Shown here one piece after another: positions 1-64,000 of a DNA stretch of 64,000 nucleotides. Every line of letters starts with the position of its first letter. Within the stretch, counting starts at the first letter, position 1. The position numbers and the translations under genes are program-made. The stretch is from Podospora anserina (taxonomy: Eukaryota), in contig CM030333.1 of NCBI GenBank assembly GCA_017654855.1, forward strand, positions 5,022,001-5,086,000, given 5' to 3'. The notes under the pieces are model-generated. The model was not told the origin of the DNA, did no database searches, and was given only the letters and a program-made list of their open reading frames with translations.

Positions 1-699
1 ACCTTCTCCATCTCGGCTGGCACGCAGTCAACCATCAACTACAACACGGGCGGCGAGGTCCTTGGCTGGGGTCTCCGCAATATCGTCGGCTTGACCGAGG
101 ACCCTGCCTACGGCGGCATCTGGTCTGTCGAGAACCAGATGGACGACCTCCGACTCAACGGTCGTGACATCCACAACAACAACCCAGCTGAGCGCCTCAG
201 CTACCACGGCGTTCTCAACGCCACCACCAACCGATACAAGGGTCTCAACTACGGGTACCCCTCTTGCGTCCCGGCATGGGACCCCCAAAACGTCGGCATC
301 AACGGTCTGGTGGTGGGCTCCCTCTTCAAGCCCGACTCTGTCCCCAACGCCAACGACTGTGCCAACCGCATGACGGGCCGCCTCCATTTCCACGCTCACA
401 CTGCTCCTCTTGATGTCAAGTTCACCGCCAACGGAACTGCCGCATACATTGCGTTCCACGGCAGCTGGAACCGCAACCCTGCTGATGGGTACCGTGTCAT
501 GAGGGTGGACTTCCGGAACGGCGATCCAGTGGCCGACGTCAGCTCGACGACGGCGCAGATTCCGGTCATGGAGAACAGCAATGTCGGCGGCTGCCCCAAC
601 AACTGCTTCCGTCCGGTCGGTCTGGCGTTTGATGCCAAGGGTCGCTTGTATGTGTCGAGCGACACGACCGGTGAGATTTATGTCATCTATGGCGCTTGA
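1..699 (+). CDS. 3' part of a PQQ-dependent (AA12 / soluble glucose-sorbosone dehydrogenase-like) beta-propeller sugar dehydrogenase; 5' end lies outside the window
   Basis: Frame 1 is open from base 1 to TGA 697-699. Motifs GWGLRN, WSVEN, NPAE, YGYPSC, AHTAPLD, AFHGSWNR and RPVGLAFD..GRLYVSSD are typical of this family. Confidence 0.8.
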   Translation, partial: TFSISAGTQSTINYNTGGEVLGWGLRNIVGLTEDPAYGGIWSVENQMDDLRLNGRDIHNNNPAERLSYHGVLNATTNRYKGLNYGYPSCVPAWDPQNVGINGLVVGSLFKPDSVPNANDCANRMTGRLHFHAHTAPLDVKFTANGTAAYIAFHGSWNRNPADGYRVMRVDFRNGDPVADVSSTTAQIPVMENSNVGGCPNNCFRPVGLAFDAKGRLYVSSDTTGEIYVIYGA

Positions 700-2482
700 G
701 CAGGGTGAGATGGGTCAGCCTGTCGTTTCTGTGTATCTACCTGGTATTGAGTGCGGCCGAGTTAGACAACGAGGATCAGGTTGTGTCACCTACATGTCGT
801 TACAGTGATCGATGCGAATGTGGTTGGAATGCAGAGAACCGTGGAAGGGAAGATGTCAAAAGGCTGGGCGCAGCATGTCAAATAAAGCCAAGCCCAGGTG
901 CCAAACAAGAGCGAGAAAAAGAAAAGAAATTGGCGGAAATGGAGCAAGTGCAACTACCGAAGCTAGCAATTGAGCCAGATAAGGGCACGCAAGCGACAAA
1001 CCTCTCATTCTTTTCCGTCAGGCAAATCAATTGCCAGTCAAGTCAGATCAAGTCATGTCTCACGTGGAAAAACATCTCCGAAATGAAACAGGCACTTTTG
1101 GGGAGCCCCAGAAGCCAAGAGTGTGGGGAGCTCCACTAAACGACACGCCAAGAGAGCTTCGGCAACGGGGCATGCGAGGGACGTGGACACCAACCCTTGG
1201 CATCGAACTGTTGCATCGTCACCATTCACCCGTCCGAACACATATTAGCTGATATCGCCATCATTTATTGGCCTCGAGTATCCTCGAAAATCCCTTGCAC
1301 ACCGTAGGACACCACTAACTCCACCTGGCCGGAATATTTCGTCCGAGTACCTTACCCAACCAACGCCTTGTGCCGGTTCATCAGCTCGCCGTTTGACCTC
1401 TTGCTATATGAGCAGACCTGCTGATAAGCTTCACAGGCACTTGTAAAGTGGAGGTTTTGTGTTACCTTGAACACCACCGCTCTTGTGGCCATCAAGTCAA
1501 GACCGCCACCGCCATGTCACAAGGGAACTTTGAACCAGCCCTACAACACCTACAACTCCTACATGGCCTCTTAATGAGCTTATCACGTTCGCCATACGTA
1601 CAGGTACACTTTAGCCACATTACCTGCAACAGGGACTCTGGGTTATACAGCTGACCACATCATCCACATGCTTGTTCGGTGAGGACGACAATGACATTGT
1701 TTCGAACCTATGAAACTATTCAAAACCATACGGCTTGGTCACGCCATACACCGATATGTTCTGTCCCCGCTCTTTATCACTCATGAAAGCAACCTAATAG
1801 GGTGCCTCAATCCGCCAACATTGATGAGCGCATAATGCTCGCTGCAATACTCATGCGAGTGGTCTGGAGCAATGATAATCAGGCCAATACGAAACCGTCC
1901 CAACCATCCGTCACCATGCATGGAAGCACAAATGCAGACTACGTTCAAAGATCCGAGTACTGTTCACATTTGATTTGGTTGGGAATGGCTACAACGGGAG
2001 TTTGAATCTACAAGAAGTAGTAAGTCTGATCTTTGTGCGTTCATAGGTACCAAGAGCACAAAGCGAAACAATATCCTCAATCTGCCTCACACAGGTCTGA
2101 GTAATTGATATTATGCAGATCTATCAGAACGCATAGCTCATGGGGGGTACTGGGAGGCTCTCTTGCCAGATTTCTGGCTCCTGTTTGGTGAGAATACATA
2201 TCAGCCAGCCACCAGAGCTTGCGGCTGAATCCCAAAGTTCTTGAGTCGCTGCACAGGAGAATAGTCTCAATGGCGTTTACGGACACTACCTATCATGATC
2301 GAGTACCAGAGAGGTCGGATATCAGGATACAAGACTGCCCCGCCATTGCTCTTTTGTCACCACACAGATCCTCAACTAGAAGCCTCAAACATTGTTTCTA
2401 GCACTCTATCTAGCACTCAAGTTTTCACACCAATATCGAACCGTCCTACGCAAATTTACCTCACCTATCCTTGAACTTCAAC

Positions 2483-3847
2483 ATGGCCGACATCCGCACA
2501 CTTCACTGGTATGAGTCGGCGGCTGACAATCAAGCGATTACTGCCAATGGCTGGAGATTCCAGGTGGCCAAGTCGGTTGCTACAGGAAATGGAGCACCCA
2601 TTTACAATGTCGTGTGGCAGTCCCAAGGTGTTGCCCCCGTTACCGATATTTCCTGGAAAGCTCAGTATGCTCTCAACTGGACCGCCGCTCTGATCTCGCC
2701 TGACGTCAAAGTCAACGTTGGCGGTAGATGGCAGCGATGTAACAAAGGCGAGACCTACGATCTAAACCCACAAGGTACTTTACCTATCTTGAGTTGCTTC
2801 TATTAATCTTATCAGGTTGCATCTTTGCTAACTAGTGTATCTTGCATAGGATACTGGGTGCCCTCTGCAACACCGGCTGGCCCTGATGGTGCTGGCTGGC
2901 TCAACATTGGCAACATTGATTATGCATACCCGCATGTCCTTGGAATCCATATCATCGTGGGAGTTTTGAACAACCAGACAGGCAGATACGAACCTATCTT
3001 TGTGGACCAGGCAACCCTTCCGAAGGGTAGCTCGGCGAAATACCAGCCACAAGAGAGTGTGAGTTGGTGGCTCGAGGGGAGTGATCTCACTGGTCAGGTC
3101 TTCAGCGACACCAAATCCAACGCCACAACCTTCGACTTCACGAATCCGAGCAACCCCCTCACAGATTCTTATGAGTGGTCAACTTCGTACATAATGCGCC
3201 AAGACCAATGGGTCATTGCAGCCGGACCTGTTCCCCAGGCCTTCCGTGCACCTCCTCCGTCTGAAAACAGGGTCAACCCCCTCGGCGGGAAGGATCCAAT
3301 TCTTCTCGACTTGGATGTAGGAAGCTGGATTGTCAGATTCAACCCCCCCTTGCTCGGCGGTGCTATGGGGGTCGCTGTCACAGCTCTCTCGGAAAATCTC
3401 AAGCAACAGTTCAAGGGACTTGAGGTCCAGGCTGTGGGCAGCGAAGGCACCGCGCTCACAATCCAGTACGAGGCTGGTTCGGCTCCTGGAGCCCTTGAAC
3501 ATATCGGATTTCCCCGCGGTTCTCCCGGATCTCAAAGCACAATCGACAGCGCACTGAGGGAGTTGCAGACAGCCGGCGAACTCCCTCAAACCGAGGAATG
3601 GCTTATCGAGCCGGCACCCGTGGAGGAAACAAATGGTTCAGCACCGATCCAGGCGCGCAAGAGCAAACTCAATGGGGCCAGCACCCATACCAACACCAAC
3701 AATAACAGTAACAGCAACAACAGCGGCTTGGCCTACCGCTACGGCCCCGCCCCTACTGACCAAAACCCGAACAACTTTGCCGCCAACTACCAGACCAAGT
3801 CCCCCTTCCTGCAGCAGGGCTATCCCTCAAACCCCATCTCAACCTAG
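2483..3847 (+). CDS. Hypothetical protein, 2 exons (2483-2774, 2850-3847): beta-rich N-terminal domain, small alpha/beta domain and Asn-rich low-complexity tail
   Basis: ATG 2483. Intron 2775-2849 (GTACTT...GCTAAC...TAG) joins the two ORFs in frame (NPQG|YWVP). Confidence 0.75.
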
Positions 3848-3974
3848 AATCCCTATAAGCCCCACACCGTCAGCACTCTCTCTGCCCCCGTTCGCGGCTC
3901 TTTTTCTCTGTTCAAGTTTTATCTCCTAGAAAGAAAGACGAGCGCCGAGTTGAACAGGAACAGCCCCATCTTCG

Positions 3975-4060
3975 ACAACAAGGACAACCACAGCAACAAC
4001 TACCATGACGGCAACAACGGCAGCAACACAGCAATGACGACAATGACAACAACAACAAAA
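3975..4060 (+). repeat. Degenerate (CAA/AAC)n low-complexity tract
   Basis: Sequence reads acaacaaggacaaccacagcaacaac...acaacaacaac, downstream of the 2483-3847 gene. Confidence 0.6.
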
Positions 4061-7000
4061 CCAAGTTCTTTGATGGATGAGTAAGCAAAGTCCATCAGTT
4101 TTCTTGACGTGTACCCCGGTTCTGGTCCCTTGCTTGGCTGGCTCAGGGGTCAGTGTTTATGTTCTATCACCATGCCAACTGTGATGGAAGAAATGGCAAG
4201 CCAACTTGGAGATACCAGTGTTTTGGATTCAATCACGGGACGTAGAGCAGTAATACATTGTCCTGATATCAATCTCATGCGGTGTTTTGATCTTGTAGCA
4301 TTCTCTTGTGGACAACGTCTCATGTACCTTCCAAACTATTTGTTTCTTGCACAACATCATCCTTTTGCTGACATATTCGTCTAGTGATGAGGCATTTGTG
4401 CCAGCATCTTCCCACTCACCAACAAGTTTATTAGAACCAACAATTTCTTCCATGACTTTGACGTCTGCCGCTAACATCATGTCAACTCTCATGCTGTGAC
4501 ACCCACCCTTCCCACTCTCTCGGGGACGCCGGAGACATCGGATGGCGGATGACGGATCCTTCCTTGATGTGGTGTACACACGGGTTGTGCATGATCATGT
4601 ACAGTTGAGGCAAAAGGTGAGGCATGACCGGCGGACCGACGGGCGGATAAACCAGACTGTTGGTAACCGGAGGCGGAGTTTTAACGTCTGGGGGGTTAGT
4701 CAGTCAGGAAGAGTGGAACATAAGGCTATCAGCTAATGTTTACGAGATCGCGTTGTTTGGTGGCAAGGAAGCAGAATTTTGAAATTTCACCTGTCATCTG
4801 GTGGTGATTTGCCGCCGTGAATCTTGCCATTGAAGAATTTCCCAAGATGAGGGGCTTTGACATAGGGCCGAGTTTCTATATCCATCACCGAACACTCAAC
4901 TCTGACCGGAGGTAAAATCTCCGTCTCGGTCAACCACATAGGAAACTTGGCCCTTCCAACATTCCAACCGAACCCTCGGGATCACAGGATCAACTTCTGG
5001 ATTGGGAAGGTCCTCACCAGCCATTCGGATGAAATTCATGTCTTTTCTCAACACCGATCCTCCATCATCCGGGGAAGCCACAAATTCAAAATTAAACACG
5101 GAGCAAGTTTTTACACATCGGCAGACGCGAGCACTAGCACGGCTTTTTACCCATAAGAAATTCAAATATACACCGACAGGTTCTCATACAAGACATTTTC
5201 AGATCCTTCAAATGTCCCAACAAGGAAAAAAGTTCAGACGGATGAAGGTGGCGGCGGCAGTGGCGGCGGGAAGTTGGATCCTGCTGATCATGTCAGTTTT
5301 TCACATGCCTGACTTACTCCGAGTTTATATGATTCATTATGAAGAATTCTGGCTGGCATAACGTCTTTGTCCAGAAGGCGATAGACGGGATTTTGACCAA
5401 AAAGCCATCTGTTGGGTCTTGAAGTCTGTGAAGCTGAGAGGCAATGTCGTGGCATGACATGAGTTGAGTAGAGTGGCGCAGAGGACTTCCCTAGTCTTAT
5501 CAGATCCTCCGGTGAATTTACTGGGGTGTGCAGTTGTCATATCGGTGATCACCTCGGTGCTTGATTAAGAGAATGTCGGCATGTACATGACTTGGGGTAC
5601 TATAGGACCATTTTGGCCCCCATAATCCCATCTCCAGACACTCAAATCATCATCACGACATGAGTGGCTGCGGCACCAACCGGCCACAACTCGATGCCCG
5701 CAGACCTAAACCCAAGTGACAATCCGATCTAACCAGCCCCCATCCCGTCCGATCAAGTACCGTATCTTGTGTTTCCTTCCTTCCCATATCATGTTTGTCA
5801 GCTGGTTTCGTTTGTGTCCCGGCCGCCTGTCATCCACAAAAGATGGTTGGTGGGTTTCCGGCGGGCCACTGTTGGTTGGGACTTTCGGTCGGCGGCGGCA
5901 CAGGTCTAAACGACCAGGAAAAAAACAGCTTACCTACCAGAGAAGCCCGAGACATCTCATGGGTGATAAAACACATAATAGACGCCGAAAATCACCGGGT
6001 TTTTGAGAGCATGCCCTAACGTTGCGGTCGACCTTGCTCCCCAACAGCAAACCAGCATCTTTTGCAACTTGCATAATAAAGCCAGGTTGGCAACTCAGTT
6101 CAAGGTCCCCGATCAGATGACGTGAGATTGAGTGTTTTCCCCGGCCTGCCGCAGGATTTCCAAGGTAAATGATCACTCTCTGCATGGCGCCTTTTTCCCT
6201 GCAATATCGCCCAAGTCCTTCTCCCTCGGGATTCGTGTGGTCGTCACAGTGCTAGCCTAAAGCCGAGAATCAGCCCTACGAGAGATTGAATGACAGCCGA
6301 GGAGCGGGACGAAGAAACACAAGGTAAGATGGAGGGTTACATCGAGAATGACCGAATCCTTCCGCCTTTCCTTGTGATGCTCCCATGTCTTAACATTTCC
6401 ATGATGACGGAGCTAAAGAACAATTTTTTTGCGTGGTCGGGTGGCGGATCGCTGATTGACTTCTGCCGAGATACCTAGGGATGGATGGTCTCAGCGAAGA
6501 ATTAGAAAAGTACAACATCTGGTAAACGACACTTGAGCACCCCTGGTGCCGCACGGCATACCACAGTATGGAAAATCTTGATAAGTCGTCTTGCCCAACA
6601 ATCATGTCATGGTGACACAACCACATTACGGCTTTGCGCTCAACCATAGGTACAATACCGTCGTACCTGGTTTTAATCAGCAGCCAGCCCTATGAGAGGT
6701 AGGTAGCTCACCTCAGGATACATCGGCGCTTGGTATTAAAAACTGCCGGTTTATCACACCGCTTTTTTTTCTGTCAGTGCTCCAAAGGCAGGCACCGTCG
6801 TGAGTTTTATGCAGGAAAATTGCAAGGAGAATATGCCAAATGACCCAGCATGCAACCTAAATTGTAGAAAAGCGCCATCAACTTGCTGTCATTCCCAAAC
6901 AGGCAAGTCAATGATAAACATAGACCCACAACAAGCCGTGTAACCACTCCCTGTTCTTGACGACGACCGGTGAGAGTGAACAGCAAATGGGAATCAAGAA

Positions 7001-7506
7001 GTGCCTCAAAACGCCGACTTTGACATCTGAAGAGTACATGCTTCCAAAAGTATTAAACAGACATTAATAGAAACAACGAAAGAATGTTGAAATAAAGAAT
7101 TTACATGTGAGGAAATGTCATAACTGGCGTAACCTTAGCTTTCCAACCCATCCCTAATGCCTGTGCATTATCTTCCCTGCGATGGATCCAATGCCGACGA
7201 CTAGTCCTTGCACAATGAATAAAGCTCGTCCGGCCTATTCAGCCTTACGGCTCTCCGTATAGACGTGATGCGCGGGCTTCGAATGCGAACCATACTTTTC
7301 TTCCCCTAGCCTCCTGAACACCGAAATGGTGGGAGCCCCAGTTCGTCACCACCCCCACATGGAAACTATTGCCAACCTATGGGGGGTGCAGCTGGACCCT
7401 GGAACTGCGTTGGGACCAAACGCGAAGCGCAAACTGCAACCCATCTCAGCAGCCCCGCAACTCAATCTAACCTCTGCATATGTTTATGACATCGATCTTG
7501 ATTTCG

Positions 7507-8934
7507 TCATCGCCGATCCGAGAGAGGCACCGTGTCGCCATAAAAGCCACCTTGGTCTTCGGCGGCGAGGCAGGCAAGACAAACGCCTCCACCGTAGACG
7601 CGTGTATGCCTTTTCCACCCATGACCCGAGTGATCCATGACTGATATGATCTCGCCGTGGAGATCGATCTCTTGATCTGACAAGACAACACCTGGACCTC
7701 CCGGCCCACCCACAAATACGTACTCGGAGGGAGCATCGGGCCCGGGTGGAGGAGGAGGCAGAAGAGGCGATGTTGGCGGATAGCTCGAGGGGGTGAAGGC
7801 AGTACCTGATGCCATTGCCTCAGCAGAGTAGGCGGGCGTGGTTCCAGGAGCAGGGATTCCGATGGGGACAGTCTTCGTGTAGGATCTTCTGCGCGGTATT
7901 GGGTCTGCGGTCTGGGGGCTGGAGTTCAAGACGTCGTCTGATGTTGACATGCCGCTATAAGCTGGATTGGGCTGGTGTATGAAGCTGGCGTCCAGCTCTG
8001 GCGGGATCGATGCTGCATAGCCGATATGACGGTCTTCGAAGGGAAACCTGTTGTCGCTACGTGTTGGAGCTGTTAGTGGTGGTGGTGGAGGTGGGCGCGA
8101 AAAGCGTCGGGGAGTGCTGAGATCGAAGCCAGAAAAGCCAGGGGACCCAGTAAAGCTCTCAGCACCGAAGTTGGGATCCTGTCCATACACAGCACTCGAG
8201 GAGCCCGCTTGCTGATCAGATGCGGCACTCCAATCACGGTCGCCATAGCTGCTGTAGCCTGACATTGGTCCTATCTCCATGCCCTCGGAGCCACCACTAC
8301 CATATCCCTCTGGAAAGTTAGAAGGGAAGAAGTGGGAGGAGTAGCTCGGTCTGCTGTCTCCTACATGTTGCTCAGTGTACCTGCCGGCCGGGGAGGGGTC
8401 GTGTTGGTATCTAAAATCGGCGTCATCGGGAACATTGGTGCTGACGCCACGTGATGCTGACCCTGAGCGCAAGCGATCCTTCAGCGGGTCATTCTCGTTG
8501 TCATCCATAGCTGGCGTCTGCCCCAAAAATCTGAACACGGCGCTCTGGGCACCGTGACCTGTAAGCACTGCAGCACAGGAATGATGTTGCTGATGGATCC
8601 CGAGCCTAGTGAACGGAACAACTCCTTGCCCGCCCTTGAATTGGCTCCAGGGAGACAAAACAGAGACAGGTCGGTTGCCCGTTTGGGATGTTGGTGAAGT
8701 TGCTATTGGTGAGAAGCGGGGGGGATGCTTGTCGACTTTCTCAGCACGCTGGCTGTCTCCAGGTGCAGGCAATGGGGCTGATGGTTTGAGACGTCTTGGC
8801 TTGACGAGCCGGGCAACAAGAAGAAGAGTAATGACGGCAAGCGCGAGATATATGTGTGCTCTTGAGGGTCCCTGTTTCTGGGGACTTGCGACCCCAAGAG
8901 CAACGTTGACGTCGGGATGCCTGAGTGTTGGCAT
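7507..8934 (-). CDS. Hypothetical fungal protein: N-terminal hydrophobic segment, Pro/Ser-rich disordered middle, C-terminal GWKRHTRVYGGGVCLAC...GGFYG motif
   Basis: Uninterrupted 475-aa ORF. The C-terminal CxxC-containing motif resembles one I recall from Sordariomycete hypothetical proteins. Confidence 0.7.
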   Translation of the reverse strand: MPTLRHPDVNVALGVASPQKQGPSRAHIYLALAVITLLLVARLVKPRRLKPSAPLPAPGDSQRAEKVDKHPPRFSPIATSPTSQTGNRPVSVLSPWSQFKGGQGVVPFTRLGIHQQHHSCAAVLTGHGAQSAVFRFLGQTPAMDDNENDPLKDRLRSGSASRGVSTNVPDDADFRYQHDPSPAGRYTEQHVGDSRPSYSSHFFPSNFPEGYGSGGSEGMEIGPMSGYSSYGDRDWSAASDQQAGSSSAVYGQDPNFGAESFTGSPGFSGFDLSTPRRFSRPPPPPPLTAPTRSDNRFPFEDRHIGYAASIPPELDASFIHQPNPAYSGMSTSDDVLNSSPQTADPIPRRRSYTKTVPIGIPAPGTTPAYSAEAMASGTAFTPSSYPPTSPLLPPPPPGPDAPSEYVFVGGPGGPGVVLSDQEIDLHGEIISVMDHSGHGWKRHTRVYGGGVCLACLAAEDQGGFYGDTVPLSDRR

Positions 8935-11900
8935 GCCTGCGGCGAAGCTCAGCGCCGATGATTTACTTTGGGGCGCCTAGTCAGTGTAAGTGTTCGGTCT
9001 TGGTGGGTGGCCGTAGGGGCCGGCGCTATAGCTAGGGGGATCAGGCAGGCATGGCAAAGGGTCGTGGCACCGGAAATTGGGTTTTGTGTTGTCCAGGGTG
9101 CTGGTCTGGGGGAGAGCCAAGTCCCGTTTGAAGGATGGAGCAGCGCGAGCTACACCGAGGGGTTCTGGGAGACCCCCAGGAGCTTACATTCGCTTTAAAC
9201 CCAGCAAGTGTAAATATTGAACGAGATAAAGCCGGGCGTGCAATATGATGATGAGGCGACCTACCCAACGGAAGTAAGGCGGCCGCCAGGGTTTGTTGAT
9301 ATCAATGCTTGGGGAGGGGGAAATGTGCAACCAATGGAATGCATGCTCGAAACGGGAAAGACATGTCGACTTACACAGCACGGGGCCGACAGCGGCCTCA
9401 AATGTCACGACTGAGAGGCGTAGTGTTATGCAGAAGCCGCCAGGGTAACACGGCGGGCATGAGGGCGGTAAGTAGTAAACGGATAGTCGGGTCTATTGTG
9501 GTGGTCGTTTCCTGTGTCGTTGATGCTACCGGTGCTCTCTCGACGACACGACTACCAGGTAAGTAGGTCCGGGCTCGGCGACGGCAGGGGGGCACGGAGA
9601 GTCGAGGGCCGCTGACACTCGGGAAGACTGGTCGGCCTGGCAGTCATTGGACCGCACGGCGGGAGGGCGCGGTCTTATAGAGCAAGCCGGCCACCCCTTT
9701 GTGTGCGAGGTCGATTACGGAACGCCATGGCTCTCCACGCCGTTGTATCGCGCCGACAGGGACAAGGCAAGCTGGGAGCTTCGGGCATGTGGCGGCGGAG
9801 ACTTGGAACAAAAGTAAGAGCCCCGAAGCAGGTGAAGGCTGACACACCCAACGCTAACTCTCTTGGAACGCTAGAAGGTAATTAGACGCAGCATTTGGGT
9901 ACCGCTTCAGCTGAATCAGCTCCATAAAGGCGCCGTTACCAAATGCAGAACAGCCAATCCTGGCGAGCAACAGGAGGGCACTAGTGCAGACCGTCATGGG
10001 ATGAAGAACCTAAGGTCCATCGCCGCAAACCCGCCATGCCTCTTGATGACGGCACCTTGATGAAGGGAAGCAGAAGAAGCAAAGCACGATGCGACAGGGA
10101 GCTGACCGAAGCCCGGAGCGCGGAATATTCCTGCAAGGTACTGGGTGCCAGGTGGACTGGGAGTGGGACTGTGTAGTACAGCACATGTATCGAAGTCAGA
10201 CCAACAGACGACAAAATAAAGGGCTGGCAGGTGCGCCTTGATTAACCTGCATGCAACGGTGCGTGGCTGCATGCAAGTGCAAGGGTAGAGACAGCAGCCG
10301 ACCTCTTGCCTCTCTCTGGCCGCCTGAAAAAGGGAACAATTCGAGATGTGGAGGGCTGCAGGGGACGGCGGGGTAAATCGGAGCCCTGTCGGGTGTCTCT
10401 CAACGCTCGGTACCTCACTGCTTGTTCGTGACGAGGTTGGATTTTGGCCCTTGTTTGTTTTCGTTCGTCGTTTGCCGATGCTGCCCAAGCCCAAAGGCCA
10501 TCGACAGTGGGGTTGATGTGATCATATGGCCGGACGACGTAACAGCAACTCGGTCGGGGGAGCAGTCCGAGCCACGGATGTCCCTTGTTCTCTTGTCCGA
10601 AGCAGGCTAGGCGTGTGTGCCCTCAGCTAGGTGTGTCGAGCCCTACAACTGGCGCCACCTTATCAACAGCCCTCTGTCTGCTGCTTGTCAGACAAGCTGG
10701 CTGGACTGGCTCGGCTGGCAAGGTGTTGTAACACGAAGTATGAGGCGAGGATGCTGTGGAACTGTCGCATACGCAACAAAAGGTGTCGATGGATGCGGTG
10801 TTTCTCCCGCCGATCCGCTGAGGCGGGTCAGCTACGGGGTGGTGCTAGGAGGCAGCCCTGTGGCCCTGCCATACTGCGCCGACTTGCAGTGGTGGTGCTG
10901 TGCCAATGGAGCTTAACCTCTTCGATGCAAGCCTGAGACAAAGTCGTCAACGTCGATCTCGGCAGAAGATGCGAGCTGCTGCAGCGTGTCGCGTCCGCAA
11001 TGCTTCGGTGGCTGCATGTGTTGCTTGATCTGATGTCAGGCAGGAAGCTGTGATGCGGCGGGGGTCGGTTTGAGGGAAGGGAATTACCCGGCTGGACTGT
11101 GCGACACGACAGAAGTCGGCGGCTGGGTTGGGTGCTCGACCCACGCAGTTGGGGTTCAAGTAGGTGAAGTCGAGATAGTACAGTAGTGTAGGACGATGCT
11201 TCGTCCAGTTGGTTGTTGGTGCGACGGGAGGTGGTGCAGCAAAGAGGAGCAAAGAGGAGCGTTGGAAGTGGGGCATGGAGGGGCAGAGGGGTAAGGCATC
11301 GTGACGCTGTTGCAAGAGCACCTGTGTATTCATCTCAGCTACGAGAAGCTCCTTCCCAAAAAAGAGTTCCTGTTCAACTTGACATGTCACCATGCGATGG
11401 CCTCTGTTACATAGGCCATCTGAGTCCAGGTTATTAGGTACAGGTGATCTCGCTCCCATCTCGAGCCCGGTAGATCTTCTTCACCTTGGAGACAGGTCAG
11501 TCCATGGCTGTGCTCACCGCCACCATGATGCTTCAACAGCTGAACAGCTTGGCCCTCAGGTCTCCACGCCCATGGCTACCTAACCCGGCGTCGGTTGTAT
11601 CCTGAGCAAAGCGTCTCGCCGGGTGAGCTTCATACACGACGAGAGCGCTTACACAGCAGAGCACAGCGCTTCCACGATGGATGACGGGAACGTATTTGAG
11701 GTGCTCCCAAAAAAAAGAGCCCCACTGATCGATGACTGGCCGTCCGATGATGCCTGCAGCCCGTCATTTTCAATCTCAGCCCTATGGGAGAAACCCTGGA
11801 TCAGTGCGCCCTCCATACCCCACTCCACCACGACCCTGGTTGATCACATCACACCCGCTGGACCGCCCGCATTTCCGTTCCCATGAGAGAAGCTTGAGCA

Positions 11901-13558
11901 TTTTCCTCATGCGTCGCCTGCACCGAAATCATGTCCTCGCACCCCGCCGCTTCCAACAGATCCAACACCTTGCCCAAAGCCCTTGCAGCAGGACAGGCCA
12001 GAACCAACAATCCAAAGCCATTGGGATCAACTGCCCATTCACTGTTGGAAATGTTGGACGGCACACGGCTGCCTGAATGCCTGAGATTCACCGCTGTTTT
12101 CCCGGTCTTGACTCTCATCGAATCTGAACTGGAGTTTGTGCCTTTCAAGAGTGGGAGGGCCGACCGCCATTGGGGCAAGCCATTTCTGCACGCCCATTGG
12201 TCTGCGGCGCAATAAAGTCAGCTTGCGTCTCCCTGTGCCGTGGTTCCTACGCTGGACTTGCCACTGCCAAACTCCAACATTTTGACTTGTTTTGTCTCTG
12301 CCAGCTCAAACAAACACCTCCTCACATCCATTAATTGCCGGCCACTCTTCACGTCATGGTCAAACATTTGAGAGGATCGTTTACGAACCCGGGCCCAACA
12401 GGGACACCAGAGCGGAGCGAGCCGCCTGGCCGCGGGGCACGACTCCTACCGTGATCCATGATAGACCAAGAACAACTACCTACTCTGGGGTCAATTTGAT
12501 ACTTGAATGCTTACTTGACCTTGAATGGCCAGTATACGGACGGAGAAATCGGCAATCGGGTCTTGGCGGGCAATAGAGTGCTGGCTCATGATGGTTCCAT
12601 CCGGCGGTATTCGCCCGACGTACACGTTGCCGTCTCAATCTCGATGGGAAATATCTCTTCGTGAATGGTAACCCATTGAGGCTGAGCGGGAATAGTGAAA
12701 GTCATGTAAACAAGCATCTGCCGGATGCACACGCGGCTCAGTGGCGCGGCGGCAAGTGAGGCTCAACAGGCTTCCCATCACAACGATCATCACGGTAGCT
12801 AAGAATATCTAGAAAATGAAGCTAACATGGCAATAGATGGAGCAAGCTGACTCGGACGCTACACGAACTGTAACTGGCATGTTACTGGCTTTGCGGGTGC
12901 TCCAATCCCACAAGAGGCCGCAGAGCCTCATGCTGATCAACCCACTTTCACTCGGTTCTCTGCGAGGATGTCCTTGTGATGACACTCCAGCGTCTGATGG
13001 GCATACCAGGACCGGAACCGGTGGATCCACGAGGACAGCTGAGCCCAGGCTCTTTTCATGGCTTATCGACCAGACGTTTGGTATATTGGGAGCTTTGCCA
13101 AGTCTTCACTGGTCATCTGAACTGCAAGATTTACGCTTGCGTGTCCCACAAAGTGCAATAATTGGGGGACGAGCTATACTGGTCCGGCGGCGATCGACCT
13201 AGGTAGTTTAGTGGCTGGGAGACAAGTACCACGGTGTCACTGTTCGAGACTGGGAGCGATGAGACGGGCCAGACAATAGTCTCGAAAGAGCTATCCACAA
13301 CTCCAATGGGGCAGAAGTCGAAAGATAATGCGGGTTTCCGTATCCGCATCTTCCCCTCTCACATCATGGCCCCTTTCTCCGGCCGCCCCCTCATCCCCAG
13401 CATATCTTACGGCCTCTGCTCACGCGGCCGGTCACTCAGATGGTCACCGAGGGACTCACATTACCAATCATCGAACTCGCCCACAGACATGACAACTCAC
13501 AATCACGACCGGCATCTCACAAACACCAGCAAGTGCCTGATGCTGGCCAGGGCCCACA

Positions 13559-14107
13559 ATGCAACCCTCACCACCAGTCACCCAAACAAACAAACCCGGT
13601 ACGCAACACCGCCGGCTAACCAGAGTGCTCAAGACGCAGTCCCTTCATGTCAAAAGCCCACATCAAACCCTCCCCAAGTCCAGTGACTTGGTCCTTACTA
13701 ACACACAACCAGGGTATAAACCACAGGATGGTAAATGTGGAGATATCCCTGCCCCTCCAAAACCCGAGATACGCACGATACGAGAGAAACCTTCTCATCC
13801 CACCCGCCTTCCCCCCAACCTCAGCCAGCCTTTTCCTTTTTGTCCCTTTACTATCCCGCTGTCACCCGCGTATCCCCCATGCGAGAAGGGGGCCCCGATC
13901 GATAGGCCATCCGTCGTTACCAACAAACACGCAAGAGGGAGAGGGGGGTGGATACCTGTGCCGAGGAGGCTGAATGAGTTGACGGTAGGGTGTCCGTATC
14001 CAGGGTTCCATCCTCCGGGGGTAACCAATGGAAATTCAGGGGTGGAAAACAACACCACCACGGCCTCCGGGGATTTGTTTGGGAACTTTTGGCATGGGCA
14101 TCAATGA
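13559..14107 (+). CDS. Possible small Pro-rich hypothetical protein with an in-frame 114-nt intron (13599-13712)
   Basis: 182-aa ORF. It contains a GTACGC donor, a CTAAC branch site and a CAG acceptor that preserve frame. No homology recognised. Confidence 0.3.
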   Translation: MQPSPPVTQTNKPGTQHRRLTRVLKTQSLHVKSPHQTLPKSSDLVLTNTQPGYKPQDGKCGDIPAPPKPEIRTIREKPSHPTRLPPNLSQPFPFCPFTIPLSPAYPPCEKGAPIDRPSVVTNKHARGRGGWIPVPRRLNELTVGCPYPGFHPPGVTNGNSGVENNTTTASGDLFGNFWHGHQ

Positions 14108-14722
14108 CACGATGCCGTGATTGGGTGATGATGGTTGCTTTTAACATTATGGGTGGTACAGTGAGTGTCAAGGGGCGGCAACTACCGAGTACTCGTATCT
14201 AGCATCACATTCGGGGAAAGGGAGGGGGGGTATCGTCAGAATACGCTGCCAGAGACTCATCCACGGCTTGAGTAATTTGGCCTATTGCGGATATGGTGAG
14301 CATGACAATATATGTTCAATGTATAGATACGTCAACAAGATACAAACGCCCGCTGTTCAATATCTCAAGCAAAAGTTGTGTGTGGTATACAAGATAAAAC
14401 CAAGATTCTGATTTCGTCAACACCACCGCCCAGAGTGTTCCGACACTGCCGGAATATATTCCGCCACTTTGCCCCCGTCATGATTACTGCAGAAACAATA
14501 AGCAAAAAAAAAAAATTAAGAACAGCGAAAACTCTGAACATGCCCAGTGACCCCATCCATCCATTTCCTGACAACGCCCCGCCCCAAACACCCCAAGAAA
14601 AAGAAAATGCCAGACACCTCAAGCAGAGAGTGAATGCCAAGTGCCCGAGAAAAGAAAAAGAAACCGCATCCGCCATGATACGACAAAAGCTTATGCTCCG
14701 ACATGCAACCAACTTCGTAGCC

Positions 14723-17033
14723 TCACCCAGTAATCTCCATTGGCTCAGCCGCCTCCGCCATCGCCAGCGCCATCCCACCCAGCATGCCCATCCCCTCCAT
14801 GACCCCATCCGGGTTCGTCCCTGGCGGCAATAAAGCGGCACTGTTGCTCTCCGCCTCATCCTCCATCATGGAGATCATGTCCTCCAGGTTCTGGTCCAGC
14901 ATGTCCTGGTCCTCGGGCGGCAAGCAGCTGCAGAGCAAGTGCCTGTACTGATCAATCTTCTTGCCCGTCCCAAGCATGCCCCTCGCCTCGACGTACTCCA
15001 CCTCGGCAGCTTCCTGCTCGACCAACATGGCATGGAGTTGCGCCGCGAGCTTGAGCCGCTCTTCCGGTGAGTCGTCTTCTTCCTCTTGCTGCTGGCCATT
15101 GGTAACAGAGGCGAGGTTCTGCTCAATGGCCTTTTCAATGGCGAGCTGCGTCTGCCGGCGAAAGAGAGCAAGGACTTGCTTCTTGGCGGCGGCCACCTCT
15201 TCCTCCGTCTTGCTGGCTTGGTCGTCGGCTTCGATCCTGGACTCGAGCTCGGCGATGCTGGCTCGGAGGTTGTTGAGCTCAGCTTGGGTGTTGGCCAGGA
15301 TGTGTCTGGCTTCCTTTTCGGCTTCGTCCGTCTCGTTGAACTCGCTGTCGTAGCTTTGAGACAAATCTTGAAGTTTCTGGAGCACGAGCGGCGTGATGCG
15401 CGATTGCACCGTGTTGGCTGCCTCACTCTGGTATGACAACTGTAACTTGCTCGTTGGGTCTTCTCCAAGGGCATCCCGAAAGCCATTGCGCCGGGCTGTC
15501 TCAGGGGCGAACGGACTCGAGGAGCGCTGTGGCCCGGTCCGGGCAAGAGAACGGGTGGTGTTGATTTCTTTGATCAAATCCTCCGCTCTCACGCCCTCGT
15601 TGTTTTCGATGTCGGTTGCTGCTCCACGGCCGAGAAGCGATCTGATGCATTTCCTGGCGTTGACTCTGGCCGCCAGATGCAACGCCGTATTGCCCTCTTC
15701 ATCCTGAGCATCGAGCAGCGCCTGTACCTCCTCTGGCTGGCGAACTTCTACCAGTTTGTTCAGGATGATGTCCAGATAATACCGAGCACAGGTTGAGCTT
15801 TGTACCCGTCCTCGCTTCATAACCGCCGCATGGTGAATGACAGTGCACCCAGAGTGATCTCTTGCATCCACCGATTTGAATAGCTCGTTGAGAACGGTAG
15901 GAAACGTTTTCTTCATGTAGCAATTCGTAAAGTTCACCGCCCACATTAATGGCGTCTCCCCCCTGATATTCTGAGCCATGAGATTGGCATCAAACCGCTT
16001 TAGCTGTTTGATGACATCGGTATCGCCCATGGCCGAAGCCCAATGGAGCGACGTATGCCTGTCAGTGTCGATGGGCCAGTCCGGCTGAAAGTTGGTTGGG
16101 GGATCAGGACGAATGGCAGCCTGTTGGTTTGTAGACAGCAAAAAGTAGTCAAGCAGCTCATCCCCGTACATGGCATGTTGTTGCGCCGTCATGTCCCGCA
16201 TCTCCTCCTCTCTCTTGCGCTTCCTGTGGCCGGTGGAGAAGTGCGACATGTCGTATGCTCGATCGTCCTCAGCCATGTACGAGGCCGAGGCAACAGTCAT
16301 GTTGTCGGGGGTGTCGTCTTCGTGCATCTGAGAAGCAACACTCTCGTATTCTTCTTGGATGGGAACACCTTGTTGGGCATGACTGTGTGAGAACACAGCG
16401 GGCTGCGACAGACTACCCTTCCTGTTTTGAGACTTGCTGCCCCATTTTGGAACGGCAGGCTTGGCCTTTGGGGCCTTTGGCTTGCTCGCATGTCTTGGTG
16501 CGGGAGGAGGGCTCTCACTCCCAGGCTCATACTCAAAGATGGGCCGTAAGCGTTCGTAGATGTTGTTTCGCTGGGCAAGCGCCTCGCCTTGTTCGAGAGG
16601 AATCCATGTGCCTGCAACACAAGGCAAAGAGTCAAGTCAGCAAACGGAACGTGATGTTTTGGGCAAACGAAAAAAAAACAGCAAGAAGCCGGCGCACCTT
16701 GGTATTTTCCGTAACCACCCTGGACTTTTTCATGCTCCTCCTTTTGAACTTCGCGCTCCAGAATTCTCGTTCGGGCAGGCTTGTCAAAGCCGGCAGCCTT
16801 CAGGATGTGTGTCGCATTCACCCAGTTGTCGGCACGCCGGCGCATAACATGTTCCTTGAGATCGGTCCCAAACTGAAACTCGTAGACGGGTACCTGCATT
16901 GAATTTCATGATTAGCAATGCGTTTTTTTGGCCAGGAGCCTTTGTTGCAGTGTCTAGACAGAGTCCATAGCGGGCGACGTACACCACTATATGTCGCGCT
17001 GTATACCCCGGCCGGGGCAGCGCCCTTGGCCAT
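14723..17033 (-). CDS. MBP1: APSES (KilA-N) + ankyrin-repeat MBF/SBF DNA-binding subunit (Mbp1/Res1/Swi4 family); exons 17033-16983, 16893-16698, 16611-14723
   Basis: Spliced translation reads [14 protein letters not shown]...[31 protein letters not shown]...[17 protein letters not shown]. Ankyrin repeats ([21 protein letters not shown]) and a C-terminal coiled coil follow. Introns are canonical. Confidence 0.92.
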
Positions 17034-17337
17034 CTTGCAGAGTTGTTCGAGATTTTGCGAGCAGAAAGGCTTTGTTCAAGAAAGGCTGTGAGACTGGCGT
17101 TGGGGTTTTTGGGAGTTTAAGAAAGTCGTCCGTTTCTCGGCTGTCCAATGGGCCAGTTTTTTTCCAACAGGACGGCGGCAATCGACTGGAACCTGGAGGC
17201 TGAGAGAAGCCGACTAGGCTGCGCAAGATGAAATGGTCGGCGACAAGAAAACAATTGAATGGAACGACGCCAAAACTATTCCCCTCAAGCAGTCGTCGTC
17301 GTCGATGGTCGCTGCTTAATTGCTGTCGCGGTTGCAG

Positions 17338-17415
17338 ACGCGGAAGTCACGAAAAGACGCGGTTGCTTGACCTTGTCCGAGGCTGTGGGGGAAAGCGAGA
17401 CGCGGTTTTACGCGA
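17338..17415. promoter_or_regulatory. Cluster of four ACGCG (MCB-core-like) motifs upstream of the MBF subunit gene
   Basis: ACGCG occurs at 17338, 17357, 17400 and 17410, about 300-380 bp upstream of ATG 17033. Confidence 0.4.
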
Positions 17416-18648
17416 TTCCCTTAAACTCTCTTCGCTTGGCCCCTGACCTCCCGTCTCACCGAAAGTGCGCCCGGCACGTGACTGCTCCCAAGACGCTCCC
17501 TCTTGAGTGGCCACCTGTGGGGGGTTAGGGTTCAGTATCCCATGTCAATCACCAACGTCCAAGAGTATCCAGAGCATGAGCCGAAGAGGGGATTGACATA
17601 TATGCAGTCGGGTGATAATGAAATGAGAGTAAAGCTGTCACTAGGTAGTCTCCTCCTAATTTTACCATGCAAACCGCAAACTGGTGGCAACTGTTTGAGC
17701 CCAATGACGCTACTTCACTCAGTGCATGTATGTTGGTGAGTTGAAGAACAAACTTGCTGTGTTCTCCCCCAGGAGGTACACTTACAACCTGCCAAAAATC
17801 ACTCCAGTCAGGAATTTTGAGAGTACGTGGTAATAATGCGTTACCATCATATTCTCTCCATCTACATACGATTTTCCTCGCTCCTACACTTGAAGCCTGA
17901 GGTCCAATGATGCCGTGAACGAAGGGAAGGCCAAACGCCGGTGCCGTGTCGGCTTCATGTCGATGGTATACCATATGACAGGCAGATGACGACTGCCGTC
18001 AAGTTCAAGTACGTTGATAGTCTCAATAGATAACGGCGCGGCCAAGCAGTGGTTCCAAACTCACATATTTGACCACAAACCATGGCTCTATGGTGCAATA
18101 TCGCGTGAGTATGACAAGGTGCACCTTCAGTGTGAGCAGCCATACACCAGCACCAACTTACCCTTCTGTCGTGTAAATGAGTTCGACCAATGAAAGTCGC
18201 CCGATATCGAACTCACATGCCTCAAAACGCTCACGTTGACCTGTCGGACACAGCCAAATGTTCAACGGGTGCCTGGGATTGGTCACCACTTGCAGATTTG
18301 TAAAGACCATCAGACATGCAATGGCGAGCTTGAGCTCGAGGCAACGCTACGTCTTCGTTCCCGAGTCACCGCAAATGACAAGCCAGCACAGGAGTTCGAG
18401 CTTGTTGCGAAAATCGTGGAACATTGCACCTCATCCGGGAGACCAGAAAAAATAAGGGGTTATCTCCGCTGATCTCTTAAACTCCTGGCATCATCGGGGC
18501 GCCATCGGCACTGGCGCTGGTCGTTGTGAAAGATATAAGGAACAGCTCTCAACGACCTGCTGTTTCCCGCTCAAGACATCAGTTCGAGACCAGTCATCAG
18601 GAACACATACCCTTCACATAAATCCATATTCAGCACACCAACATCAAC

Positions 18649-20134
18649 ATGGCTCCTCCTGTCGCCGACATCGATGTACAGACTGCTCCTGTGGTGGTTC
18701 CTGTTCCGACCAAAGGATCCATCGCTCCCGGACACAGCAGCGCCTCTAGGCTTTCGGGGCCCTTGACCTACTCGGGCACTCTCGACACCTATGAGCATTT
18801 CGATGTCACGAATGTAATCGGTCGCGAGTTCCCCAACTTGCAACTGAGTGAGATCCTACATGATGACGATAAAATCCGTGATCTCGCCATTCTCGGTAAG
18901 CTCATTGGTGGTTTCTGCAGCCGTGGTTCTTCGACTGACACCAGAAAAGTTTCCCAACGAGGCGTCGTGTTCTTCCGCAACCAAGATCTAAGCATTGACG
19001 ACCAGAAGCTCTTGGGTCAAAGACTTGGTGAGTTGACAGGAAAGCCTGAGACGTCCAAGCTCCACAAGCACGCCCTTGCCAACAGCAAGCGCGGTATTGC
19101 CGTCGATGAGAATGGCAAGCTCGACGACGAGGTTTCTGTCATCTCGTCGGAGCAGAATCGCAAGTACTACGCCGATCGTTATGGCTATACTGCAAAGAGA
19201 CTGGCGAGTGAGGGCTGGCATGCTGAGTATGTTGTTCTCACCTTGCGCTTCCAGGCAAACCAATAGCTGACTCTCCCCTAGCATCACGTTCGAGCATATC
19301 CCTTCCGACTATGCCATCCTCAAGATTGTGCAGCCTCCCGAAGATGTTGGCGGAGATACCCTCTGGGCCTCCGGCTATGAGGTGTATGACCGTTTAAGCC
19401 CTGCGCTTCAGAAGTTGGCCGAGAGCCTGACTGCGACGCACCATCAGCCCAACTTTGTCAGGGTCAAAGAAGCCTTCGGTGCTGAGCTGATTGATCAGTT
19501 CCGTGGTGCTCCGGAGAATAATGGGCTGGATTTCAAGGCTGAGCAGTATGCTTATCCGTATGCTGAAAGAGGCTGAGCCAATATGCTGACCAGTGACTGA
19601 TATGTAGCCCTGTTGTCCGCACCAACCCAGTCACCGGGTGGAAGTCTCTCTTCGGAGCCGGCCACCAAGTGCATGCCGGTTGGATCAACGGCGTCACGGA
19701 GCGTGAGAGTGAGATTCTCAAGGCTTATTGTAGGTTCTTTCAAAATATGAAGGTATCATCGTGTGCTGTTGCTGACCGACGAAACAGTTTACCAACTCAT
19801 TTCTGAGAACCACGACCTTCAAGTCCGCTTCCGTTGGAACAAGAACGATCTTGCCATATGGGACAAGTAAGTTCTTTTATCAAGACGTCTGAATACTTGT
19901 GCTGGAGTAGAGAAGACTGACAAGGAGAATATAGCCGATCGGTGTTCCATACAGCTACGTAGTGAGTTCCTCTTTCCTCGCTCTTCCGAGCATCAGGGCA
20001 GACCAGACAGCTGACAACATAATTACAGCGACTATGTCGGCAAGAGACAGGGCAACCGGGTGGTGTCGCTGGGAGAGAAACCCTATTTCGACCCCAACTC
20101 CAAATCCAGACGGGAGACACTTGGCTTGCTCTAG
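18649..20134 (+). CDS. TauD/TfdA-family alpha-ketoglutarate-dependent sulfonate/taurine dioxygenase (Jlp1-like), 7 exons
   Basis: Motifs IGREF, RGVVFFRNQDL, GWHAD ITFE (HxD), GGDTLWASGY, HPVVRTNPVTGWKSLF, DLAIWDN RSVFHTA and GEKPYFDP. Six GT-AG introns can be reconstructed in frame. Stop TAG 20132-20134. Confidence 0.9.
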
Positions 20135-21120
20135 GATGGGGAGGAAGACGAAAGGCTTTGAAGGTTGACCGCTAAAGGCGGGAAAGCGGCTGGTGATGCT
20201 GATCCGTAGTCAAACTTTGGGTGTTGTACGTATCCGTTTAAGGAGGTATTGCGTAATAAATGCCACGATTGTTTTCTCCTGCTCCACGTTGAGAGTATTG
20301 AAAGGCGCTTGGCGTGATGCCTGCGTCTGAGCGCGTGACTTGCCATTTGTCATTAAAGTGAGACGCTGTTCCAGAGCAGTAGGTCAGGAAGGATGAGGCA
20401 CGTGTGGGGGAAAAAATGATTTCGGTATTCTCAGAGGCCCGGGGATAGGCACAAGATCCAGAACGGAGGCTGTCAAAAGACGGGAGCAAGAGCAAATGAG
20501 AGCACACCTGATGAAGCCATCTAGAAGGACCATTGTGGTTGGTGGAAGGTGGAAAGAAATCCGTGGGACCCCTAAAGTGGGAACATCCCGCACTTCCCCA
20601 GTGGGGCCCCCACAGAATGGCAGGCCAGTTCCTGCTCTCATTGGTGGATCCCGGCCCGTGGATCGGGAAGCCGCAGCTGACACCAAACGACAGGGGTCCG
20701 ATGGTGTTGGGATGGTGACACAGGCCATCTCTCTTCCAAACAACCTACCAACAACCTACCTGGAAGACATGATTTTGAGAACTTTAAAGTCGGGGCCTCT
20801 CCTCCCACCAAGAAACACTTAATTGCATATCTTTCCTGGCATTCGTTCGCTTATACATAGCCACGTTTTGTCCACTTACAATCAAGGCTGTCCATTCCAC
20901 CCCGTTCTTTGTCTGCCCGGTTACCACTGTCCGTCTCTTAATTCTACCCCCAGTACGTCACACACACCCGACGACAACGCAGCAGCGAACGGCACATGCG
21001 TCCGCCAGCCGTCGAGCCTCCGTATACACTTGATTTCCCATGTCGATAGAGGTAGCGACATAGCAGCCCCGTTCAGTTGTTCTACCCAAGTCCACCCACT
21101 GCCCGCCACAGCTCCTGGCC

Positions 21121-22506
21121 ATGCGCAGCACCAAGACTCCTCGCCCCGGCGAGCAACCTCTGCTTTCCTCATATCACAGTTCCGACGATGAAGAACGGGG
21201 CCGCAGGACACTTCGAGGAGGGAACCGTCGCGGAAGCCCCCTTCCGCTAACCTCAACATCCTCGGCCCACACACCTACATACTCGCATTTCGCCGTCCCA
21301 GACTTGACCACGAGTCGCCCGACCCTGAGCCGTCGCAGTACGAATCAACTACGCTCCCGTAGCCCTACGAGTGCCCGCCTCGAGGCGAAACGCAAGTACA
21401 CATACGCTGCCGTTTTCCTGGTCACGAGCTTGGTATCGTTTGTGGTGCAAACGGAATTGGCATCGTACATACAGCACGACTTGGGATGGAACAAGGCATA
21501 TGCCATGCTGTATTTGACACATGGATCGTGGGTCTTTCTCTGGCCACTGCAGCTGCTGTTTCTGCGCCTTCAAAGACGGGAGCAGTCATGGCATCAGTTT
21601 TGGAACAACCACAAGCAAATTCTGAGAAAAACAGCCCAGATGGTGGAACGACAAGAGGTCAGAGTACCCAGGGGAATGGGCGCTGACCGCTCGCCCTGGC
21701 CATATCTTGCTCGGACAACAGCAGTGGTGACGACAGCCTTGACCGTTGCTGGATCGAGTTGGTATGTTGCCGTCAGCATGACCACGCCCAGCGATTTGAC
21801 AGCCATCTACAACTGCAGTGCCTTCTTTGCCTACGCCTTTTCCATTCCCTTGCTGAAGGAACGGCTTCGGCTCGACAAGATGGTGGCCGTATTCGTGGCT
21901 ATCATCGGTGTGCTGGTGGTAGCTTATGGCGGCGGTAGCTCCTCGGATGAAGCTGGGCAGGCTGGCCCTGCCACTCGCTTTGCCGGCAACATCGTCATTG
22001 GCATCGGTTCCGTGTTGTATGGGCTCTACGAGGTCCTCTACAAACGATATGCATGCCCGCCAGATGGGACAAGCGCCAACAGGAGCATGATGTTCGCCAA
22101 TACCTTTGGCAGCTTGATCGGAGTTTTCACCGTCCTGGTCCTGTGGATCCCAATACCGGTGCTCCATGTGCTTGGATGGGAGACATTTGAGATGCCGACA
22201 GGCGAAACCGCCTCCCTCTTACTCATCAGCGTCTTTGCCAACATGGTCTTCTCGGGCTCTTTCTTGGTTCTAATCTCATTGACGAGCCCGGTCCTCAGCT
22301 CGGTTGCCGCACTCCTCACCATTTTCATCGTTGCCATTGTAGATTGGTGCTTGACCGGCCAACCGCTAGAGGCTCCCGCCATCCTTGGGGGACTGCTTAT
22401 CATAGCGGCTTTTGCAATGCTCAGCTGGAGCACATGGAAGGAGATGAATGAAGAAGAACGCAAGGGGCCGGTGGATCTGAGCAGCGATAGCGGCGACGAA
22501 GACTAG
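21121..22506 (+). CDS. EamA/DMT superfamily transporter (SLC35F-like)
   Basis: Intronless 461-aa ORF with about 10 hydrophobic segments. Motifs LTAIYNCSAFFAYAFS..LLKE and GSVLYGLYEVLYKR. Confidence 0.85.
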   Translation: MRSTKTPRPGEQPLLSSYHSSDDEERGRRTLRGGNRRGSPLPLTSTSSAHTPTYSHFAVPDLTTSRPTLSRRSTNQLRSRSPTSARLEAKRKYTYAAVFLVTSLVSFVVQTELASYIQHDLGWNKAYAMLYLTHGSWVFLWPLQLLFLRLQRREQSWHQFWNNHKQILRKTAQMVERQEVRVPRGMGADRSPWPYLARTTAVVTTALTVAGSSWYVAVSMTTPSDLTAIYNCSAFFAYAFSIPLLKERLRLDKMVAVFVAIIGVLVVAYGGGSSSDEAGQAGPATRFAGNIVIGIGSVLYGLYEVLYKRYACPPDGTSANRSMMFANTFGSLIGVFTVLVLWIPIPVLHVLGWETFEMPTGETASLLLISVFANMVFSGSFLVLISLTSPVLSSVAALLTIFIVAIVDWCLTGQPLEAPAILGGLLIIAAFAMLSWSTWKEMNEEERKGPVDLSSDSGDED

Positions 22507-22620
22507 TACAATCGTGGTTGCCCTATTTTGGAATGCGTTCGCACCCCCCGTACGACGGACTCGTACTCGGGACGCGCCAATGCCTCCCCGTCAGAGGGAA
22601 CTGTTGGGGCCACCGCAACC

Positions 22621-23365
22621 ATGACAACTGAGATGTTTGCCGAACTTCATCTGCGGGGTGGGAAAGGTTCCAAAAGCAAAAAGAAAATAGAGATCAACTG
22701 AAAAAGGCCAATGCCAGAAAAGCAAAGCGAGACGCCGACGAACAAGCTGCCGAGAAAAAAGCCTCCGGGGAAGAAAGCTTGCAATCCAAGCATGAAGAGG
22801 AGCAGGCAAATACAGAGGAAGAGGCCAATACAGAGCAAGAGACCAATACAGAGCAAGAGACCAATACAGAGCAAGAGACCAGCACAGAGCAAGAGACCAA
22901 TACAGGGGAGACTAATACAGGGGTCGAGGTCAATACAGCAGAGCGGGCTGATGCACCTGGGGAGGTTTTATGTAACATGCCCTGATGTGGTTCATTTGTA
23001 TCATGATACCCCTACTGTTTCTTGGGACCGCGATGTCGGCAATGCAGGGAATGATTGCCATATGTGCGGGAACTTTTGCTCTTGTTGTGGCGGCTCCGGT
23101 CTACGGGCTCAGACGTGACGTGAAATTAGGCCGTGCCTCGTCCCCTGGCGAATCGGACGAGGATGATACGGGCTTGCCAACACCGGAACCATGGGCGAGT
23201 GACCCGGATCATATAGCTCGAAGGGAGGCACGGGCGCATGCTGCTGCTTTGGCAGAGGCTTTGGGGAGTGGTAACGCGGGGCAGGGCCCGGTGGGTGGAG
23301 AAGGGAGCAGGGCTGGTGGTCCCTCGAACAGCACTATCGATGATGAGAGTCCTCCGAGAAACTGA
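22621..23365 (+). pseudogene. Probable decayed (or mis-sequenced) gene: coiled-coil plus acidic 6-aa repeats followed by two TM segments
   Basis: Three coding-like segments lie in different frames: MTTEMFAELHLR / WERFQKQKENRDQLKK...TEQETN repeats / HALMWFICIMIPLLFLG. They join via 1-nt shifts in G-runs (about 22655 and 22960) and an in-frame TAA. Confidence 0.4.
22806..22923 (+). repeat. 18-bp tandem repeat (ACCAATACAGAGCAAGAG), about 6 copies, encoding TNTEQE
   Basis: Directly visible tandem units with minor substitutions. Confidence 0.9.
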
Positions 23366-26300
23366 GTGTAGGACAAGTGTGTGGGAAGCTTGAAGCATGT
23401 TGGAGGTCGGGAGCGCAATTCCCGAGGGAACATGGATACAGGAGTATTATTAGCTGGTAGGCAGGCCACGATCCCCTTTGGCATTAGATAGTTGGGGGAA
23501 AAGCGAGTATAGAGTAGCGTGACAGCAATGACATTGTCATCATTTTAAAATACAGTCTCTGAATATCTCTGGAGACCATGGAATGATGAGAGCTGCTTTC
23601 ACATAGATATCTACCTAACATGAATCAGCTGATCCTGGACATGTTGCTGATCGTTCCAAGTTATGTTTCAATGCTTGTTATAACAAACCCGTCTGGTTCG
23701 GTTTTGGGAGTAAAATTATTAACAAGACAAGAAGAAAAAGACAGAAAAACTAACAAAAACGTTATCTTGCAACACCAATGCAAATTTATCAAATACCTAT
23801 GAGCTCTATATATTATGAATAATCTCGACATAGTCCACCAAACATGGGTTGTGAAGATCTTGTCCAATCTAGGAGAACAGCCATTTCATCATAGTTCTGC
23901 TTTAGGTTCATTGCAAGATGCCTGTTTGTTTGATGATCACTTTTTGGGGCTATTGAGTTCCCGTTGCGCCTTCTTTTCAGTTCGATCTGTTACTTATACC
24001 CTGCACCTGGGAGTAGCCTTAGGCTTGTACCAATCATAGGGTATATGAAACGAAGCTCAAGTTTGTTCAACATATATAACCTATATTTGGATGGTATGGA
24101 TTCTGTAGTCTACCGGTAGAGTCAACCATTACACCAGGCATGATTTGTGTTTAGAATTGGCGTTTTGGACAGTTGATCCTAGCAGCGAAGCTTTTGCGAT
24201 GTGCTTCTCTATATTCGTTGTTCACCTAATGTAGCACGATCCAGTTCTATCATATATTCATGAATGTTAATGTGCTGAAAGAAATTGTGTCCACTGTCAT
24301 GAGTTCATGGGGATATTGAAAATGTAATGTGATTGAGAGGTGACCATCTGGATATCATCACATTTGCACTGTACACTCTGTGATGTGATTCTAAAGATAG
24401 AACCGCCCTGCATTGTGGTATGGGGAATTTGGGGAAAGAAACGTGTGTGTGCCGCCCCCAACATTTCACGCTTCCGTCTCGTGTGCTTGACTGCTTGCCA
24501 ATCCCCTCTCGGTCGTACGCAACCTGCTTACGGCACAGTAGCCACAAAGTCGCGTCTGTCGACTGGAGTGGAAATGATGAGCAATTAGGCTCGGACACTG
24601 CGTGGGCAATGGGTACAGTACGAATAGGGGGTGAAAGAAATGGATGAAGGCATTGATGACGGTAATTTGAAGATCTACAAAGGGTATGTCAGCATCAAAG
24701 AAACAACCGAGATGGGCCGGCTAGGCCGGCCACTGTTGGGCCATTCCAGTGAGCTCCAACCCATGCTGATCCAGAAAACACGACCCGACACCTCGGGACC
24801 AAAACATGGTGAGCTGGCGGTTGAAGAACGAGGGAGAGACAAAAGCTTTACCGCCTCTCCAGATCTCATTGCTCCCTGCTTCCAGACAGCGTGACATGTT
24901 TCACAGGATCAGCCAAAGAAGATCGGGAGACCTTCGGAGGGTTGATATCGTGATTTGGCCACTCTAAGCCTCCCGTGCGGGGTTATAGGCCAGGCCTTGG
25001 GCTCAACGGTCACGGCCAGCAGTCGTTGGGCTTCAAACTACCCGTTGTGGGGCTCGGCCAGTGTTTTCTTCTTTCCAGTCGCTAATAGTACCAAGCAAGC
25101 GATTCAGATCTCTCGCACACGACTGGGACTAGCAGATGGCGAAGATGACGTGCAGAAACTGACGCTACGCACATAAATGCAGCCACATGTGACCCATGAA
25201 CACCTCGATACAACAAGCACCCATCGTCTCCAGTGAGTGGCCTCCCAACTCTTCAATGGACCCTCTTCCGCATGCCCAGTGCTGGCTTTCACGGGGAGGA
25301 TGGAAACTCCAAGCGGCAATGCAACCGTAACCTCCTTGTGCACGTTTCAGGGGTGCGGAGTCCAGCGCACGGAGCCTTCAGCCGTTTGGGCTCCGGGCAG
25401 CTTGTCTCATGTCTCACCACTGGCTCTGCGTGGCTGTGTGTGACTTGCCGATTCCTCCAGTCTGACAGGAGTCAAAGATGATGAGATCCGACAGTCACCG
25501 CCGTCATCATGATATCTCCAATCACAAGCAATGCCATCTTGCCTCGTTGGTGCTGTTGGAAGAAAAGCTTCAGCCCGACGGATATGGAAAGGAAAATGGA
25601 ATGGACAAATCACCAAGCCCTCCCGCCAAGCCCTCCCCGTGGCCGTTACAGGATCCCATGCTGCACATCTTTTGTGGAGACGACGATGGCTTCCCGGGAA
25701 GACTTCCACAAAGACATGGATTGTTAACGACAGATGGTCCAGATTCGGAAGATCAACCAGCAAGCCGCGGAAGGGTTCATGCTGAGGAGCCGAGATCTGT
25801 AGTAGCGTTTTCTCGGTGTCCTATGAGATCTGCGAAGATGGCCGCCGAAAAGGCCAGTAGTAGCTATTTGGGAGACTACATGGCTCCAGGTTGCCAAACG
25901 GCCCCGGGACAGGCCAACGAGCGGTGGTTGAGTAACGGCGACCGCCTTTGGCGCAACCAGCCACCAGCAGATCGGAGAAGTCTTCCATGAACATGCTGCT
26001 TTTCTGTCGAGTGAACAATCCAGTGGCCAGTCATCCGATCACTGCCGCCGATACCACTTGTTGATGCAGGCGTGCAAGACGAAGGGGGAATGGCAAGGGT
26101 TCGATGTCGCCTTGAGTCACTGGGCCTGGCGCGAGACTCTGGAGGGTTTTCTGGTAGCGGCCCATGATTGGTTCAATATCAAGCAAGCGAAGACAGCTCT
26201 TAGCCTGATCAGGCATGGAGGAATTGAGCTGGCTGCTCCCTGCGTCTTGCTGGATATCATCGAGGTACGGGAAGGAGCATCGGAAGCTAGAGCTGTGCTA

Positions 26301-28059
26301 AGAGTTTTGCTGGGAGAATACGAGCAGAAAAGTTAGCGAATGAAGCGGCACAGATATCGCGAGGGTAAAGGTGAATCGGGCTGCTTACCTCACCCACCAA
26401 TTGCGCGCAGTGATTGGCTGAGAAGGCCCACTCTCAGTTTCTGCAAGGCCCTGAGTTCCCGCGGTTCCAGTGGCTGCTTCTGCTCAATCACGGTGGTCTG
26501 CTATCCGCTCAGACAGGGCATGCTCCCCTGCCGCAGGCTAAGACGATGGACCAGTAGAAACAGAGCATTGCATGCTGGGGCCCCGCCCGCTCTCCCTGTT
26601 CGATCCATTCTCCAATCCTCCACTGCACCACCCACCTCCAGCTGCGCACCAGGCGGCCAGTCGTTCCAGGGCAGTTGATATCTCCTTTCCTGTTGCTCTG
26701 CTCTCGTCTTCTCTTTTTTCCTTTCTGCAACGCCAGCAAACCGCCCTTCCTTTTCACCCTCCCCCTCTTCCTCTCTTCGTACCGCCGTCCTTGTGTCGGT
26801 GTCACCGTTGCCCGTCATTGTCGTCGTTGATTGAGAATCCATCCATTTTTTCTTCACCGCGCATTCTCTCGACCTACACAGAGCACAGCACAGTTTCGCC
26901 AAAACAGCACCAAAAAAAGAGAAACACCACAAAAAAAAAGGAGAAGTGAATATAGGCAAAGGAAAGGATCCGGAAAAGCGCGCACATCAGCATCACCTGC
27001 ACCGAAAAACTACTTTTAATCCTTGTATTTTATTTTTGCGCCCGCTTTATTCCACTTCGTCGCCGCCATCGCAAGCCTCGGTACCTTTTGGGCAGCCATC
27101 ATCAATCTCTTCGACAACTCCCACTATCATAACCAACTTAATTCGCTCAGAGGGTGATATCGCAGCAGCAGAAAACGAAAGAAGAAGCAAGACAAGACAG
27201 AGTACAGCACAGCACAGCAGCACCAGAATCTGGGAACACAGGATAAAACCTTGTTCGCATCTTTGCACCTCCTGGAAAGAAAGGAATAAGCTGGTGGATT
27301 TCCCAACGTCTTTGACTCGTGTCTGCGGGTGTCCCACACAAAGCGCGCAACCCCACGTGTTACCCGGATTTGGACGCGCCGGTCTCCAGCCTGTCTGCTG
27401 ACTGTGGGCTCCCCTCCCATCGCCACCGCCTGTTAAGCCAGAACCGCACTGGGCTTTTCCAGCACCTACTTCCTTCAGCGTACCCTTCACCTTCCCTCCG
27501 ACAAAAAAACCCGCCTTTTCTCTTTCCCCTCTGTCCGCGCTGGCTTTGCCCGCTTTCTCTGACGCCCTTCCGCTCATTCAGCATCACAGTCTTTTTTCCT
27601 TCGTCTTCCCCATCGACAACTGTTAATTCCAAACCATCAGCACCGTCTGTCTTATTGGACTTGGCTTTTTCTTCTCTTTCGGGACCAGCATCTTTGCATC
27701 ATCTTTTTTTGCACTTCCTCCACGAGAGAGGAATAGATCTCATCGCAGAAAGTTAAACGTTCGACCACGTCTCTCTCTTCTTGCGACCTTTGGCATCATC
27801 AGTATATGCTTCTTAATTTCTAACTTTGACTTGAACGTTTCTACGCAACCTCGTCCTCGTCCTCGACCTCGACCGGGCTTCGATTTCGATACCCACCACC
27901 ACTTCGAGCCAGAGCGATCGCGCCAGGCAGTTCAAAGCTCCATCCTTTCAGCACATCGGCTCTTTTCGCCAGTTTCGATATCCGACTCGTGCTATCGCGT
28001 AAAGAGAAAGCCTTTCCCAGCTCTCTCCAGACATATTTTTGAGTCCATACCACGTTGTA

Positions 28060-29862
28060 ATGGGCCCTGGCGGTCTCGCTCAAATGTCTCACCCTCCCTA
28101 CAACACCACCCACGGCCTCGGCATGGCTTCCTCTGGACTGGCGTCCCGCCGTGGCGGTCAAAATCTCAAGCCTCTCTCGTTCGAGGGTATGAAAACCCCA
28201 ACTGAGCAGGATAACGGCCTGCCGACTCCCCGCACCAGCCGCGGCCATCTCCTCGCCGGTCTTCGCACCGCACCCAAGTCGGCTATGGCCTCCAGCTTCC
28301 CCAACAACGGTCCCGCTTCACCGACCGTTCAAGGGCCAGCCGGCCGGAACAACCGCAACTCCATGGGCCCCGGTATGTTTGACAACATGTACGGCGGACC
28401 TAAGACGTCGATACCCCGGTTCGGCGGTGCCCACCAGCAGCAGGTTCAGCAGGCTCAGCAGCAGCAGGCCTACAATGTCGGTGGTGGTGCTGGTGGATAT
28501 TCGCAGCAGCACTACACCACAGAGCAGATCCTGGCCCCGCCTCAGATCCAGCTTGATGATGTCTCGCAGGACCAGCTTGACCCCAACATCCATGCTCAGC
28601 TGCTGTACACCAATGCCTACCTCTCGGAGCAGCAGCAACGTCTACAGCAGCAGCTTAAGGCTTTGCAGGCTGCCGCCCAGCAGTTTCAGGGGCTCAATCT
28701 CAATGCTCAGGCTCAGCTTATGCAGCAGCAGAACTCCATGATGCAGCAGCAAGGTTTCCCCAACATGTACCAACAGCAAGCCCAGCTTCAGGGTATGATG
28801 GGCCCAACCACTCCTGACGCCAGCAATGTCTACTATGACCCCCGCACTGGTCAAATCTACATGGACCCGACCCAGGTGCAGGTACAGGCACAGCTTCAAG
28901 CGCAGGCTCAGGCCCAGCTCAATGCTCAGTACCTCCAGCAAGCCCAAGCGATGCAGGCGGCCATGCAACAGCAACAGCAACAGCAACAGCAAGCCGGTCC
29001 TGGCGCCCCTCGTGTGCAAGTTTCCCCCCCTCCCGAGGCGAGAAACAGCTTCCGCAGCCCCACGCCCCCTCGTCGCTACGATTCGCCCCTTGTTGAGAAC
29101 CCAGCACCGCTGCCCCCTCCGAGCGCCAATGCCTTCCGTCGTGGCCATAAGAAGATCCCTTCGACTGTGACTCCAAGTGCCAGCAAGACTTCTCTGACTA
29201 TTTCGACTGGTGACGAGCCGCTCAAGACTGCGGCCAGCAGTCTCAAGACGGGCTCGTTTCCGCCTATGACCCCTCTGACTTCCGGCTATGGCCCTGGCCA
29301 GGCTCGTGCTGGAGAGCACCCTGTCCGCCAACCCCGGAACCCTCCCTCGCTTGACGAGCTCAAGTCCAAGCCTACTGCCAAGCACGACGGAAGCAAGAAC
29401 TTTGTGACTCGCACCCGGCGTACCGTCATCAGCAACATTGTTCGTGCTGGCATGGAGCGCCGCAAGGAGGCTCGCGGTTCCGGGAGCGTTAGCCCTGTTT
29501 CTGAGAGTGCCGAGGAGACGGTTGAGACACCCGTCACCGACAATGACAGTGATTCGGGCCGCAGTGGATCGGGCAGCCTGGTTGAGCGTGATGATGCCGA
29601 GTGCAGCCTGCCCAGCTCGCGTACCAGCACTGGCAGCTGGGGCGCCATTGGTTCCGATCGTCCCAGCTCCCGTCAGAAGTATGAGCGTCGTGGCCCCGAC
29701 AGCGCCTCGTCATCGGATAACGAGGGTCTCCGCGACTCGGGCAGCTTTGCCAGCCTTCTCAAGAACAGCTCTCGCCGTGTCAAGCCCGATACTGTCGAGG
29801 GTCAACGCAAGGCTGCCATGCTTGTTCTCACCAGCTCCGAGAAGCGCAAGCTTGTTGTCTGA
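28060..29862 (+). CDS. Conserved fungal Gln-rich, largely disordered hypothetical protein
   Basis: Intronless ORF of about 600 aa from the first ATG at 28060, with strong codon bias. Conserved-looking islands PTPRTSRGHLLAGLRTAPK, PPPSANAFRRGHKK and PVRQPRNPPSLDELK..GSKNF. Confidence 0.85.
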   Translation: MGPGGLAQMSHPPYNTTHGLGMASSGLASRRGGQNLKPLSFEGMKTPTEQDNGLPTPRTSRGHLLAGLRTAPKSAMASSFPNNGPASPTVQGPAGRNNRNSMGPGMFDNMYGGPKTSIPRFGGAHQQQVQQAQQQQAYNVGGGAGGYSQQHYTTEQILAPPQIQLDDVSQDQLDPNIHAQLLYTNAYLSEQQQRLQQQLKALQAAAQQFQGLNLNAQAQLMQQQNSMMQQQGFPNMYQQQAQLQGMMGPTTPDASNVYYDPRTGQIYMDPTQVQVQAQLQAQAQAQLNAQYLQQAQAMQAAMQQQQQQQQQAGPGAPRVQVSPPPEARNSFRSPTPPRRYDSPLVENPAPLPPPSANAFRRGHKKIPSTVTPSASKTSLTISTGDEPLKTAASSLKTGSFPPMTPLTSGYGPGQARAGEHPVRQPRNPPSLDELKSKPTAKHDGSKNFVTRTRRTVISNIVRAGMERRKEARGSGSVSPVSESAEETVETPVTDNDSDSGRSGSGSLVERDDAECSLPSSRTSTGSWGAIGSDRPSSRQKYERRGPDSASSSDNEGLRDSGSFASLLKNSSRRVKPDTVEGQRKAAMLVLTSSEKRKLVV

Positions 29863-30949
29863 GTATGTTTTGTTTTTCACAGGCCGACACTACGAAGGAG
29901 GAATAATGGACATCGGATAACAACATCTTTACGCTAATTACGATCATGCCCTACGGTTTCCTTCTTACGGCCGGTGATGAGGGCCGTTCGTGACAGGATC
30001 GGCGTGCCATCCTCACGTCGGTGAATCAATTCCGGACGGCTTCATGACGTTTTTTTTTTCGCCTTTGCGTACGGGGATGACCGGGAAACTGGGGTTTTGC
30101 TTCGATGCTTGGGGTGGCGTGAACGTTTTCGTTTCATATTCACTTCTTGCAACATGATTTTGGCTGGGACTGGGTTGGTGCATTTTCGGGACAAGTACTT
30201 ACTTTTGACGCTTTCGATTCGTTCTCGACATTGCCTTGAGCCGTGTCACATAGTTTTGCGTTGGTGGATTGTTGCAACGGTTCATTTCATTGCGCTCATT
30301 TTCCCCGACGTTTACGACTGCGCCCGTTTCTTTGTCGATTTTGGACGGTGATCTACATGGCCTGGGAACAGGCAGGCCGGAGCTTTGGAGTGAACCGTGG
30401 GCCAGTTGAGTTGGAGAGATTGAGGAGAATAGCCATGGCTATTTGGTCATGATGCTTGGAGGGCAACGGGAAGGGTGAATCAAGCAGGGGAAAAAGAAGG
30501 GGTATGGTTCACTTTTGTCGCTGATTTTTCCACGCCAGCACGTCTGTGCTGATTCTGCTTCGGGGAAACAGCCGATGGTCAAGGTTAATCAGGCAGAACG
30601 AGGCAGAGAATTTGTAGATAGGATATCAATCAACTTAAGTCTTTACACATACTTCACTCTTCACTCTCGGTACCGGGGCAGCCGATTGCCGTATCTAAAG
30701 TCCGGGAAGGCGGGGTATTTCCCAGATGCCCCGCTGATGCCGGCCGCGAAAGCCGACGCTTTTGCAAAGCACCTCTCACCTATGATGTCGTGCTCCGAGA
30801 AAGCGATTGCAACTTGTTTGTCGGACATAGCATATCGCCGAATGTGTGTTTCCCATGCTTAAAGCTGTTGCTCACTTTTTCTTTTTTCCCTTGCTTTGCT
30901 GGCTCACAAACCTCTCATAAAATTCCAACAGCAGAGAACAACAACAAAA

Positions 30950-32066
30950 ATGTCACCTCTCATCACTTCCACGGGCAAGCCCCGCGTCATTCTCGGCTTG
31001 ATGACCTTTGGCCCAGATGAGGAAACCGGCGCCAGAATAACCGACGTGGGGGAGTACAACCGCGTTCTGGACCTGCTGCAGAGCAGAGGTTACAACGAGG
31101 TCGACACAGCGAGGCTGTACATCGGGGGCAAGCAGGAAGCCTTCACTGCGGAGACGAACTGGCAACAGAGGGGGCTGACTCTGGCGACCAAGGTGGTGTA
31201 CCCCAAGGATGGAGGAGAGAACACCAAGGAGAAAGTCCAGGAAAGCGTGGCCATCAGCTTGAAGGAGCTGAAGGCTGAGGCGGTGGATATCTTGTACTTG
31301 CATGCTGCTGTAAGTTGAGCTTGTAGATCGGGTGCCTGTCGGTGCATCATGCTGATCCAACGGACAGGACCGCTCCACTCCCTTTGCGGAAACACTCAAG
31401 GCCATCAACGAGCTTCACAAAGCCGGCAGGTTTGTCACTTTTGGCATCTCCAACTTTACCGCCTTCGAGGTTGCCGAGATTGTCCTTACGTGCAAGTACA
31501 ACGGCTGGGTCAGGCCAACCTTGTACCAGGGCATGTACAACGCCATCACTCGCTCTCTGGAGCCCGAGCTGATCCCCGCGCTGAGACGCTACGGCCTCGA
31601 TCTCGTGGTCTACAACCCCCTCGCCGGCGGTCTCTTTTCGGGCAAGATCAAGACCAAGGACTTTGTGCCTGCCGAGGGGAGGTTCAGCGACAGCACCACC
31701 ACGATGGGCAAGATGTACCGCAACAGGTACTTCAAGGACTCCACCTTCCAGGCGCTCAAGATTGTGGAGGAGGCGGCGGAAAAGGCGGGCATCACGCTCA
31801 TCGAGGCGGCGTTGAGGTGGGTGGTGCATCACTCGGCGTTGAACATCAAGGCCGGGAACGACGGGGTGATCATTGGGGTTAGCAGCTACGAGCAGCTGAA
31901 TGGCAACTTGACGGATCTGGAGAAGGGACCGTTGCCGGAGGAGGTGGTGAAGGCGTTTGATGAGGCGTGGAAGGTGAACAAGGCTGATACGGTGAACTAC
32001 TGGCACGGGGAGGTCAAGTATGGGTATGATACGAGGGAGGCGCTTTTTGGAGCTGGTGCTAAATAA
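30950..32066 (+). CDS. Aldo-keto reductase, aflatoxin B1 aldehyde reductase (AKR7)-like; exons 30950-31309, 31368-32066
   Basis: Motifs LGLMTFG, DTARLY (catalytic Asp/Tyr), LATKVVYP, DILYLHAA|DRS, FGISN, YQGMYN and YNPLAGG. Canonical intron 31310-31367. Confidence 0.92.
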
Positions 32067-32718
32067 CTGGGTCACTACAAGCAACCCTTTCCGTATGCAG
32101 GGAAACTTTAAATCGACATCAGTTGTTTTGGCTGTTGTTCAGAGGTCCATAAGGGCACCATGGCTGGAGCTTATGACAACGACAGCTAGGGCAAAGTCCA
32201 GCATTCTTGTCGTAAAGGTAGCACTTGAGCACCTTGTCCACCCTCGGACTGCTGTCTTCCCAACGCAAATTAATCCGAAGACAGCACAAGTTCTAGCGGA
32301 ATCCGAGCTCTCGCTCTGGCTACCAGATCAGGGATCCAGCTGTAGTGCACCCTGACAGAGCTCCGTTGGGTGGCAGTGCCCTCTTATTGGCCACCAAAGG
32401 TGTCACCACGTCCGAAATGTTGACAGCACGCACTCCTCAGCCCTACACATTGGCACCGTCATAGTTCATTGTTGGTCCCAATAAACAAGAAGTGGCGTTG
32501 AAGAAAGCCCAGCGCCAAGAGTGTGCCGCCTTTTGCACTGCCTCTTATTTCCATTGAACTGTACCCACAGAACGTGATGTCCAGTTGAGATCAACATGGA
32601 GCACAACTTATAAACCCATTCAATCGTCCAGAACTTGGCAGTTATTTCTGAGCTTCAATTACATTCCCATTGTGTCTATTCTTTGCCCTATTGGACTTGC
32701 TTACCATCAACCACCAAA

Positions 32719-33402
32719 ATGGCCTACCAACTACCCCCCTTACCGCAGCCCATCGCGGTGTTCGACCAGTTTGTCGCTCGGCAAACCGAAACACTGGTCA
32801 TCAAGGAGAAGTTACTCGACAGCTTTGACATCAAGACACACACAGGGCAACCTGTGCTTCGAGTTCAGGGTCAGCTGCTGTCTATGAGAGGACGAAAGAC
32901 GGTCACGGATTTGGGGGGTGCTCATCTATTCGACATCGTCAAGGAGATGCTCCACATACACGCCACATTTGCTGCAAATAGTCAATCTGGGGAGAGGCTG
33001 TTGGAGGTGAAGAGTGGTTTTGCTTGTAAGTTTTGACCAAGAGTTGCTTGCTGTTCTGCTTCATCAGGTAAGGATCAAATGTTGACGGCTATGGGGTGAT
33101 AATTAGTGGTCGGTTCCAAAGCTAGAGCAACATTTACAAACAGGCGAACTGGCCAGCCTGTCACTCTTTTTATGAAGGGCAACTGGATTGACACGTCGGC
33201 GGATATTGTTGATGAGGCCACTGGCGCCGTGGTTGCGAGGATTGACCGCAAGTTGTTGAACATGAGGGAGGCGTTTCTTGGTCAGCAGACGTACCACCTC
33301 ACGGTTGCGCCAGGGGCTGATATGGCTGTTCTGGTCGCTATTTGCATTGCCCTTGATGAAAAGAACAATGAGGGACAGGGTGGGTTCTGCACAGTGATGT
33401 GA
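32719..33402 (+). CDS. LURP-one-related / tubby C-terminal-like (DUF567) protein ending in a CaaX box; exons 32719-33025, 33107-33402
   Basis: Motifs TLVIKEK..DSFDI, LSMRGRK, MKGNW, VARIDRK and QTYHLTVAPGADMAVLVAICIALDE. Intron 33026-33106. Confidence 0.85.
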
Positions 33403-33814
33403 TGGGGAAGACGAAGGAAGGTGGTGGTGGATTGGTTATATGCATTGCTACAGAATTTATACCCCCTTTTGTTTTCTTTCTTGTACCTGATTAGAACAAA
33501 ACGCATCTGCCAACATCAGGAACCCATCTCATCTTTGCTGACCTAGTTACCTTGGGAAGTGTCAGCAGCTTTGAACATGGGCACGAGCACTCACAACCCA
33601 AACAATGACATCACCCGGGGGGCTTACAGTCTGGAGCAGCACCACAGATTGCCACTGATCTCCAAGAATCGCTCAGACACTTTGTCATCGTGACGGAATC
33701 TTAGCCTACAGCTTGCCATCACCAAGTCAACCGCCATGGTCTTTTCTAGAGCCAGCCACTCGATGCTGCCAGAGCTCGTGGGATGACCTGCTTTGACGCC
33801 TTCAAACCGCCACG

Positions 33815-35844
33815 ATGTCAATACACGCAAGTCCACTCGAAGACAGCCAGGACAGCGTTGCCCAGATACGACCGCCACCACCCAAGGCCGACAACTGGCG
33901 AGACGCAGTCTATTTCTCCACTATAATTCGGCACAGTTCCAAAATCTACGAGTTCTTTGGGATCTCGAGATCCTCAATATCATCGTCCCTAACTCCACCG
34001 ACCACTGTTTTCATGTCGGCTGCCCTCACACATCAGGACACCCCACAAAATGGAACTGGCACCCCAACGAGCACAACCATGAGCGGCCTCCTCCCCATCC
34101 AGACCGGAAGCACCCCCACAACGCAAAGTTGGCAGAGCCCCAAAAGTGATACGGGAAGCTATCCTAGCTCGAATGGGGCTGTTGAGATCGCTAGAGGGCA
34201 ACCGCCAGAAACCCAACGCCAGGAAACTGAGAGTCCAGTGCTTCCAAAGGTTAGGCGCCATGGCGTGTACGGGATGGACAGGTTCAAAAGTGGCTTCAAA
34301 TACGAACCAGATGAGCCCGGGCGAGCACAGGCTGGCGGCATTTTCCCGACTCGCACGATATCACGCACCCCGACAGCGACAAGCAGTAGACATGCTAGCA
34401 TCACTCGACAGCGGTACACGTCTGATGCGACGCAGACGCTGATGGATGTGGAAAAGACGGAAAGGGTGAGGGCAGAGTCTTTGAGGAGGCCGAGCCTTCA
34501 TCGTCGGTGGGGGAGCCTTTTGCAAAGCGCTTCCCCTCTGTGGTACGGATTCCCAGATTGTGTGTGTTTGTTCTGGGAGAATGACGGCTAACTCTGTTTG
34601 ATCTTTGACTTAGGTTCGCCACGCCAGCCTCCCTCGCGCTGCTGGCGATGATTATGCGCCTTCTTCCCAGGATATCGATCGACTTTCAAGGCCTCAGGAC
34701 GATATCCGACGTTTTCTTCATGGGGGATTTGATCTTGTTTTCGATAGCCACTCCCTTGTTCCTCCTTCGAGTGGGGTTCTATCCCCGGCGCAATCTGTCG
34801 CTCCCGATCATTGAGCGCGATTCCCTTCAGTTTGCCTACCTTCCGCTCTGGGCGACTTCGTTCCTGGGTCTGGTCATGTTTGCGGGGTTTGTTGTCGCCG
34901 AGGGGAGAGTCCACCCGGCACCGGGGTGGGGCATAGCGGTGTATGTTTGCTGGTGGATAGGAATGGTGTGGGCTGTGGCGACTGGCTTTGCCATCCTCAC
35001 GGTTCTCATGTCGAGCAGCAGCGTCAAATCCAAGACGGCGCACGGCAGGTTTGCGCCTCTGCTGGCCGTGTTGGGGGGTGTCACTGGCGTTGCGACTGGT
35101 GCGCTGATTGGGGCGGCGCTTTGTCTCCCTGGAGTCGGGGTGAGGCCGGAACAACACAGGATATTTGACGACAGGCTGGCTGAGCCGGTGATTTTCTTTT
35201 CGATTTGCGCCGTGGGGGCCGTGTTGGTTTTGACGATGATTGTCTACTCGGTTTTGATGCATGAGCTGCTGCTGGTGACCGGTTGGCCACCACCGGAGCT
35301 GACGACGGCCATATTCTTCTTCATAGGCCCTCTCGGCCAAGCAGGAGCTGCGTTGCTCTTCCTTGGGGACGCTGCTGGCAAGGTTGTTTTTCCGCCGCCA
35401 GCAAACTACGGCTCTGATTTAGGAGGCGTTGTTCCCACGGCAACGGATTCAGGGGTTAGTGGAGACGATGGCGTGGCGCCAGCAGGGGGCATAGCGATAC
35501 AGCACAAACTGAGCCCGTCCCTGGCGACTTTGCCCTTGAACATGATAGGGTTGACATTCGCCTTGCTTCTGGCAGGAATGGCCATCACTTGGCTGGTACT
35601 TGCGTTTATCAACCTGCTTCACCGCATGTCCAGGCGCGAACTGTACTGGAATTCGAGCTGGAACGGCCTCGTTTTTAACATTGCCACCATCTCCATCACT
35701 TCGCTCTGGCTAAGCTTGTCGTTGGAGTCGCCATTCTTTCGCATTGCGACTTGTATCTTTCTGATACTCTCGCTGTTAACTCTACTGGGTAATCTGGTGT
35801 TTCTCGTGTGGTTGGCTATCAAGTGCGGGTATTGTGTTAGGTGA
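33815..35844 (+). CDS. SLAC1/TDT family (malate/sulfite/C4-dicarboxylate) transporter-like protein; exons 33815-34542, 34614-35844 (start uncertain)
   Basis: Intron 34543-34613 joins SPLW|FATP. About 10 TM helices. Motif FFFIGPLGQAGAAL and WN.SWNGLVF resemble TDT signatures. Confidence 0.75.
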
Positions 35845-36078
35845 TAGGGGAGCATGATTCACTTGGATATCTTGTCGATATTAGTCGTCTCCGAATTAGT
35901 ATACCTAGGTAGGTACTTACTATGACATTGAATCTGAGGTTACACTCAATCATGATTGGTTGCATCAAAAGCGGAAAAAATCAACTGGGGGTTATAGGCA
36001 ACGGAACTCTTCCATTGTTTCTCACCTTGCGGGGCAACACCGAACAATTTCATCGTCACCGCAACCAAACTTATCATC

Positions 36079-36915
36079 ATGAAACTCGCCGTCGCCGGAT
36101 CAACAGGTTTCGTGGGGGCTGAGGTTATCCGTCAAGCCCTTTCCGATCCACAAATCACATCTCTTGTCGCGCTCGGCCGGCGCCCAGCTACCACTCCCCA
36201 GAACCTCGGACCAACTGCCGACGTCAGCAAGCTCAAATCGGTCATCATCGATGACTTTGGTGCGGACTACCCGGACAGTGTCAAAGCAGAGCTCTCCAAC
36301 GCCGATGCGTGTATTTGGTATGTTCTTTGGGTAGGTCATGTATTCGTTGTGTTTCAAGCTAATAGACCCAGGACGATCGCCATCACGCCGGCGAAATCCA
36401 GGTCGTACCCCTGGGAGCAAACAGTCAAGGTCTGTCGCGACTACGCCATCAAGGGTATCGAGACAATCAGTCAACTGTCGCGCAACAATGCAAACGGCAA
36501 GCCCTTTCGGTTCGTGTACATTAGTGGGTACAACTGTGAGCGAGACCAGACAAAGAAGCCCATGTGGCTTCTGCGAGATTACCTGCTGATGCGTGTACGT
36601 TTGTCATCCTCTGGTTCAATTAGGTATTTACTAACATCACGTTAGGGGGAGGCCGAGTCGCGCATTCTGGAGTTTGCACAGAAGTCCCATGGTGCCGTGG
36701 AAGTCCTTATTGCAAAGCCGGGCCTGATCATGGGGTATGGCAGCATTGTACCTGTCGTTCAGCGAGTTTTGATGACGGCGGTTGGGATACCCAAGATTGC
36801 TGTTGAAGAGATAGCAGCTGGGTTGTTGGATCAAGTTGAGAATGGGTTTGAACGAGACACGTTGATGAGCGAAGATTTGTCGAGGATTGCCGCGAAGAAG
36901 AGGGGAAAGAAGTGA
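36079..36915 (+). CDS. NAD(P)-binding Rossmann-fold protein (atypical SDR / nucleoside-diphosphate-sugar epimerase-like), 3 exons
   Basis: Motifs MKLAVAGSTGFVG, ADACIW|TIA, FRFVYISG, MR|GEAE and IAKPGLI. Introns 36318-36371 and 36595-36645. Confidence 0.88.
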
Positions 36916-37119
36916 TTTCTGGTGTACAGCTTCTCAGGGTATCAGATGCAAAACACATTTCATTTCATCCTTCCAGGATATTGCGGTGCAATTTTCTTCT
37001 GTCCATCTTAGAACCATTCACTCTGTTGGAAGCAAGCCCATATCCAAATGGGAAACCCTGAATGCCCTCAAAGCTTCTCTACCTCGGCCGATACGAAAAG
37101 AAAGCATCAAACTCATCTC

Positions 37120-38689
37120 CCAACCTTTATTCCCAACTCGTCGCGATCCAAGGGCGTGCTGTTCTACCTAAGAATGTAGGAACTAGATCCTGACGTACAA
37201 GCACAAGAGCCTATCAACTCCAGTTAGAGACCAGGGTCTATCTAAAGAATAAGATGGTTATGGAATGTGCTTACCTTAAGACGATACCAATGGGTTGCGC
37301 CCACGCCCTATGTGTTGAAAGCATTTTAGCTCGGGCCTTCTGGTTCCAGGCAACATCAATGGGCACTTACTTCATTTCCCATGTACCCGTCAACCTCTTC
37401 TTCCACCATCACAGAGTCGAAGCCGGATTCAACGAGGATACTGTCCCGATCAAGCATGAGATCTTTGCCCACCACCTTTCCTTCCAAGTCAAGGAATCTT
37501 TTAACAGAATAGGTCGCGCCGTGGGGCGAGCGATCGTCGATTTTGTACAGAAGGCTCTTCGGCTTCCTTGATCGCATATGGATATCAATCCGATCAATAT
37601 ACCCACCATTATCATCATCATCCTCATTATATTCCGATTCATAAAATCATCCATGCAACTCCGATAATCTTGCTTTTCCAAGGAGAGCGACGAAGAGTTG
37701 GAATGGAAGCTGCTGAGAGAGATCTTTGAGAACACGGGCCTGTGCCGAGTCTCTATTCTTCAGGGCAGTGAGCGAGACATTGGCTTCGGTGTATTCATAT
37801 TCCAGGATGTGATACACAGACTCCATGTCTTGAGAGTCCAGCCATTTCTGAAGAGCGACGCGAAGGGCTTGAGTTTCGGAAGCTAGGGAGTGGCGGCATG
37901 GGGCGCTCTGGCGTAGGATCGATGGCGAGGTTGTAAGTCAAAACTAACGATAGCCGGAGGTGACAGGTAGAACCTCGTGTGTCACGTCCGAATACCAGCA
38001 GATGAACAATTGTGCGGCTTCGGACGTTTTGTAAACCTTGCGGCTGGCCACAGTGTGTGGCTACCACGTCACCACCCTCATGCGCTGAAGGCAGGCAGAT
38101 GACAATTGTGCCAAACATGCCGGGTATCTTTTCGGTGCTGTGAAGAAAATCACTTATCAGCGACAACCCCCCCAAAAGATTATGAGCAGGTGATATCATG
38201 AGACTTCAGGTTACTCGGTGTGTGGTTTGAAAAGGGCACCCTTCTCGTAGATGAGCATTTTGTAAAGTTCAGCTCTAATGGGTGCGTCGATGCCCAGTTC
38301 CTTGCCGATCTCGGTACAGGTGTCGTTGAGGTAACCTGGCCATTCTGTGTTCCGGAGCTCAAACTGCGTAGGGCCCAGCTCCCGCGTGTTGCGAACCGTC
38401 GTATCAACCAGAGTCTCGTTTCCCTTGCCATACGGGGCTTGCCGTGCGCGCTTGATCAACTTGCCTGCCTGGGATTGAGACAGAAGCATTTTCACATGTC
38501 CAACATTACGAACGCAGATGCCAGCAGGGGGGTGGGTCGGAAGTTGGTCGCAAGTAGCAAAGCATCCCGCTGGCTGGATGGTTTTGAGAGCAGCAGTTAG
38601 TTGTGCTTTCCGCGCTTCGTACTTGGGAGCGACAGGAGACGGGGAGTGCCAGTGGGGTCCTGGGAGTCGAAGTGGTTGAAACTCGCCAT
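37120..38689 (-). pseudogene. Pseudogene of a fungal 2OG-Fe(II) oxygenase (prolyl-hydroxylase-like) domain protein
   Basis: Family motifs QAPYGKG..TLVD..VRNT, LYKMLIYEKGALFKPHT|D, MFGTIVICLPSAHEGG, WYSDVTHEVLPVTSGYR, LTYNL, HILEYEYTEANVSL and GYMGNE|GVGATHWYR are spread over different frames. At least four single-base frameshifts; the C-terminus decays. Confidence 0.85.
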
Positions 38690-39049
38690 TGTCGGATGTT
38701 GGAGTGATCAGGGGGTGTCGTTGAACGCGCTTGGCGATGGATTACTTGAGATTAAGTAGGTGGTGCTGTGGATTGATCTTTATGGGTAAAAGCGCGATGG
38801 TGGAAGTGCTCCTGAGCGCCATTGTTTGTTTTCATTGATGTTTCCAATTAACAAAGTCGTACAGTCAGGCAAACACAGTTGTTGCAATGTGGAACAAACT
38901 AGGGTTAGGAAATACCTTTGTATTGCATTGGGTTCAAAAAAGAGAGCAACAACATGCTTTCCAGGCTGGTTTCAGATTATCACTATTGCTTCTTCTCATG
39001 ATCAAGACTGTCTAATCTCCCCCGCCAACGTTCACCTCACCGTTGATCC

Positions 39050-41916
39050 TTATCGAGCAGCAACATCTTGAATACGACCATCATCATCGACCCTAAACAA
39101 CGCTAGTGCCATAGCATCCGAAAACATTGACCCAGGAGGCCGCTTGACGCTCAACATTCTCGTCAAGTTGATGGCGGGGTCTGGTGACACTGGGCTGACA
39201 GCGATTGGGCCCGGTGACCTCGAACGCCTAGCAGGAGACTGATATCTGTCTCCATTGCCACCCATACAAGGCACATCCAGATTCTGGGACAGATTTGGAT
39301 GCCTCCAGCGGTCATTAGAACTCACTGATGAGACAGGCGATGGCAGCACCCTCTCTTTCACGGCACTTCGCCTGCTCAAAGTGCCTGCAGATCGCTGCAC
39401 GTTACCACTGGAATTGGTGATCCCAAGGCCGCCGTTCATGCTCAGACCTTCCATCTGGGCAGCCATATTCCCCATCTCACCCGGGGGCGACAGTGACCGC
39501 TGTGGGCTGAGGTCCCTTCCCCTCATTGGCGATTTCGATCTTTGTGCGTTCATCCTCATATTCTCGTACAAGTTTGCCGGTCCGGGGGAGGCTCCTCGAG
39601 AGGCGTCCTTCTTTCGACTGTCTCTGTCCAGCAACTTCCAAACGCTTTCGAGCCAGGCGACTTTCTCCATGGGTTTAGTCGAGCGAATGGGGAGAACCTC
39701 GGCGCCTGTCATTTCGCGAGTCGGCCAGGGGAAACTGACAGCCATCTCACGAAGGGTCTGGCTGTGAAGCTGCCGAAGAACGATGCGGATCTGTGGTTCG
39801 ATGTTTGCCTCGGGAGGGAAGTGCCAGTCGCGACGTTGCTCAAGACGGCTAGCAATCTGTACCATGGCTCCTACCAACCTGCAGTATAATGTTAGCAATC
39901 TCGGTCAAACGACCAGGGGAGCCAGGATTCTTACCACTCAATAGCAACCTCGTCAGGAACAGACCTGGCCTTGTCCAACAGCCAACCCAACATCTCGGGC
40001 GAACCTGACAGATTCAGGATAGGGATACTCCGCTTGTCGTGTTCCCGATTCTGGAGTTTCATGATGAAGTCGTTGTACTCCTTCATGGCCTTCAGCTCCA
40101 AGCCAGCAAATTTGCCACCTCTCAGCGCATGGCAAATTTCATCACCAAGAGCGATACCAGCCTTGATGCCGCTGTTCAACCCACGACCTGGCCAAAAGTG
40201 CACAGTCATGGCTGCGTCGCCTGCTACAGCAACAAGAGCGTGAGGCCTTGTGACTGATGACGAGTCTGACAGCGGCAACATATGGACGCCTTCTCTCACC
40301 GCTTGGACCACGATGGGAATCCGCACCACGTTGATCACCTCGCTCTCCTTGAACCCGAACAGCTTGAGTCCATCCTCAACCGCTTTCCACAACGGCGAGT
40401 TTCGGTCCTCTGAAGGGGCAAACACCCTGCCCTCATCGAAGCCCTCGGGGATGCTTCCATCAAGTCTTCTCAGACAAGCCGGACGGCCAAAGTGAATCGG
40501 TTGTCCGTCGACGCTGACCATCTTGTGCCACTCCTCCTCGGTCAGTTGCATGTTGAGGTAGCCTCTCCCGTCATAATCGCTAGCGTTGAGCAAATACCTC
40601 GTCTGTCCCAACGTCAAAAACATATTCAGGGGTTGGCTCCACGGAAGCCCATTTCTCGCGCCCCTGTCAAAGGCCAAGCCCAGAGCATAACTCTTTCCCC
40701 TTTCTGTCTCGTACCCATCAAAATAACTCTTTCTAACCCACGACGCCGCGCCATCGGTACCCAACAGCACGTGGAAATCACCGCACTTCCCAGCTGCCAG
40801 CTCCTCCCTAGTCACACCCTCAGCATGCAAGTGAATCAACCCGGAAAACTCCTCCGTCTGGCAATGCTTGAGAAACCGATCCTCCACCTTTCTGATTTGG
40901 ATATTGGCGCTCCCTGGCCAGACTCTTTCCGGCCTGCCCGCGAACAGAGCCTCATACGACCTTGGCGACAGAAGATTGGTGACGGTGTCCTGGAGTGTCA
41001 CGACCTGGTCTCTTCTCTTGGCCGTGGCAGGGTAGTCAACCTTTCCTTCGGGGGTGATGATCCATCTCCTTTCCCAGACGTGGACTTCGACTTTGCCCCT
41101 GCCGCGCTCGGCGAGGGATATCGCGGATGCTAGGCCGGTGGGTCCGCCGCCGATGATGCACACCTTGAGTCGACCGGAAGGGTACAGCATCCTGATCAGC
41201 TCTCCGGGCGGCAGCGGGGAGAGGTTTCTTTGGAGGGCGGGGTCGAAAAAGAAATCTAGCACGGCTCGGGCACGGTCTGCGTACGGGTTCTCGGGCACGC
41301 GAGCTTTGAGGAGCATGTACCGGACGGCTTGGAGCAGCGGGGTGACGGTAAAGGACGCATGGCGGTTGCGGTAGAGTAGAGTCTGGACGGCATAGGCGAG
41401 AGCGGGAACGGTCCTGTTGTAAGAAGGGTCGGCAAGGATAGCTCTCAGCTTGTCGATGGCGGTAGTGTCGCCACTCATTGAGACGATTCGGAGGAGGAAG
41501 ATGCGGGCTCGGTCGATATCCGACCGGGAGACATCTTCAGCTCCCCAGGCATCTTGGTACACTTTGGGAAACAGAATGGCGTCTTCCTCTTGAGGGTTTG
41601 CACCGTTGCTGGAGGGGCTACCGCTCGTTCCGGCTAGTGGGGTGGAAGAAGGTGTGATTTGAACAGAGGGAGGTGGTGATGAGAAGGGTGAAGAGGAAAA
41701 GCTCGCGCTGAGGCGGTCTCGCAACCTGGTACCGCTTGGGGGGGCCAGAGTCTTCCCTCCTCCCAACATCCTGGCTGTTGACTGGTGTTTGCGTTTGGAT
41801 CGAGCTGCAAAAAAGGGCTGACCGTATTCGACCGAGGATAAAGAGGATCGAGGTGGTTGCTTTGGAACAGGATCTGTTGATGATGTTAATAATCGACTTG
41901 AGAACATGGTTGGCAT
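39050..41916 (-). CDS. FAD-dependent monooxygenase-like protein (PHBH/MICAL-type fold) with disordered Ser/Pro/Arg-rich termini; exons 41916-39935, 39878-39050
   Basis: GxGxxG (IIGGGPTG), DG motif (LLGTDGAASWVR) and GD motif (AVAGDAAM..HFWPGRGLNSG). Intron 39934-39879. Confidence 0.8.
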
Positions 41917-43325
41917 CTTTGACGGTATTCCTTCTGCTGTTGTTCTTCAAGAGCACAATGTTGCTGAAAGAAACAGCTAGATGAGAAGAACAACTTACAG
42001 GGAGTGAGACTTGTTGGCTTAGGAGTCTTAACTACGTATTTCGCGATGTCTGTTGGGCTTGAAGCATCAACAGCTGGTTCATCGGGCTGGGATTAGATAG
42101 CGTCGTGGTGCCTGAAAATGCCAGAACAAATCAACACGCAGCGTGGCATGACCCAGAAGAGATGCTGTGGGTAAGGTGTCAACGACAAACAAAGCGCAGC
42201 AACAAAGCGGTAATCGTCTGATTTTCCACCACGGTTTGCGGCGTTCCAGAAAGACGGGGGAGCAGGCCTTATTATGGCCCCCTTGGTTGGATCTAGGTAG
42301 GTATGGCAACCATCGGGGACAAAGAAACATGCTGGGCTTCGCCTCAAACCCACCCATGTCCCAGCATCTGCAATGGATGGTTGGTCCCGGGCGGCAGTGA
42401 ACCTCGCCAACCACCTTGGCGGGTATTGAGCCTTCCGGCTACATAGTGGCATCAATGCCGTGGATCAACGAGCATCTGACCGCCAAGCACCTGTCTCGAT
42501 GCGAAGGTGGACATCGTTGTTGGGTTCGCAAGTCCGACGTAATTTGTGTGCGGCGTCAAGCATCGAGAAGTGGTTATCCAAAGATAAGATCAGGTGGGTA
42601 GCATCCAAAAGCTGGATGCACAGTCGAATGGTGGCGTCGACCAGTCACATAAGTGCGGCTTGCATTTGGCTGCGTGTTTGCCATGTCGGTGCAGTTCACC
42701 GCAAGACCTGACTGGATTTGATATTTGACAGGCGTTGATGGCTTTTGCCCGGGCTTTCTCGGGGAGGCAGGAAGGTTGCAACCAAGAGGGCAGCTGCTAT
42801 GCTTGATGTCGAGATGGACTTGGCTTGAGAAGCGTTTTACCGCTTGAATGGTCATTTTTAGGTGCTGACCGTGCTCGGCTGACAACTGATGTAAAAAGGA
42901 TAGGTATATCGGATAACCATCCTGTTGGCGCAATCCCTATTTTGGTGGTCTTGAATGGTCAACACAGGCGTTGACTCACCGGATGCATCAAGTACCGCGC
43001 CTATTTGCACCCCAGCGCTTAAATGTTCTAAATTTACTTGCGACCCCGCCTTCCCACAAAATATCTTCAAGCTACCTTGCAGGTCTCATCGAGCTACCAG
43101 CGACAGGCTTGTCGCTCTCCTCGAGTTCAAGACTCCCTGGCTCTTTCTCAACATTTTAACCATTGTCAAAGAGGACGGCATCCGCTACTACAATGACATG
43201 GGACACGACAAGAAACTCTCACTAGACAGATTGCTTGATTCAACATGCTAATAAATGATTTCTTCATTTTTTAGGTCTGTAACTACACCCCATTTTCCAT
43301 TTCCCCATCCCTACCAACGTCCAAT

Positions 43326-43971
43326 CTAGCACCTGGCGGTCTGAATGGCATACACAGTGGTGCACCCGATGTTGTTGCACGCGTTGGGATCAGAGCAAGG
43401 GAACGAAATGGCCGCCGTGGGAAGAGGACCGTCACATCCGCAAGGACGGGTCAGAACGGACGTGGTGGTGCACTGAGGGACGAAGCAGCTTCTGCACGCC
43501 GTGGCCGTCTGGGTGATCGTCGGGCAGGCCGCACCACACGGCTTGGTGAGAGTCGAAGTCGAGGTTTGCGTCACGGTAGCGGTGATGGTTTGCTTGACGG
43601 TCGATACAGCAGTGGTGGCGCTTGTGATGGTGCGGGTGGCAGTTGCCGTCGTGGTGCTGACGGTGGTGATGGTGCGGACGACAGTAACACTGACGGTGGA
43701 AGCTGGAGGAGCGGGAAGGGTGAGTGTTGACGTCGCTGTCGCTGTTGTGGTCTTGACATCGGTCTCGGTCTTGGTGACAGTAGCCGTCACAGTCTGTGTT
43801 TCTGTTGGAAGACCAGGCCGACCAGTCCTGACGGTGGATGGTGTCAGGGTAATTTGGCCGAGAATGCCGCTATGTTGTGGTTAGCAACGGGACAGTACAG
43901 TACTCGAAGGCTTGAGGGGTGGAAGCCTACCTGGCGGCGAGACCGAGGACAAGAACAACGTTGGAAAGCAT
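43326..43971 (-). CDS. Small secreted Thr-rich protein with a Cys-rich C-terminal module; exons 43971-43931, 43869-43326
   Basis: Signal-peptide-like start MLSNVVLVLGLAAS|GILGQ. Intron 43930-43870 (GTAGGC...GCTAAC...TAG). Thr/Val stalk followed by 11 Cys. Confidence 0.8.
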
Positions 43972-44697
43972 TGTGAGTGACGGGAAAAAAGAAGAGATTG
44001 GTGGGTATCTCGAGACTTGCTTATCCTCACCTCACGATGCCACGCTTCCCAAGACTCTTATAGTTCGTGCAAACAACAAGACTACAGGCCGTCAAGCTGG
44101 GGTATGGAAGCGGACATCTTGGCAATGGTAAACAAGCTGACTTGACATATTGAATTATATTTCACGGAGCATCCGCATTCAGTCAACAAGGCACTCTTGT
44201 TTCTATAATGAGGTACGCAGGGAGCACTAAACGAGCCGGTATAACCTGGTCGTTGGGTTCTTGTTTATTTTCTGGTCTGCTTTTTGTGTGGAGTTTGGTC
44301 CAGATCGCACCTAGGAGGGAGGTTGAACCAATCGCATTTGCTGCTCTGGGGTAAGCTGTTGTATGCCGTCTATATTGCCGTTGCAACGACGACGCTGATT
44401 TTGGGCGAACCCTTTGCCAATACAATTAAGCGGTCAATATACCCGCTCCCGTTTCCAGGAACCACAACAGCGATTTAATCTTTAAGGTTGCTATAAATAC
44501 TAATGCGACGAGGAGTTGCACCTTCCTGCAATCTACTGCCCGGAAGGGTCCGCGATACCGAGAAAATTCACACTTTGAGACCATCAGTTGGCTGGATAGA
44601 TGCAACAACATGCTTTTCCCCCCGAAATCGGCATCTCTTTCCGGCAACTAATTCCATTAACGTGGGTTTATTAGTCACTCAAGATAGCTACCTTGTC

Positions 44698-46011
44698 TTA
44701 GACAAATTCCCCAGTCGCAAGGAGAACTTTGCCTTTATTCTCTGGTAAACTCAAGTCATGAGAGGAAGGGCGCTGCCATGCCATGTACGGTTGGCCAGCC
44801 ATAATCAACCTCTGCCGCATCTCAGACTCTCTCGGTTCCATGACACCAGAACAGTCAACCAATGGGGGGTCGGGAATTTCCGGCCATTCAACAGGGTTTC
44901 GGGCCACCTCTTCTGTCTCCGGATCCTCCTCGGCAGCTTTACGGCGTTCGACCCATGCCTTGAGGACCCGGAGAAACTCGGAGACATCGGCGTCGAGATT
45001 CACTTCTGGGTCCTTTTCCCAGAGATCGGCAGCTAGAAGTTGGACTCCATCTATCTCATACGGGCTCTCACCGTCGAATACGTCGCCGAGACTCCGTGTG
45101 ATAACGTCGAACATGGCAACGACGACGAGGTCAACATCGCTGATTTCTGGCTTCTCGCCAAGAGGAAACGCTGAGTTGAAGTCGAAGAGCAAAATGTTAT
45201 CAGTTCTCTCGTCAATGAGGAGGTTCCATGACAAGACATCGCCGTGGACCACTCCCAATTCAAGATTCAAGAAGTCGACTGTCTATTAGGAAAATGTAAA
45301 TGTCAGTATCGACGGGTCCATATCCCTGTGTAGGGCCAGACTAACCTCTATCAGCTGGTGCAAGTATTTCAATTTGAATAGCCGTGTCTTGGAATCGTCG
45401 AGAGTGCCACCTGGTATGAAGTCGGTGGTAAAACCAACGATCTTCTCAACACCCTTGACTGTCTCGGTGACGAGGCGATCAAACGACACAATGTTCGGGT
45501 GAGTACCGCGAGCGTGCATGCCAATGATGCAGTTGACTTCCTCCCAAAAGGCCCCAATGTTGTTTTCGTAGACAAGATACTTGAAAGTCGCCTCTTTCGT
45601 ATGACCTTCGGGGATATCGTAGGCTACGCGGTCGACCTGAAGTCCGAGTCGGTCCAGCTCAACAAGGTCGGAACGGCGGACTGAGGGTAGGGCCGGGGGG
45701 AACTGGTCCCTTGTCCAATAGCACGGAATCATGGTATAATCCTCTTCGACTTCGGAGCCTTGATCGATGAGTTCATTGCCGTCAGGGCTGACCTGGATCC
45801 AGACCGAATCCGATCGTATGGCTCCACTGTCGACAAATTTCGCCATGATTTTGAATACGACATCCTCATCACTGGTATCCTCGTTCATGTATAATTTGAT
45901 AGCGCGCCGCTGGTCAAAGTCGAAAACCAAGGCATATTGGCCTCTCGGTGTCCAGCTGGACTTGCTCAAAGTGAACCGCTGGTCTAGATCGCAATGCTCG
46001 AAGAAGGTCAT
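44698..46011 (-). CDS. Atypical protein kinase-like (PKL fold) protein, 2 exons (intron about 45343-45286)
   Basis: ATFK (beta3 Lys), WEEVN (alphaC Glu), HPNIVSFDRLV, FIPGGTL, VVHGDVLSWNLLID (catalytic loop) and LFDFN. Intron GTTAGT...CTGAC...TAG. Confidence 0.82.
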
Positions 46012-47009
46012 GGCGCTTCCCGTAGGCAACCTGGAACTGAGGGATGGGTAAGATATGTAGCGTGCGAGTATCTAGCGATGAAATTGACGGTAGATTGTTG
46101 GATGTCTAAAAAGAGAGGCTTTGCGGCTCATATGTGATTGTTGAAGTAGGTAGGTAAGCTTGTGTGCACTGGAGGCTATTTTTAGCACGGCACATGACCT
46201 TGTAGCCTCGGACAATTCACTTGATTATGACCAAACACACCTCCTACACCTTGGACTGTCCAACAATCCTGGATATCTATCATCACGGCGGCGTTTGATG
46301 ACTGAATGGGGCTAAATTGGACTTTTTTTCGAGTTGGCTGGTGGCCGCCTCACACCGCAGAAACACAGGAAAAGCTCAACAACTGCATCACAGCGCCGTA
46401 TCGCCTTGTTTTGAATACTCGGGCATTTGGATACATGCTCGTAAAGCTGTGAGTGTGAGTACCTATTTTTGTATTGTCTAGGTAGTGTTAAAAGCGAAGG
46501 GGACTCAAGTTGGCTCTTGTTCACTATGAAAAGTGTTCTCCATGGGGATAAGGTACCTACATTGCCCTGTTTCAACACACCTCTTGAAACTTTCCCGTCA
46601 GAGAGGTCTTTTAATCCGCGCCAGATTATTATTCTGGTCATCAAGAATGGATGAGCGGCGAAGACCGCAAGGCCAACTTCAACACCGGCTTTCTTGTTTC
46701 AACCTGTGGTCATCGGCGATACGTGCTCACCTTCGTACGGGCAACCAACGGTTTTAGACTGTCAGCCCGTAGAGAGAATTCATCTTGTTAAGGTAGTTGC
46801 TGGCTTGAATGATGCGCTCTTAGTGTTGAAAGCAGCTATATATATGGTGCAAAACTCCCTCTGAAGTTGTTTCTGATTTTACAAGCTTCAATTCATATCA
46901 GTTCAGTTTTCTTTTGTATACCTAGCTACCGCTTTATACACCAAGTTTCTACCTACTCCAGCAAACAATATCCTCAAATCAGCCCCTTCCACCTCCAGAA
47001 TCCCTTGCC

Positions 47010-48286
47010 ATGGCTGCTAATATCACACCGGCGGAAGCCCGAGCACGGGACGACTTTCACCAGATGATGCGAAATACTTTCCAATCATGTGCCATCGCTA
47101 CCGAGCCTCCTTATCAAATTGTCGGCGACAGTGTCAGAGACCCCACATGCAACTGCTTCGGATGGGCTGTTTGGAATTCAGACTGGGAAGACCCCACTGA
47201 CACTTACACCCTCCGTGGGCGTATCAATGCCCAAACATGGGCCCAGCTGGAAGAAGATTGCAAGAGCCCTGCCTACCCGCCGTGTTCCTGTTTGCTAACC
47301 GAGCTTTAGTTGACAAGCGCAAGTTTTACGAGCTTCCATTGAATACCCCTCGCCAAGTCGGCGACGTTGAGGTAAATATCATAGCCCCTCTCAACAATAT
47401 GCTGCGTACGAAGAAACTGATTTCGCATTGCCTTTGCAACAGGTGTACCAAGCACCGCACTACTCTGGACCGACGCATGCTCACAAGATCCTGGACCCGG
47501 CCCACAATGTATGCGCCTCCAAGCAGGAAGACTGGGCAGCAATCACACATGACGACGCGCTTCTCACTTCCCATATCCCTGGTGACGACCGCAGATTCAA
47601 GTATGGCGATATTGCAAGACTGTACCGCCGGGACGAGGCGAAACATAATCAAAGATGTAAGACTACCTACCTATCTAGGTAGTATCTTGGGTCTTGATAT
47701 GAGAAAAGGCAAAAGATGAAGTCAAAGTTTAGCTGGCTAACAACATGCGCCACTAGGGACCCGAACTTCCCGATCCAATCGCAAGATTAGAAAGACGGAT
47801 GCCGAGAAGACCAAGTCGGGCAAGACACAAGAAAAGAAGAGGTCGGCCGGCGCACTAAAGAAGGATAGCGGTACCAAGAGGACCAAGACAGCGCCCGCAA
47901 CTGCTAAACAAGTAAAGGCGGATATTGCCACAGCGCGAAGCCACCTGCTCAAGAAGTTTGCTTTGTGGAAAAGCCACAGCCCTCCTAGTAAGGCGGCTTC
48001 TACTCCGGTAAAGGGCACGAAGGGCGCCGTCCCTGTCAAGGGTGCGACTCCCGGAAAGACTGCTACGCCCGGCAAGACTCCTACTCCCGGCAAGACTCCT
48101 ACTCCTACTCCCGGCAAGACTCCTACTCCTACTCCCGGCAAGACTCCTACTCCTGCTCCCGGCAAGACTCCTACTTCTGCTCCCGGCAAGACTCCTACTT
48201 CTACTCCCGGCAAAACTCCTACTCCCGGCAAGACTGCCACTCCCAACAAGACCACTTTGCCATCCAGACCGGCTGCGAGAAAGTAA
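47010..48286 (+). CDS. Hypothetical protein with a putative papain-fold-like Cys/His domain (DUF7689-like) and a Lys/Thr/Pro repeat tail; exons 47010-47259, 47310-47371, 47443-47656, 47757-48286
   Basis: Three introns (the first probably GC-AG) join four ORF pieces in frame. Motifs PTCNCFGWAV, PTHAHK, CASKQ, AITH and KYGDIARLY. TATATATA at about 46837. Confidence 0.7.
48047..48252 (+). repeat. Coding tandem repeat, 18/24-bp units (ACTCCCGGCAAGACTCCT[ACTCCT]) encoding TPGKTP(TP)
   Basis: About 9-10 visible units. Confidence 0.9.
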
Positions 48287-48683
48287 GCAAAGAAGTCCTG
48301 CCTTGCTTTGGAGTCAACGAACAAGTGAGATTGCTTTTTCTTTTGTTGGAGTCTACAGTGAGTAGCGGAAGCCTACCTACGGTCAGGAGGTTTAAGGATG
48401 AGCGAATATATAGAGGATAATTCTGGATAGACGTAAAAGGAGTTTTTGGATTTTATTGGGATGCACCCCTGGAGGGTGGAATTGGCTGGTCCAATATAAT
48501 TGTTTTTGTTGAAAAGGTGTTCCACTCTTTCTTTGCGTCCTAGGCATCACTCCACTCTCATTGACGTTAGACCTTCATGTTCTCGAAAGGCAAAGCAGTG
48601 TGGCCGAATTATCAACTGTGGGATCGGTAGATTAGCCCTGAAAATACATCCCACTTCAGTCATCAGCAACCACCTGGCTGAAC

Positions 48684-49844
48684 TCAATCCAAAGGCTTCC
48701 TGCCATAAACGACATAGCTGTAAAGACACATCAGATTAGCGCCTTTTGAAGCCCGTTGAGCTTGGGTGGGTAAGTACTCACAAAGGATAATACGCCCTCA
48801 CCTCACCACTCTTCAACTCGGCCACCGCCTTCTCCGTCAGCTCCTGGAGACCAACCTCGTCCAACCCCGCAGCCCTCAAATAAGCCGGCATTCCCTTTCG
48901 GATGAATGTCTGAATCGAGACACTCCCCATCTCGCCAATCTCCCTATCCCTCTCATTCTCATGCCATCCCGTCGTCGGCAAGCCCGGCTCCGCCAGCCGC
49001 TCCTCCACATCCACAAATCCAATCTCTTGAAGCCACTTCTTGTAGTTTTTGGACTTGGTCATGCTGATACCAGACTTGAGGGAACCCTGGTTGAACAGAT
49101 CAACAATCTTTTCAAACGACGTGCCCGAGGCGGAGCCGTCTGGGGAGTGGATCTCGACGCAGAGGTCTTGAATCTCGACGTAGCCTCCGGGGGCGAGGTT
49201 CTCGTAGACGGATCGGAAGACCTGCGTGGGCTGGGTGAAGCAGCTGAGGATCATGCGGAAGTGGACAAAGTCGAATTTGGTGTCCGGGGCGAAGGACCAG
49301 GGGCCGTCTTGGGCGTCAATGTTGCTTTGAAAGGTGCAGTTGGAGGGGACGGGAGTGATGGCGGGGGTGATGCTGTCGATGTCTATGCCGGAGACGCGGG
49401 CAGCTGGGTGTTGTTTTGCTGGAAGCAAGTAGGTAGTTAGATAGCATGGTCTTTGACTGGATCAAGTCAACGGGGCCTTGCCAAAATGGATTGCCCATAT
49501 TCCAGTGCCTGTGCAAACGTCAAGCACATTCTGGGGCTCGTTGATTGGTGCCCAGGCGAGGTTCCCGTCCAGAAGTTTGGTGATCAAAATGTATTGAGTA
49601 TCTGAAACCTGTGTTATCAGCTGATTGATCGACCAGCTGGTTCTTCGACAACTGTAGCTGTCTTACCGAGGCGTTCTTTTTCCTGCTTATCATTTGGCAA
49701 CAGATACTCTCCATTTACATGTCAGCCCACCAGTTGAAAAATGATCAATGAGGACAACATACTTTTGGGGTCTTGAAATGTTCGTCCATCGCTCGTTGGG
49801 TCAGACGCGGATGCGCTCTGCTGTCCAGTCCCGGTTGTGGTCAT
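48684..49844 (-). CDS. SAM-dependent methyltransferase, LaeA-like/TAM family, 5 exons; first intron acceptor is non-canonical (possibly defective allele)
   Basis: Motifs GRTF, YLLPND..E.ERLD, VLDVCTGTGIWA, PVPSNCTF, FDFVHFR, ENLAPGGYVEIQD and terminal YVVYGRKP. Confidence 0.85.
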
Positions 49845-50376
49845 TTTGGATGGAGGTGTCGAAGCTCGGGAATACATAATGATGTTACTTTCAGTGGAAA
49901 GTCCAGAGTCTGAATCAAGACATCAGTGCTGTTGAGGAGAACCTCGGATTTATATGGGAACAAAGCTCCCGAATATCGGACTGCAAGTCACTCTTTATGG
50001 GGATGTGATATAGAACGCATGCACAGTGACGAATCCTACCCGCCATTCTCAATAAAAGGATTATCAATGCGAACATAACTCGTAGCAAGCTCTTGTGGTT
50101 AGGTTGCAGTGTGGCGTAGTCTGGACCATTCATAGCGAGGTTGTTCATCCACTGCTTCGCATATATTGACACGAATGAAGCTGATAGACGATCAAAGATG
50201 TCTGTGTGCCACTGCATTAGTTTCATGCATGCTCTAACTTCCCCGACTGCGATTGACGTCAAAGACTTACCTGAGGAGACAGTAAAATACGGAGCCAAGC
50301 AGTAGCTCATACCAAACCTCGTCATTCAGATACCTTACCCTGAGATTGAGAAATCTAGCTAACCAGTCGTGAATAA

Positions 50377-52444
50377 TTACAGCTTCACCCTTCCACCCTC
50401 CAGTTCCTTCCACTGTGTCTCCCCAAATGGCTCATATGTGTCCCCCTTCAACCAAAAGAGAGCATCGCCCTGAACCTTGCTCGGGTTGACACTCTGTTGC
50501 CTTAAATGATGCTTCTGTTGCTTATTCGTGCCTGTTGTCTGCTCACCAACGCCCTTGACCACTCTCAGGAACAGAGGCACCGCATAACGGGGTAGCTTTT
50601 CCCGCGCATGTTTGGCCAAGCTAGCCATCAGCTCACGGCTCAGATTTGGACTGTCAAAGGCAATGGCTGCACAGCCTGCTCGACCGTCGTGGTTCGGTAG
50701 TTGGACACCATAGACGTTGGCTTCCAGAACATTGGGATGAAGTCCCATCGCCTGTGATACCTCGGCGGTGGACACATTTTCACTCTTCCAACGGAAAGTA
50801 TCGCCGATACGGTCGGAGAAGAAGATCATGCCATCCGAGTCCCAGCGGAGCACGTCTCCAGACCGAAACCTGTGGTCATATTGGTCAATACCATGTAAAC
50901 AAAAAGCATCAGGGGGCTCAGGGACTCACCATGCGTCCCCCTTTTTAAAGACGTCCCTCATGATCTTGGAGTTTGTCGCCTTCTGGTTGCCAAAATACCC
51001 CTGGAATCTCTTGTTGACGTCGTCAGCAGGCAAGCTGACCAAGAACTCGCCCACATCGCCACTCTTCACGCGCTGGCAGAATCCAGTCTGGGGATCTCGC
51101 CAGGGCTCCTCTGTCTCATCGTCAATCTTGACAATGGCTGAACGAAGCCCGAGGAAGAGCGTGGAAAGGGCACCATATCGGCCGATGGCGCCTTTGCCAA
51201 ACGCATTACGGCTCAGGTTCCAAAGCCCTAGCGCTCCTTCAGTTGCCGCATAGAACTCATAAATTGTCTAGCGGCCTGTCAGCTGGTTGTTGGCATCTGG
51301 GAGAACTCAAGAGAACTTACATCTATAGCAAACCTCTCCTTGAACTTATCCCAGACATCTGGCCGAAGTCCGTTACCGAAGGCGACTCGGACATGGTGCT
51401 TCTTGTCCAGGTTCTCTCCAGTAACGGGGTCGATCTCCGGTGGAGCAACCGTCAGGTATCGGCATGTCTCGCCCACATACTGGATAATGGTAGACTTGGT
51501 CTCGCGCACCTCTTTCCAGAACGTCTTTGTAGAAAACTTCCTGCCGATGGAGAGCGTTGCTCCAGTAAACAAGACGCTGCAGACACCCAGACACGAGGCA
51601 GAGCTGTGATAGAGAGGCATGCACTATGACTTGGGTTAGTACAGTGGGCCAAGTCTACAGAAAAAGAGAGAAGTGGGTGCCTTACCGTGTAGAAGACGTC
51701 GTCCTTCTTCATCCCAGTACCCTTGGAACACAGTCCGATGGCGGTAAAGATCTTGGCCCAACTGACCACAGCAGGCTTGGGCATGCCTGTCGTCCCACTG
51801 GTGTAGATCAGGATAGCCATGGCGACATAGTCGTCTTCCTTCCTCAGCTCATCATCGCCTCTCGTCCCCCGTACCCTCTGAACCTCCCGTTGAACCTCAT
51901 CTCCCGTAACGATAAACTCCATGCCCGCCATCTTCTCTCTTACATCGTCCGTCAGCGCATCAGCCACATGAGGATCAACCAACGCCAGCCTTGCTGTACT
52001 CTCCTTCAAGCAATGTGTCAAAGCCTGATCCCGCAGGTTGTAGTTGATGAAAGCCGGCTTCGCCCCGACACTCCAGATGGAAAACCACAGAATCATGAAC
52101 ATGGCCGAGTTCTGGTAGTTCAAGACGACAACATCCCCCTTCTTGACTCCCTTCACCTCCCGAAGCCAGGTGCCCCACTGCAAAACACTGTCATATGTCT
52201 CCTTGTAAGTCCACGATCGGCCTTCAAAGAGCATGAACGGGCGGTTGGCAGACGAGGTGTCGAGTGCCTGCTTCTCGAGAACGTAGAAAAAGTTGATCTT
52301 TCCGGACCGGACGGCCTTGATGATGTTGATGACGGATGAACCGGCAATGCGGGCAAAAAGGAGATCGTGGGAGAGCGAGAGACGGGCGTTGAGGTAGGCC
52401 GAGCCTGCCGCCACACCTGCTGCGGTGAGAGCGAGAGAGGCCAT
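50377..52444 (-). CDS. FAT1: Very-long-chain acyl-CoA synthetase / fatty acid transport protein (FATP, Fat1-like), 4 exons
   Basis: AMP-binding motif LIYTSGTTGMPK, plus MPLYHS, QYVGETCRYL, FGNGLRPDVW, YAATEG and FSDRIGDTFRWKSENVST (FATP signature). Ends in RVKL*. Confidence 0.9.
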
Positions 52445-53260
52445 TTTGTTTGCTATTCCCGATGATAGGTAATGAGAGGAATCCAAAATTTGGCGTGGTA
52501 TAAAACGGCAGAAAGTTCAACAGCTACATCTTGACAGTGATCTACAGCAATGTATACAATTAAAATGTTCTGGACTTTCCATGCTGCTTTACCAGTTTAG
52601 GCAACGCGGACCCCTTTGGAACCCTTGTTTGTCGATGCCAAAGGTGAGGGGAAGCTGACAAGCTGAGAAGATACCGAGGCATCTTGTGGTCGTATGTAGT
52701 AGAGTGTGTAAGCGACAGGTATTCGACCACTTGCCCCAGGAGGGAAAGGTACGCGAGGATGTGGGGAAAGTTGGAGAGCTTCAACACGCGCCCGCGTTCA
52801 TGCTCTGGAGAAAAGTTATTCGAGGCGCGATATGGCTTTGTTCTTCGTTGAAGGGTCCCACTTCCCCGCAAAACACCGTCTTGCTTGGCGGGTTCGCTAC
52901 TCCGTTTCCCCCAGACTCTGGGCATGTGTAGGTGGGGAACTCGGCGGTTTTGCAGCGCTAACCAGTTTCTCTGATAACGGTGATGATAGCAGACAGCATC
53001 TTCAAAACGGTGAGTCCAGTTCACATGGAACTAACCACCATCACCTGCCTCGGTTTTGCTTTTATGTACGACAGGAATCAGCACACAGACGACCAATCAT
53101 CGGTCGTAATAGACACACGGCGCTTCTTTCGTAACAAAAAACAAGTCGACGTTCTTATAAACCTCGAACTGACAAAACGAACCCGACCTGAACTCTATGT
53201 GTACGCCGTTGACGCCTATATATCTACACCGTTGAGACCAATACCTACCGCATTAACTCA

Positions 53261-54586
53261 CTAAGTATACGTCCTGCTGCTCGATCCACCTGTCCACGTT
53301 GACCCAGTCATGGTCACCAAGTCTCGCCTTGGTTTGTTGTAGTAAACCCTCCTGGACGACCGCTCAGTCCGTCTCGAACGGCTGTAGCTTGAGTAATAGT
53401 TCCTTCGTCGCGAAGGCCTGACAGTTCGTACCAATGCACGAAGCATTGGCACTGATGCGGCCATGATGGTGACTGCTGCCTCGGCATTACCCCATATCAC
53501 GAGTGTGACCCCGTCGTCTATCGACACGTCAATCTTCCCCTTCCAACGCCTTGGGACAAGAGGGAACTTACGTGGAAAATCACGACCTCCCAGCTCGGGC
53601 AGTGACGAACACTTGATGAAAGCTGACGCGGCAGCACTGCAATCAATACCTAGGCGTCAGTTCATGTCGACTCGAGAATGGAGATAGGGAACCTACAAAA
53701 CACCCATACTCATCGCCAACGCCACGCCAATCTTCTCTCTTGTCTGCATCTGCAAGTTCATGATAATCTTCCAGGGAATAATAGCCAGAACCAGATCCAT
53801 CACACCAGAGTAAGCTGAAACACAGCGTCAGTACCACAGACAGTTCTTCAAGACCGACCGGCCAAGAAGACATACCACTAGCAAAGATTCCATAAGTGAT
53901 AACCACATTCGGGCTCCAACAAGTCCCTCTCATGAACGGATGCCACGCCTTCTCCAGCGGCGTGCACCCAACCCAAAACAGCATGGCCGACACGCCAAAC
54001 AGCATGTTCATGCTCACAATGGCAAACCAGATAAACACCCTGGTCTTGCCGTGTATGCCATCGTGGATCATGAGAAGCGAGATGGCAAACGAGGTCTTGG
54101 ACCAGGCTTGGCTGCAGATGGCGAGCGTGACGGTGATCTGCCCGATGAGGAACATGTCGTTGAGGTTTCGAAAGGGGATTTGCCAGACGTGCTTGCCGTA
54201 GCCGAGGTCGATGGCCATGTTGGTCGTGATGGTTGAGCCTAGCAAGGCCAACTACAGTCAGCATTGTCAGCATATCAGCAGCAGGCATGAAGAGGTAAAT
54301 TGGACCGTACCCAAGCGCCAATGGCAAACCAATCATCAGTATGAAGTCTTCGATGCCGTATAAACTTGCAATAGATCCTCAAGAGCAAGAACATCAGCGA
54401 AGCACCGCACAACACCCACACCGACACCCGAGTGGTGAGCCCGAGGTCATCATATCGCAGTTTTCCCGGCCCAAAGAAGAAACCTGGAAATCCTGTCCCG
54501 TTTCTTGACCTTGTCGATGTGCTGATATCGTTGTCATTGGTTGAAAAAAACGGGAACGTTGCGTTGCTTGTTGAAAGGTCGTCCAT
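53261..54586 (-). CDS. PTH11-like (fungal rhodopsin-domain) integral membrane protein, multi-exon
   Basis: Motifs LRIYCK..R.L..DDWF, GYGKHVW, WSKTSFAISLL, CTPLEKAW..GTCW and EAAVTIMAASVPMLR. Canonical introns. Confidence 0.87.
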
Positions 54587-55787
54587 GGCCAAGTTCCAGC
54601 TTGTATCATAATCCAAAGTAGTCGACGTTCAACAGTGAAGAGGTGATAAGATGGGACGAAATAGAGGACAGCTGCATCCTGACATGACGGGCAACATCAG
54701 AGGAAAAAGCGGGAAGACACGAGATGAAATGAGTCTAACGAGCTTCAGACCTAGTGAACACAGACCGCAGAGATACCGGCGATCAGACAAAGTATGAGAA
54801 AGGGCCATCGAGATAATGCGCAGGTCGACTTGGCGAGAACAGAAGCATACCACTCGGTAGTTGGGATAGGGTGTTGGTCGATCAAGCCTTTCAACATGCA
54901 GGTACCGATGGTGAAACGTATGCGGGGGATGTCAAGCACCAACGTTCCCAAAACCCGAAATAGGAAGAGTGTGTCGATCACACAATATGGGGCAAAGGGA
55001 ACAGAAGAAGCCGGATGCCAATGCTTCTCGAAAGAAGAATGAGATTGACATGCAACCTTAAAGTTAAGTCCCAAAAGGTCGAGACCGGTCTGCTAGGGTG
55101 TTTTGGTTTCGTTTTACCATTACTGTCCTGTTTTCAGCAGAGGTGATGAAGTTCAATCATTTTCTCCATTGACCTACTTACTCCTATACTCTTATTCATC
55201 ACGCCCATCCGTCAAACCATCCATCCATCCATCCATTTCGCATTCCTCCCTTTGAATCGCAGCTGGGTATAACTATTGCTTCGCTTCTCCTCCCCCCTCC
55301 TCCTCTTGTAGCTCTTATAACGAGTTGCAAATGGTGTAAAAGGAAAAGCAGTGGTAGAACTGAAGAAAAAGGAGAGAAAACAAGGCTAGCTAGAAACCCC
55401 CCTTTTGTTGTTGGGCATTACAAAAATGATACAAGGAGAGCGCGAGAGAGTATTTGCAGTGAACCGACCGAAAACCAAAACGCGCAACACACAAAAAAGC
55501 CAGATTATGACACACATGACCGCTCATGTCGTTCCCTCCCGATACAAGTGCAGCTCCTTCAACATTCCCAGGCTCTCATGGGGTGTCGCCTTTTGACAAG
55601 ATACCATGGCCTCATTAATTGAGCTGATGTCCGCTTGTTGGCGTAAGCCGTCATATACTTCTGAATGGTCCGTACTCTCTTCGGGGTCAGGGGGTGGGAA
55701 GAAGGCTGAGCCGGGCCATGTCGAGATCACATCAGCACCCCTCTCTGGGCCTGATCCGTACAGCTTCATCTCCGCGTCGAACAAGGC

Positions 55788-56484
<697 letters not shown>

Positions 56485-56633
56485 CTACTTTCGTAATACT
56501 TGCGCGCTTGGGAGGTGTGTGATATCGGCCGTGAGCGTCGCGTGGGTGTCGGTTTCGATATGTCGCGTCTGGTGTTGATAATTTGAGGTAAGAGACGCGC
56601 AAACGGCTGGACGGTAGTGGGGTGCGACGGAGT

Positions 56634-56644
56634 GGTTGTTGTTT

Positions 56645-56679
<35 letters not shown>

Positions 56680-56705
56680 GCTGTTGTTGTTGTCGCTGTT
56701 GTTCT
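56634..56705. repeat. (TTG/CAA)n microsatellite upstream of ARF6
   Basis: Visible trinucleotide run with a few interruptions. Confidence 0.95.
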
Positions 56706-57312
56706 TGTTATGGCGGATGCCAGATGAGACAGGCCGAGGGGATTCGTGGAGAGGGAGACTTGATGATGGGCGATACGGTGCTGGCGGGTCTGAATCGCGA
56801 AAGCGGAAATTGGGAAAATTAATTACTTTTAGATCGGGGCCAGGGATGGTTAGCACTGTTGCAACGACAGCGGATATGGCCGACAAGCAAACAAACAATG
56901 GTGTTAGGGGTCAAGAGTAACGGCGATGGTGGTGGCTGTTGGGAACCTAAACAAACTGAGGTGCTTCAGAAGATCGAGAACCTACCTCAGGCTCAACACC
57001 GACACCAACACTGAGGATGATCCCCTGACAGGGAAGGCAGCACCTGCAGCTTCGAAACTTTGATGCTCCAAAAGTCCAGAGGCCAGCCAACCCAAAATTT
57101 ACGGCCCCTGAAACAACCAGCCAATCACTGCGCTGGCGCCCAACCATTAGAGGCCCGTGCATTCGGTTGCAAACGCTGAAATTGTGGAGCCCTGAACCCA
57201 TGTCAACGGTCAACGAGGTATCATCTTCCATTATCTATCAGATGCAGAAATTGTCAACTACCTTAGGTATTTTGATATTGTAGAAGAGACAGCGGCATCT
57301 TCTCTCCTACAG

Positions 57313-58461
57313 TCAATTTCGAAAATCCACCACAAATCGGCGCTCCACCAGTTGCAACGTCACGCTGTTCTCCTCGCCCTCAAATCTCAAGCTTACTTTT
57401 CCAGTCGACGCTTCCGCACCCATGACCTCAGCCTTGTAAAACATGGTGCTATCTGGATAGAGCGCCAACACTGTCTTTCCCTTCTCCAGCTCGGGAAGAT
57501 CAGCCCCAGGTTGGGGGAGGGGGATCATACTGCTGGCACTAGTGCGATATTCAACCCTCTGGTCTGGTGGGAGGTCCGGATCAGCATCCTGCACCTTGTA
57601 TCGTCGTGACTTGCCCTCGCCTAGAACTTGCTGCACCTTTCCCAACATCCACTCGGTGCTGTCCGCACTGGTGGTTGGTTTGGGCTTGAACACCACATCC
57701 TGTCCTCGTAGAAACACATTGCGTGCTCGCTGCAGTGCCGTTCCAGTTCCCAAGCCGCCATCAGGGGGAACGCTATCCGCCTTGCCTGGCGTGTCACGAT
57801 CTCCTCGTGGGGGAACACTATCCCGGTTGGCAGACCTGTCGCTCCCGCCAACGCTCCCACCCAGCTTCCGGGTATGGTTGCCAGCCGGAGACGGAACCGG
57901 CGAGTCTCCGGCTCCATCAAATTCATAGACAGATCCTGGATCTTTGTCGCGGTCCTTCTCCCTCTCTCTCTCACGTTCCCTCTCCTTTTCACGCTCCCTT
58001 TCCTTTTCTCTTTGGCCCAAACCTCTCGCAGAGCTTGATCTGGCCCCACTAGAGAGCAATCCGCTGGGTCGTTCCCTGCCCCCTAAGCTCGACGTCCCGG
58101 CAGACTGGGACTCGGCGTCCTCCTTAGCCTTCACCAAGGCCCGCAGAATGGTGACGGTTTCGATGAGAGAATCAATCTGCTGCTTCGACACGTCGGCGCC
58201 CTTAACGCCACTGCGGAGCAGGGCATCCAGCTTGGCCTCTTCAGCGCCGATATCAATGGAACTGCTGTCTTTGGATGACTTGGATTTCGAAATGTACTTC
58301 TCCTGGGCTAGAATTCCTCTGAGTTCATCGTTGCTATTGTTGACTCCTTCAATCATGGTGCGCAACTCCTCTTTGATGTTTGACCAGATGGCAGCCTCTT
58401 CACCTTGGGTGCTGCCGCTGTTCCGGTTCGGCCCACGCGAGTTCCGGTTCCGAGAAGACAT
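57313..58461 (-). CDS. SGF29: SAGA-associated factor 29 (coiled coil + tandem Tudor H3K4me reader)
   Basis: 382-aa ORF. C-terminal VVFKP, EWMLG, RYKVQDADPD, VLALYPDSTMFYKAEV, LRFEGE and VERRFV. Confidence 0.9.
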   Translation of the reverse strand: MSSRNRNSRGPNRNSGSTQGEEAAIWSNIKEELRTMIEGVNNSNDELRGILAQEKYISKSKSSKDSSSIDIGAEEAKLDALLRSGVKGADVSKQQIDSLIETVTILRALVKAKEDAESQSAGTSSLGGRERPSGLLSSGARSSSARGLGQREKEREREKEREREREREKDRDKDPGSVYEFDGAGDSPVPSPAGNHTRKLGGSVGGSDRSANRDSVPPRGDRDTPGKADSVPPDGGLGTGTALQRARNVFLRGQDVVFKPKPTTSADSTEWMLGKVQQVLGEGKSRRYKVQDADPDLPPDQRVEYRTSASSMIPLPQPGADLPELEKGKTVLALYPDSTMFYKAEVMGAEASTGKVSLRFEGEENSVTLQLVERRFVVDFRN

Positions 58462-59259
58462 GCTGCGTTGATTGCGTTTCTGTGAGAATTACGATTGTGA
58501 ATGATGCTGCTATGTATGTGCTACGTTCTCACCAGAAAGATCAGCTACTACTCAATATAGGGGTTCTGCCAAGCCTACATATTAGTCGGAAGCGTCGTCG
58601 GCCCTGGCGTCTATAAAATCTCTTTGGGTTCAGCCTCCTGGTTGGTTTGGTGTCGTCAGTTTGCTGGTTTGTTCCAACCTGCCACACAATGTAGAATGTA
58701 CGTAAGTGTGCTACTGTTTCATGAGTCAAAGATAGCAAGAATTGGTCATTAAATCGTGATGGTCGTGGAGCAAACACGGAGGAGTATGTCAAATGGTGGA
58801 ATAAGACGAGGTATCAACCGGCCAGAGAACAAGGTCGCGACCATGTCCGGTGGCAGAATGAGCCATCGCGTTTGGGCGGTGAGAGAGCTGTCATTCGCTG
58901 AAGCGGGGCTGCTGTATCTCTCGGCCACTCTGCTCAAAAGGCACACGGAGGACGGGGCTGAGGGCCCCGCACTGTCTCTTTACCTTCAAGGCTCTCGACG
59001 AGGGATCCCAAGCAATGTCTTTGGTGACGTAAAACGAGGGGCTAAAGGGTGCAACAGCTCCCACCTGGAACAGTCGCTGGAGGTACCCGACATTTGATAA
59101 ATACCCAACATTGATCTGAACTAAAAGCGCGTTGGAGGTGTGCTCTGACCTGCCCGTTCTCTGCTTTGCTCCTCACCACCGCTACCGGTACCTTAGTCCA
59201 AGCACCCCATATTGGTCCATCCCTGCCCCTCCGTTGTTGTCTTGTCTCCGTCGTTCGCG

Positions 59260-60672
59260 ATGCAGGTCCCCTTGATACGCCTCCAATGCGGGGCCAACTC
59301 CTATGACTGGGGGAAGAAGGGTAGCGACTCTGCTGCTGCCAGATTTGCAGCTGCAACCCCTTCAGACGGTTTTACCATTCAAGATGATAAGCCATATGCA
59401 GAAGTACTTTCAAGCCCTCCTGGGAGTCCTACGATAATGTTGGTGATGAGCTAACAATAGTGGCATCGGTAGCTCTGGATGGGCACACATCCATCCAACC
59501 CTTCCAAAGACCTAACCACAGGCCGCACCCTGCTCGATCTCGTCCAAGACAACCAAGCCCTCCTAGCCTCGAGCGTTGCATCCAAATATGAGAACAAGCT
59601 TCCCTTTCTCTTCAAGATCCTCTCCATCGGCAAGGCTCTATCGATTCAGGCCCATCCCAACAAGAAGCTTGCCGAGAAGCTCCACGCCCGCGACCCAAAG
59701 AACTACCCAGATGACAACCACAAGCCCGAGATGGCCATTGCCATCACTCCCTTTGAAGGGTTTTGCGGTTTCCGCCCACTAGCTGAGATCTCGCACTTCC
59801 TCGAAAACGTCCCTGCCTTGCGCCAACTGGTAGGCGACGACAAGGCCCAATCCTTCATTGACACCGTCAAGGCGAACCCCGACGACAAGACCCAAAACAA
59901 AAAGGCACTTCAGACAGTCTTTGGCGCAGTCTTGTCTGCTTCGGAGGATGACCTCGCAAAAGCAACCTCCTCCCTCGTCGAAGCTGCCTCCTCCCAAGGC
60001 GCCGAGTTTGCCGCCGGCGGCGTCTCCTCCACCTCTGGCTCTGTCCTCTCCGAACTCGTAACCCGCCTCCACGGCCACTTCGGGTCCGACTACGGCCTCT
60101 TCGTCTTGTTCTTCCTCAACTTTATCAAGCTCTCCCCCGGCGAGGCTCTCTTTCTTCAAGCAGACGACATCCACGCCTATGTCTCGGGTGACATTGTCGA
60201 GTGCATGGCCTCGAGCGACAATGTTGTCCGCGCCGGCTTCACCCCCAAGTTCAAGGACGTCGACACCCTGGTGGGCATGCTGACGTACAACTATGCGCCT
60301 ATTGAGGAGCAAAAGATGGAGCCGGTGGATTACCCCTATGTCACGCTCAACAGAGCGGCGTACAGTTCTGGCTCCGAGGCCAAGCTGTACGACCCCCCCA
60401 TTGAGGAGTTTAGTGTAGTCAGGACGGTGCTCAGGGGGAACGGGTCAAAGGCTACGTTTGATCCGCTGGATGGGCCAAGTATTATCATTTGCACGGGCGG
60501 CAAGGGGAAGATTAGCGTTGGGCCGACTGTGAAGGAGATCAAGGAGGGGTATGTCTATTTTGTGGGCGCCACAGCGGAATGCGTGCTGGAGAGCGAGGCG
60601 GATGGAGACGAGGACGAGTTTGTCACTTTCAAGGCGTACTGCGAGGTGGAGGAGACGAGGAATGGGGCGTGA
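59260..60672 (+). CDS. PMI40: Mannose-6-phosphate isomerase, class I; exons 59260-59403, 59473-60672
   Basis: Motifs [72 protein letters not shown] and YDPPIEEF. Confidence 0.96.
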
Positions 60673-60886
60673 CTATCTGAGTCGGCTCGACTTTGAGAGC
60701 CTGAGAGCAATCACGAGTATCCCTAGCAAAAACACCAACCATATGCCTTTGATGGTCGGAATATCACTATAAACTCTGAATAAACGCTCAAACGTAAATG
60801 CCATAGATGTCATGCCCATCCCATGAACACCACCAACTCCAGACTCCTCCTCTCCCTATAATCATTGCCCAGCCGTGAAAAAAAAA

Positions 60887-62694
60887 TCAGTTCTCCTTCA
60901 CTCTCTTCCCCGGTCTCAGCGAATCATCCGGCAACCCGCTTCTCTTGGTCCCCGGCAGGCTCCCCGTTCGTATATCGTTATCGTCCTGACTAACCCTCCG
61001 ATGAGGGTATTCCATCTTGACCCCCGCGAAGCAGTTCGCATTGATCGGATCCGGGCTCTCGGCAAAGAACGGGTGCTGGAGCGCATTGGCAGCCGTCAGT
61101 CTCTTTTCCGGATCGTACTCCAGCAGCCCAGCCAGCAAGTTGTACCCCTGCGCGCCGAGCACCGAAAGCGAGCTCGCCCCATTGGCCTGCGCCGTCGACG
61201 AAATCTGCTGGTTGATGGTGCCGTAGTACCACTTTTCCAAGTGGGAGACGCTCGCGGCTGCGTTGTTCCCGCCTCGTCCGTGGTGGGACTGGTGATGATG
61301 GTGTGAACCATACCCGTGATGTCCGTGGTGACCTGCATGCCCACCACCGCCACCGCCTCCCAATGGCGGTGACAGCGACGGCAGCTGCGAGTACTCGGGC
61401 ATGCTCGTCAGCAACGGCCACCGCTCCTTCGTCGGCAGGCCCATGACGTCCACAATCTTTTGCATCTGGTTCCGCTGAAACGGCACCGTCTTTTTCGAGT
61501 CCATTTTTGCTTCCTCCCCCTTGAAGATGGGGCGGAGAGAGAGCAGCTCGGCAAAGATGCAGCCCACGGCCCACATGTCGATCGCGGGCGTGTAGTGCCT
61601 GCTTCCCAGCAGCAGCTCGGGAGCGCGATACCAGATCGTCACTACGACTTTGTCGCCCGAGAACAAGCTGTGGAGGGGTTTGTAGAACAGGCGGGCGAGA
61701 CCGAGATCGCCAATTTTCACCTCCCCCGACGACGTGACCATGATGTTGGCTGGTTTGAGATCACGGTGGAGGACCCAGTTGGTGTGCAGGTATTGGCAGC
61801 CGTTGAGGAGCTGGAACATGATGCTCTTGATGGTGTTTGGCGGGATGGGATGCCGCGGTTGCTGGGTGTGGTGGTGGATGATTTGCAACAAGTCGTGCTC
61901 GGCGTACTCAAAGACCATGAATATGCACTTGTCCTCGAGGATGATTTCGATGAGCTTGATGACGTTGGCGTGGTTGAGTTCGGAGCAGAGGGCCATTTCT
62001 CTCACGGCGGATTGCGAGATGCCCGTGTAGGTGACCTGCTCGCCTTCCTTGTCCGGCTTGAACTTCTTGATGGCGAACTCGCCTGGTTGGCCATGGCGAC
62101 CATGAGCCTTGTAGACACGGCCATAGGTGCCACTGGAAATGAAACCAATGACTTTGTATTTGTCTGTTACTCGCACTTTGCTCTGATACTGGATGGGTCC
62201 TCCCCGGTCACCTGGGTCTATTGTGAAGTGTTAGTCTTGTGTTTTGTCACAGGTCCGATGAAAACTGACAGGATGATGTCCTTTGCTGCTGCTGCTGTTG
62301 CTGGTAGCTGACTTCAGCTCTCAAATTTCGGGCCGGATTCATGGCGTTGACAAAATTGTTTGATCTGATATCACCAGCAGCGCTGGCAACGGCAAAAGAA
62401 GGGTTGGGGTGGTTCGGAACAGCAGGGGCATAATGGTGGGGGTGCGGGTGCATAAAGGCGGCGGTTGACGACGACGTTGAAGAAGATGAGGATGAGGCTG
62501 ACAGCGATGTGAGACCAGGCCTGGGGAGATCAACGCCGCCATTGGTGGTCTTGGCGACTACCACGCGCCGCGCTGCAACAGCAGCAGCAGCAGCACTTCC
62601 CGCCCTCGCAAGACTAAAACCGCCCCCGCCCACAGCGCTTTGTTGTTGGCCATAGGGAGTGTACTGTGAGTGTTGAAACTGCCGCTGTTGGTGG

Positions 62695-62746
<52 letters not shown>

Positions 62747-62837
62747 GCTGCTGCTGGTTATTCTGCCGTTGCTGATGTTGATGCTGCTGCTGCTGATGTA
62801 CTGGGGCCCTCTGTAGTGGGGTATATCGATTGTCCAT
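60887..62837 (-). CDS. SSN3: Mediator kinase SSN3/SRB10 (CDK8); exons 62837-62270, 62217-60887, with long polyQ N-terminal extension
   Basis: Motifs GFISSGTYGRVYKA, GISQSAVREMAL, FEYAEHDLL, HRDLKPANI, GDLG and VVVTIWYRAPELLLGSRHYT. Intron 62269-62218 (GTCAGT...CTAAC...TAG) restores frame. Confidence 0.93.
62690..62796 (-). repeat. (CAA/CAG)n coding microsatellite (polyQ) in SSN3 exon 1
   Basis: Long TTG run on the + strand. Confidence 0.9.
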
Positions 62838-63825
62838 GGCGAGCAATGCCACCTTTCTGCTCTGGACTGCCTTAAGATATCTGGCCCATGGATGGAGAAC
62901 AGTGAAGTGGACACAACCAAATTAATGTCAAAAATACTGTTTTTGACGCAGTGACCAACTGAAAAGACACCTATCTGGAATTTGACAAGCAACAGGGAAG
63001 GAAGCTGGAGAGAAGGGGAGCTTGGGCTTCACAGGTCGGATAGCCACCGAATAGGTATCAGAGAGGAGACCCAGCTTCAACTTCCCATTTTCGTTCAAGA
63101 TATCGTCTACGGAAGGGAGGCGAAATATGATGGTGCTAATAATGCTAAAGGAAAGAGACACTACCTACCTTCAAAGCCGGCCTGCACGCTCCTTTTCAAG
63201 GAGGAGCCCATGATGGAATCCTGTGACCGACGAGACGAGTCAGCAACTTCCCGGTGATCTCCCCGCGATCCTGCAGTGGGAATTTCCACCTGAATTTCAG
63301 GGGCCACTGGGGGTGTTAGTGGTCAGAAAACACACCTACATACAACCCGACACAGCCTGCCGTTTGCGCTCCACCGTGTGATGCAGAATGCACCCAATTG
63401 GCGATCTGGCCGGGAAAAGGACCTTGGTTGGAGGCGTCCAAGTTTCGTAGCGAGATTTGCCTGCTCTGCTGCTCCCGTCACCGGTGCCAACAGAAATGGC
63501 CGGGGGCACCATGCGAGAATCAATGCGACGGGTGGTAATTTGGAGATGTTGGGGGAATTCCTGCTCGAGTTCGGGTGATGACATGAGGTTGATTTTCCAA
63601 CAGATGCGTCGATAGAGTCGGGGAGGGGGGGAGATTGATAAGCTTTCTTTTTCTGCAATCATCATACCTACCTCCTGTCCGTCTTGCGTCACTCCGTCAC
63701 CAATGACAAGGCTAGCCGTGGAGAGAAATGCATCCTTTTCATTCACCATGACCTTATAGAAAAAGCAAAATACGCTCGCTACTCCATACACAACAAAACC
63801 ATGCCGTCGGGCCCTCCCACACCCC

Positions 63826-64000
63826 TTATCTCGGCCCGAGCTTCTCCAGGATTCTCGTGCCTTGCTCCTCCCACTCCTGCTTGGAAATCCACATGCTGTC
63901 CTTGTCGGCCATAATGTTGGCCAACACAGCACCACCCAAGAAAACCATGTGCCTTCTCCGCGGCGGGTCTTCTATTCTGACCTTGAACTTGTTCAACCGT
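63826..64000 (-). CDS. ARP2: 3' end of actin-related protein 2 (rest outside the window)
   Basis: Translation [57 protein letters not shown] is a typical Arp2 C-terminus. Confidence 0.93.

Follow-up and report, generated by a model that had tools for sequence, protein, structure and literature searches.

Does the phosphomannose isomerase (PMI) of Podospora anserina occur in a second, peroxisomal form, whose targeting signal is hidden behind a leaky stop codon? The question is raised by the 3' end of the PMI gene on contig CM030333.1, which was analysed here within a stretch of 64,000 nucleotides (positions 5,022,001 to 5,086,000 of the forward strand). This whole stretch is referred to as the window, and its first letter is position 1. 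According to the original prediction, readthrough of a TGA-CTA stop would append a short peptide that ends in ARL, a signal of the PTS1 type, and a minor fraction of the enzyme would thereby enter peroxisomes.

Readthrough-derived peroxisomal isoforms of carbohydrate enzymes from U. maydis were reportedly described by Freitag in 2012. As stated in excerpts of PMC4207609 (Stiebler et al.), in U. maydis CUA after UGA is enough to cause readthrough, which is lower with UAA or UAG, and the UGA-CU(A) rule is valid both in U. maydis and in human cells. The same excerpts describe a screen of TGA CT open reading frames for a conserved PTS1, which gave Rpe1 and Art1 beyond Pgk1 and Tpi1. In mammalian reporters, UGA CUA G allows about 1-8% readthrough, modulated by the flanks (PMC12233894, in excerpt), and the extended fractions of mammalian LDHB and MDH1 are 1.8% and 4% (quoted in PMC9513677). 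A patchy distribution is typical of such readthrough-PTS1 devices (PMC9549241). The premise that TGA-CTA is a leaky context yielding PTS1 isoforms, with fungal PGK and mammalian MDH1 and LDHB as examples, thus agrees with published work.

The PMI gene and the sequence behind its stop codon

The open reading frame listed in Table 1 encodes a type I phosphomannose isomerase (EC 5.3.1.8). The Pfam profiles PF20511, PF20512 and PF01238 all scored above their cut-offs (E from 5.5e-41 to 6e-13), and the Candida albicans structure 1PMI matched the protein over residues 5-439 with E=8.7e-123. The sequence shows 100% identity to P. anserina PODANS_2_13950 and to the proteins of sibling species. Spliced contigs of X1, X7 and X14 contain the joint 59403/59473; these are assembled contigs from runs of which none is recorded as RNA, and contigs drop rare variants.

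Table 1. Features of the PMI gene and of the sequence downstream of its stop codon, in window positions
Feature	Position	Strand	Remarks
PMI exon 1	59260..59403	+	48 codons, ATG at 59260; Pfam PMI_typeI_cat profile positions 1-41
PMI intron	59404..59472	+	69 nt, GT..AG; skipped in three RNA-derived contigs, retained in the X21 DNA contig
PMI exon 2	59473..60669	+	399 codons; C-terminus ...EETRNGA
Leaky context UGA-CUA	TGA 60670-60672, CTA 60673-60675	+	Direct reading; motif according to PMC4207609 (in excerpt)
In-frame putative readthrough extension L-S-E-S-A-R-L	60673..60693	+	7 codons
GCT CGA CTT = A-R-L, predicted PTS1 [SAC][KRH][LM]	60685..60693	+	Direct reading
Second in-frame stop TGA	60694..60696	+	Makes ARL the last three residues of the extended protein

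The 3' end of the gene reads ...AAT GGG GCG TGA CTA TCT GAG TCG GCT CGA CTT TGA GAG..., and with TGA read as X the frame gives ...EETRNGA-X-LSESARL-X. The codons and coordinates from GCG to the second TGA had been predicted exactly, and the fit of ARL to the PTS1 consensus was confirmed. Members of the readthrough class carry a UGA followed by CU and a PTS1 tripeptide directly before the next stop. In the PMI gene the first of these is TGA CTA T at 60670-60676, in which T takes the place of the favoured G after CUA; the second is LSESARL followed immediately by TGA, where the agreement is one of motif only. The residue at position -5 of the ARL signal is Glu, which counts against its reading as a PTS1.

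RNA-derived contigs of X1, X7 and X14 cover the extension with zero differences and reach at least 61300. Because these contigs also span the convergent gene downstream, they place the extension in RNA of either strand. The neighbour is a protein-kinase gene at 60887-62230 on the minus strand (Pkinase E=5.5e-61) whose product contains an insert rich in Gly and His, ...GGGGGGHAGHHGHHGYGSHHHHQSHHGRGG...; about 190 nt separate its stop from the end of the PMI extension. Since the contigs bridge both genes, the two transcripts may overlap at their 3' ends. An AATAAA hexamer is located at 60779-60784, about 85 nt 3' of the second stop, which fits a poly(A) site beyond the extension. A stabilising RNA structure 3' of the PMI stop was sought and proved not significant (z=-0.99). 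Hence, if readthrough takes place, the short context would have to suffice for it.

The AF2 model of the Podospora PMI has a mean pLDDT of 94.2. Its final strand comprises residues 430-437, and the pLDDT falls below 50 at residues 443-447. Meanwhile, the 1PMI structure ends at the equivalent of Podospora residue 439-440, at the last strand. Taken together, these ends indicate that an extension would prolong a free tail, which is what Pex5 requires for binding. The native C-terminus is thus predicted by the model to be a disordered tail that lies free outside the fold.

Chance expectation of the two signals

The original prediction considered the co-occurrence of leaky context and PTS1 unlikely to be accidental. 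Of all 1173 TGA triplets in the window, 49 are followed by CT and 3 by CTA. When the stop-to-stop segments in the 3'UTRs of the 70 PMI loci described below were counted, 3/1510 ended in [SAC][KRH][LM] and 33/1510 in x[KRH][LM], the latter giving a background of 2.2%. TGA serves as the stop codon in 31 of the 70 loci (~44%). TGA-CT together with a canonical PTS1 is then expected at about 4e-5 per gene. A fungal genome holds about 10^4 genes, so well under one chance case per genome would arise. Among the 15 long open reading frame ends in the window, that of PMI alone carries both signals. An SGF29 tudor-domain open reading frame at 57313-58488 on the minus strand ends in TGA CTG TAG, also a context of the leaky type; as its extension is a single codon (Leu), it holds no hidden signal.

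The claim of improbability hence stands for one genome. It does not carry over to many genomes, since an accidental case is expected somewhere among them, and comparative evidence has to decide. The main rival to a peroxisomal isoform is therefore coincidence, in which CTA and the ARL-stop are accidental, any product of readthrough is too scarce or without relevance, and PMI plays no peroxisomal role in Podospora. The very large number of genes covered by the initial scan, among which some accidental matches are expected, favours this explanation, yet the expected rate of only ~4e-5 per gene works against it. Weighed with the comparative data given below, we regard coincidence as unlikely, though a contender to be taken seriously.

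PMI loci compared at the DNA level

A metagenome scan returned 290 relatives, of which 80 were kept, and 79 fungal PMI loci with 42-82% identity were obtained. The contig end was reached before the stop in L004, L005, L037 and L072, and L051 and L066 gave no C-terminal match. After removal of the duplicates L019, L033, L068 and L075, the final set consisted of 70 non-identical loci including that of the window. In each locus the PMI stop was located and the in-frame extension was read, and three TGA-CT loci were verified by eye.

The TGA-CT context was present in 4/70 loci, namely the window, L034, L028 and L049. Whereas TGA CTA T in the window precedes LSESARL with the end ARL, L034 has TGA CTA G followed by the six codons LARSRM with the end SRM. 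The stop of L049 lies in TGA CTA T, and its extension LYDQKGRKSFERL finishes with ...SFERL (end ERL). In L028, TGA CTC G is followed by the 20 codons LDGVSGKGGLNRGLKSCVRL, finishing with ...SCVRL (end VRL). Extensions ending in [KRH][LM] were thus found in 4/4 TGA-CT loci vs 0/66 others (one-sided Fisher p=1.1e-6), and in 3/3 vs 0/66 when the window was set aside (p=1.9e-5), both by a relaxed x[KRH][LM] criterion that was picked post hoc with the data already seen. By the strict [SAC][KRH][LM], only the window (ARL) and L034 (SRM) qualify, and without the window the contrast is 1/3 vs 0/66 (p=0.043). This modest value for the strict motif leaves room for coincidence. The background probability of at least one canonical end among three loci is 0.6%, and in the two off-frames 2/109 segments end in [KRH][LM]. 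Recurrence of the two-part arrangement in all three other TGA-CT orthologs, and in none of the remaining 66, argues against coincidence.

No alignable sequence was found among the four extensions, so that nothing recurs but the leaky context and the terminal dipeptide. A shared context with nothing more than R-[L/M] in common may have been left by selection on a readthrough PTS1, or it may reflect independent origins. The extension region of L049 (L049:2768-2860) aligns, with indels, to the 3'UTR of L024, starting 18 nt past the stop in both; L024 itself has the native end GNL and a TAG stop. The hidden signal of L049 seems to have been built from UTR sequence that existed before.

The lineages of these loci were read from a quick ML tree of 89 rows, with the short rows L044, L046, L051 and L066 left out. 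The window grouped with Cercophora samala and Triangularia, and L028, L026 and L034 formed one clade with 100% support. L049 was placed elsewhere, beside L050, L024 and L047, and has no named relative above 73% identity. The nearest named proteins of L034 are those of Lithohypha guttulata (86%) and of Exophiala, Fonsecaea, Cladophialophora and Capronia (77-80%), which identifies the clade of L028, L026 and L034 as Chaetothyriales. As L028 and L034 share one clade, the TGA-CT loci represent three lineages (Sordariales, Chaetothyriales and an unnamed clade) and not four. In L026, which is sister to L034, the stop context is TGA CGG and a PTS1-like end is missing.

Native PTS1-like tails in the PMI family

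PTS1-like dipeptides also occur at the native ends of PMI proteins. They were found in 26/70 loci, none of them with S, A or C at -3 and hence none canonical. Such a tail is missing in the other 44/70, and all four TGA-CT loci are among those 44. In a set of 120 Sordariomycete proteins, 21 have native PTS1-like ends, e.g. GRL, GHL, THL, EKL and QKL. In the set around L049, which includes Leotiomycetes, Dothideomycetes and lichen-formers, the number is 57/120; its tails include EKL (35), GKM (6), GKL (6), QKL (3) and the canonical AKM (4), and SKI (3) and AKI (1) come in addition to the 57. A PTS1-like native tail was seen in only 1/120 proteins of the Chaetothyriales set, the other 119 ending mostly in ...NG[AG]H.

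Across the loci L001-L079 and the proteins P0002-P0510, native x-K-L and x-K-M tails in Pezizomycotina PMIs lie far above the ~2% expected by chance. Among 149 very diverse PMIs, taken as representatives at 50% identity, 3 end in [SAC][KRH][LMI] and 8 more in x[KRH][LM]. A search of the literature found no report of -EKL as a PTS1 in fungi. The enzyme class and these family-wide tails fit a functional reading of the P. anserina extension and speak against coincidence.

Tentatively, the pattern could mean that partial peroxisomal targeting of PMI is old and widespread in filamentous ascomycetes and relies on interchangeable devices. One device would be a native tail that acts weakly (x-K-L or x-K-M, in some cases AKM or SKI), and the other a strong PTS1 (ARL, SRM) behind a leaky UGA-CU. 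A minor share of the enzyme would then be imported, and a peroxisomal Fru6P/Man6P branch might feed or drain mannose metabolism, as an echo of the glycosomal GDP-mannose pathway of trypanosomes. We rate this wider proposal as doubtful.

Sordariales relatives and the conservation of the 3'UTR

The device was not found in the nearest Sordariales loci with DNA, i.e. L001, L002, L003, L052, L059, L064 and L006. The closest relatives, in Cercophora, Triangularia and Apiosordaria, entered the comparison as proteins. L001 ends in NGA TGA CGC, and L006, a Thyridium-like Sordariomycete whose PMI protein is 71% identical, in NGA TGA GGC. The other ends are ...GTS TAG in both L002 and L003, ...SASL TAG in L052, ...NGASL TAA in L059 and ...NGQKL TGA TGG in L064. 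Judged by these loci, the stop after ...NGA is old, and the leaky context with ARL is not general in Sordariales. Conservation in orthologs, which had been proposed as a check of the device, gave a mixed picture that leans towards support: the device is present in 3/69 other loci from two other lineages, but missing in the nearest Sordariales loci with DNA and in L026. Its absence from these near relatives favours coincidence.

When L006:1725-1760 was compared with window positions 60673-60702, 18/30 post-stop bases matched, ungapped from the stop. Over the same 30 bases the other loci gave a mean of 7.3 and a maximum of 11 matches, and among control window pairs 16/72,899 reached 18. For a 3'UTR, such a match between the window and L006 is unusual conservation. 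L006 differs at both signals, with GGC for CTA and TGC for the second TGA of the window. Because the match exists without CTA or the second stop, part of the extension sequence should be older than the signal, and its conservation may have another cause. The device would either have been lost in L006 or have been gained in the Podospora lineage via few substitutions. A homologous 3'UTR without the signals is also what coincidence would lead one to expect, as few substitutions could make an ARL-stop by drift.

A second way to account for these observations is that the extension is made and has a role other than import. It might tune PMI dosage as a destabilising tail; alternatively, the ~30 nt behind the stop could be a conserved RNA element, with ARL as a by-product. 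In favour of this, the stop-anchored similarity between the window and L006 extends beyond the second stop, where GAGAGC recurs in both. The DNA contig from X21, a relative with ~88% identity, likewise aligned from 59002 to 60697 and was then unalignable until 60879 (~180 nt); that its alignment ends one base past the second stop is a weak hint of constraint. A dosage function of a stop-loss extension is also described in Fusarium (PMC13123824, in excerpt). Such a role would leave unexplained why the extensions of L028, L034 and L049 have just R-[L/M] at the end and the leaky context in common, and the RNA fold of the window is not significant. We consider it improbable.

Sexual-stage A-to-I editing of UGA to UGG, which would yield the same ARL-tagged protein in fruiting bodies only, is more improbable still: stop-loss sites of A-to-I editing abound in the perithecia of Sordariomycetes (excerpts of PMC11156358 and PMC4817773), but fungal sites strongly favour U at -1 and hairpin loops (PMC11156358, in excerpt), the A of this UGA is preceded by G and paired in a predicted stem, and the three RNA-derived contigs, which would drop rare variants, contain no A>G at 60672.

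Discussion

We favour the explanation that PMI is also produced in a minor ARL-tagged form, which is imported into peroxisomes, and we judge this moderately probable. In the proposed sequence of events, UGA at 60670-60672 would be decoded by a near-cognate tRNA in its UGA-CUA context, probably by a few percent of ribosomes at most. Readthrough would prolong the flexible C-terminal tail of PMI by X-LSESARL, and the new C-terminal ARL would act as a PTS1 recognised by Pex5. The minor isoform would then move to peroxisomes, while the bulk of the enzyme would stay cytosolic.

The PMI of the window probably joins the known class of readthrough-derived peroxisomal isoforms. Like Pgk1, Tpi1, Rpe1 and Art1 of U. 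maydis, it combines UGA-CU(A) with a short in-frame extension that has a PTS1 end, and it is a sugar-phosphate enzyme. The likeness includes a patchy phylogenetic distribution, with some species carrying the signal inside the normal open reading frame. It differs from the U. maydis class in that its host is an ascomycete (Sordariales), that T and not G follows CUA, and that the PMI case is known from sequence alone. Mammalian LDHB and MDH1 (excerpts of PMC4359377, PMC5133446 and PMC4207609) resemble it in having UGA CUA and a hidden PTS1. In contrast, UGA CUA G is complete in these two, which are conserved among mammals and experimentally demonstrated, and they serve redox shuttling rather than hexose-phosphate isomerisation.

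Two other systems show signals in native tails. PMI of T. brucei is predominantly glycosomal with the PTS1 SHM (PMC3412276, in excerpt). On the same partial account, it is the same enzyme with a C-terminal PTS1 in a peroxisome-derived organelle, whereas its SHM lies within the normal open reading frame and readthrough is not involved. For fungal fructose-bisphosphate aldolase, excerpts of Ast et al. 2013 (PMC3798809) describe a conserved non-canonical PTS1-like C-terminus and propose partial import. This weak native tail resembles the x-K-L tails of many PMIs; unlike the extension considered here, the aldolase signal, as described in those excerpts, is in the native tail and not behind the stop.

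A search of the literature found no report of fungal PMI in peroxisomes. PMI is unmentioned in the main texts of PMC4207609, PMC3798809, PMC9549241, PMC9513677, PMC13343957 and PMC12316961, and a listing in supplementary material (e.g. Stiebler 2014 Tab S1) is possible. The statement of the original prediction that the fungal PMI case is unreported agrees with this search of main texts.

If the proposal is true, small amounts of PMI would be directed to peroxisomes via a hidden signal, as fungi do with enzymes of glycolysis, gluconeogenesis and the pentose-phosphate pathway, and hexose-phosphate and mannose metabolism would be tied to the peroxisome. Peroxisome biology can be studied genetically in Podospora anserina, a model for which pex mutants exist, so the prediction is directly testable. 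In the family as a whole, some PMIs have weak native tails and others, from three or more lineages, a strong signal hidden by a leaky stop, and this pattern allows the tuning of dual targeting to be studied by comparison. The interest of the finding would rise further if the pattern of weak tails and hidden signals proves functional.
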